A DNA stretch of 64,000 bases from an uncultured Clostridia bacterium (GTDB lineage: Bacteria > Bacillota > Clostridia > TANB77 > CAG-508), in contig CALXFB010000001.1 in the NCBI GenBank assembly GCA_944387475.1, positions 27,436 to 91,435 of the forward strand, in the 5' to 3' direction. The notes below the pieces were generated by a model that worked only from the letters and a program-made list of their open reading frames with translations, was not told where the DNA came from and searched no databases. Positions 1 through 64,000 of this stretch are shown here, piece by piece (within the stretch, counting starts at the first letter, position 1; every line of letters starts with the position of its first letter). The translations under genes and the position numbers were made by a program.

Positions 1-2
1 TA

Positions 3-59
3 TGTGTAAAAAATGAAGATGTAGTAGAATATGGAACACCATTATTTAAGATTAAATAG
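3..59 (+). CDS. accB: biotin carboxyl carrier protein, C-terminal fragment (gene starts upstream of the window)
   Basis: Frame 3 reads CVKNEDVVEYGTPLFKIK*, a typical BCCP C-terminus. It lies directly upstream of fabZ and accC. Confidence 0.6.
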   Translation, partial: CVKNEDVVEYGTPLFKIK

Positions 60-110
60 AAAATAAAAATACAAAACAAAGAAATATATAATTTAATGAG
101 GAGATAAAAA

Positions 111-536
111 ATGGTTTTAGATAAAGAAGGAATAAAAAATATAATACCACAAAGAGATCCATTTTTAATGATAGATGAAGTGGAAGAATATATACCTGGA
201 GAAAGTGCTGTTGCATATAAACATGTAAGTGAAGATGAATATTATTTTAAAGGACATTTCCCAGGAAATCCTATCATGCCAGGAGTACTTATTGTAGAGT
301 CACTTGCACAAACAGGAGCAGTTGCAATTCTTTCTATGGAAGAAAACAAAGGTAAAAATGCATTATTCGGTGGAATAGATAAAATTCGTTTTAAAAAACA
401 GGTGATTCCTGGTGATGTTTTAAAATTAGAAGTAAAAATAATAAAAAGAAAAGGTCCAATAGGAATTGGAGAAGCTATTGCAACAGTTGATGGTAAAGTA
501 GCTGCAAAAGGGGAATTAACATTTGCAGTAGTCTAA
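111..536 (+). CDS. fabZ: 3-hydroxyacyl-ACP dehydratase FabZ
   Basis: 141 aa hot-dog fold protein with the motif [28 protein letters not shown] lies upstream. Confidence 0.9.
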
Positions 537-537
537 A

Positions 538-625
538 TGAGAAAAATAGGGACGGGGAATTTTTTTCTCATTTTATAAAATATTGTAAAAGTGAGACAAA
601 AAATTCCCGTCCCTAAAAGTCTCAC
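538..625. repeat. Two inverted copies of the family-A hairpin repeat (core GGGACGGGG / CCCGTCCC), between the fabZ stop and the accC RBS
   Basis: 538-570 is TGAGAAAAATAGGGACGGGGAATTTTTTTCTCA. 591-625 is GTGAGACAAAAAATTCCCGTCCCTAAAAGTCTCAC, close to the reverse complement of the first copy. Confidence 0.8.
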
Positions 626-631
626 GAAAGG

Positions 632-1994
632 ATGAATAATATGTTAAAAAAAGTTTTAATTGCAAACCGTGGAGAAATTGCTGTTAGAATTATTAGAGCT
701 TGTAGAGAAATGGGTATTAGAACAGTTGCTATTTATTCAGAAGCAGATAAAAATGCTTTGCACGTAAGTTTAGCTGATGAAGCTATTTGTGTGGGTCCCG
801 CACCTTCTAATAAGAGCTATTTAAATATGAAAGCTATTTTAGAGGCTGCATGTCTTACTGGTGCAGATAGCATACATCCAGGTTTTGGTTTTTTATCAGA
901 AAATAGTACTTTTGCTAAAATTTGTGAAGAAATGGGAATTAAGTTTATTGGTCCTGATTATAGACTAATAGAATTATTAGGTAATAAATCAAAAGCAAAA
1001 GAAACTATGAAAAATGCAGGAGTACCAGTTGTGCCTGGCTCAAATGGTTTAATTAAGTCTAAAGAAGAAGCAATTTCTTTAGCAGAAGAAATCAAATACC
1101 CTGTAATGCTTAAAGCATCAAGCGGTCGGTGGAGGAAGAGGTATTCGTATTGCATATAATAAAGACCAATTAGAAAAAGAATATGATTTAGTAAAACAAG
1201 AGGCTAAAATTTCTTTTAATGATGATAGCTTATATTTAGAAAAATTTGTTGAAAACCCAAGACACGTAGAAATACAAGTTTTAGCAGACGAACATGGAAA
1301 TTGTATTCATTTAGGTGAAAGAGATTGTTCTGTCCAAAGAAGAAACCAAAAAGTTTTAGAAGAAACTCCTTCTCCTATATTAGATGAAAAAACAAGAAAG
1401 AAAATGGGAGAAGTTGCAATTAATGCTGTTAAACAAATTGGATATACAAATGCAGGGACAATCGAATTTTTAGTTGATAAGAATAAAGATTTTTATTTTA
1501 TGGAAATGAATACTAGAGTACAAGTAGAACATCCAGTAACTGAAATGGTAACAGGTGTTGATATTATAAAAGAACAAATAAAAATTGCAAGTGGAGAAGT
1601 TCTAAGTTTTAAACAAAAAGATATAGTATTTAACGGTCACAGTATGGAAGTTAGAATAAATGCAGAAGACCCAGATAAAAACTTCATGCCTTGCCCTGGA
1701 ATCATAAAAGACTTACATTTACCAGGTGGAAATGGTGTAAGAATTGATACTGCAATTTATCCAGGTTATAAAATACCACCTACATATGACTCTATGATAG
1801 CTAAAATAATAGTTCATGGAAAAGACAGAAATGAATCAATTGCTAAAATGAGAAGTTGTGTTGCAGAATTAGTAGTAGACGGAATTAAAACAAATGCTGA
1901 TTTTATTTTGAAAATATTATCAGATGAAGATTTTAAAAATAATAATTATGATACATCTTTTGTAGCAAAAAAATTTGGAATAAAGTCTAATTAA
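632..1994 (+). CDS. accC: acetyl-CoA carboxylase biotin carboxylase subunit; needs a +1 shift at CGG 1127-1129
   Basis: KVLIANRGEIAVRIIRAC at the N-terminus. The 0 frame gives KASSGRWRKR...; skipping C1127 gives KASSGGGGRGIRIAYN (glycine-rich ATP loop). That frame runs into ORF 1404-1994 (EMNTRVQVEHPVTE). Confidence 0.9.
1127..1129 (+). other. in-frame CGG at a +1 frameshift site (GGT CGG T -> GGT [C] GGT)
   Basis: 632 and 1127 are in the same frame (both 2 mod 3). The downstream ORF is in frame 0 mod 3, the same frame as 1128. Confidence 0.9.
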
Positions 1995-2169
1995 TTTAAT
2001 ATAATTAAATAGAAAATATAAAAGTAAATGTTTTTTTAAAAAAGTTAATTATTTTCAAAAAAAGCATTTACTTTTTTTGAAAATTTGTATACAATAGTGT
2101 AAGAAAATGTCAAAGTGGAACTAAAAATAGGAACGAAAGAAAATTTATGAGAAGAAAGGGAGAATTTTA

Positions 2170-3462
2170 ATGAAGATACTAATGTTGACATGGGAATATC
2201 CACCAAGAGTTGTAGGTGGAATTGCAAGAGTTGTTTATGACTTATCAAAAACACTATATAAAGATGGACATGATGTAACTGTAATTACTTACAGAGAAGG
2301 AGATGCACCTTATTTTGAAGATGATAAAGGTGTAAAGGTTTATAGAGTTGATAATTATATGATTAATCCTAATAATTTTATCGATTGGGTTTTACAATTA
2401 AACTTTAATATGATAGCTAAAGCTAATGAAATTATGTTAAAAGAAGGAAATTTTGATGTTATTCACGCCCATGACTGGTTAGTAGCTTATAGTGCAAAAA
2501 CTTTAAAAAATTCTTATAATATCCCAATTGTTGCAACAATACATGCAACAGAAGCCGGAAGAAATAGTGGTATTCATGATGAACAACAAAGATATATAAA
2601 TGATACAGAGTGGATGCTTACATATGAAGCAGCTGAAGTAATAGTAAATAGTAATTATATGAAAAATGAGTTACAAAGATTGTTCGGACTTCCTTATGAG
2701 AAAATAAATGTTGTACCTAATGGTGTTAATTTAAATTTATTTAATGGAATTGAAAGAGATTATAATTTTAGAAGAAAATATGCAATGGATAATGAAAAGA
2801 TTATTTTATTTATGGGTAGACTTGTTTATGAAAAAGGTATTCAACATTTGATTGCTGCTATGCCTAAGATATTAAATGGTTACAATGATGCAAAACTTGT
2901 TATCTGTGGTAAAGGTGGTATGGAACAAGAATTAAAACAACAAGTAAATAATATGGGAATAGGAAATAAGGTATATTTTGCAGGATATATGAATGGGAAA
3001 GATGTTCAGAAGATGTACAAAGCAGCAGATATTGCAGTTTTTCCAAGTACATATGAACCATTCGGAATTGTTGCATTAGAAGCAATGCTTTCTGAAAGAC
3101 CTATTGTTGTATCAGATATTGGTGGATTAAATGAAATTGTAGATCATAAAGTAAATGGTATGAAAGCATATTGTGGAAATCCTAATTCATTTGCTGATTC
3201 GATTTTGGAATTATTATTTGACCATAAATTATGTGCAGATATTACAAGAGTTGCTAAAAATAAAGTTAGAAATGATTATAATTGGAGTAAAATTGCACAA
3301 GATACACATTTTGCGTATCAAAAAGCAATTTGTCAATCTATGGCTGAAAAACAAAAAAGAGAGCTTGAACAAGAAAGAGCTAAGAAAACTAAAAAGGCTA
3401 AAAATACAGAAAATGAAATTACAAATCTACTTAGCTTTAAGAAACGCCAAGCATATGCTTAA
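2170..3462 (+). CDS. GT4-family glycosyltransferase (group 1) with a Lys-rich C-terminal tail
   Basis: 430 aa. HAHDW, and the EX7E region PSTYEPFGIVALEAM, typical of GT-B group 1 transferases. Confidence 0.75.
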   Translation: MKILMLTWEYPPRVVGGIARVVYDLSKTLYKDGHDVTVITYREGDAPYFEDDKGVKVYRVDNYMINPNNFIDWVLQLNFNMIAKANEIMLKEGNFDVIHAHDWLVAYSAKTLKNSYNIPIVATIHATEAGRNSGIHDEQQRYINDTEWMLTYEAAEVIVNSNYMKNELQRLFGLPYEKINVVPNGVNLNLFNGIERDYNFRRKYAMDNEKIILFMGRLVYEKGIQHLIAAMPKILNGYNDAKLVICGKGGMEQELKQQVNNMGIGNKVYFAGYMNGKDVQKMYKAADIAVFPSTYEPFGIVALEAMLSERPIVVSDIGGLNEIVDHKVNGMKAYCGNPNSFADSILELLFDHKLCADITRVAKNKVRNDYNWSKIAQDTHFAYQKAICQSMAEKQKRELEQERAKKTKKAKNTENEITNLLSFKKRQAYA

Positions 3463-3467
3463 ATTTA

Positions 3468-3489
3468 AAGAGAGCAACAAGCTCTCTTT
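3468..3489 (+). terminator. hairpin terminator after the glycosyltransferase gene
   Basis: AAAGAGAGC-aaca-GCTCTCTTT, 6 nt after the stop codon. Confidence 0.55.
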
Positions 3490-3597
3490 AATAAGATAAA
3501 TTATAAAATAAAAGAACAAGAGAACCTAGAAAATACAATAATTTAAAGCATTTTGATAAAAACATGGCAAAAACATGAAAAAATTTATAAAAAACTA

Positions 3598-3626
3598 TTG
3601 ACAAGTATGAAAAAAATTAGTATAAT
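3598..3626 (+). promoter_or_regulatory. sigma-A type promoter for the tRNA cluster
   Basis: TTGACA (3598-3603), 17-nt spacer, TATAAT (3621-3626), about 20 nt upstream of tRNA-Val. Confidence 0.7.
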
Positions 3627-3646
3627 AAATTTCGTCGGAAGAACAT

Positions 3647-3722
3647 GGTCGCTTAGCTCAGCTGGGAGAGCATCTGCCTTACAAGCAGGGGGTCACAGGT
3701 TCGAGCCCTGTAGCGACCACCA
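3647..3722 (+). tRNA. tRNA-Val (anticodon UAC)
   Basis: Cloverleaf by eye. Acceptor GGTCGCT/AGCGACC, anticodon loop CTTACAA, T-loop GGTTCGAGCC, encoded CCA. Confidence 0.85.
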
Positions 3723-3730
3723 TGTTTTAC

Positions 3731-3807
3731 GGCCTGGTAGTTCAGTTGGTTAGAACGCTAGCCTGTCACGCTAGAGGTCGACGGTTCGAGCCCGTTCCAG
3801 GTCGCCA
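3731..3807 (+). tRNA. tRNA-Asp (anticodon GUC)
   Basis: Acceptor GGCCTGG/CCAGGTC, anticodon stem CTAGC/GCTAG with loop CTGTCAC, T-loop GGTTCGAGCC, CCA end. Confidence 0.85.
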
Positions 3808-3820
3808 TTTTTTTATATAA

Positions 3821-3896
3821 GCCTTGATAGCTCAGTTGGTAGAGCAAAGGACTGAAAATCCTTGTGTCACTGGTTCGATTCCAGTTCAAGGCACCA
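3821..3896 (+). tRNA. tRNA-Phe (anticodon GAA)
   Basis: GCCTTGATAGCTCAGTTGGTAGAGC..., anticodon stem AAGGA/TCCTT with loop CTGAAAA, T-loop GGTTCGATTCC, CCA end. Confidence 0.9.
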
Positions 3897-3925
3897 AAAA
3901 TACAAGGAAACTTGTATTTTATTTT
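3897..3925 (+). terminator. rho-independent terminator after the tRNA cluster
   Basis: TACAAG-gaaa-CTTGTA followed by TTTTATTTT. Confidence 0.65.
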
Positions 3926-3977
3926 CAACCACAAAACGAACAAATATTTGAACAATAATAACTATATAATATAATAA

Positions 3978-4833
3978 ATGGAGATGATAATTATGAGTAA
4001 ATTAGAAAAAATCGAAAATTATAACAATCAAACTTTTGAGGATATAAAACATGTTGATGAATATGGAACTGAATATTGGTATGCTAGAGAATTACAAATT
4101 GTTTTAAATTATAAAGAATGGAGAAAATTTGAAAATGTAATAAACAAAGCAAAAGAATCTTGTAAAAATAGTGATATTAGTGTGCTAGAACATTTTGTCG
4201 AGGTCGACAAGTTGTCAAAACGTGCTAATAATGCAAAAGTTGTAATTAAAGATTACAAATTAACACGTTATGCTTGCTATTTAATAGCACAAAATGGAGA
4301 TACTAGAAAGAAAGTAATTGCTCTTGCACAAACATATTTTGCAGTTCAAACTAGGAAACAAGAAATTAGTGAAAAAGAATACACTTCACTAACAGAAGAT
4401 GAAAAAAGATTTTATCAAAGAAATTTAACAAGAAAAGGAAATTATTCATTAAATCAAACAGCAAAAAAAGCAGGAGTTAAAAATTTTGATAAATTTCACA
4501 ATAGTGGATATAAAGGATTATATAATGGAGAAACTGCAGATGACATTGCTAAGAGAAAAGGATTAAGATATAGAGAAGATATTTTAGATAATATGGGAAG
4601 TGAAGAACTTGCAGCTAATTTATTTCGTATTACACAAACAGAGTCAAGGTTAAAAAGAGACAGAGTTGATAATGAAAAGCAAGCATGTGATACTCATAAT
4701 AAAATTGGAAAAATCGTTAGAGAAGCAATTAGACAAGCAGGGCGGAACTATGCCTGAAGATTTACCTACACCTAAAAAAAGTTTAAAAGAATTAGAAAAA
4801 GAAAATAAGAGAAGTTTAAAGAAAATAGAATAA
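3978..4833 (+). CDS. dinD: DNA-damage-inducible protein D-like (DinD family); needs a +1 shift at CGG 4743-4745. Alternative start ATG 3993
   Basis: The 0 frame ends ...IRQAGRNYA*. Skipping C4743 gives ...IRQAGGTMPEDLPTPKKSLKELEKENKRSLKKIE*, open to TAA 4831-4833. Confidence 0.7.
4743..4745 (+). other. in-frame CGG at a +1 frameshift site (GGG CGG A -> GGG [C] GGA)
   Basis: 3978 and 4743 are both 0 mod 3. The extended reading continues 29 codons in the +1 frame. Confidence 0.75.
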
Positions 4834-4948
4834 AAAGTTAGAAGAAAAAGCAAAGAGGATGAATATATCAAAAAGATAAAAGTTTTGTTCTATAAAATAA
4901 TAAAAAAATTACATTATAAATTTAAATAAGATGTAAGGAGTATGAATA

Positions 4949-5242
4949 GTGGAAGAACAAAAAAGAGGTTTTACAAATCAAAAAATTCAAGACAAAATGT
5001 TATTATTGCTTGAAGAAACAGGAGAACTTGCAAAAGCGATAAGAAAAACATTACCAGAAGCCTCAATAGATTATAACAAAATAGAAAATTATACTGATAT
5101 AGAAGAAGGACCATCAGATGTTTTATATTATGTTATAATGATTGCAAATACATATGATATAGATTTAGAGAAATGCTTTAGAATTAAAGAAGAATTAAAT
5201 TGTGTTAGATATGGGCATCAATTAAAAATAGAGGATATATAA
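4949..5242 (+). CDS. small MazG-like nucleotide pyrophosphohydrolase domain protein (GTG start)
   Basis: 97 aa. The EETGELAKAIRK helix motif is typical of MazG/all-alpha NTP-PPase proteins. Confidence 0.55.
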   Translation: MEEQKRGFTNQKIQDKMLLLLEETGELAKAIRKTLPEASIDYNKIENYTDIEEGPSDVLYYVIMIANTYDIDLEKCFRIKEELNCVRYGHQLKIEDI

Positions 5243-5366
5243 ATATAGAGTACTCATAAAGAAAAAATACACTTGAAATATTATGTAAAATGATATATAA
5301 TGTTAAGCAAGTAATGTTGGATTAGTTTTCTATTAAAGATAACTATCAAATAGGGAAGGAAACATT

Positions 5367-5552
5367 ATGAAAAAAGTCGTTTATTCTTTTTTATTTGCAT
5401 TGATGGTATTTATATTTGAAAATTTTATAAATTATTCAATTTTATCATCGCAAGCAGAAATACTAGTTGATCTTACCATATATCATGCAATTGTTGTCTT
5501 TTTGATAACATTTATAGCATATGGACTAGGCGAAAGGAAAGAAAAAGATTAG
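5367..5552 (+). CDS. small membrane protein, unknown function
   Basis: 61 aa with two hydrophobic helices. RBS GGGAAGGAAAC upstream, hairpin terminator downstream. Confidence 0.5.
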   Translation: MKKVVYSFLFALMVFIFENFINYSILSSQAEILVDLTIYHAIVVFLITFIAYGLGERKEKD

Positions 5553-5561
5553 ACTTTTAAA

Positions 5562-5590
5562 CAAAGGGAGAAGCAGTGCTTCTCTCTTTG
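5562..5590 (+). terminator. hairpin terminator
   Basis: CAAAGGGAGAAGC-agt-GCTTCTCTCTTTG. Confidence 0.6.
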
Positions 5591-5739
5591 TGACCAAAAT
5601 TAAGATGTATGAAAATATAGAATCAAATAAAAAGTATAAAAAACAAAAGAAAAGCAAAAAGAGAAAAAAAGAAAGGTTAAAAAATAAAGAAAAAAGTGAT
5701 AAAAATGTAAAATAAATATAAATTATGAAAGGGATATAA

Positions 5740-7125
5740 ATGGGTATTTTAAATATAAATTTAGATAAATACAGAAAAAAGGCAGTAGAAATATATACCA
5801 AGATATTCGGAAAAGAATATGAAACAATAATAAGAAAAAGAATAGAAAGTGTAGAAATAGTAACATATAATTCAGAAAAGGGCATAAGAAAATATAAAAT
5901 ATTTTTAGAAAATTGTAAAGCAAGAGAATTATCAATAGAATTTTTAAGAAAAATAGGTATAGATGTAAGTAAAGAAAAAGGAAGAAGTTTTGCAGAAGAA
6001 TTGCCAGATGATTTAAGAAAATTAGCTAGGGAGTATTTTTGTGGAAATAGTGGTTTTACGTATTTTCCGGAAAAAAACAATGTGGGTATTAGAGGTTTTA
6101 AAAAGAAAACAAAAGAAGTAAATTCAAAAGACACAACAGAAAAACAAATAAGATTTATAAATTTCTTTTTGGGTAATGAGGAAATAGTAGATGAATATGA
6201 TTTAGAAGAGTTTTTAAGAACAGAAGAAGGAAGAGAAGTTTTAAAAAAGATTGAAGGATATAATAAAATTTTTAACGAAATATTAAAAAAATACCAAGAA
6301 TATGAAAAAACATTAGGAAATATAGAAGATTTTTTAGAATTTAGAAAAAATACCGACATTACAAAAACAGAAGAATTTGAAGAAATGAAAAAACTACTTT
6401 CTAAATTTCCAGTAGAAGGAGATGTAGAAAATGATGCATTTTATTTATTAAATCAAGGAAAAGTATTTGTAACAATAAATCCAGAAAAGCCAGTATTATT
6501 TTATACCATATTAGAAGGTGGAGGACTTGATTATACAATGCTACATGAGTTTTGCCATGTGATAGAAAAACATTCAAAAGGAAAAGAAAAGATAGGTTCT
6601 GGATTTGATATTACAAAAGAAAAAAATCTATATAGACCTGAAAAAAGAAAATATGAAAGATTAAATGAAAATATTACAGATATATTTAGTATTAGAGCAA
6701 CAAAAATTTTACATGAAAGAGAAGAATATTTATTAGAACCAAAAGAAATAGTTTTAAGTAATATTATGGATGCAAATACAAGTAGTATAACTAAAAATAT
6801 GCTTATGCCATTTCTTAAAAGATATAAAGAACAAATAATTAGAGCAAGAATTACAGGTGACATTAATAGTTTATTAGAAGTAGTAGGAAAAGATAATTTC
6901 GAAGAATTAAATGATTGTATAAATGTAGTAGACTATTTTATCTATGAAAAAGGATTATCAAAAATATTAGAAAAAAGAGCAAATAATGATAGAAAAGAAA
7001 AGGAAAAAGATATAGAGAGCACAGAAGAAGAGGTAATAGAAGAATATGAAAAACAATTACAAAGGTTAGATAGGATTTATATAAGCATGGAAGAAAATTT
7101 AAAAAGTAATAATCAAGAAAGATAA
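5740..7125 (+). CDS. hypothetical protein with an HExxH motif (possible zinc metallopeptidase)
   Basis: 461 aa, Lys/Glu-rich. MLHEFCHVIEKH is in the middle. I recognise no other family signature. Confidence 0.5.
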   Translation: MGILNINLDKYRKKAVEIYTKIFGKEYETIIRKRIESVEIVTYNSEKGIRKYKIFLENCKARELSIEFLRKIGIDVSKEKGRSFAEELPDDLRKLAREYFCGNSGFTYFPEKNNVGIRGFKKKTKEVNSKDTTEKQIRFINFFLGNEEIVDEYDLEEFLRTEEGREVLKKIEGYNKIFNEILKKYQEYEKTLGNIEDFLEFRKNTDITKTEEFEEMKKLLSKFPVEGDVENDAFYLLNQGKVFVTINPEKPVLFYTILEGGGLDYTMLHEFCHVIEKHSKGKEKIGSGFDITKEKNLYRPEKRKYERLNENITDIFSIRATKILHEREEYLLEPKEIVLSNIMDANTSSITKNMLMPFLKRYKEQIIRARITGDINSLLEVVGKDNFEELNDCINVVDYFIYEKGLSKILEKRANNDRKEKEKDIESTEEEVIEEYEKQLQRLDRIYISMEENLKSNNQER

Positions 7126-7154
7126 AAAAGAATTAGAGAGCACTAATTCTTTTT
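7125..7154. terminator. bidirectional hairpin between convergent genes
   Basis: AAAAAGAATTAG-agagca-CTAATTCTTTTT. It overlaps the stop codon of the minus-strand acyl-CoA ligase. Confidence 0.6.
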
Positions 7155-8871
7155 ATCTTTAAAAATCATATTGCTACCATAACGTTTAACTTTTTGAGTA
7201 GTAGTTTTTTCAAATTCTTTATCTCTAATTATAAAATCTTTAATATGTTTATAATTAGGAAGTTTTTTATTAACACTAGCAACTACATCAGAAATTAATT
7301 TCCAGATTTCTTCCTTTGTAGGCATACTGCTTTTTAAATATTCCTTAATAGCTTCAATATCAGGATAAATTTGAGCATTTACATATGTTTCATCATCATC
7401 ATCTTTTTTAATTCCAAGTACCAAAGACTCTGAAATCAAAGGATTATCATTTAAATAGTATTCAACCTCTTCAGGATAAATATTTTTACCATTTTTAGTA
7501 ACAATAACAGATTTACATCTACCTGTAACATATAAATAGCCATTTTTATCAATTTTACCAAGATCACCTGTGTGGAACCAACCATTTGTTATAGTTTCTT
7601 TAGTTCTTTTCTCATCTTCATAATAACCGAAGCATTACATTGGGACCTTTTACAATAATTTCACCAATACCTTCACTATTAGGTTTATCAATTTTATATT
7701 CTACATTAGGAATAGGAAGCCCAACACTATCATCTTTTTGGAAAAAGTCGGTATTTCCAGCAACTAAAGGAGAACATTCAGTTAGTCCATAACCTTGTAG
7801 AGTATTTAAACTTAAATCTCTAAAATCAGATATAATATTAGGATTACAACTTGCAGCACCTACAATAAAAACACGAAGTCTTCCACCTAAAGTGTTTTTT
7901 ACTTTTGTTTTAACAATCTTTTTCATGAAAAATGGTAGACTATTATATGGATTATCATCATTTTGTTTTCTATATTTTTCAGGTAATGATTTGTTCATAT
8001 TTTTAACTATAGTTTTATGAAGCTTTTCTAAAAGTAAAGGGACACATAATATAACAGAAGGATGATATTCTTGCATATTTTTTGCAATATAACGTAAGCC
8101 TTCACAATGACAAATAGAAGCTCCACTATATATTGGAAGTAAAAATCCTAGTGTACATTCATAAGTGTGATGTAATGGTAAAACAGAGAAGAATAAATCA
8201 CTTCTTTTTACTTTTACAATACCATATGTTGAAAGAATATTAGAGCATATATTTCTTTGAGATAAACATACACCTTTAGCACTTCCAGTAGTTCCAGATG
8301 TGAAAAGTAAAATACGTAATTCATCTGGGTCTACTTTTATATTATCAAAATCAGTAAATCCTGCTAAATATAATTTTTTACCATCATTTAAAAAATCATT
8401 AAACTTGTCCTCAAATGATATAAAATAAGTATCAGGATTTTCTACTTTTTGGATATTATCTAAAACAGTGTCTAAGTTTTTATTATCACCTAAAAGACAT
8501 GCAGTTTGAGACACATTCATAAAATTTATTACATCATCAGAATGTAATTCTTTATCAATAGGAACAACAATTCCTACAATAGAGGCAGCTAAATATGAAA
8601 CTGACCATTTGTAAGAATTTTTACCAATTACAGCAATTCTTTTACCTAAAAATCCATTTTTTATTAAATTAGTTCCAAGATATATGACATCATTTTTTAA
8701 TTCTTCATAGGAAATTCTTTTAATATTTCCATTTTCATCTTTTAATTTAAAAACAGTTCTGCTGCGATAAATATCTCCGGAACGATATAACATATCTTTA
8801 AAATTAGTAACTTCTTCTGTTTTATGATATTTTTTCTTTAGCTTATCGGCAACTGTTAAATTTTTTTCCAT
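7143..8871 (-). CDS. long-chain-fatty-acid--CoA ligase (AMP-binding enzyme); needs a +1 shift at sense-strand CGG (plus-strand 7627-7629)
   Basis: LLFTSGTTGSAKGV and GYGLTE motifs. The 0 frame ends ...VKGPNVMLRLL*. Skipping the C gives ...GPNVMLGYYEDEKRTKETITNGWFHTGDLGKIDKNGYLYVTGRCKSVIVTKNGKNIYPEEVE..., which joins ORF 7143-7439. Confidence 0.85.
7627..7629 (-). other. in-frame CGG (coding strand) at a +1 frameshift site (CTT CGG T -> CTT [C] GGT)
   Basis: Plus-strand CCG is CGG on the minus coding strand, in frame with the stop at 7618-7620. Confidence 0.85.
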
Positions 8872-8883
8872 AATTAGTACCTC

Positions 8884-9792
8884 CTATTTGTAACGATAAA
8901 ATGTAAAATTAGTGCTGTCTTTTAAGGTTACTTTACCATCATAAATTGTTTCAGAATTTGTTTCTAATGGTATATCTAAATATACTGAACATTTAAATTC
9001 TTGTTCTAAATTATTTGTAATATATATATCAAATGAAATACTACTTTCAATTGTACTTAATAAAACATCACATTTTTTAAGTAAAGTTCCATCATATGTA
9101 ATTGGTGAAGATGTATCTGTTATTGTATAATCTGTTTTAATATTGTTATTTACATAGCTCAAAACTATAGGATTTGCCAGATTATTATAAAGTGTTGGCT
9201 TATCTAAATTTGCTTCATCATCAGATGTTATATTAAAATCTAATCTATTATTAATTAAATTTTCATCTATAATATCACTTTTTGCAAAATTAGATATGTT
9301 TTTATAATAAAGGCTTGGCGAGCCAAGTGTTGGTGTTTTTGTAAATTTTATATTATCAATATAAACACTTTTTAGAGTATTTTCGTAACTTTTGTTACTT
9401 TCAGGGCTTGTTATAAAAATAGCCATGTCAGTATATTGGTATAAATTCTCAATTGTAAAATTACTACTTGATGCTGATTTGTTTTTAACATCACAATTAC
9501 TAAAAAATGTTATATCTTTTATTTCAAAAACAGTTTTCTCATTTTTACTTGAAAAATCTAAAACACTATTTTCAAAATTTCTTTTTAATACATATTTATA
9601 AAATAATAAATAACAAAGTATAAAAACAATTATAAACAGTATTACTGTGATTATCGTTAATATAAATTCTTTTTTACTTAAATTCTTAAAATCTATGTTC
9701 TTATTTATTTTGTTATTTTTTACATTATCATTTTTTTCTTTATTATTTTTTTTCATATTTTTCGATTTTTTATTTTTAATATTTTTTTCCAT
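8884..9792 (-). CDS. hypothetical membrane-anchored protein (Lys/Asn-rich N-terminus, one TM helix, extracytoplasmic domain)
   Basis: 302 aa. TM segment FILTIITVILFIIVFILCYLLFY. RBS GGAGG upstream. Confidence 0.5.
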   Translation of the reverse strand: MEKNIKNKKSKNMKKNNKEKNDNVKNNKINKNIDFKNLSKKEFILTIITVILFIIVFILCYLLFYKYVLKRNFENSVLDFSSKNEKTVFEIKDITFFSNCDVKNKSASSSNFTIENLYQYTDMAIFITSPESNKSYENTLKSVYIDNIKFTKTPTLGSPSLYYKNISNFAKSDIIDENLINNRLDFNITSDDEANLDKPTLYNNLANPIVLSYVNNNIKTDYTITDTSSPITYDGTLLKKCDVLLSTIESSISFDIYITNNLEQEFKCSVYLDIPLETNSETIYDGKVTLKDSTNFTFYRYK

Positions 9793-10065
9793 AATTCCTC
9801 CTTTGTAAACAACTTTATAATATTACAAAAATAAGATAAAATCAAGTGTTTTTAGGCATAAATATAACTACTATTTTTATAATATTTATTATATCTTAAA
9901 AATATTACTAAAAAAATAAAATTACAGTAAAATATTTGAAATAAATAATAAATAAAAAAGGATTGATAAAACATTTCTAAGATTAAACTTAGAAGTGTTT
10001 TTTGTTACAAAAATATTAAAAGTATATTACAATTTAGTGACTAGTGGGGTTTTAGAGGTTTTTTC

Positions 10066-10094
10066 GTTGACAAAATAAGGTCAAAAATGTAGAA
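10066..10094 (+). promoter_or_regulatory. candidate sigma-A promoter
   Basis: TTGACA, 17-nt spacer, TAGAAT, followed by the RBS AGGTGA. Confidence 0.45.
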
Positions 10095-10103
10095 TTATAA
10101 TAG

Positions 10104-11339
10104 GTGATTAATATGAAATCAAAAGAAAAGAGAAGAAAAGGAATATCATTAAAAAATATAATAGTATTTTTTGTTGGTATTTTAGTTTTATTGTACTTAT
10201 TAATATTTTATAATTACTTTTTTGTAAAGAATGAAGTATTAGCAAAAGAAACAGTATCAGAAGTATCTGATGTTAAAATAAGTAATAAAGAATTAATAGA
10301 TATAGATGAAATAATAAAAACAAATACAGAAAATAATTCAAGTGAAGAATATGTAACAGAAGAAATAGATTTAGAATATATAACAAAATATGAAGCAAAT
10401 CCAGAATTACCAAAAGGCGTAATACAAGTAATTCAAGAAGGAAGAGAAGGAAAACAAGAAGTAGTAACTAAAAACATATATGAAAATGGACAACTAGTAT
10501 CAGAAGAACAAATAAGTAGTAAGGTAACAAAAGCAGCAGTAAATAAAATAGTAGAAATTGGACAAGGGGTAGGAAGTACATATAAAGTAAATAAAGGAGA
10601 TAAAGTATATACAATATCAGATAGAGTAGAGGTAAAATTAGAACCTAATATTAATTCTGAAAAAATAGCAACATTAGGAAAAGACGTAGAATTAACAGTT
10701 GTAGAAATAAATGGTGAGTGGTATCAAATAACAGGGCAAGGTATAAAAGGATATGTAAAAATAGAAAATACTACATATAAAAATAATGAAGAAGAAAAAA
10801 ATGTACAAGACGAAGAAAAAAATAATAGTGGTGGAGGCTATATTACTCCTTTGAGTTTTGATATGAAACTTAATAAACCAAGTGGACTTAGTTTAGAACA
10901 ATTTAAAAAGATATTAACAGATAGTAAAGATGTAAACAAAGTCATGGAAAAAAATGCACAATATTTTTATTACATAGAAGAACAATATAATATAAATGGT
11001 GTATTTGTAGCAGCAGTAGCAATACATGAAAGCGGATGGGGAACGTCAAAAATATCAAAAGACAAGTACAATTTATTCGGATATGGAGCATATGATTCAA
11101 GTCCATATAATAGTGCATATGAATTTTCAGATTATTCAGAAAGTATAGATTTAATAGCAAGAGTATTTGTTAAATATTATTTGAATGCAAAAGGCACTAC
11201 AATTTATGGTGGAGAACAAGCATCTGGAAAATATTATAATGGTCCGACATTAACAGGAGTAAATAAAAAATATGCAACAGATAAGAACTGGGCAAATGCA
11301 GTATATAAGCATATGGAATATTTATATAACAAATTATAG
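10104..11339 (+). CDS. cell-wall hydrolase with G5, SH3b-like and mannosyl-glycoprotein endo-beta-N-acetylglucosaminidase domains (probable start ATG 10113)
   Basis: G5-like YEANPELPKGVIQVIQEGREGKQEV. SH3b-like GEWYQITGQGIKGYVKIEN. Glucosaminidase AAVAIHESGWGTSKISKDKYNLFGYGAYD. Confidence 0.75.
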   Translation: MINMKSKEKRRKGISLKNIIVFFVGILVLLYLLIFYNYFFVKNEVLAKETVSEVSDVKISNKELIDIDEIIKTNTENNSSEEYVTEEIDLEYITKYEANPELPKGVIQVIQEGREGKQEVVTKNIYENGQLVSEEQISSKVTKAAVNKIVEIGQGVGSTYKVNKGDKVYTISDRVEVKLEPNINSEKIATLGKDVELTVVEINGEWYQITGQGIKGYVKIENTTYKNNEEEKNVQDEEKNNSGGGYITPLSFDMKLNKPSGLSLEQFKKILTDSKDVNKVMEKNAQYFYYIEEQYNINGVFVAAVAIHESGWGTSKISKDKYNLFGYGAYDSSPYNSAYEFSDYSESIDLIARVFVKYYLNAKGTTIYGGEQASGKYYNGPTLTGVNKKYATDKNWANAVYKHMEYLYNKL

Positions 11340-11441
11340 AAAATTCCTTGATATTTTTTACAATTTATTGTATGATATAAGGGTATAAGGCTTTAAATGG
11401 AAGATTTAACTAAAAGACTTTAGAAAGGGGCTAAAATAAAC

Positions 11442-11849
11442 ATGAAAAAAGCGCTATTAGTATTTACCATATTGGTAGTAATAATCGGAGCATTTTTAGT
11501 ATCATCAAATGTATATGCAGCAGAACAAGTAATAGATGAAGAAACAGAAAGTAAAATAGTTGAAATAAAAGATAATGCTGCAAAGTCTTTAGAAGATTAT
11601 CAAGAAAAATATGGTTCAGATGTATATGGATTAGTTGCATATATATTAAATTTAGTAAGAATTTATAGTATACCTCTATGTTTCTTGGGGATTGCTATAG
11701 GAGCTATACATCAATACATAATTGGTATTAGAAAATTGGATACTTTAGAAAAAGGTATGGCTTTAATAGTTACATTTGTAACAATATTAATTATATGCCA
11801 AATTTTACCACTTGCATTTGCGGTGTTTGTGAAATTTGGAAGGGGGTAA
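11442..11849 (+). CDS. membrane protein, unknown function
   Basis: 135 aa with a signal/TM helix plus three hydrophobic segments. RBS AAAGGGG upstream. Confidence 0.5.
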   Translation: MKKALLVFTILVVIIGAFLVSSNVYAAEQVIDEETESKIVEIKDNAAKSLEDYQEKYGSDVYGLVAYILNLVRIYSIPLCFLGIAIGAIHQYIIGIRKLDTLEKGMALIVTFVTILIICQILPLAFAVFVKFGRG

Positions 11850-11852
11850 CAA

Positions 11853-14069
11853 ATGAAAGTACTATTTGCTGTAAGTGATGAAGAGATCTCAGAATCAATA
11901 GTTAAGAGATACCAAAAAGATTATAAACAAATAATCTCATACAAAAATGTATATTACTTTAATGCAATTTTAAAAGAAATACAAAAAGATAAAACTTATG
12001 ATAGAATTGTTATAAGTGAAGAGTTAGAAGCTTTTACACATACACAATATGATCAAATAGACAAATTTATATTTGAAAAATTGGACGGTATTAGTGATGA
12101 AGCATCAAATGTAAAAGGTGAAGATATACCAATTATTTTGATTTGTTCTGACAGAAGAGCAAAATCAGAAGAAATGTTAGTAAAACTATTCGGAATAGGT
12201 GTATATAATGCAGTAATAGGGGCAGATAGAAGTGTAGAAGAAGTATGTAAATTAATAAACAGACCACGTTCTAAAAAAGATGCAAAAATATATTATCAGA
12301 TAGATTCAGAAAATGTGAATTATCAAAGTGAAAACGAAAATGATGTAAGCGAAATAGAAATACAAAACATATTAGCACATTATAAAAGATTAGGAAAAAA
12401 TGAAGATAAATATTTAGAAAGTTTTGATAATATAGCAGCACAATATAATGATACACAATTAAGGATAATAAGCAAATTTTTGCCACTAAATGTAAGAGCT
12501 GTTTTAGAAGAAAAATCACCAAAATATCAACAAGTAATGTCATTTAATAGTAGTGTATCAGATAGATTAAGGAAAAACCAAAAACCAGTTATAGACGAAG
12601 GACCAAGTGAGACATTACTTATGCCAAAGCAAAAGAAGATGTCTAAACCAGTAGTTATTCCTTCAGCTGTTGATATGTCTAATGGCAAGAAATTAGCAAG
12701 AACAAAACAAACACAAGTAAAAGTTCCTGTTCCAGAACCAGAATTAGAAGAATTAGATGAAGACATATTTGAAAATATACAACCAGTAGAACAGATAGTA
12801 GAACCAGTAATAGAAGAACAACCAAAAAAGAGAAGAGGAAGACCGAGAAAAAATCCACTTCCAGAAGAAAGTACTGTTGTACAGCCGGTTAAAAGAGGAA
12901 GAGGAAGACCTAAGAAAAATGTAGAAAAAACAGTAGAAGAAATTTCTGTTTTACCAGGTTTAGAAGAAGAACCAGAAGAAATGATATTACCAGGTGTAGC
13001 AGATAATTATCAAGAAGAAACAACACAGGCAGATAAATTTGAAGAAAGTAATTTGAATGTGCAAAATACATCTAATATTACAAATTTATATAAAGATGAA
13101 GAAGAAAATTACGAAACAAACAATTTTGCACCAAGTAATATAACAAGGGATGTACCAAGAGGAAATATAGATATACAAACAGAAAAAATAGACTTATCAA
13201 GATATTTGATACCTGGTAAGAAAATTGCAACATTTATTGGGACTGGAAAGAATGGAACATCTTTTATAGTGAACAATATAGCAGAATTATTATCAACATC
13301 AGGCATAAATGTAGCAATACTTGATACTACTCAAAATAGAAATTCTTATTATATATATACAAAAAATGAGGAAGAATTAAGGCAAACAGCTTCAAAATCA
13401 ATTCAAGGATTAGCAAATGGAGAAGCAAAAGGAATAAAAGTAAATCAAAATCTTACAGTATATACATCTTTACCAGAAGAAGGGGAAGAAATAATACATA
13501 CAGATAAAATACTTGAAACATTGCTTCAAAATCATTCTTTGATTTTAATAGACACAGATTTTGATACACCTTATAGATATTTTGAACAGGCACAAGAAAT
13601 ATATTTAGTACAAACATTAGACGTGCTAACAATACAACCATTAACAGCTTTTTTGAGGGAATTAAAAGCAAAAAATATCTTAGATGAAAAAAAGATAAGA
13701 ATAGTACTTAATAAAATGGTAAGATTAAAAGGAGTAACAGATAAAACAATAATAGGTGGAATGGCATTTTATAATGACCCTTCAATGTCATTTATGACAG
13801 AATTATTTGATAGAAATACAGTAAAATATGTAGCAATTCCTTTTGATCAAGATGTTTATACAAAATATTTAGAAGGTATAATAGAATGTGATGTTACTTT
13901 AAAAGGATATTCAAAAACATTTATGCAAGCATTAAGAGAATTAGGAAATATGTTATATCAAACAGGAAATGTTGGATATACACCAAGAGTATCAGGTGGA
14001 TATACAAATACAAATAATTTTTCACCAAGTATGAATAATACTTTAAATCAGATGAAAAATAATTATTAA
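11853..14069 (+). CDS. CpaE/TadZ-like protein: pseudo-receiver N-domain, long acidic/Pro-rich linker with two AT-hooks, C-terminal ParA/MinD-like ATPase
   Basis: 738 aa. AT-hooks KKRRGRPRKNP and KRGRGRPKKN. Deviant Walker A region ATFIGTGKNGTSFIVNNIAELL. Confidence 0.55.
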   Translation: MKVLFAVSDEEISESIVKRYQKDYKQIISYKNVYYFNAILKEIQKDKTYDRIVISEELEAFTHTQYDQIDKFIFEKLDGISDEASNVKGEDIPIILICSDRRAKSEEMLVKLFGIGVYNAVIGADRSVEEVCKLINRPRSKKDAKIYYQIDSENVNYQSENENDVSEIEIQNILAHYKRLGKNEDKYLESFDNIAAQYNDTQLRIISKFLPLNVRAVLEEKSPKYQQVMSFNSSVSDRLRKNQKPVIDEGPSETLLMPKQKKMSKPVVIPSAVDMSNGKKLARTKQTQVKVPVPEPELEELDEDIFENIQPVEQIVEPVIEEQPKKRRGRPRKNPLPEESTVVQPVKRGRGRPKKNVEKTVEEISVLPGLEEEPEEMILPGVADNYQEETTQADKFEESNLNVQNTSNITNLYKDEEENYETNNFAPSNITRDVPRGNIDIQTEKIDLSRYLIPGKKIATFIGTGKNGTSFIVNNIAELLSTSGINVAILDTTQNRNSYYIYTKNEEELRQTASKSIQGLANGEAKGIKVNQNLTVYTSLPEEGEEIIHTDKILETLLQNHSLILIDTDFDTPYRYFEQAQEIYLVQTLDVLTIQPLTAFLRELKAKNILDEKKIRIVLNKMVRLKGVTDKTIIGGMAFYNDPSMSFMTELFDRNTVKYVAIPFDQDVYTKYLEGIIECDVTLKGYSKTFMQALRELGNMLYQTGNVGYTPRVSGGYTNTNNFSPSMNNTLNQMKNNY

Positions 14070-14092
14070 TAAAGCAAGGGGGAAAAAACCAA

Positions 14093-15232
14093 GTGGTAAT
14101 GATAGCAGTAGTTGTTATATTAGTTTTAATAGTAATTGGGCTAATATTCTATAATGTAAGAATACATAAAAAAATACAAAAATTTAGAAATTTAAATCAA
14201 AAAATAACAAATTTATATGTTGTACAAGATTTTATGAATGCAATAGGTGAAACATCCACAGTTGACGAAAAAATTAAAAAGATAAATGACATTTTGATAG
14301 AAAGATATGAAATAAAATATTCTACAATAGTAGTATTTGATGGAGCTGAATATCAAGTAAAAGCATCAAATGTTGACCATAAGCATTGGGATGCATTAAA
14401 ATCTTTGCAAGATGTAGATATGTTTAAAGATAGTATAGAATCAGCAACACCAAAATATGTGACAGTAAATAATGAAAATGAAAGACTTCCATATCAACAA
14501 ATGGAATTCGGAAGAGCAAAATCTGCTATATTTTTTCCTCTATATATTGATAATGTATATATTGGTTATTGGATAATAGAAAGTGGTACACCTCATGATT
14601 TTGATAATGTTGATACAACAGTATTAGAAGTAATAAAAGAAAATATTGTTTCTGTATTAAAAACAGTAGTACATCAAAAAACATTAGAAACAATAGTTAG
14701 AAAAGACTTATTTACAGGATTATATTCAGAAGAATATTTATATGGGGAAGGCAAAAAAATTATAGACCAATATACAGTTTCTACAATATGTATGTTTAAA
14801 ATAGCTAATATTGTACAAATTAATAAAGACTATTCAAGAGAACTTGGAAATAAAGTAATAACAGCAATTAGTGATTTTGTTTATGAAAATTTATCACAAG
14901 AGTATGTATTTGTAAGATATATGGGGCCTAAATTTGTCATTGCATTTTCAGGAGTTGAAGCAAATGCAGTTGCAGATTTCTTAAATGATATAAAAGAAAA
15001 GATAGAAGCAATGCAAATACATTTGACAGAAGATGAGATAAAAGAGCTTAATTTAGAAGTTAATTCTAAAAAGAAATTAACTAAAGAGATGGAAAAAGAA
15101 ATAGCTGTTCCAAGATTGAATTTTGTAATATCATCTTATTATAAAGGAACAGGATTAGAGGAAGTATTAAAGAAATTAGAAGAGTATTTAGATAATGCTG
15201 ATCCAAGTGAAAGTGATATAACTAATATATAA
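14093..15232 (+). CDS. membrane-anchored GAF-like / degenerate GGDEF domain protein
   Basis: DLFTGLYSEEYL matches D.LTGL.NR. The GGDEF position reads RYMGPKF, so the active site is probably lost. Confidence 0.55.
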   Translation: MVMIAVVVILVLIVIGLIFYNVRIHKKIQKFRNLNQKITNLYVVQDFMNAIGETSTVDEKIKKINDILIERYEIKYSTIVVFDGAEYQVKASNVDHKHWDALKSLQDVDMFKDSIESATPKYVTVNNENERLPYQQMEFGRAKSAIFFPLYIDNVYIGYWIIESGTPHDFDNVDTTVLEVIKENIVSVLKTVVHQKTLETIVRKDLFTGLYSEEYLYGEGKKIIDQYTVSTICMFKIANIVQINKDYSRELGNKVITAISDFVYENLSQEYVFVRYMGPKFVIAFSGVEANAVADFLNDIKEKIEAMQIHLTEDEIKELNLEVNSKKKLTKEMEKEIAVPRLNFVISSYYKGTGLEEVLKKLEEYLDNADPSESDITNI

Positions 15233-15254
15233 ATGAAAGAAGGAGGAAAGTATA

Positions 15255-15509
15255 ATGGAATTTGATAAAACAATGAGCTTTAAGGTAGAAAGAGAACAAA
15301 ATGTAAAATGTCAAGAAATATTAAAAGAAGTATATGAAGCATTAGTAGAAAAAGGATATAACCCAATAAATCAAATAGTTGGATATATTTTATCAGGAGA
15401 TCCAACATATATAACAAGTCACAAAGATGCAAGAAATAAAATAAGAACAGTAGAAAGAGACGAGTTATTAGAAAAAATGGTAAAAAAATATATAGGATTA
15501 GAAGATTAA
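15255..15509 (+). CDS. ireB: IreB-family regulatory phosphoprotein (UPF0297/DUF965)
   Basis: 84 aa. [37 protein letters not shown]. Conserved position just upstream of ruvX. Confidence 0.8.
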
Positions 15510-15510
15510 T

Positions 15511-15948
15511 ATGAGAAAACTAGGAATAGATTATGGAGAAGCAAGAGTTGGGATAGCAATTTCAGATGAATTAAATATAACGGCTCAAGGGTTAGAAACA
15601 TTTGAAAGTAAAGGTTCTGATAGATTAATACTTAAGGAATTAGACAAGATATTCGAAAAATATGAAGTAGACACAATAGTAGTTGGAATGCCATTTAATA
15701 TGAATGGGACAATGTCAGAAAGAGCTGAAATAACTAAAGGATTTATCCATAAACTAAAATGTAAATATAATAAAATGAAAATAGAAACAGTAGATGAAAG
15801 ATTAACAACAGTAGAAGCTCATAAAACTATGAATTTTTTGGATGTTAAAAAAACTAAAAAGAAAAGTATAGTTGACACTATATCTGCTGTATATATTTTA
15901 GAAATATATTTGAATAAATTAAAAAATAGTATTTCAAAAAATGATTAA
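15511..15948 (+). CDS. ruvX: Holliday-junction resolvase-like nuclease RuvX/YqgF
   Basis: LGIDYGEARVGIAISD at the N-terminus, and DERLTTVEA. Confidence 0.85.
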   Translation: MRKLGIDYGEARVGIAISDELNITAQGLETFESKGSDRLILKELDKIFEKYEVDTIVVGMPFNMNGTMSERAEITKGFIHKLKCKYNKMKIETVDERLTTVEAHKTMNFLDVKKTKKKSIVDTISAVYILEIYLNKLKNSISKND

Positions 15949-16001
15949 ATATGTTATTATAATTAAAATTGTATATAATAAATTTGAAAGGAGAAAAAAT
16001 T

Positions 16002-16298
16002 ATGAATGAAAATCAAGAATTAGATAACATCATAATATTAAATGATGAGGAAGGAAATGAGGTTAAATTTGAATTTTTAGATTTAGTAGAATTAGATGAC
16101 GAAGAATATGTAGTATTATTACCAGTGACTGAAGAAGGAGAAGAAGAAGAAGGAGAAGTAGTTATATTAAAAGTCGAAGACACAGATGAAGATTCAGATG
16201 AAGAATCTTATGTTTCTATTGATGATGAAGACACTTTAAATAAAGTATTTGAAATATTTAAAGAAAAATTCAAAGACGACTTTGATTTTGTAGATTAA
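16002..16298 (+). CDS. DUF1292-family acidic protein
   Basis: ATG 16002 is preceded by AAAGGAG. The pattern DEEGNEVKFEFLDLVELDDEEYVVLLP is typical of DUF1292, and the gene follows ireB-ruvX. Confidence 0.7.
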   Translation: MNENQELDNIIILNDEEGNEVKFEFLDLVELDDEEYVVLLPVTEEGEEEEGEVVILKVEDTDEDSDEESYVSIDDEDTLNKVFEIFKEKFKDDFDFVD

Positions 16299-16370
16299 TT
16301 AAAACTATAAATAAAGGTGAAGGAAAAGTTTTAAATTTACCTTTGCCTTTTAAAAAAGGAGATGTAACAA

Positions 16371-16850
16371 ATGAAAAATTTCTCAACATGGATATTAGTA
16401 ATGTTTATGGCTATGTTTTTGATATTAAGAGTAATAGTTGCACTTGCTGCACAATTTAAATGGGATATAGCAGGACTTACACCTTTAAACGAACAAATGG
16501 AAGTAATATTATTATTTGTTGTTTTATTATGTATTATATTAGTAATAAAAAGAAAAATAGTTGGTGGATTATTATATTTATTAGCATATGGAATATATTT
16601 TGGAATAGATATTGCAAATAATATCCAGACAATTACAGGTGCAATTACTGGTGATGTAAATATATATATGAATCTATTTGTATCAATGGTAGGTATTATA
16701 TTACCAGTTGCTGTTATGCTTGATTTAATAGCAGATAAAAACAGAAAAGCACATCCTAAAGATAAGAAAACAGACTGGTTTTATACAAATCAAAAGTTTG
16801 ATAGAGAGTTAGATGAAAGAGCAGATAAAAATAATTATAGAACATTATAA
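16371..16850 (+). CDS. integral membrane protein, unknown function
   Basis: 159 aa with four predicted TM helices. RBS AAGGAG upstream. Confidence 0.5.
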   Translation: MKNFSTWILVMFMAMFLILRVIVALAAQFKWDIAGLTPLNEQMEVILLFVVLLCIILVIKRKIVGGLLYLLAYGIYFGIDIANNIQTITGAITGDVNIYMNLFVSMVGIILPVAVMLDLIADKNRKAHPKDKKTDWFYTNQKFDRELDERADKNNYRTL

Positions 16851-16867
16851 CTAAAGAAAAAGAGGAG

Positions 16868-16891
16868 CTAAAACTCCTCTTAAATAGTTTA
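16868..16891 (+). terminator. hairpin terminator
   Basis: AAGAGGAG-ctaaaa-CTCCTCTT. Confidence 0.5.
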
Positions 16892-16918
16892 AAAAATTAG
16901 CATTAAAGGAGTTATAAA

Positions 16919-17266
16919 ATGGCTAAATGGGAAAATAAAACAGATGTATTTTCAGAAGAAAGAAGACATTATAAAAATATGTATTTAGAGATTAGTGAGG
17001 TTATTGAAGATAAAATAGAAGTTAGTCTATTTTCATGTAAAGATGATATGTGGGAAATATATGTATGTTTTGATATAATGGCTGGAATTGTATATGTAGA
17101 TGAAAAAGAAGCATATGAAATAAGGGAGCAAATAAAAAAAAATATAGAAGAAGAATATGAAAAAAATGGAGAACCAAGTGATGATTTTATAAATGAATTC
17201 GGTGAAAAGTATAATATATGCATTCCTGATGATCTATATTTTAATTTTGACTTTGAGAAATTTTAG
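16919..17266 (+). CDS. hypothetical acidic protein
   Basis: 115-aa ORF with RBS AAAGGAG. No recognisable motif. Confidence 0.45.
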   Translation: MAKWENKTDVFSEERRHYKNMYLEISEVIEDKIEVSLFSCKDDMWEIYVCFDIMAGIVYVDEKEAYEIREQIKKNIEEEYEKNGEPSDDFINEFGEKYNICIPDDLYFNFDFEKF

Positions 17267-17287
17267 ACATGTTTTAGGAGAAAGGTT

Positions 17288-17593
17288 ATGGAAGACGATA
17301 TTGATAGAGAAGTTAGAAAAATAATAAATGAATTAAAAGGAACAATAGAAGTAATAGAAAAATTACAAAAAGAAAACCTTATTTTTCTTAAAAGTAGAAT
17401 AAAATATATTATCGAAAATAAGATAACAGATATAAAAGAAATAGAAATAATATTAGACCAATTGTTAATATAGCTTATTGGGGATTATAAAAGTGTAAGA
17501 AAGAATTTTAATAAAATAATTAATTATTATAAAAAAGTTGATACAAAAAAAGCTAAATTTTACCAAGATTATTATATAAAAATAGAGGAATAG
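17288..17593 (+). CDS. hypothetical protein interrupted by an in-frame TAG at 17471-17473
   Basis: A 61-codon ORF, then TAG, then 39 further sense codons in the same frame up to TAG 17591-17593. Confidence 0.35.
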
Positions 17594-17774
17594 TTTTTAC
17601 TAAAATTGTTTCTTAAGGCAAAATAAATTACTTGATAAAAATATTAAATTTTGATATAATAATAACCTAAGGTAAATAATTATGAATAGAAAAATAGCTA
17701 TAAAGAAAGAGTGAAAATAATGAATAAAATAAGATGAATATAAATTGCTTGACTTATTGTAAAAATGAAAGGAT

Positions 17775-18848
17775 GTGATAATATTGAAAAAGAAAAATGA
17801 AATGATAGTAAATAATGAGAATGATATAATTGATGTTGAAAATATTTATCAGGATATACGAAGTAAGATAATAAGTGCAAGAGAAAAAATGATTAAACAT
17901 ATTGATACTACAATGACAGAAGTATATTGGTATGTTGGAAAAATTACTTATGAATTATCTAATAATAGTACTAAAGCTAGTTATGGAAAGAGAATAATAG
18001 ATGCATTGTCTATAAAATTAAGTAAAGAGTTTGGTAGTGGTTTTTCGCCAGTTAGTATTAGAAGAATGCGCAAATTTTATGAGTTATATCCAATATGGTC
18101 GGCAGTGCCGACCGAATTATCTTGGTCTCATTTTCAACAATTAATTAGAATAGATAGAAAAGAGGAAAGAGAATTTTATGAGCAAGAAGCAATTAAATCC
18201 AATTGGGGCTATAGAGAATTAAATAGGCAAATTAATACAAAATTGTACGATAGATATTTAATATCTCCTGATAAAAAATTAATTATTGAAGATTCTAAAA
18301 AAGGATTAATAGCAAAACAACCGGAAGAACTTTTAAAAACACCTTATATATTTGAATTTGTTGGAGTAAAAGAAAACAAAAATTACTTAGAAACGGATTT
18401 AGAAAGTGCATTATTATCACATTTAACAGAGTTTTTATTAGAACTTGGCAGAGGTTTCTCTTTTGTCGCAAGTCAGCAAAGAATTAAGGTTGGTGCAGAG
18501 TATTATTATCCAGATTTGATATTTTATAACAGATTAGCAAAATGTTTTGTAATAATTGATTTAAAAATTGGAAAATTAACTCATCAGGATATTGGTCAAA
18601 TGCAAATGTATGTAAATTATTATAAAAAGACTCAAATGATTGATGGAGAAAATGAACCTATTGGAATATTACTTTGTGCAGATAAAGATGATGCAGTGGT
18701 GGAACTGACTTTAGGGGATGATGTGAAAAATGTATATGCATCTAAATATTTAACTTATTTGCCTACTAAAGAAGAGTTGATTAAAATAATTAGAGATGAA
18801 AAAGAATTATACGAATTATCCAAAGAAGAAGGTGATAAAAATGAGTGA
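17775..18848 (+). CDS. YhcG-like PDDEXK nuclease (DUF1016 family)
   Basis: LSWSHFQQLIRI ... YYYPDLIFYNRLAKCFVIIDLKIGKLTHQDIGQMQMYVNYY (D..(D/E)xK core). Confidence 0.7.
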   Translation: MIILKKKNEMIVNNENDIIDVENIYQDIRSKIISAREKMIKHIDTTMTEVYWYVGKITYELSNNSTKASYGKRIIDALSIKLSKEFGSGFSPVSIRRMRKFYELYPIWSAVPTELSWSHFQQLIRIDRKEEREFYEQEAIKSNWGYRELNRQINTKLYDRYLISPDKKLIIEDSKKGLIAKQPEELLKTPYIFEFVGVKENKNYLETDLESALLSHLTEFLLELGRGFSFVASQQRIKVGAEYYYPDLIFYNRLAKCFVIIDLKIGKLTHQDIGQMQMYVNYYKKTQMIDGENEPIGILLCADKDDAVVELTLGDDVKNVYASKYLTYLPTKEELIKIIRDEKELYELSKEEGDKNE

Positions 18849-19752
18849 AAATCAAAATAAGGGGTTGCATAAAAGCGTAATCAATTGGTATCCAGGACAT
18901 ATGGCAAAAACAAGAAGACAAATAATAGAAGATTTAAAATTAGTAGATATAGTAATAGAATTGTTAGATGCAAGAATACCAATGGCAAGTAGAAATCCAG
19001 ACATTGGTGAGATTACAAAAAATAAGAAAAAAATAATTGTGTTAAATAAATGTGATTTAGCAGATGAAAAAGAAAGCAAAAGGTGGGTATCATATTTTGA
19101 AAATAAGGGAATTCCAGCAGTGTTAGTCGATTCTAATACAGGAAAAGGTATAAATAATTTTATAAAAAGAATAGAAAAAATAATGGAAGAAGAACAAGAA
19201 AAAGAAATTGCAAAAGGAAGAGTTGGTAAAAAAATTAGAGCAATGATAATAGGAATACCTAATGTAGGGAAATCATCATTTATAAATAGAATAGCTAAAA
19301 AAAGTACAGCAGAGGTGGGCAATAAACCAGGAGTAACTAAAAAGAAACAGTGGATACGCATTAATGAAAAAATAGAATTATTAGACACGCCAGGTGTATT
19401 ATGGCCTAAGTTTGAAAGTGAAGATGTTGCTTTAAAACTTAGTTTTACAGGAACAATAAAAGAGGATGTATTAGAAAGAACAGAAATAGCGTATGAATTA
19501 GTAAAATACTTGTTAGAAAATGAAAGAGAAAAACTATGCACAAGATATGGATTAACAAATGAATATGTACAAGAAGTGTTAAATAAAGATAATGAGGAAA
19601 ATTTTAATATTTATGAAATTATGTTAGAAATAGGAAAAAAAAGAGGTTGTATTATTTCAGGCGGAAATATAGATGATGAAAAAACAGCTAGGATTATATT
19701 AGATGAATTTAAAAATGGTAAATTGGGGAAAATAACGTTGGAAAGAATATAG
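18841..19752 (+). CDS. rbgA: ribosome biogenesis GTPase A (YlqF/RbgA)
   Basis: The ATG at 18841 overlaps the upstream stop (ATGAGTGA). WYPGHMAKTRR, NKCDL, GIPNVGKSSFINR, DTPGVLWPKF (circularly permuted GTPase). Confidence 0.9.
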   Translation: MSENQNKGLHKSVINWYPGHMAKTRRQIIEDLKLVDIVIELLDARIPMASRNPDIGEITKNKKKIIVLNKCDLADEKESKRWVSYFENKGIPAVLVDSNTGKGINNFIKRIEKIMEEEQEKEIAKGRVGKKIRAMIIGIPNVGKSSFINRIAKKSTAEVGNKPGVTKKKQWIRINEKIELLDTPGVLWPKFESEDVALKLSFTGTIKEDVLERTEIAYELVKYLLENEREKLCTRYGLTNEYVQEVLNKDNEENFNIYEIMLEIGKKRGCIISGGNIDDEKTARIILDEFKNGKLGKITLERI

Positions 19753-19764
19753 AGGAAATAGAAG

Positions 19765-20175
19765 ATGGAAGAATTAATAGAAAGAAAAAAAGATATTAAA
19801 GATGTAAAAATGATGTCTCCACTTACATGGGCATATATTGGAGATTGTGTATATGAATTATATGTAAGGCAAGAATTAATAAATAAAACAAATTTGAAAC
19901 CACATAAATTACATATAGAAGCAATAAATTATGTGAAAGCAAGTAAACAAGCACAAATTCTTAAAGGTATTATGGATAAATTAACAGAAGAGGAGCAAGA
20001 TGCAGTAAGGCGTGGAAGAAATTCTGAAAACCATCATTTACCTAAAAATGCAAGTGTGGAAGATTATATGTATTCAACGGCCTTTGAAGCATTAATTGGA
20101 TATTTATATTTAAGCAGGCAAGATGAAAGATTAAAAGAAATTTTAGGATTAATTGAGATAAAACCACTTGACTAA
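19765..20175 (+). CDS. mrnC: mini-ribonuclease III
   Basis: 136 aa. LTWAYIGDCVYELYVR and STAFEALIGYLYL. Confidence 0.85.
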   Translation: MEELIERKKDIKDVKMMSPLTWAYIGDCVYELYVRQELINKTNLKPHKLHIEAINYVKASKQAQILKGIMDKLTEEEQDAVRRGRNSENHHLPKNASVEDYMYSTAFEALIGYLYLSRQDERLKEILGLIEIKPLD

Positions 20176-20215
20176 CATTAAAAAAAATGGTATAAATAAT
20201 AAGTACAAATTAAGT

Positions 20216-20290
20216 GGCCCCTTGGTCAAGCGGTTAAGACGCCACCCTCTCAAGGTGGAATCATGGGTTCGATTCCCGTAGGGGTCACCA
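20216..20290 (+). tRNA. tRNA-Glu (anticodon CUC)
   Basis: GGCCCCTTGGTCAAGCGGTTAAGAC..., anticodon stem CCACC/GGTGG with loop CTCTCAA, T-loop GGTTCGATTCC, CCA end. Confidence 0.85.
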
Positions 20291-20412
20291 GAATATAAAA
20301 TATAAGCTATGCAAAAATTTTATTTTGGTAATAGATAATTATAAAGTTTTAAAGGTTTAGTATATTATTTATGTATATTTATGAATATTTTGAATAAAAT
20401 ATAGTATAATTG

Positions 20413-20440
20413 TTGACATTCTTTTTTTTGATGTTACAAT
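20413..20440 (+). promoter_or_regulatory. sigma-A promoter with extended -10
   Basis: TTGACA (20413-18), 16-nt spacer ending in TGT, TACAAT (20435-40). Confidence 0.6.
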
Positions 20441-20446
20441 TAATAT

Positions 20447-20560
20447 ACCAGAAGGGAATAACCCTTCGTTCGGTCGATAGCTGGATACTGATTTTCATTA
20501 ATTAAACGTATGTTAAGTACGTCAGTCTAGTTGGGAGGAGAGTTTAGGCTCTCTTTTCTT
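20447..20560 (+). ncRNA. candidate ~110-nt small RNA of unknown class
   Basis: It sits between a strong promoter and a weak terminator (AGGAGAG-tttagg-CTCTCTT + TCTTTT). Internal hairpins are GAAGGG-aataa-CCCTTC and ACTGA...CGTA-tgttaag-TACGTCAGT. No plausible ORF or RBS. Confidence 0.35.
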
Positions 20561-20687
20561 TTAAGGCAAATTTATTTTTTAATAAAAGAATAAAAACTTT
20601 TAAAAAAGTACTTGACAATAAAAATTTTTAGTATAAAATAGTCGTTGGTAGAATAAATTAAAAAAGATTATAAAAATATATTATTGT

Positions 20688-20810
20688 TAAAAGGGAGTAG
20701 CTTTAAATTACTAATCAACAGTCGCGATTTAAAAATCTGGTTAGTAAGCTAAAAAAATTTAGTTAGCAAGACTTTTAAAAAGAATTTTATCTTTTTAGAA
20801 GTCTTTTTTC
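20688..20810 (+). promoter_or_regulatory. yybP-ykoY (Mn2+) riboswitch with terminator/expression platform, leader of the P-type ATPase
   Basis: Promoter TTGACA...TATAAAAT near 20613-20641. The aptamer has the two conserved loops AAAGGGAGTAGC (5') and TTAGCAAGAC (3'), closed by P1 AAAAG/CTTTT. Then AAGACTTTTAAAAAG...CTTTTTAGAAGTCTT + TTTTT. Confidence 0.7.
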
Positions 20811-20876
20811 ATTTTTTCTTGTTAAAAATAAGAAAAAGTGTAATAATAAAAAAGAAAGTAAAAAATAAAAAAAGGA

Positions 20877-23612
20877 GTGGTATTTTTGGAACAAAATAAC
20901 TGGTTTAACAAAGAGGTAGAAGAGGTAGAAAAAGAACTTGAAACAGATTTAAATAAAGGACTAAATAGTGATGAAGTTCAAAAAAGAAAAGAAAAATATG
21001 GATTAAATGAATTAAAAGCAAAAAAGAAAAAATCTTTATTTCAGAAATTTTTAGATCAGTTTAAAGATTTTTCTATAATAGTATTAATAATTGCAGCAAT
21101 AGTATCAGGAGTAGTAGGTGTAGCAGAAGGAGAAGGTGTAACAGACACAATTATCATATTAATAGTTGTAATTGTAAATGCAATAATAGGAGTAACTCAA
21201 GAAGCAAAAGCAGAAAAATCATTAGAGGCACTTCAAAAATTAACAGACCATGCATCTAAAGTAATAAGAAATGGAGAAGTAACAGTAGTACCTGCTAAAG
21301 AATTAGTACCAGGAGATATTGTAGTATTAGACACAGGAGATTACATACCAGCAGACTTAAGAATAATAGAAGCGGTAAACTTAAAATCACAAGAGGCATC
21401 TTTAACAGGAGAATCAGTACCAGTAGAAAAAAATGCTGGAAAAATTGAAGATAAAGAAGTTGGGCTTGGAGATAGATTAAATATGTTATTTTCATCAAGT
21501 TTAGTTACTTATGGTAGAGGAAAAGGAATAGTAGTAGAAACAGGAATGACAACAGAAGTAGGAAAAATAGCAGGAATGCTTGATAACACAGAAGAACAAA
21601 TAACACCTCTTCAAGAAAAACTAAATAAACTTGGAAAAACATTAGGAATAGCAGCATTAGCTATATGTGTTGTAATATTTATAATAGGTTTATTACAGGG
21701 AAAAGAACCAATCCATATGTTCATGACAGCAGTATCATTAGCAGTTGCAGCAATACCAGAAGGGCTAGTTGCAGTATCAACAATAGTTTTAGCAATTGGT
21801 GTACAAAAAATGGTTAAGAAAAATGCAATTGTAAAAAGATTACCAGCAGTAGAAACATTAGGAAGTTCAACTGTTATATGTTCAGATAAAACAGGAACAT
21901 TAACTAAAAATCAAATGACAGTAGAAAAAATATTTATAAATGGAAAGACTAAAGATGTAGAAGAATATAAAGAAAGTAAAGAAACAGATTTAGAAAAACT
22001 AGTTTTAGCAAATATGTTATGTAATGACACAAAAATCTCAAATGATGGAACTCTAACAGGAGACCCAACAGAAACAGCATTAGTAGATATGGGATTTAAA
22101 TTAGATTATAAACAAAGTATTTATGAGCAAATGCCACGTATAGGTGAAGTACCATTTGATTCAGATAGAAAATTAATGACAACTATAAATGAACAAAATG
22201 GAAAATATATAGTTTATACAAAAGGTGGAGTAGATGAATTACTTGCTAAATGTAATAGTTATTTATTAAATGGGGAAATAAAACAAGATTTAGAAACATA
22301 TGCTAAAATTGTAAGAAAACACAATGAAGAAATGGCAAAAGAAGCATTAAGAGTGCTTTCTTGTGGATATAAAGAATTAGATCATAAACCAACAGATGAT
22401 GAGATTAAAAATATAGAAAATGATTTAATATTTGTTGGTATGGTAGGTATGATAGATCCACCAAGAGAAGAAGCTAAAAAAGCAGTTGAAAAATGTAAAA
22501 CAGCAGGAATAAAAACTGTTATGATAACAGGAGACCATAAGGTTACAGCAGCAGCTATTGCAAAACAATTGGGAATTTTAGAAAATGAAAATGAGGCAAT
22601 AACTGGTCAAGAATTAGAAAAGATGTCAGATGAAGATTTAGAGAAAAATGTAAGGCAATATTCAGTATATGCAAGAGTATCACCAGAACACAAAGTAAGA
22701 ATAGTTAGAGCTTGGCAAAAAAACGGAGAAATTGTTGCAATGACAGGTGATGGTGTAAATGATAGCCCAGCTTTAAAACAAGCAAATATTGGTTGTGCAA
22801 TGGGTATGGTAGGAACTGATGTTGCAAAAGAGGCAGCAGATGTAATTTTAACAGATGATAATTTTGCAACAATAGTATCAGCAGTAGAAGAAGGAAGACG
22901 TATTTATGATAATATATTAAAAGTAATACAATTCTTACTTTCAAGTAATGTTGGTGAAATAGTAGTATTATTTTTGGCAACATTATTTACACCACTATTT
23001 GCTAAATGGTTCGGAATATCAGATATAGGGCATTTAGAAATATTACTTCCAATTCATATATTATGGATAAATTTAGTAACAGACTCACTTCCTGCTTTAG
23101 CATTAGCATTTGATCCAGCAAATAGAGATATAATGAATAGAAAACCTAATAAACCAGGAAAAGGAGTATTTACAAAAGGAATGACATTTAGAGTTATATA
23201 CCAAGGTGTTATGATAGGTTTACTTACTTTAGGAGCATTTATGATAGGGTTAGCTACTACTACTGAAGCCATAGATGGTTTAACACTAGATGAATCAAAA
23301 ATAGAAGTAGGTCAAACAATGGCATTTGTAACTTTAGCACTTTCAGAACTTGTACATGTGTTTAATGTGAGAAATAATAAAATGTCAGTATTTAAAACAG
23401 GAATATTAAATAATAAAAAATTATTATTAGCAGTTGGAGTGTCAGCACTTTTAATGATAATTATACTTGCAATACCAGCATTAAGAACTATATTTAGTAT
23501 ACCACTTCTTCCAACAGAAAATATTATAGAGCTTGTTTTATTAATACTTGCACCACTTGTAATTGTTGAATTGTTTAAACTATTTAAAATAAATACAACA
23601 AAAGAAGAATAA
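20877..23612 (+). CDS. P-type (P2A, SERCA/YloB-like) cation-transporting ATPase, likely a Ca2+/Mn2+ exporter
   Basis: 911 aa. ICSDKTGTLT (phospho-Asp), MITGDH, TGDGVNDSPALKQANIG, 10 TM helices. Confidence 0.9.
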   Translation: MVFLEQNNWFNKEVEEVEKELETDLNKGLNSDEVQKRKEKYGLNELKAKKKKSLFQKFLDQFKDFSIIVLIIAAIVSGVVGVAEGEGVTDTIIILIVVIVNAIIGVTQEAKAEKSLEALQKLTDHASKVIRNGEVTVVPAKELVPGDIVVLDTGDYIPADLRIIEAVNLKSQEASLTGESVPVEKNAGKIEDKEVGLGDRLNMLFSSSLVTYGRGKGIVVETGMTTEVGKIAGMLDNTEEQITPLQEKLNKLGKTLGIAALAICVVIFIIGLLQGKEPIHMFMTAVSLAVAAIPEGLVAVSTIVLAIGVQKMVKKNAIVKRLPAVETLGSSTVICSDKTGTLTKNQMTVEKIFINGKTKDVEEYKESKETDLEKLVLANMLCNDTKISNDGTLTGDPTETALVDMGFKLDYKQSIYEQMPRIGEVPFDSDRKLMTTINEQNGKYIVYTKGGVDELLAKCNSYLLNGEIKQDLETYAKIVRKHNEEMAKEALRVLSCGYKELDHKPTDDEIKNIENDLIFVGMVGMIDPPREEAKKAVEKCKTAGIKTVMITGDHKVTAAAIAKQLGILENENEAITGQELEKMSDEDLEKNVRQYSVYARVSPEHKVRIVRAWQKNGEIVAMTGDGVNDSPALKQANIGCAMGMVGTDVAKEAADVILTDDNFATIVSAVEEGRRIYDNILKVIQFLLSSNVGEIVVLFLATLFTPLFAKWFGISDIGHLEILLPIHILWINLVTDSLPALALAFDPANRDIMNRKPNKPGKGVFTKGMTFRVIYQGVMIGLLTLGAFMIGLATTTEAIDGLTLDESKIEVGQTMAFVTLALSELVHVFNVRNNKMSVFKTGILNNKKLLLAVGVSALLMIIILAIPALRTIFSIPLLPTENIIELVLLILAPLVIVELFKLFKINTTKEE

Positions 23613-23648
23613 TAAAATTAAAAAAAGATAAAATAGTAAAATAGTAAA

Positions 23649-23683
23649 ATAGAAAGAAACATTGTAGTTTTCTTTCTATTTTT
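23649..23683 (+). terminator. rho-independent terminator
   Basis: ATAGAAAGAAA-cattgtag-TTTCTTTCTAT + TTTT. Confidence 0.7.
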
Positions 23684-23692
23684 GCTTGATTT

Positions 23693-24271
23693 TTATTTTC
23701 TCTTTGCAATAACATTGTAAATATCCCAGTGTTTTAATTTGTTAAGAGCGGTGTAGCTGTCTTTTTCAATATGGTTAAATTCTATTATTTCAAAATCTTT
23801 AAATAAATTTAATACTTGTTCTTTAGATAAAAATACCATATGTTTTTTAGTTTCTTTCCATGTGTCATTTAGTCCAAAAAAATTACCAACAAAATAACCA
23901 TTTTTTACAATGCAATTAACAATTTCATTCCAGAATTTATTAAAATAATCTTTATTACAAAAAGGTATACTAAAATTTGCAACTAATAAATTAGTTTTTT
24001 CTAAACTAATATTTTCAAAAGATTGAAGGCTAAATCTAAAGTTTTCTAACTCTTTAGCATTTAATTTATTTTTAATAATTTCTTTTGTGTTTTTTCTATC
24101 TATTGCTAAAACATTCCAACCATTTTTAATTAAGAAAATTGTGTCTCTACCAGCACCACAACCTAAATCAATAGCATTTTTAGGTTTAATATTCATATTT
24201 ATAAATTTTTTAATTAAAAGGTGTGGTGGAGAATTTTTAGTGTTTTCGTAATATTTATTAATATTTTCCAT
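23693..24271 (-). CDS. class I SAM-dependent methyltransferase (TehB-like)
   Basis: 192 aa. Motif I is AIDLGCGAGRDTIFL. Confidence 0.7.
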   Translation of the reverse strand: MENINKYYENTKNSPPHLLIKKFINMNIKPKNAIDLGCGAGRDTIFLIKNGWNVLAIDRKNTKEIIKNKLNAKELENFRFSLQSFENISLEKTNLLVANFSIPFCNKDYFNKFWNEIVNCIVKNGYFVGNFFGLNDTWKETKKHMVFLSKEQVLNLFKDFEIIEFNHIEKDSYTALNKLKHWDIYNVIAKRK

Positions 24272-24437
24272 AAGTTTTAAATCCTTTTATAATTTTTATA
24301 TTTATTATATCATGTTTTATTAAAAACAAATAATTATTTTAAAATTTTACATGAATTTTAAGTGAATTATCTTTTAAAAAATATTTTTGTATGATATAAT
24401 TTTCTATATAAAAAACCTTTAAGTGAGGTGGTAAAAA

Positions 24438-25139
24438 ATGGCATATATAGAATTTAGAAATGTAAATAAAATTTATGAAATGGGAGAAATAGAAATAAAA
24501 GCATTAAATAACACTAATTTTGAGATTGATGAAGGAGAATTAGTGGTAATAGTAGGTCCATCAGGAGCAGGAAAAACAACGGCATTAAATATATTAGGAG
24601 GAATGGATACAGCAACATCAGGAAAAGTTATAGTAGATGGGAAAAATGTTGCTAATTTAAAAAATAAAGATTTAATTACATATAGAAGAAATGATATAGG
24701 TTTTGTATTTCAATTTTATAATTTAGTACAAAATTTAACAGCAAGAGAAAATGTAGAGCTTGCAACACAAATCTGTAAAAAATCATTAGAGCCAGAAATG
24801 GTATTAGAAAAAGTTAGATTAAAAGACAGAATGGATAACTTTCCATCACAATTATCAGGAGGGGAACAACAAAGAGTTGCAATAGCAAGAGCAATTGCTA
24901 AAAATCCAAAATTATTATTATGTGATGAGCCTACAGGAGCTTTAGATTATAAAACAGGAAAACAAATATTAAAATTATTACAAGATACAGCAAGAAAAGA
25001 GAAGATGACAGTTTTAATAATAACACATAATGGAGCTATTTCGCCAATGGCAGATAAAGTAATACATTTTAAAAATGGAACAGTAGAAAATATAGAAATA
25101 AACGAAAATCCAAAACCAGTAGAAGAAATAGAATGGTAG
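24438..25139 (+). CDS. ABC transporter ATP-binding protein (MacB/FtsE-like)
   Basis: Walker [10 protein letters not shown], signature [14 protein letters not shown], Walker [13 protein letters not shown]. Confidence 0.9.
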
Positions 25140-25142
25140 ATG

Positions 25143-25184
25143 TGTCCCAAAAGCGACATAAATGTCAGCAAAGGAAACGTCCCC
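25143..25184 (+). repeat. family-B repeat copy 1, between the ABC ATPase stop and the permease RBS
   Basis: TGTCCCAAAAGCGACATAAATGTCAGCAAAGGAAACGTCCCC. It is near-identical to the reverse complement of 52681-52721. Confidence 0.75.
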
Positions 25185-25198
25185 GGAGGTGAGGTTTT

Positions 25199-28100
25199 AT
25201 GAAAAAGGCACTTATGAAAGATAGTATAAAAGAAATTAAAAATACGTATAGAAGGTTTTTATCAATATTGTTAATGGCCTTTTTAGGCGTAGGTTTTTTT
25301 GCTGGAGTAAGAGCAACTTCACCAGATATGGTAGACACAATGGATAAATATTATGATAATCAAAATGTATATGATATTCAAATAATGTCAACATTAGGAT
25401 TAACAGATAGTGATATAGAAGAAATATCAAAAATAGAAAATGTGGAAAATGTTATTGGGACTTATGAAACAGATGGTAAAGTAGAAATAGATAATAGTGA
25501 AAAAATTGTTAAACTAATGTGTATACAAGATGTAAATAAGGTACAATTGTTAGATGGAAAGTTACCTGAAAATGAGGAAGAATGTGTTGTAGAACCTAAT
25601 TTTTTAACACAAAACAGTAAAAAGATTGGTGATACAATAGATATAGAAATAGAAAATACTAAAAATTCTGATGGGGAAGAAATTGAGTATTTAAAACAAA
25701 AAAACATGAAAATTGTAGGTACTATTATAAGTCCACTTTATATTTCAAATGACAGAGGAAGTAGTTCATTAGGTGCTGGAAAAGTAAATTATTATATTTA
25801 TATAAATAAAGAAAATGTAAATGCAAAAGATGTTTATACAAATATATATGTTAAAGTAAAAGGTGCAAATGAGCTTAAAACTTCAAGTGATAAATATAAA
25901 GATTTAATTTCAGATGTAAAGACTAAAATAGAAGATATAAAAGATGATAGAGAAAATGCAAGGCAAGAGGAATTAATAAATTCAGCAACTGAAAAACTAA
26001 ATGATGCACAAGCAGAATTTGATAATAAAAAGAAAGAGGCAGAAGAAGAGATTGCAAATGCAGAAGCGGAAATTAATGATGCAAAAAAACAAATAGAAGA
26101 TGGTAAAAAAGAAATTTCAGATAATGAGAAAAAAGCAAATAAAGAGTTTACAAGTGCGGAGAAACAAATAGAAGAGGCAAAAAGTGAGATAAGTCAAAAT
26201 GAGACTACTTTAAATGAAAAAGAAGAGGAAGCAAATAAACAATTTAATGAATTAGAAAAGCAAAAAGAAGAATTAAATGTTAAATTATCAATGGTAAACA
26301 AACTAATAGATACAGCATATGAAACATATAATGGGATTTTAGATGCACTAAAAAATCCTAATTTAGATGATAATACTTTGGAGTCTTTGTTAGGTCAAAA
26401 GATAGCTGCAGAAGAACAAATTAAAATCTTAGAAGATAATAAAAATAGTATATTATTAGGAATTACACAAATAGATAACGGGATAAATAGTGGAAAACAA
26501 GAAATTGAAAATGGAAAAAAACAATTAGAACAAGCAAAACAAGAAATAGAAAAACAAGAAAAAAAATTAAATACTACTAAAAATTCTACATTAAAACAAA
26601 TAAAAGATGCAAAAGATAAAATAACAAGTTCTGAAGAAGAACTAAAACAAGGAGAAGATGAGTTAAATACTAAAAAACAGGAAGTACAAGAGAAATTAAA
26701 TGATGCTGAAAAAGAATTAATAGATGCAAAAGATGAAATAGCAAAAATAGAAAAACCAACATGGTATGTTTTAGATAGAGAACAAAATAGTGGTTATGCA
26801 AGTTTTATACAAGACACTGAGAGTGTTGCAAATATTGGTAAAGTATTCCCGATTGTGTTTTTCATAGTTGCAACTTTAATATCATTAACATCAATGACAA
26901 GAATGGTAGAAGAACAACGTACCCAATTAGGTACTTTAAAAGCATTAGGATATAATAAAATACAAATTGCTGGAAAATATGTACTTTATGCAAGTTTAGC
27001 ATCTGTAATAGGTGGAATACTTGGAATGGGTGTAGGTTTTGTTTTAATTCCTAAAGTAATATGGATGATGTATGATACAATGTATGAAATTGGTGATATA
27101 CATTTAAGTTTTAACTGGGCATATGGTACAATTGGATTAGAATTAATATTTATTTGTATAGTAGGTGCTACTATATATGCTGTTGTAAGAGAGTTAAGAA
27201 ATACACCAGCAATACTTATGAGACCAAAAGCTCCTAAAATTGGAAAGAGAGTTTTACTTGAAAAAATACCATTTATATGGAATAAACTTAGTTTTTCAAG
27301 GAAAGTAACTGTAAGGAATATATTTAGATATAAGAAAAGGTTTTTAATGACAATAATAGGAATTTTAGGTTGTACAGCTTTAATACTTACTGGTTTTGGT
27401 CTAAAAGACTCTATTAGTAGGCTTATGCCTGACCAATATGAGCATGTTTTTAATTATGATGTTCAAGTAAGTTTAAAAGAAGGTTTAGAAAATAACAAAA
27501 TAGATGAATTAAAAAAAGATTTAGAGAAAAAAGATGATATAACAAAGGTTGTAAAAACATATATGTCATCTGCTACTGCTATAAATAATGGAATAGAGGA
27601 AGATGTACAAATAATAGTTCCTGAGGATAAAAATTCTTTAGATGAAGTAATTAATCTATATGATTTAGAAACTAAAGAAAAAATAGTATTAGATGATAAT
27701 AAAATAGCCTTAACAGATAAAGTATCAGAACTTTTAGGAGTAGGTGTTGGAGATAAGATAATTTTAAGAGATAGTGATGATGAAGAAGTTGAAGTTACAA
27801 TTTCTAATATTGTAGAAAACTATGTATATCATTATGTGTATATGTCTAAAAGTTTATATGAAACACTTTATAACAAAGATTTTGAAACAAATATATTATT
27901 AGTTAAAGGAAACAATTTAGAAGAAGAAAAGCAAGAGGTTTTAGCTAAAGAATTAATGGGGTATAATGAAATATCTTCAGTTTCATTAATATCAGACTCA
28001 GTAAAAATAATGGATGAAGCAATGGCATCTTTAAATTATGTTGTTGTAGTTTTAATAGTATCAGCAGGTCTTCTTGCATTTGTTGTTTTATATAATTTAT

Positions 28101-28433
28101 CAAATGTAAATATTTCAGAAAGAATAAGAGAACTTGCAACAATAAAAGTATTAGGTTTTTATGATAGAGAAGTTTATGATTATGTAACAAGAGAAACAAT
28201 ACTTTTAACACTAATTGGAATTGTTTTTGGATTAGTCCGGAGGATATTTCTTAAATTACTTTATTATAGGTACATGTGAGATAAATATGCTTAGGTTTCA
28301 TAAAACAGTAGAACCTTTAAGTTATTTGTATTCAATATTAATTACAATTGCATTTACTTTAATTGTTAATTTTGCTACATATTTTGCTTTAAAGAAAATT
28401 GATATGATAGAGAGTTTAAAAAGTGTTGAATAA
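25199..28433 (+). CDS. FtsX-family ABC transporter permease with a long coiled-coil extracytoplasmic insert; needs a +1 shift at CGG 28238-28240
   Basis: The 0 frame ends ...GIVFGLVRRIFLKLLYYRYM*. Skipping C28238 gives ...GIVFGLVGGYFLNYFIIGTCEINMLRFHKTVEPLSYLYSILITIAFTLIVNFATYFALKKIDMIESLKSVE* (last FtsX TM helices), ending at TAA 28431-28433. Confidence 0.85.
28238..28240 (+). other. in-frame CGG at a +1 frameshift site (GTC CGG A -> GTC [C] GGA)
   Basis: 25199 and 28238 are in the same frame. The continuation is open for 64 codons in +1. Confidence 0.85.
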
Positions 28434-28463
28434 TATGAAAATAAGTGGTAAGTTTTTTGCCAC

Positions 28464-28730
28464 TTATTTATAAATTTCTTTTCTGTGTCCTATTTCCAAA
28501 ACAAGAATTATTACTTCATTATCTTGTATTTCGCATATAATTCTATAGTCTCCGACTCTATATCTCCATTGTCCAGATTTATTTTCAACTAATCCTTTAC
28601 CATGTATTCGAGGATTTTCACAATTTTGAATGTTTTTTTCTAACCAACCCAAAATAAGAGAAGATATATGTTTATCTAATTTTTTTAATTGTTTTTTTGC
28701 TTTTTCTGTAAATACTACTTGATATTTCAT
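28464..28730 (-). CDS. relE: type II toxin, RelE/ParE superfamily
   Basis: 88 aa. WRYRVGDYRIICEIQDNEVIILVLEIGHRKEIY. It overlaps the upstream antitoxin gene by 4 nt. Confidence 0.8.
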   Translation of the reverse strand: MKYQVVFTEKAKKQLKKLDKHISSLILGWLEKNIQNCENPRIHGKGLVENKSGQWRYRVGDYRIICEIQDNEVIILVLEIGHRKEIYK

Positions 28731-28957
28731 TCTAACCCCAACTCCTTTTTTACTTCGTCTAATGTATAAGTTTTAGGGTTTTTCTTATAATCTTTTATTG
28801 CTGATTCATAACATTTTAAATCGTATTCGTCTTCTATTTTTTCTAATAATGCAGTTCTAATTAAATCAGATAAAGAAATATTATTCATTTTTGCATATGT
28901 TTTTATCAATTTTGAATCTTTATCATCTAATCTTACTGAAATAGTCATAATTATCAC
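28727..28957 (-). CDS. type II antitoxin (ribbon-helix-helix, RelB/DUF6290-like)
   Basis: 76 aa. ISVRLDDKDSKLIKTYAKMNNISLSDLIRTALLEKIEDEYD. Confidence 0.7.
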   Translation of the reverse strand: MIIMTISVRLDDKDSKLIKTYAKMNNISLSDLIRTALLEKIEDEYDLKCYESAIKDYKKNPKTYTLDEVKKELGLE

Positions 28958-29432
28958 TTCCTTTCTATATTTATTGTACTACATTGTATTACATTTGTCA
29001 ATGTTATTATATTATTATTTCCGATAAATTGTGATAATATATATTTTGAAATTATTTTTCATAATTTAAAAAAGATAATGTAACAAAAATGTAATATAAA
29101 AAATAAGAAAAAAGTATTTACAAATAAGCTATTTACATGTAAAATTACAACATAGAATATAAAACTAAGGAAAAGGAAGATAATTATGAACAAACAAGAG
29201 CTTAGAACCCTTGAGGCTGTATATATATATATAAAAGTAGGTTATTAGAAAAAGAAAATAAAGAAATGAATAGAATAAATATAGATAATAAGATAACAGT
29301 GAAACCTAAAAATATAAAAATTTAGGTTTTCTATTGTTATCTTTTTTTGTTGTTTTTAAAGTTTTATAAATAAAAAGAACAAAGAATGAGGGACAAAAGC
29401 AAAATAAAAGAATAAAAGGAGGAAGAGGAAAG

Positions 29433-30821
29433 ATGCAAGACAAAAGAATAATTGAAGAAAGGAGAATTTATAAAATGAAACAAAAAGAAATTAAAAAATT
29501 AAACAACAAAGGTATTACATTAATTGCACTTGTCATTACGATAATTGTTTTGCTGATTTTAGCTGGTGTTTCAATAGCAATGCTAACAGGAGAAAATGGA
29601 ATTTTAACACAAGCTCAAAGAGCAAAAGAACAGACAAGTGTTGCTGAAGAAAAAGAATTAATTGCACTAGCATATAATGCAGCAGTAACAAAAAAACAAA
29701 GTACAGATGTAGAAGCAAAGGATTTAAATGATGAATTTGAAGCAAGTGATGTAAATGCAGAGGCAAGTGGAAATATAATAGTATATTTCAAAGATACTCA
29801 AAGATATTATACTGTTGAAAATGGAGTTGTAGAAGGACCAACTACTGAAAAGCCTGAAACAGCATTAACCTTAGTTGCAATGTTTGAAAATGGAGAAACT
29901 TGTGATAAAAAAGACGGAACTTGTACAGATGAAACACATTTGCATATTGGTGACTATGTAAATTATAACCCAGGAACTTCTGGAAGTTATACAAGTACAG
30001 GTGCAAATACAGGAATGGAACAAAATGGTAGTGGATTTCCGGATGAAATAAAAAATCAAGTATTTAAAGTAGATAATTCAACTACTTGGAGAGTTTTAGG
30101 AACTGAAGGCGAAGGAAGTAATAAACATATATTATTAGTAAGTGGTAGTCCAATAAAAAAAGAAACAACATCAAATGATCCATATTATTATTTATATAGT
30201 GCTTGGGGTTATAAAAATGCGGAAACAGAATTAAATAATATTTGTGCTATATATGGAAAAGGAAAAGGTGCAGAAAGTGCAAGAAGTTTAACAGCAGAAG
30301 ATATTAACAAAATTTGTGGAGTAACAGTAGTAAGTGAAACAGAAATAAAACCAGATGGAGTAAGCGAAGATAGTAGTTATGGACAAACTCATAGTTATAC
30401 AAATCAATTTGCAAATGAAGATGATTTTATAGCAGGAACTAGAAGCGATTTTACTAAAACATCAGATGCTTATTATTATAGTGGTGATAACTCAGCTTTA
30501 GTTACAGCAACTAATAAAAGGCTTTATGATATGATTTTCTATCTAAGTGGAAATGAGCAATATAAAAAAGAATACTGGCTGGCTTCTCGCGGTGTCGGCA
30601 CCGTTTCTGGCTATTGCATCTTCGATGTTGGAGCAGTCTTTGAGGGTGCTGCAGGACCTGAAGGTTACTACTTGTTTGCCTCTGATGGCAACGAGGACTT
30701 GCGCAGTTATGCCGTTCGCCCCGTAGTTTCTCTGGAATCTAATGTCTCAATAGATACAATACAAAAAATAGAAGATCAGCAAGAGGAAGATTGGTCTATT
30801 TATGAAAGAACACCTATATAA
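29433..30821 (+). CDS. DGR target protein: prepilin-like N-terminal leader/TM and a C-terminal lectin-fold (DUF1566-like) variable domain (alternative start ATG 29475)
   Basis: KGITLIALVITIIVLLILAGV resembles a prepilin-type leader. The C-terminus WLASRGVGTVSGYCIFDVGAVFEGAAGPEGYYLFASDGNEDLRSYAVRPVVSL carries the VR. Confidence 0.75.
   Translation: MQDKRIIEERRIYKMKQKEIKKLNNKGITLIALVITIIVLLILAGVSIAMLTGENGILTQAQRAKEQTSVAEEKELIALAYNAAVTKKQSTDVEAKDLNDEFEASDVNAEASGNIIVYFKDTQRYYTVENGVVEGPTTEKPETALTLVAMFENGETCDKKDGTCTDETHLHIGDYVNYNPGTSGSYTSTGANTGMEQNGSGFPDEIKNQVFKVDNSTTWRVLGTEGEGSNKHILLVSGSPIKKETTSNDPYYYLYSAWGYKNAETELNNICAIYGKGKGAESARSLTAEDINKICGVTVVSETEIKPDGVSEDSSYGQTHSYTNQFANEDDFIAGTRSDFTKTSDAYYYSGDNSALVTATNKRLYDMIFYLSGNEQYKKEYWLASRGVGTVSGYCIFDVGAVFEGAAGPEGYYLFASDGNEDLRSYAVRPVVSLESNVSIDTIQKIEDQQEEDWSIYERTPI
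30576..30731 (+). repeat. DGR variable repeat (VR)
   Basis: 156 bp that aligns without gaps to 30909-31064. Markedly more GC-rich than the surroundings. 18 differences, 16 of them opposite TR adenines. Confidence 0.85.
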
Positions 30822-30854
30822 AATCACAAGAAGGCCTGGTGTCTTCTTGTGATT
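30822..30854 (+). terminator. hairpin after the DGR target gene
   Basis: AATCACAAGAAG-gcctggtgt-CTTCTTGTGATT + TT, directly after the stop codon. Confidence 0.6.
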
Positions 30855-30908
30855 TTGAAAATTTTGGCAAAGTTTAATTATATATACTTTGTAGGGTATG
30901 GTTGTAGG

Positions 30909-31064
30909 TGGCTGGCTTCTCGCTGTGTCAACACCAATTCTGACAATTGCAACTTCAATGTTGGAGCAGTCTTTGAGGGTACTGCAGGACCTGAAGGTAA
31001 CAACTTGTTTAACTCTGATGGCAACGAGAACTTGAACAGTTATGCCGTTCGCCCCGTAGCTTCT
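30909..31064 (+). repeat. DGR template repeat (TR)
   Basis: In the same reading register as the VR. Rich in AAC/AAT codons (..CVNTNSDNCNFNVGAVFEGTAGPEGNNLFNSDGNENLNSYAVRPV..). ORF 30849-31160 is just this repeat read through. Confidence 0.85.
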
Positions 31065-31217
31065 ATACACTGTGGTTATGCAAGTAATGCTTGTATAAGA
31101 GATAATATAGAAACAAACCATTATCCTTTCGCATATGATTATGTGATAAATAAAAAATAGATAGCCATATTTGTAAGTAAGAAAAATCGAAAGGGAGTAT
31201 GTCTTATAACTATTTTT

Positions 31218-31248
31218 ACAGTAGCAGATAAATTGCTACTGTTTTTTT
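31218..31248 (+). terminator. strong rho-independent terminator closing the TR transcription unit
   Basis: ACAGTAGCA-gataaat-TGCTACTGT + TTTTTT. Confidence 0.75.
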
Positions 31249-31336
31249 GGAAAAATATTTAGTATTAAGTGTAGATTTTTAAAAAACGTTATGATAAAAT
31301 ACATAGCAAAGGTGAAGAAAAAAATGGAGGATTAAA

Positions 31337-33736
31337 ATGGGAAATATAGTATTGCTAGATGAATTAACAATAAATAAAATAGCAGCAGGAGAAGTTATAG
31401 AAAGACCAGCATCAGTAGTTAAAGAAATGGTAGAAAACTCAATAGATGCAGGAGCAAGTTCAATAACTGTTGAAATAAAAAATGGAGGAATATCATGTAT
31501 AAAAGTAAGTGATAATGGAAAAGGAATAGCAAATGATGATTTAGAAATAGCATTTGAAAGACATGCAACAAGTAAAATAAGATCAGCAGATGATTTAGAC
31601 ACAGTAACATCTATGGGGTTTAGAGGAGAGGCATTAGCAAGTATTGCAGCAGTTGCAAATGTAGAACTTGTATCAAAAACAGAAGAACAAGAAATAGGAT
31701 ATAAAGTTGTAGTAGAAGCAGGAAATGTACTTGAAAAAGAAGAAGCAGGATGTAGAACAGGAACAACAATAACAGTAAGAAATTTGTTTTTCAATACACC
31801 AGTTAGATATAAATTCTTAAAAAAAGATTATACAGAATCAGGTTATATAGAAGATGCAATAACAAGAATAGCATTAGTAAATCCGAATGTTGCAATAAAA
31901 TTGATAAATACAGGAAAAACTGTAATTCAGACAAATGGAAGTGGAAGCCTAAAAGATGTAATATATAGCATATATGGAAAAGATGTAGCATCAAGCATAT
32001 TAGATGTAAATTACCAATATGAAGATATAACAGTATCAGGGGCAATAGGAAAACCAGAGATTGCAAGATCAAATAGAACACAACAATTATTTTTTGTAAA
32101 TAAAAGATATGTAAAAGATAAAACTTTAACAGCAGCAACAGAACAAAGTTATAAAGGCTTAATACCAATAGGAAAATTTGGGTTTGTTGTATTAAATATA
32201 GAAATGAATCCAGCAAAAGTAGATGTAAATGTACATCCAGCAAAATTAGAAGTAAGATTTCAAGAAGAAAATAAAATATTCCAAGCAGTATATCATGCAA
32301 TAAAAGAAACATTATTAAAAGGAGAATTAGTAGCAGACCCAGAGAAAAATTTAAAAAATGCTAATAACGATAAAGAAAAAACAACAGATAGAAGTATAGG
32401 AAGCTTTGAAGAAAGGTTAAAAAACTTAAGAGAAGCAAAAAAAGAAACAAGCCAAGGAGGGTTATTCGGATTTAGAAAACAAAATGAAAAACAAATAGAA
32501 AAATACACAGAAGAAGAAAGTAAAATAAAAACAAATATATTAGAAGATGTTTATAATAGTAAAAATAAAAATGAAAACGAAGAAAAAAATGAACAAGAAG
32601 ACGAAAATGGAATAACATATGAAATAGGAAATAAAAACGAAAAAAATGATATAAAATTAGGTACACCAATAGACACAACAGATGTATTAGAACAACTAAA
32701 AAAGATGAGAGCAAAAATAGAAGACGAAATAAAGGCTAGTGGAAATATAAGGTTAGAAGAAAAAAATGAAGAGTATAAATTAGAAACAAATGGTGAAAAT
32801 GGAGAAGGATTTATAAATATTAAAGAAAATGAAAAAGAAGAGAAAAAAGAGGAAGAAAAAGAAGAAATAACTAAAGAGCAAAAAGAAAAAATAGATAAAG
32901 TAAATGATGTATTAGAAAATATAGATAATAAAGAAATAAAAGAAGAATTCGGCGAAATAAAACAAAAGATGGAAGAATTAAATAATAATCCTAAAGTTGT
33001 ATCAGAAGACTTTGATGAAATGTATAGAAAATTATTCGGAAGGGCACCAATAGGAAACAAAGAGGAAGAGAAAAAAGAAGAAAAAGAAGATAAAAATAAT
33101 GCAATAGATATAGTAAAAAGCAATATATCAATGTTTGATGCAGAAGAAAAATATCAAAAACCAACATATAAATTTATAGGCATAATATTTAAAACATACA
33201 TAATCTTAGAAATAGGAGAAGAAATGTATATATTAGACCAACATGCAGCACATGAAAGAATATTATATGAAAAAGTAAAAGAAAATTATTATAGTGATGA
33301 AGTAAAAGACTCACAATTGATGTTAATACCAGATGTAATAACATTATCACATAAAGAAATGGACATAGCAAAAGAAAATATACCAATGTTTGAAAAAGCA
33401 GGATTCACATTAGAAGAATTTGGAGAAAACACAATAAAATTAACAGGAGTACCAACTGTATGTATAGATCTAAATACAAAAGAGCTATTTTTAGAAACAT
33501 TAGATGAAATAAATACAGTAGCAAGAACAGCAAAACAAGAAAAAGAAGAAAAATTTATAGCGACAGTAGCATGTAAAGCAGCAGTAAAAGCTAATATGGC
33601 ATTAACAGAAGAAGAAGTAGAAAAACTAATGGACGAATTATTAAAACTACCTAATCCATTTACTTGCCCACATGGAAGACCAACAGTTATAAAAATGACA
33701 AAATATGATATAGAAAGAAAATTTGCAAGAAAGTAG
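31337..33736 (+). CDS. mutL: DNA mismatch repair protein MutL with an unusually long Lys/Glu/Asn-rich linker
   Basis: LDELTINKIAAGEVIERPASVVKEMVENSIDAGA at the N-terminus. C-terminal dimerisation/endonuclease region ILDQHAAHERILYE ... CPHGRP. Confidence 0.9.
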   Translation: MGNIVLLDELTINKIAAGEVIERPASVVKEMVENSIDAGASSITVEIKNGGISCIKVSDNGKGIANDDLEIAFERHATSKIRSADDLDTVTSMGFRGEALASIAAVANVELVSKTEEQEIGYKVVVEAGNVLEKEEAGCRTGTTITVRNLFFNTPVRYKFLKKDYTESGYIEDAITRIALVNPNVAIKLINTGKTVIQTNGSGSLKDVIYSIYGKDVASSILDVNYQYEDITVSGAIGKPEIARSNRTQQLFFVNKRYVKDKTLTAATEQSYKGLIPIGKFGFVVLNIEMNPAKVDVNVHPAKLEVRFQEENKIFQAVYHAIKETLLKGELVADPEKNLKNANNDKEKTTDRSIGSFEERLKNLREAKKETSQGGLFGFRKQNEKQIEKYTEEESKIKTNILEDVYNSKNKNENEEKNEQEDENGITYEIGNKNEKNDIKLGTPIDTTDVLEQLKKMRAKIEDEIKASGNIRLEEKNEEYKLETNGENGEGFINIKENEKEEKKEEEKEEITKEQKEKIDKVNDVLENIDNKEIKEEFGEIKQKMEELNNNPKVVSEDFDEMYRKLFGRAPIGNKEEEKKEEKEDKNNAIDIVKSNISMFDAEEKYQKPTYKFIGIIFKTYIILEIGEEMYILDQHAAHERILYEKVKENYYSDEVKDSQLMLIPDVITLSHKEMDIAKENIPMFEKAGFTLEEFGENTIKLTGVPTVCIDLNTKELFLETLDEINTVARTAKQEKEEKFIATVACKAAVKANMALTEEEVEKLMDELLKLPNPFTCPHGRPTVIKMTKYDIERKFARK

Positions 33737-34181
33737 AGGTAAACAAAAGAAAATGGCACTTATTATAATAGGAATAATACTAATATATTTATTAGTAGTA
33801 ATATGGACATGGACAAGTTTAGAAGATATTGAAAAGAAAAGCAAAATACTAATAATATTTATAGGAATAATTGTAGTGTTTTTGGTAACACAAATTGTAT
33901 TTAGTATTTCAAAAAATGGAATAGTGTATGGAAATGAGGATATAGAAAAAAGTATATCAATAGTAATAATGTTATTATTTACTGGAATAAATTCATTATT
34001 ATTACCATTCCTTGGAAGAAATTTAAAAAGAAGAGCAGATGGAGAAATAGATAATAATATTTTAAAGTTAAGAATTATAATAATATTAGTAATATTTTTA
34101 ATGTGTCTATTTTTAGAATGTGGATATATGAAAGATATACAAGAAGGAATATTAAATATATATAAATCAAATGTAAAATAG
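33723..34181 (+). CDS. integral membrane protein, unknown function (start possibly ATG 33753)
   Basis: 152 aa with four hydrophobic helices. Overlaps the mutL 3' end. Confidence 0.45.
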   Translation: MQESRGKQKKMALIIIGIILIYLLVVIWTWTSLEDIEKKSKILIIFIGIIVVFLVTQIVFSISKNGIVYGNEDIEKSISIVIMLLFTGINSLLLPFLGRNLKRRADGEIDNNILKLRIIIILVIFLMCLFLECGYMKDIQEGILNIYKSNVK

Positions 34182-34206
34182 AAAATAAACAAGCAAAAAG
34201 AAAGAT

Positions 34207-35131
34207 GTGAAAATAATGAAAAGAAAAAAAGTAATTGTAATATGTGGACCAACAGCATCAGGAAAAACAGCATTATCAATAGAACTTGCAAAAAAAATAA
34301 ATGGAGAAATTGTATCTTGTGACTCTATGCAAATATATAAAGAAATGAATATAGGAACAGCAAAACCAGATAAGGAGGAAATGCAAGGGATAAAACATTA
34401 TATGATAGATATAATAGCTCCAGATGAAAGATTTAGTGTAGCAGATTATAAAGTTCAAGCAAAAGAAGCAATAAGAAAAATAATAGAAAAAGGAAAAACA
34501 CCAATAGTAGTAGGAGGAACAGGACTTTACGTAGATAGCTTAATATATGAAATAGAATACCCTAAAATAGAATTTGATGAAAAATACAGAGAAAAATTAG
34601 AAAAAGAAGTAGAAGAAAAAGGTTTAGATAATTTATATGAAAAAGCAAAAAAGATAGATAAAAAAGCAATAGAAAAAATAAGTAGAAATGATAAAAAAAG
34701 AATATTAAGAATATTAGAAATATATCATGCAACAGGAAAAACAAAAACAGAGCAAGAAATAGAATCAAGAAAAAACAAGCCAGAATTTTTATATAAAGTA
34801 TATGCTTTAAATATGGATAGAGAAAAATTATATGATAGAATAAATAAAAGAGTAGATATAATGATAGAAAAAGGCTTAATAAAAGAAGTAGAAGGAATTT
34901 ATAAAAAATATAATAAATTTCCAACAGCAATGCAAGGACTTCGGATATAAAGAAGTTGTAGAATATTTAGAAAAAAAACTTACAAAAGAAGAAATGATAG
35001 AAAAAATAAAACAAGAAAGTAGAAGATATGCAAAAAGACAATTAACATGGTTTAGAAAAAACAAAGAAACAATATGGCTTGATGCAGAAGATGGAATACA
35101 AAATAATATAAAAATTATTTTGGAGGGTTGA
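34207..35131 (+). CDS. miaA: tRNA dimethylallyltransferase MiaA; needs a +1 shift at CGG 34942-34944
   Basis: P-loop CGPTASGKT. The 0 frame ends ...AMQGLRI*. Skipping C34942 gives ...[45 protein letters not shown]...ILEG* (conserved GYKE and RRYAKRQ.TWF). Confidence 0.9.
34942..34944 (+). other. in-frame CGG at a +1 frameshift site (CTT CGG A -> CTT [C] GGA)
   Basis: 34207 and 34942 are in the same frame. The +1 continuation is open for 62 codons to TGA 35129-35131. Confidence 0.9.
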
Positions 35132-36418
35132 TTTTGAAAAAACAGGAGAAAAAAGGAAAACAAATAAAAAAAGAAAAGAAAAAACTAAATAACAAAAAAG
35201 TAATAGTATTTTCTGTACTCCTTTTGATATTAGTTAGTTATCTAATATATGTTATATATTTGTTAATAAAGCAACCAACAAACGTATTTACAGTAGAAAA
35301 TGGAAAATTATATCAAGAAGAAACAGATATAGGTTATGTTATTAGAAATGAAAAAGTAGTAAAAGGACAAAATTATAAAAATGGAATGGAACAAATAATA
35401 GCAGAAGGAGAAAGAGCAGCTGTAAATGAAAATATATTTAGATATTATAGTATAAATGAAGAAAACTTAAAAAATAAGATTTCAGAATTAGACACAAAAA
35501 TTCAAGTAGCAATGGCAGAAAATACACAAATATCAAGCTCACCAGACATAAAATTATTAGAAGATCAAATAGATGAGCAAATAGAAAATATAAATAAAAT
35601 TACAGATATATCAAAATTGGAAGAAGAAAAAAAGCAAATAGATAATTTAGTAAGTAAGAAAGCAAAAATAGCAGGAGAAACGAGCCCACAAGGTTCATAT
35701 TTGAGAGATTTAATAGAAGAAAGAAAAGAATATGAGTCACAATTAAACTCACGGAGCAGAATATGTAAAAGCACCAATTAGTGGGATAGTATCATATAGA
35801 GTAGATGGGTTAGAAGAAGTGTTGACACCAGATAATTTTAGCAATCTAAATAAAGAATTTTTAGAAAACCTAGATTTAAGTACAGGAAAAATAGTAGCAA
35901 CAAATACCGAAGCAGGAAAAGTAATAGATAACTTTTATTGTTATATAGCAACAATAACATCATCAGAAGAAGCAAAACAAGCAAAAGTAGGAGATAATGT
36001 AAAAGTAAGATTATCAAACAATATAGAAGTAGGAGCAGAAACAACAAATGTAATAAAAGAAGACGATGGGGATATAATATTAATTTTAAGATTAACAGAG
36101 CAAATAGAAGAACTAATAAATTATAGAAAAATAACATTTGATTTAATCTGGTGGGATGCTGAAGGGTTAAAAGTACCAAATAAAGCAATTGTAAAAGAAG
36201 GAGAATTGAATTATGTAGTAAGAAACAGAGCAGGATATTTAAGTAAAATACTAGTAAAAGTAAGAAAGGAAGGAGAAAAATATTCTATAATAGATTCTTA
36301 CACAACAGAAGAATTAAGAAAATTAGGTTTTAAGGATGACGAAATAATAAATTATAAAAAAATATCTTTATATGATGAAATATTGATAAATCCAGATTTA
36401 AGTAAAATAGAAGAGTAA
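35128..36418 (+). CDS. HlyD-like membrane-fusion/coiled-coil protein; needs a +1 shift at CGG 35752-35754
   Basis: N-terminal TM helix plus coiled coil. The 0 frame ends ...SQLNSRSRICKSTN*. Skipping C35752 gives ...SQLNSGAEYVKAPISGIVSYRVDGLEEVLTPDNF..., which joins ORF 35819-36418. Confidence 0.65.
35752..35754 (+). other. in-frame CGG at a +1 frameshift site (TCA CGG A -> TCA [C] GGA)
   Basis: 35128 and 35752 are in the same frame. The +1 frame equals the frame of ORF 35819-36418. Confidence 0.8.
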
Positions 36419-36423
36419 GCATG

Positions 36424-36492
36424 CTGTTTTTGGGGACGGGGTAAAAAAACAGCAAAGGAAAAACTGTTTTTTTACCCCGTCCTGAAAAACAG
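36424..36492. repeat. Two inverted copies of the family-A hairpin repeat (CTGTTTTT-stem subtype)
   Basis: 36424-36452 is CTGTTTTTGGGGACGGGGTAAAAAAACAG. 36464-36492 is CTGTTTTTTTACCCCGTCCTGAAAAACAG. Confidence 0.8.
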
Positions 36493-36631
36493 TTTAAATG
36501 TTACAAAAATGTTACAAAAATATTAAAAATTAAAAACATTCATAAAAAATATTGACAAATTAAGAAAAAAAGTGGATACTTAAATACGTAAAAGAAAATA
36601 AACAAAGGAAGTAAATTTAGGAGGTTTTTTT

Positions 36632-37126
36632 ATGTCAGGAGCATTAATGAACAAAGTATTTGATTTATTCGGAATGGATAGAGCAGAAGAAGAGGATTAC
36701 GAGAATGAGGATGTATATGACTACGAAGATGAGGAAGAAGAACAAGAAGAAAGAGGTTTTTTCGGTAGAAAAAATAGAGAAAATAGTAAAGTTGTAAATA
36801 TGCCTCAAGCACAAACAAATGCTAATGCAATTAAAATGGTAATATCACAACCAACATCTTTTGAACAATCAGATGAAATTTGTTCTTTCTTAAAAGAAAG
36901 AAAATCTGTAATTGTTAATTTAGAATATGTAAATAAAGATGTAGCAAGAAGAATAGTAGATTTTATTAGTGGTGGAGTATATGCGTTAGATGGATATATC
37001 CAAAAAGTTTCTAATTCTATATTCTTAGTTGCACCATCAAACTATGAAATTACAAATGAAATGGCAAGAGAAGAAATGAAAAACAAATTATCAGTTTCAT
37101 GGCTTAAAAATAATGGGATTAATTAA
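36632..37126 (+). CDS. sepF: cell division protein SepF
   Basis: KMVISQPTSFEQSDEICSFLKERKSVIVNLEYVNKDVARRIVDFISGGVYALDGYIQKVSNSIFLVAP. Confidence 0.9.
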   Translation: MSGALMNKVFDLFGMDRAEEEDYENEDVYDYEDEEEEQEERGFFGRKNRENSKVVNMPQAQTNANAIKMVISQPTSFEQSDEICSFLKERKSVIVNLEYVNKDVARRIVDFISGGVYALDGYIQKVSNSIFLVAPSNYEITNEMAREEMKNKLSVSWLKNNGIN

Positions 37127-37197
37127 ATGAATTTAAAAATCAAACAAAAAAAGGCAGATTGATTAATAGTAAAAGGTATCCATGAAGGAGGAAAATA

Positions 37198-37656
37198 ATG
37201 ATTACACCATTAGATATAGAGAATAAAAGATTTGCAAAACAAATGATGAATGGATATAGTGTAGAAGAAGTAGATGATTTTTTAGATGATTTAACAGCTG
37301 ATTATTCTAAAAATTATAAAGAAAATGCAGAATTAAGAGCTAAAGTTGAAGAATTGACTAAAAGTATCGAACATTATAAAAATATAGAAACTACACTTAA
37401 TAATACTTTAGTTATGGCGCAAACAACAGCTGAAGATATTAAAAAAGTAGCACAACAACAAGCAGAACAAATAGTAAATGAAGCTAAATCAAATGCTCAA
37501 AAACAAGTAGATGATTTAAACAGTGAATTAGTTGTAAAAACTAAAGAAATTGAAGATGTAAAAAAACAATTTGATATATATAAAGCAAAAATGGAATCAC
37601 TTTTAATATCTCAATTAGAATTATTAAAAGATATAAATAAAGAAGATAATGTATGA
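37198..37656 (+). CDS. divIVA: DivIVA-domain cell division protein
   Basis: MITPLDIENKRFAKQMMNGYSVEEVDDFLD followed by a coiled coil. Confidence 0.9.
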   Translation: MITPLDIENKRFAKQMMNGYSVEEVDDFLDDLTADYSKNYKENAELRAKVEELTKSIEHYKNIETTLNNTLVMAQTTAEDIKKVAQQQAEQIVNEAKSNAQKQVDDLNSELVVKTKEIEDVKKQFDIYKAKMESLLISQLELLKDINKEDNV

Positions 37657-37686
37657 GACAAAAAGGGACGGAGATTTTTTGTCTCA
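37654..37686 (+). repeat. family-A hairpin repeat overlapping the divIVA stop codon; likely also its terminator
   Basis: TGAGACAAAAAGGGACGGAGATTTTTTGTCTCA followed by TTTT. Confidence 0.8.
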
Positions 37687-37878
37687 TTTTCCGGTGATAA
37701 TTTATAAAATAATAAAGAAAAATAGTAAAATATAGAAAATAGTAAGTTTATCTTGCTATTTTTTGCTAATTATGTGATAATGTTACAGAACTGTTAAATA
37801 TATGTTACATTTCTATTAATAGTATTGACCGTTTTAGAAAAAAAGAATAAAATAGTATCATAAATAAAGGGGCTTGAT

Positions 37879-38427
37879 ATGAGAATAATAAGTGGAAAAG
37901 CAAGAGGAACTAAATTATATACATTAGAAGGAAATTTGACTCGTCCAACATTAGATAGAGTAAAAGAATCACTGTTTAATATATTACAAAATGATATTAG
38001 TGACTGCGTTTTTTTAGATATGTTTTCAGGAAGTGGAGCAATAGGATTAGAAGCAGCAAGTAGAGGTGCAAAAAAAGTAATTCTTTGTGATAAGAATAAA
38101 CAAGCAATAGAAATTATTGAGAAAAACATACAAAAGACACATTTAGAAAATAATGTGGTTTTATATAAAAAAGACTTTGAAAACATGTTGGATAATTTAA
38201 ATGAAAAAATAGATATAGTTTATATTGATCCACCTTATAAAACAGATTTAGCCTATAAAGCGGTAAAAAAGTTACTAGATAGTAATTTATTAACATATAA
38301 TACCTTAGTAATAATAGAAACAGATGAAGAAGAAAGAATATTAGAACAAATAAAAGAGTTAAAAATAAAAGTTGTAAATAAGAGAAAATATGGTCGAATA
38401 CATCTTATTTTTATAAATAGGAGTTAG
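37879..38427 (+). CDS. rsmD: 16S rRNA (guanine966-N2)-methyltransferase RsmD
   Basis: MRIISGKARGTKL, LDMFSGSGAIGLEAASRGA, YIDPPY. Confidence 0.85.
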   Translation: MRIISGKARGTKLYTLEGNLTRPTLDRVKESLFNILQNDISDCVFLDMFSGSGAIGLEAASRGAKKVILCDKNKQAIEIIEKNIQKTHLENNVVLYKKDFENMLDNLNEKIDIVYIDPPYKTDLAYKAVKKLLDSNLLTYNTLVIIETDEEERILEQIKELKIKVVNKRKYGRIHLIFINRS

Positions 38428-38442
38428 GAAAGGGGTAAAACC

Positions 38443-38946
38443 ATGGAAATTTTTACATTATTGGAAACTTTGGAGGATTTATTAGAAAATAGCAAAAATC
38501 TCCCATTTACATCAAAAGGAATAATTGATAAAGAAGAAATGTTAGACATTATAAAAGAAATTAGGATAAAGCTTCCAGATGAGCTAAAACAAGCTAAATG
38601 GGTAAAAGAAGAAAGACAAAGAATATTAGTAGAAGCACAAAAAGAAGCTGACGGAATAGTAAAAGAAGCAGAAAATAGAATAATTGCAATGGTGGATGAA
38701 CATGAGATAACAAGAAAAGCATATGATCAAAAAACAGAAATAATAGAAACAGCAAATGAGATGTCAAGAGAAATATCAAAAGGAACAAAAGAATATGCAG
38801 ATAGTTTGTTAGCAAATACAGAAGATGTATTAACAGAAACATTAAATAAATTAGGCTCTAACATGTCAGAAGCTTTAAACCTTATGCAAATATCATTAGA
38901 AGATACGATAAAAACAATTCAAAATAGTAGAAAAGAATTAAAGTAG
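38443..38946 (+). CDS. hypothetical coiled-coil protein (ATPase subunit b/H-like)
   Basis: 167 aa, helical and Glu/Lys-rich. No catalytic motif. Confidence 0.4.
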   Translation: MEIFTLLETLEDLLENSKNLPFTSKGIIDKEEMLDIIKEIRIKLPDELKQAKWVKEERQRILVEAQKEADGIVKEAENRIIAMVDEHEITRKAYDQKTEIIETANEMSREISKGTKEYADSLLANTEDVLTETLNKLGSNMSEALNLMQISLEDTIKTIQNSRKELK

Positions 38947-38954
38947 AACAAAAG

Positions 38955-38996
38955 AAGTCAGATTTGGAAATTTTTATTTAAAAATCTGACTTTTTA
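38955..38996 (+). terminator. hairpin terminator
   Basis: AAGTCAGATTT-(17 nt)-AAATCTGACTT + TTT. Confidence 0.55.
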
Positions 38997-39011
38997 AGGA
39001 TTAAAGAAAGG

Positions 39012-41445
39012 ATGGTAAAAATGGCTAAAAAAAGAAGATATAAAAAAAGAAAGAAAACAGCCTCTAAGTTAGATATAGCAGTAGTTACACTAATAGTACT
39101 TAGCATACTTTTAGCTGTTTTAATATATACAAAATCAGGAACAGTAGGAATAAAACTAAATGAAATATTAGGTGGAATAATGGGAATAATGCAATATGTA
39201 TTACCAATAGGAGGTTTAGCTATTGCGATAAAATTAGCATCTGAAGGAAGAGAAGAAATAACATCAAAACTTATACAATATGGAATATCACTAGTAGCAT
39301 TAGCTATTGTGTTTAGTGTATTTCAAATATCGAGTGGAGAGTTAGATTCAGGAAAAGAAATGTCTGATGTTGTAAAAGATGCATATTATTACGGTGCTCA
39401 AGGACATGGCGGAGGAGCAATAGGAGCAGTAGGAGGAGTAATTTTAGCAAAACTTTTAGGAAATGTAGGAGCTGTTATTTTCTGTATTGGAATAGCTGTG
39501 ATCTTACTTGTATTTACATTCGGAATAAATTTATCAGATATGATAAATATGTTTATGGATAAAATAGAAGAAAAACGTGAAGAAAGATTTGAAAGAAGAG
39601 AAGAATTAGCAAAAGAAAGAGAAAAAGAAAACTATGAAACACCAAGCCAAAGAAGAAAGAGGATGCGTGAAGAAAGAAAAGCAAAAATTGAAATGGCAAA
39701 ACTAGAAAAAGAAGAAAAAGACCCTATGGAAGATCAAATAAAAATCAACTTTGGTGGAAGAATTGTGGAAACAGCTGATGAAAAACAAGGATTAAAGAAA
39801 TATGATCATTCAAATGATGATTTAGAGCCATTAACAAAAGAAAGTAAGAAAAAATCTATCTTTTCAAAAGAGGAAATACAGCCTGACGTAATAGATAGTA
39901 ATTTATTCAAAGAAGTAGAAGAACAAAAAGAAGATAAGAAAAAAGCAGTATTACAATTAGAACATAGTGTTGTTGTAGAAGATGAGCATTATGAATATCC
40001 ACCAGTGGAACTTTTAAGTAAACCAGGAAAGAAAACTCTAAAAGGTGGAGCAAGGCTACTTACAGATACTGCAACAAAATTACAAAAGACACTTTATAGT
40101 TTTGGTGTTTCTGCAAAAGTTGAAAATGTATCAGTGGGTCCTGCAATTACTCGTTATGAATTAAAACCTGCAGAAGGAGTAAGAGTTAGCAAAATTGCAA
40201 ACCTAGCAGATGACATTGCTTTAAATTTAGCTGCTGAAACAATAAGAATCGAAGCTCCAATACCAGGAAAACAAGCAGTTGGAATAGAAGTTCCTAATAA
40301 AGAAAAAGAAGTAGTTCATTTTAGAGAAATAATAGAAAGCAAAGAATTTAAAGAAAATAAATCAAAATTAACAGTTGGACTTGGAAAAGATGTAGCAGGA
40401 AATGTTCAGCTTGCTGATATTGCAAAAATGCCTCACGTATTAATTGCAGGTTCAACAGGTTCTGGAAAAAGTGTATGTATAAATACAATTATTACAAGTA
40501 TAGTATATAATGCAAAGCCAAGCGAAGTAAAATTTGTAATGGTAGACCCAAAAGTAGTCGAACTTTCTGTATATAATGGAATACCACATCTTTTAATACC
40601 AGTTGTAACAGACCCTAAAAAAGCAGCAGGAGCTTTAGCTTGGGCAGTACAAGAAATGGATGATAGATACAATAAATTTGCAGAAAAAGGAGTAAGAGAC
40701 TTAAAAGGATATAATAAAGCAATTGAAAAAGAAAATGAATTTGGAAAATTACCACAAATAGTAATAATAATAGATGAGCTTGCCGATTTAATGATGGTTG
40801 CAAAAAATGATGTAGAAGATGCAATTTGTAGATTAGCACAAAAAGCAAGAGCAGCTGGAATGCACTTAGTAATTGCAACACAAAGACCTTCTGTTGATGT
40901 AATAACAGGTTTAATTAAAGCAAATGTACCATCAAGAATAGCATTTGCAGTATCATCACAAGTAGATTCAAGAACTATATTAGACACAGTAGGTGCAGAA
41001 AAATTACTTGGAAAAGGTGATATGTTATTCTTCCCAGCAGGAGCACCGAAACCATCAAGAGTACAAGGGGCATTTGTATCAGATGATGAGGTTGAAAAAA
41101 TAGTAAGCTTTATTAAGTCAAATGGAACAGCAACTTACAGTGAAGATATTTTGGAAAGTATAGAAAATAGTAATAAATCTGATAAAGAAATTGCAGAAGC
41201 ACAAGATGATGAAACAGACCCATTTTTAATGGATGCAATACAAACAGTTGTAGAAACAGGACAAGCATCAACATCATTTATACAAAGAAGATTTAAGGTA
41301 GGCTATGCACGTGCTCGGAAGAATTATAGATCAGATGGAAGAGAGAGGAATAATTTCTGGATACCAAGGAAGTAAACCAAGAGAAGTATTAATGACTTTA
41401 GAAAAATTAAATGAGCTAAAAATGGGAACAAAAGAAGAGGCTTAA
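39012..41445 (+). CDS. ftsK: DNA translocase FtsK/SpoIIIE; needs a +1 shift at CGG 41316-41318 (alternative start ATG 39021)
   Basis: Walker A GSTGSGKSV, Walker B IVIIIDELADLM. The 0 frame ends ...RRFKVGYARARKNYRSDGRERNNFWIPRK*. Skipping C41316 gives ...RRFKVGYARAGRIIDQMEERGIISGYQGSKPREVLMTLEKLNELKMGTKEEA* (canonical gamma domain). Confidence 0.9.
41316..41318 (+). other. in-frame CGG at a +1 frameshift site (GCT CGG A -> GCT [C] GGA)
   Basis: 39012 and 41316 are both 0 mod 3. The +1 continuation ends at TAA 41443-41445. Confidence 0.9.
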
Positions 41446-41473
41446 AGAAGGTTACTTAAGGAAGGAATAAAAT

Positions 41474-64000: not shown

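Follow-up and report, generated by a model that had tools for sequence, protein, structure and literature searches.

A diversity-generating retroelement locus with its own template and spacer RNA, but no adjacent reverse transcriptase gene, in an uncultured Clostridia bacterium

In 64 kb of DNA from an uncultured Clostridia bacterium (the whole stretch analyzed here, called the window), a diversity-generating retroelement (DGR) locus consists of two parts. The first is the gene of a pilin-like surface protein, in which the VR makes up the last 52 structured codons. The second, judged by its sequence, is a stand-alone gene for a non-coding RNA, made up of the TR and a 186-nt spacer and ending in its own terminator (Table 1). 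The locus is probably a non-autonomous DGR module that has neither a reverse transcriptase (RT) nor an Avd gene and is served in trans by an RT and Avd encoded elsewhere. It would most likely serve to vary the end of a pilus-associated or surface adhesin that binds ligands, in an uncultured lineage of low-GC gut Clostridia that is probably TANB77-like.

Table 1. Features of the DGR locus, in window coordinates.
Feature	Position	Strand	Basis and remarks
Promoter-like site TTTACA-17-TAAAAT upstream of target gene	29117..29145	+	Consensus scan, 10/12 matches
DGR target gene, 462-aa pilin-like surface protein	29433..30821	+	ORF list
Prepilin-like N-terminal segment KG/ITLIALVITIIVLLILAGV	29508..29570	+	Weak N_methyl match
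VR	30576..30731	+	Last structured 52 codons of target; 18 mismatches to TR
IMH-like GC-rich VR 3' end GCCGTTCGCCCCGTAGTTTCT	30711..30731	+	Read from sequence
16-bp hairpin and T-run just after target stop codon	30820..30856	+	DNA/RNA fold
103-aa ORF overlapping TR and spacer	30849..31160	+	ORF list; annotated by gene callers
Linker, target terminator to TR	30857..30908	+	~95% identical between window and L014
TR	30909..31064	+	37 adenines, mostly in AAC/AAT codons
Structured spacer ('Sp') RNA	31065..31250	+	186 nt after TR; ends in intrinsic terminator

Adenine-specific variation between VR and TR

VR and TR form an ungapped direct repeat of 156 nt, 88% identical and in the codon register of the target ORF, which reproduces the alignment given in the initial annotation. 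Sixteen of the 18 mismatches fall at TR adenines (A>G 9, A>T 5, A>C 2), although adenines make up only 37 of the 156 TR bases, and the bias claimed earlier thus persists on recomputation (hypergeometric P = 5.5e-10). The two differences at other bases, T>G and C>T, lie at 30591 and 30727. Local GC content is 0.36 at the repeats, against ~0.26 in the window, in agreement with the remark that the repeats are GC-richer than their surroundings. Neither a third copy of the TR nor a second copy of the spacer was found in the window by blastn and nhmmer.

Both repeats end in the GC-rich GCCGTTCGCCCCGTAG, and they diverge past 30731 and 31064, respectively. T30727 is specific to the VR and has C31060 as its TR counterpart; all 8 VR alleles retain this C>T difference, which changes Ala to Val. 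If the Bordetella phage DGR is a guide, the VR 3' end would be the initiation-of-mutagenic-homing (IMH) site.

Comparison of strains showed the VR changing while the TR did not. Across the locus, three strains show at least 98.9% identity; their TRs are the same and their VRs unrelated, differing at 18–24 positions, almost all of them TR adenines. Locus L001 is 98.9% identical to the window over 14.7 kb and has the same TR, and its VR differs from that of the window at 18 sites, 16 of which are TR adenines. L091 (99.1% over 17.2 kb) also has the same TR, from which its VR departs by 19 mismatches, 18 of them at adenines and the remaining one at the fixed IMH base. The DGR assignment of the initial annotation holds for the VR/TR pair and for adenine-specific mutagenesis, with which the strain comparison agrees, but not for a complete DGR, as the locus has no RT, Avd or MutS-like gene. 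The initial annotation was silent on the missing RT gene, both beside the TR and across the window.

Among the 15 members of the cluster formed at 90% identity, we counted 8 VR alleles. Relative to the TR translation, 87 of 103 residue changes in these VRs are reachable by A>N alone; a few VR changes do fall at non-adenine sites. Varying residues make up 20 of the 52 VR positions, compared with 27 of the 410 positions in the rest of the target. The window allele (P0121) was present on 10 contigs from several samples, so VR turnover is not fast on the scale at which strains spread. No other TR-derived ORF above 70% identity was present in a collection of 5.8 billion proteins; the VR alleles were therefore not imported from a canonical locus with the same TR.

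The repeat pair might also be explained by chance, as a partial gene duplication with an adenine bias, or by an assembly artefact in which an adjacent RT gene was lost when VR and TR collapsed. Such collapse seems to have happened in some short, low-coverage metagenome contigs of this family (L021, L031, L036, L037, L039 and L055). In the window, however, both repeats are present, 333 nt apart, and more than 15 independent contigs show the same arrangement; they come from two studies, and the longest reach 103 kb. The adenine bias recurs independently in other strains, and the TR is followed by a conserved DGR spacer RNA rather than by a copy of the 3' flank of the gene. We give these two explanations almost no weight.

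The TR-spacer RNA and a second module

The TR begins 87 nt past the stop codon of the target gene. From ~30894 on, the linker matches the final bases of avd in canonical cassettes, and homology to L002, one such cassette, begins there. A promoter of the TR RNA may lie in the linker (TTGAAA at 30855-30860, N18, TATATA at 30879-30884); the consensus scan did not call it.

The spacer is 81–82% identical to the TR-to-RT spacers of the canonical loci L011, L002 and L017. The Rfam model RT-14 (RF02921), one of the RT-1 to RT-19 RNA motifs (Weinberg et al., 2017; PMC5737381), which place RT-10 between TR and brt in BPP-1, matched it at 31060-31205 over all 144 model positions, both main hairpins included, with 35.0 bits (E = 0.002), below the gathering threshold of 48.1 bits. 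Unlike RT-14 RNA, the window spacer adjoins no RT gene, and it is a related but distinct variant. In the predicted structure, 92.5% of cells were paired, against 36–50% when the pairing partners were slid, and 14 pairs carried compensatory changes, a number reached by none of 500 shuffles. The terminator at its end is formed by a stem (31218-31242) and a T-run. We presume the spacer to be the element for RT/Avd recognition and priming. In the BPP-1 model, a structured RNA between TR and RT is needed for priming. If RT-less modules of this kind are active, the conserved spacer singles out a specific candidate for the element that the RT recognizes in a large family of Clostridia DGRs.

We rejected the 103-aa ORF as a real gene. 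Conservation past the TR tracks the pairing of the RNA, with compensatory changes, and not a coding pattern, so that this ORF is most likely not a gene; the TR copies the reading frame of the VR, which is why the ORF stays open.

A second module of this type, seen at L014–L016, lies at another chromosomal site, between nrnA and truB, with the same junctions as the mutL-proximal module of the window. Both modules are beside toxin-antitoxin genes. They are 87.8% identical over 1.78 kb, and we found no RT within 9–10 kb of the L014–L016 module. The VR of L014 differs from its own TR by 14 mismatches, 13 of them at TR adenines, and in each module the VR matches its own TR at the lineage-specific non-adenine sites 59, 62 and 89. 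The two TRs are 97.4% identical, but identity is ~90–97% throughout the 3' two-thirds of the module, a pattern that looks like a mosaic or recent exchange, and we therefore rejected special conservation of the TR as an argument.

RT and Avd genes in the window and in related cassettes

Neither the RT nor its usual companions could be found near the locus. Pfam detected no RVT_1 domain in window ORFs of at least 150 aa, and tblastn of RT, Avd and MSL (MutS-like) proteins of the family against the 64-kb window gave no match with an E-value below 1. A single RT motif occurs in the window, a YIDD within the amidoligase ORF starting at 43218; we do not read it as an RT. By walking contigs with the proteins at the window edges we reached a longer scaffold (scaffold_208), which extends from −37 to +42 kb and also held no RT, Avd or MSL. 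Thus, RT and Avd are absent across at least 79 kb.

In canonical cassettes of the same family, the order is target, MSL, Avd, TR-spacer and RT, and the closest canonical relatives of the target lie directly upstream of MSL-Avd-TR-RT. These cassettes carry the RT at most 1.3 kb from the spacer, together with bAvd (NF033474, E = 5e-11) and MutS_I-like ORFs. The window TR and spacer are 79% identical to those of L002 over 353 nt, and L017 and L011/L077 also match. MSL, bAvd and an RT of 317–320 aa are found in the L002, L017 and L077 cassettes; L002 has a truncated RT of 235 aa that adjoins a PDDEXK-type gene, so decay does occur in the family. A 20-mer of the spacer led to 53 further loci, nearly all with the order target-MSL-Avd-TR-Sp-RT: 5 in GTDB genomes, all canonical cassettes of other species, and 48 in JGI and ENA metagenome contigs, all canonical or truncated. 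In most canonical loci a convergent RT gene is found on the far side of the spacer terminator, and hence the TR RNA and the RT are separate transcripts in this family. All canonical loci examined sit among chromosomal housekeeping genes.

With no RT near the target and TR, the best reading is that the enzyme is supplied from elsewhere. Under this reading, the TR-spacer RNA would be transcribed on its own, and a DGR RT and Avd, probably with a MutS-like accessory protein, would bind its conserved spacer. These proteins would be encoded by a canonical cassette of the same family at another place in the genome, beyond the 79 kb or more that lacked the enzyme. The RT would then copy the TR into cDNA, misincorporating opposite adenines, and the cDNA would replace the VR, guided by the GC-rich, IMH-like 3' end.

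Candidates for the master RT were chosen by cohort, and we rejected each of them, as none could be linked to the genome of the window. P0224 came from other samples, P0189 (L075) has a spacer that is only 71% identical, and P0259 (L077) belongs to a related species (ABC-FtsX, 82% nucleotide identity). Of the canonical spacers, that of L077, which shares its contig with L011, comes closest (82%), and the G-C pairs of spacer helix 5 are common to it and the window, but none of the samples listed held both the L077 RT and a window-type strain. The L077 and L075 cassettes do occur in the same cohorts as window-type strains; as partners of the window module they are not convincing. The L003-type homologue has a VR-like end and no TR nearby; as a target of the window TR it was rejected (42 mismatches, many at non-adenine sites). 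A phage origin was rejected as well: IMG/VR contained no match to a 26-mer of the spacer, and the best match among viral RTs had 38% identity.

All window-type strains and the second locus have the same RT-less architecture with identical junctions, and the RT-less state is therefore older than the split between strains. This weighs against the idea that the locus is a decaying relic, that is, a canonical cassette that lost avd/MSL and RT by two deletions, its VR frozen in each lineage and its alleles formed before the loss or exchanged by recombination. After such a loss, one would not expect strains that are 98.9–99.1% identical to have unrelated VRs, each fitting the unchanged TR at essentially all non-adenine sites, nor each module's VR to have the lineage-specific bases of its own TR. 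The TR also retains all its AAY codons, the spacer helices are kept with compensatory changes, and a canonical donor locus with the same TR is absent from the protein collection. The relic explanation does accommodate the lack of RT and Avd over 79 kb and of an identified master enzyme, as well as the recurrence of one VR allele on 10 contigs from different samples. Decay is documented by the truncated RT of the L002 relative, and the L003-type locus, which lacks a nearby TR, is known from two alleles with identical VRs. On balance, we consider this explanation unlikely.

A third possibility is that RT and Avd come not from a resident master DGR but only intermittently, through horizontal acquisition of a plasmid, an integrative element or the cassette of a related strain, so that diversification occurs in bursts. 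Some VR alleles have persisted for long, the modules adjoin toxin-antitoxin genes that are typical of variable regions, and the same cohorts, BRZ and ONAT22-1, also contained related species that have canonical cassettes of this family. However, the RT family has no close relative among IMG/VR viral contigs, and all the canonical loci examined are embedded among chromosomal housekeeping genes; we regard intermittent supply as improbable.

The more probable reading is still a module served in trans by an enzyme encoded elsewhere in the genome. More tentatively, and with somewhat less than even confidence, we suggest that cassettes of a target and a TR-spacer form a distinct, heritable and relocatable class of non-autonomous 'satellite' DGR modules. 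Each would have a template RNA gene of its own, complete with RT-recognition structure and terminator, and would stay functional by borrowing the RT, Avd and MSL of a master cassette. If so, a single set of enzymes could serve more than one independent template and target, and modules could relocate in the chromosome, here between a mutL-proximal and a truB-proximal site.

The locus resembles canonical DGRs of the avd-TR-RT type, of which BPP-1 is the prototype and for which 'Architecture B' and the MSL class have been described (Wu et al., 2018; PMC5758913), in that a surface-protein gene carries a VR at its 3' end, the TR is nearly identical to that VR and differs from it in an adenine-specific way, the end is GC-rich and IMH-like, and a structured spacer RNA follows the TR. 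It differs from them in having no RT, Avd or MSL in cis; in its free-standing TR-spacer, which has its own terminator and is wedged between the target and mutL; and in its pilin-like target, whose variable domain has no detectable C-type lectin or Ig fold. Remote targets, such as those in Treponema denticola and Legionella (73 in Wu et al., 2018; PMC5758913), are diversified genes far from an RT, and so imply that the RT/Avd/cDNA machinery acts in trans. Known remote targets, however, have only a VR and use the TR of the master cassette, whereas the window locus brings its own TR and spacer RNA, found nowhere else in the window or protein collection searched.

Partial DGRs without an RT, consisting of a target with VR and sometimes a TR, have been described in Nanoarchaeota (Paul et al., 2015; PMC4372165) and in Thiohalocapsa PB-PSB1 (Dore et al., 2024; PMC10907252). 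They bear signs of adenine mutagenesis and were read as evidence of trans or past activity, and in PB-PSB1 some incomplete loci had intact variants in the population (PMC10907252). As far as those cases are described, the window goes beyond them in three respects: its strains show repeated rewriting after the RT-less state arose, its spacer RNA is conserved with covariation, and its type of module occupies two chromosomal sites with identical junctions. There is also a mechanistic likeness, which implies no shared ancestry, to SINEs and LINEs, in that an RNA gene keeps a recognition structure for an RT encoded elsewhere; unlike a SINE, which inserts as a new copy, the DGR cDNA replaces a homologous gene segment.

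Because DGR finders start from the RT gene, RT-less TR/VR modules are routinely missed. If such modules are active, gut bacteria have more hypervariable genes than are now counted, and a TR-spacer RNA alone suffices to define a template for a trans-acting RT. This last point would be a precedent in nature for modular, reprogrammable DGR designs of the kind being built in E. coli.

The pilin-like target protein

The true start of the target is probably the ATG at 29475, behind an AGGAG. The protein starts with a prepilin-like leader and hydrophobic helix, followed by a long helix and then by a globular domain of ~320 aa, which carries the VR at its C-terminal end. The initial annotation described the N-terminal KGITLIALVITIIVLLILAGV and the C-terminal ...SYAVRPVVSL, and both are present. 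Its reading of the former as a prepilin-like leader found weak support: Pfam N_methyl matched the target below its cut-off (E = 0.011, 15.7 bits; cut-off 21.2) and matched 18 of 50 homologues, and a profile of the target family gave weak matches to the N-termini of type IV pilins in the PDB (E = 0.03–0.08). Position +5 of the leader, on the other hand, is Ala, where Glu is usual in the N_methyl motif. No pilus assembly genes were found in the window.

The C-terminal fold is another matter. The initial annotation had likened it to lectins and to DUF1566/CLec-fold targets and had proposed structure prediction as a check. AlphaFold modeled the full-length target at pLDDT 86 and its C-terminal 323 aa at pLDDT 90.5 (pTM 0.91), but the confident model had no structural neighbor. 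Foldseek against the PDB gave a best E-value of 0.58 for the model at pLDDT 90.5 and 0.26 across the confident models, and against BFVD the full-length model gave a best E-value of 0.11. Pfam, at E-values up to 10, matched the VR-bearing domain in neither the window protein nor the 50 homologues, and a PDB sequence search matched the target nowhere outside its N-terminal region. None of these searches bears out a lectin fold; the motifs W-x-x-S...VRPV resemble those of CLec-type VRs.

The flanks of the gene carry putative transcription signals. The promoter-like site would be the target-gene promoter: window positions 29078-29127 are 90% identical to L014 positions 8756-8804, within flanks that are otherwise unrelated. 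The hairpin after the stop codon, which is nearly identical in L014, is probably the target-gene terminator.

Since the variable domain has no recognizable structural relative, it may, as far as the models go, be a new scaffold for DGR-driven ligand binding. The target belongs to a large, uncharacterized, pilin-like family with more than 7,900 homologous proteins in uncultured low-GC gut Clostridia, and as context for it, pilins of this group have been linked to effects on host immunity (PMC11680825).

Adenine-specific variation between the repeats and among strains

The initial annotation placed a variable repeat (VR) and a template repeat (TR) of a diversity-generating retroelement (DGR) in this window, and both sets of coordinates stood (Table): the two form an ungapped 156-nt direct repeat in frame with the target ORF. 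TR adenines account for 16 of the 18 VR-TR mismatches, a bias with a hypergeometric probability of 5.5e-10 (37 A among 156 TR bases) that bears out the proposed adenine-specific differences. The remaining two are a T>G change at 30591 and a C>T change at 30727. No extra copy of the TR or its downstream spacer was present elsewhere in the 64-kb window.

Identical VRs in related strains had been named as evidence against a DGR, and the VRs of related strains clearly differ. The near-identical strain L001 (98.9% identity across 14.7 kb) has the same TR, and its VR differs from that of the window at 18 positions, 16 of them TR adenines. A second strain, L091 (99.1% identity across 17.2 kb), again has an identical TR, with a VR that departs from it by 19 mismatches (18 fall at adenines and one is the fixed 3' base) and from the window VR at 22 sites (21 at TR adenines). 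The 15 listed members of the 90%-identity protein cluster carry eight distinct VR peptides, in which adenine changes alone could account for 87/103 residue differences from the translated TR; 20 of 52 residues vary in the VR, versus 27 of 410 in the rest of the target. Thus, the strain comparison establishes, as well as sequence alone allows, that the TR stays constant and passes information to a VR that varies, with adenine-specific mutagenesis. The main rival explanation is a relic, in which VR diversity is historical and rewriting has stopped; one VR allele persists on 10 contigs, which favors a relic, but unrelated VRs beside identical TRs in near-identical strains are hard to reconcile with it. 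The otherwise unrelated window and L001 VRs share adenine-site substitutions at 30597-30598, 30648, 30669 and 30702-30703, which could reflect partial VR replacement during homing, selection on these residues or shared ancestry.

A conserved TR-spacer RNA with no enzyme in cis

The closest target homologues in complete cassettes are those of L002 (55% identity), L017 (56%) and L011/L077 (37%; one contig). The canonical order is target, small MutS_I-like ORF, bAvd, TR, spacer and an RT of 317-320 aa, the full length in this family. The MutS_I-like ORF belongs to the MutS-like (MSL) accessory class of Wu et al., 2018 (PMC5758913); the canonical cassettes L002, L017 and L077 each have two such ORFs, one in the target-avd interval and one convergent after the RT. 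The window matches the TR and entire TR-to-RT spacer of L002 (79% over 353 nt). Homology begins within the final bases of avd and stops at a hairpin and T-run, which in L002 lies just 5' of the RT start codon. Rfam RT-14 (RF02921), one of the RT motifs put forward as DGR RNA elements (Weinberg et al., 2017; PMC5737381), matches the window spacer across the full model at 35 bits (E=0.002), below its 48.1-bit threshold. Across 35 distinct spacers, a four-element structure was paired in 92.5% of cells, versus 36-50% with slid partners, and 14 pairs had compensatory changes, a number reached by 0/500 shuffles. The window spacer retains all helices and has compensatory changes of its own (e.g. U-A to G-C in the first hairpin). 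Because this region is a conserved structured RNA, the 103-aa ORF over the TR is best read not as a gene but as an artefact of the VR-derived TR frame. No promoter for the TR RNA was called.

A spacer 20-mer search found 5 loci in GTDB genomes and 48 in metagenome contigs, canonical cassettes in every case with sufficient flank. In most, the RT lies on the opposite strand, past the spacer terminator, so the TR RNA and RT are separate transcripts in this family. In six short, low-coverage metagenome contigs (L021, L031, L036, L037, L039, L055) MSL and avd are absent and the target ORF continues directly into the TR-spacer; these are most likely VR/TR assembly collapses, a warning for metagenome DGR surveys.

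The genes around the window VR/TR pair are ordinary chromosomal ones, in the order ABC ATPase, FtsX permease, ParE/RHH toxin-antitoxin pair (minus strand), target, TR, mutL, miaA; mutL is directly downstream of the orphan module, which has no MutS domain-I-like ORFs. No RVT_1 domain was found in scanned window ORFs of at least 150 aa, and the RT, Avd and MSL of the closest canonical cassettes had no tblastn match below E=1 in the window. The single YIDD in an RT-motif scan lies inside an amidoligase ORF starting at 43218 and was not read as an RT. Looking up the window-edge proteins on ENA scaffold_208 (103.5 kb) extended the view, with no RT/Avd from ~37 kb upstream to ~42 kb downstream of the module. 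The RT-less arrangement is not an assembly artefact, since it recurs on >15 independent contigs from two studies. The missing enzyme favors a relic, as does the decay documented in this family by L002, whose RT ORF ends at 235 aa, just past YQDD. A 327-aa ORF comes next, and a PDDEXK_2-type gene occupies the corresponding neighbourhood of L077.

Toxin-antitoxin genes adjoin DGR loci in three different contexts (the window, L014 and L002). Compared with the window, L091 has an IS-type transposase (DDE_Tnp_1, 577 aa) between HlyD-like genes and sepF.

Table. Coordinates of features in the window and in related loci
Feature	Sequence	Position	Strand
accC (biotin carboxylase) ORFs	window	632-1159 and 1404-1994	+
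three tRNA genes	window	3647-3893	
Bro-N domain protein	window	3978-4757	
461-aa protein	window	5740-7125	
tRNA	window	20216-20287	
DUF3800-I RNA	window	20440-20564	+
ParE/RHH toxin-antitoxin	window	28464-28957	-
leader hairpin and T-rich run	window	29302-29357	+
target ORF	window	29433-30821	
RT-less module, aligned part	window	29482-31247	
RT-less module, aligned part	L014	9094-10869	
VR	window	30576-30731	
TR	window	30909-31064	
TR-spacer homology to L002	window	30894-31245	
hairpin and T-run	window	31218-31250	
mutL	window	31337-33736	
Amidoligase_2 paralogues	window	42048-46382 (region 42048-49028)	
HicA/HicB-like genes	L014	11878-12521	-
HicA/HicB-like genes	L002	5525-5713	
MutS domain-I-like ORFs	L002	11423-11887 and 15081-15473	second -
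MutS domain-I-like ORFs	L017	2790-3245 and 5613-6002	second -
MutS domain-I-like ORFs	L077	8591-9037 and 10961-11356	second -
shortened RT ORF	L002	12607-13314	
327-aa ORF	L002	13735-14718	
transposase	L091	17274-19007	-

A second RT-less module and a possible trans-acting RT

An 80%-identical target homologue (P0136; L014-L016) is flanked by nrnA and truB, within the nusA-infB-rbfA operon region, with no RT/Avd within 9-10 kb of its module. The aligned parts of the window and L014 are 87.8% identical, with unrelated flanks and common junctions: target stop, 16-bp terminator hairpin, conserved 52-nt linker, TR, spacer and terminator. Adenines account for 13/14 TR/VR mismatches in L014. Four positions distinguish the two TRs, and at the three informative ones (59, 62 and 89) each VR has the base of its own TR. 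Thus, TR-to-VR transfer went on after the RT-less modules diverged, which is again hard to reconcile with a relic. Using the TR-ORF peptide as a DNA proxy, we searched 5.8 billion proteins; the sole close match was the L014-type relative (94%), the next being at most 70% identical, and this search found no known canonical locus with the window TR that could donate VR alleles. A more distant homologue (L003-type, 64%) has a VR-like end and no TR nearby, and its two known alleles share identical VRs. P0137 falls in the L014-type cluster, and its VR is identical over the 3' half to the untranslated TR, down to the TR-specific ...PVAS end; this is either a VR/TR assembly chimera on a 2.3-kb contig or mutagenesis-free homing through the initiation-of-mutagenic-homing (IMH) site.

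On the best-supported reading, the locus is a non-autonomous DGR module whose TR-spacer RNA would be transcribed from a small gene of its own and recognised, through the conserved spacer, by an RT/Avd(/MSL) set encoded elsewhere, which would copy the TR into adenine-mutagenised cDNA that then replaces the VR; GCCGTTCGCCCCGTAGTTTCT, with the fixed VR-specific T30727, would act as the IMH. The trans-acting RT, on which this reading turns, is plausible but unproven. No source RT/Avd was found for the window module when the L077 and L075 cassettes were examined as candidates. Among canonical spacers, that of L077 (BRZ_GN bin6; RT P0259) comes closest to the window's (82%), and the two have the G-C pairs of helix 5 in common; L077 was rejected because its ABC-FtsX genes, only 82% identical to the window's, mark a related species, and no listed sample has its RT together with a window-type strain. 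L075 (RT P0189), found in the same two cohorts, was rejected for a spacer only 71% identical. Phages in IMG/VR do not carry this RT family.

There are well-known examples of remote VR-only DGR targets (Wu et al., 2018; PMC5758913); in contrast, the window locus supplies a TR itself, together with a conserved spacer RNA of its own that ends in a terminator. RT-less ‘partial’ or ‘incomplete’ DGRs have been noted in Nanoarchaeota (PMC4372165) and Thiohalocapsa (PMC10907252), and have been read as trans or past activity. To these, our analysis adds such a remote locus, strain-level evidence for repeated VR rewriting after the RT-less state arose, and an RT-less module at two chromosomal sites. A trans-acting RT, if true, would have consequences for DGR detection pipelines and modular DGR engineering.

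The target protein and other features of the window

The target probably starts at ATG 29475, behind AGGAG, giving a short basic leader that ends in Gly, followed by ITLIALV.... The prepilin-like leader proposed initially is weakly supported: 18/50 homologues match Pfam N_methyl and type IV pilin N-termini in the PDB weakly match the family profile, but the window protein scores below the N_methyl threshold. The AlphaFold models were confident, with a pLDDT of 86 for the whole target; its C-terminal 323 aa modelled alone reached a pLDDT of 90.5 and a pTM of 0.91. Because the rest of the target matched no Pfam family, and Foldseek with the models gave no better than E=0.26 or 0.58 in the PDB and 0.11 in BFVD, the suggested C-type lectin (CLec) fold is unconfirmed; the domain may have a CLec fold that has diverged strongly, or may represent a new VR scaffold. 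More than 7,900 proteins belong to the family at E ≤ 1e-3. The organisms carrying related loci are low-GC uncultured Clostridia, among them Clostridium sp. CAG:245, which GTDB places in TANB77. As context for the target only, conserved pilin-like proteins have been described in the TANB77 order (PMC11680825). Within its long 5' leader, the target gene has a hairpin (AAACCTAAA...TTTAGGTTT) and then a T-rich run; L014 conserves its 3' half despite diverged neighbouring sequence. It matches no Rfam family at gathering thresholds and may act in attenuation or as a leader element.

Elsewhere, an Rfam DUF3800-I RNA (RF02969; 55.9 bits, gathering score 44.2) lies downstream of a tRNA and upstream of a P-type ATPase gene. 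The accC gene is split into ORFs ~245 nt apart; the same split is called in L089 and L090 (172 aa and 196 aa), so it is not a sequencing error in one assembly, and may reflect either a pseudogene or the presence of an intervening sequence. The region 3647-7125, where three tRNA genes are followed by a Bro-N gene and a 461-aa protein without a Pfam match, may be the remnant of an integrated element. Finally, three successive Amidoligase_2 paralogues precede a very AT-rich stretch (GC 0.18-0.21, 46-49 kb) encoding proteins without Pfam matches.
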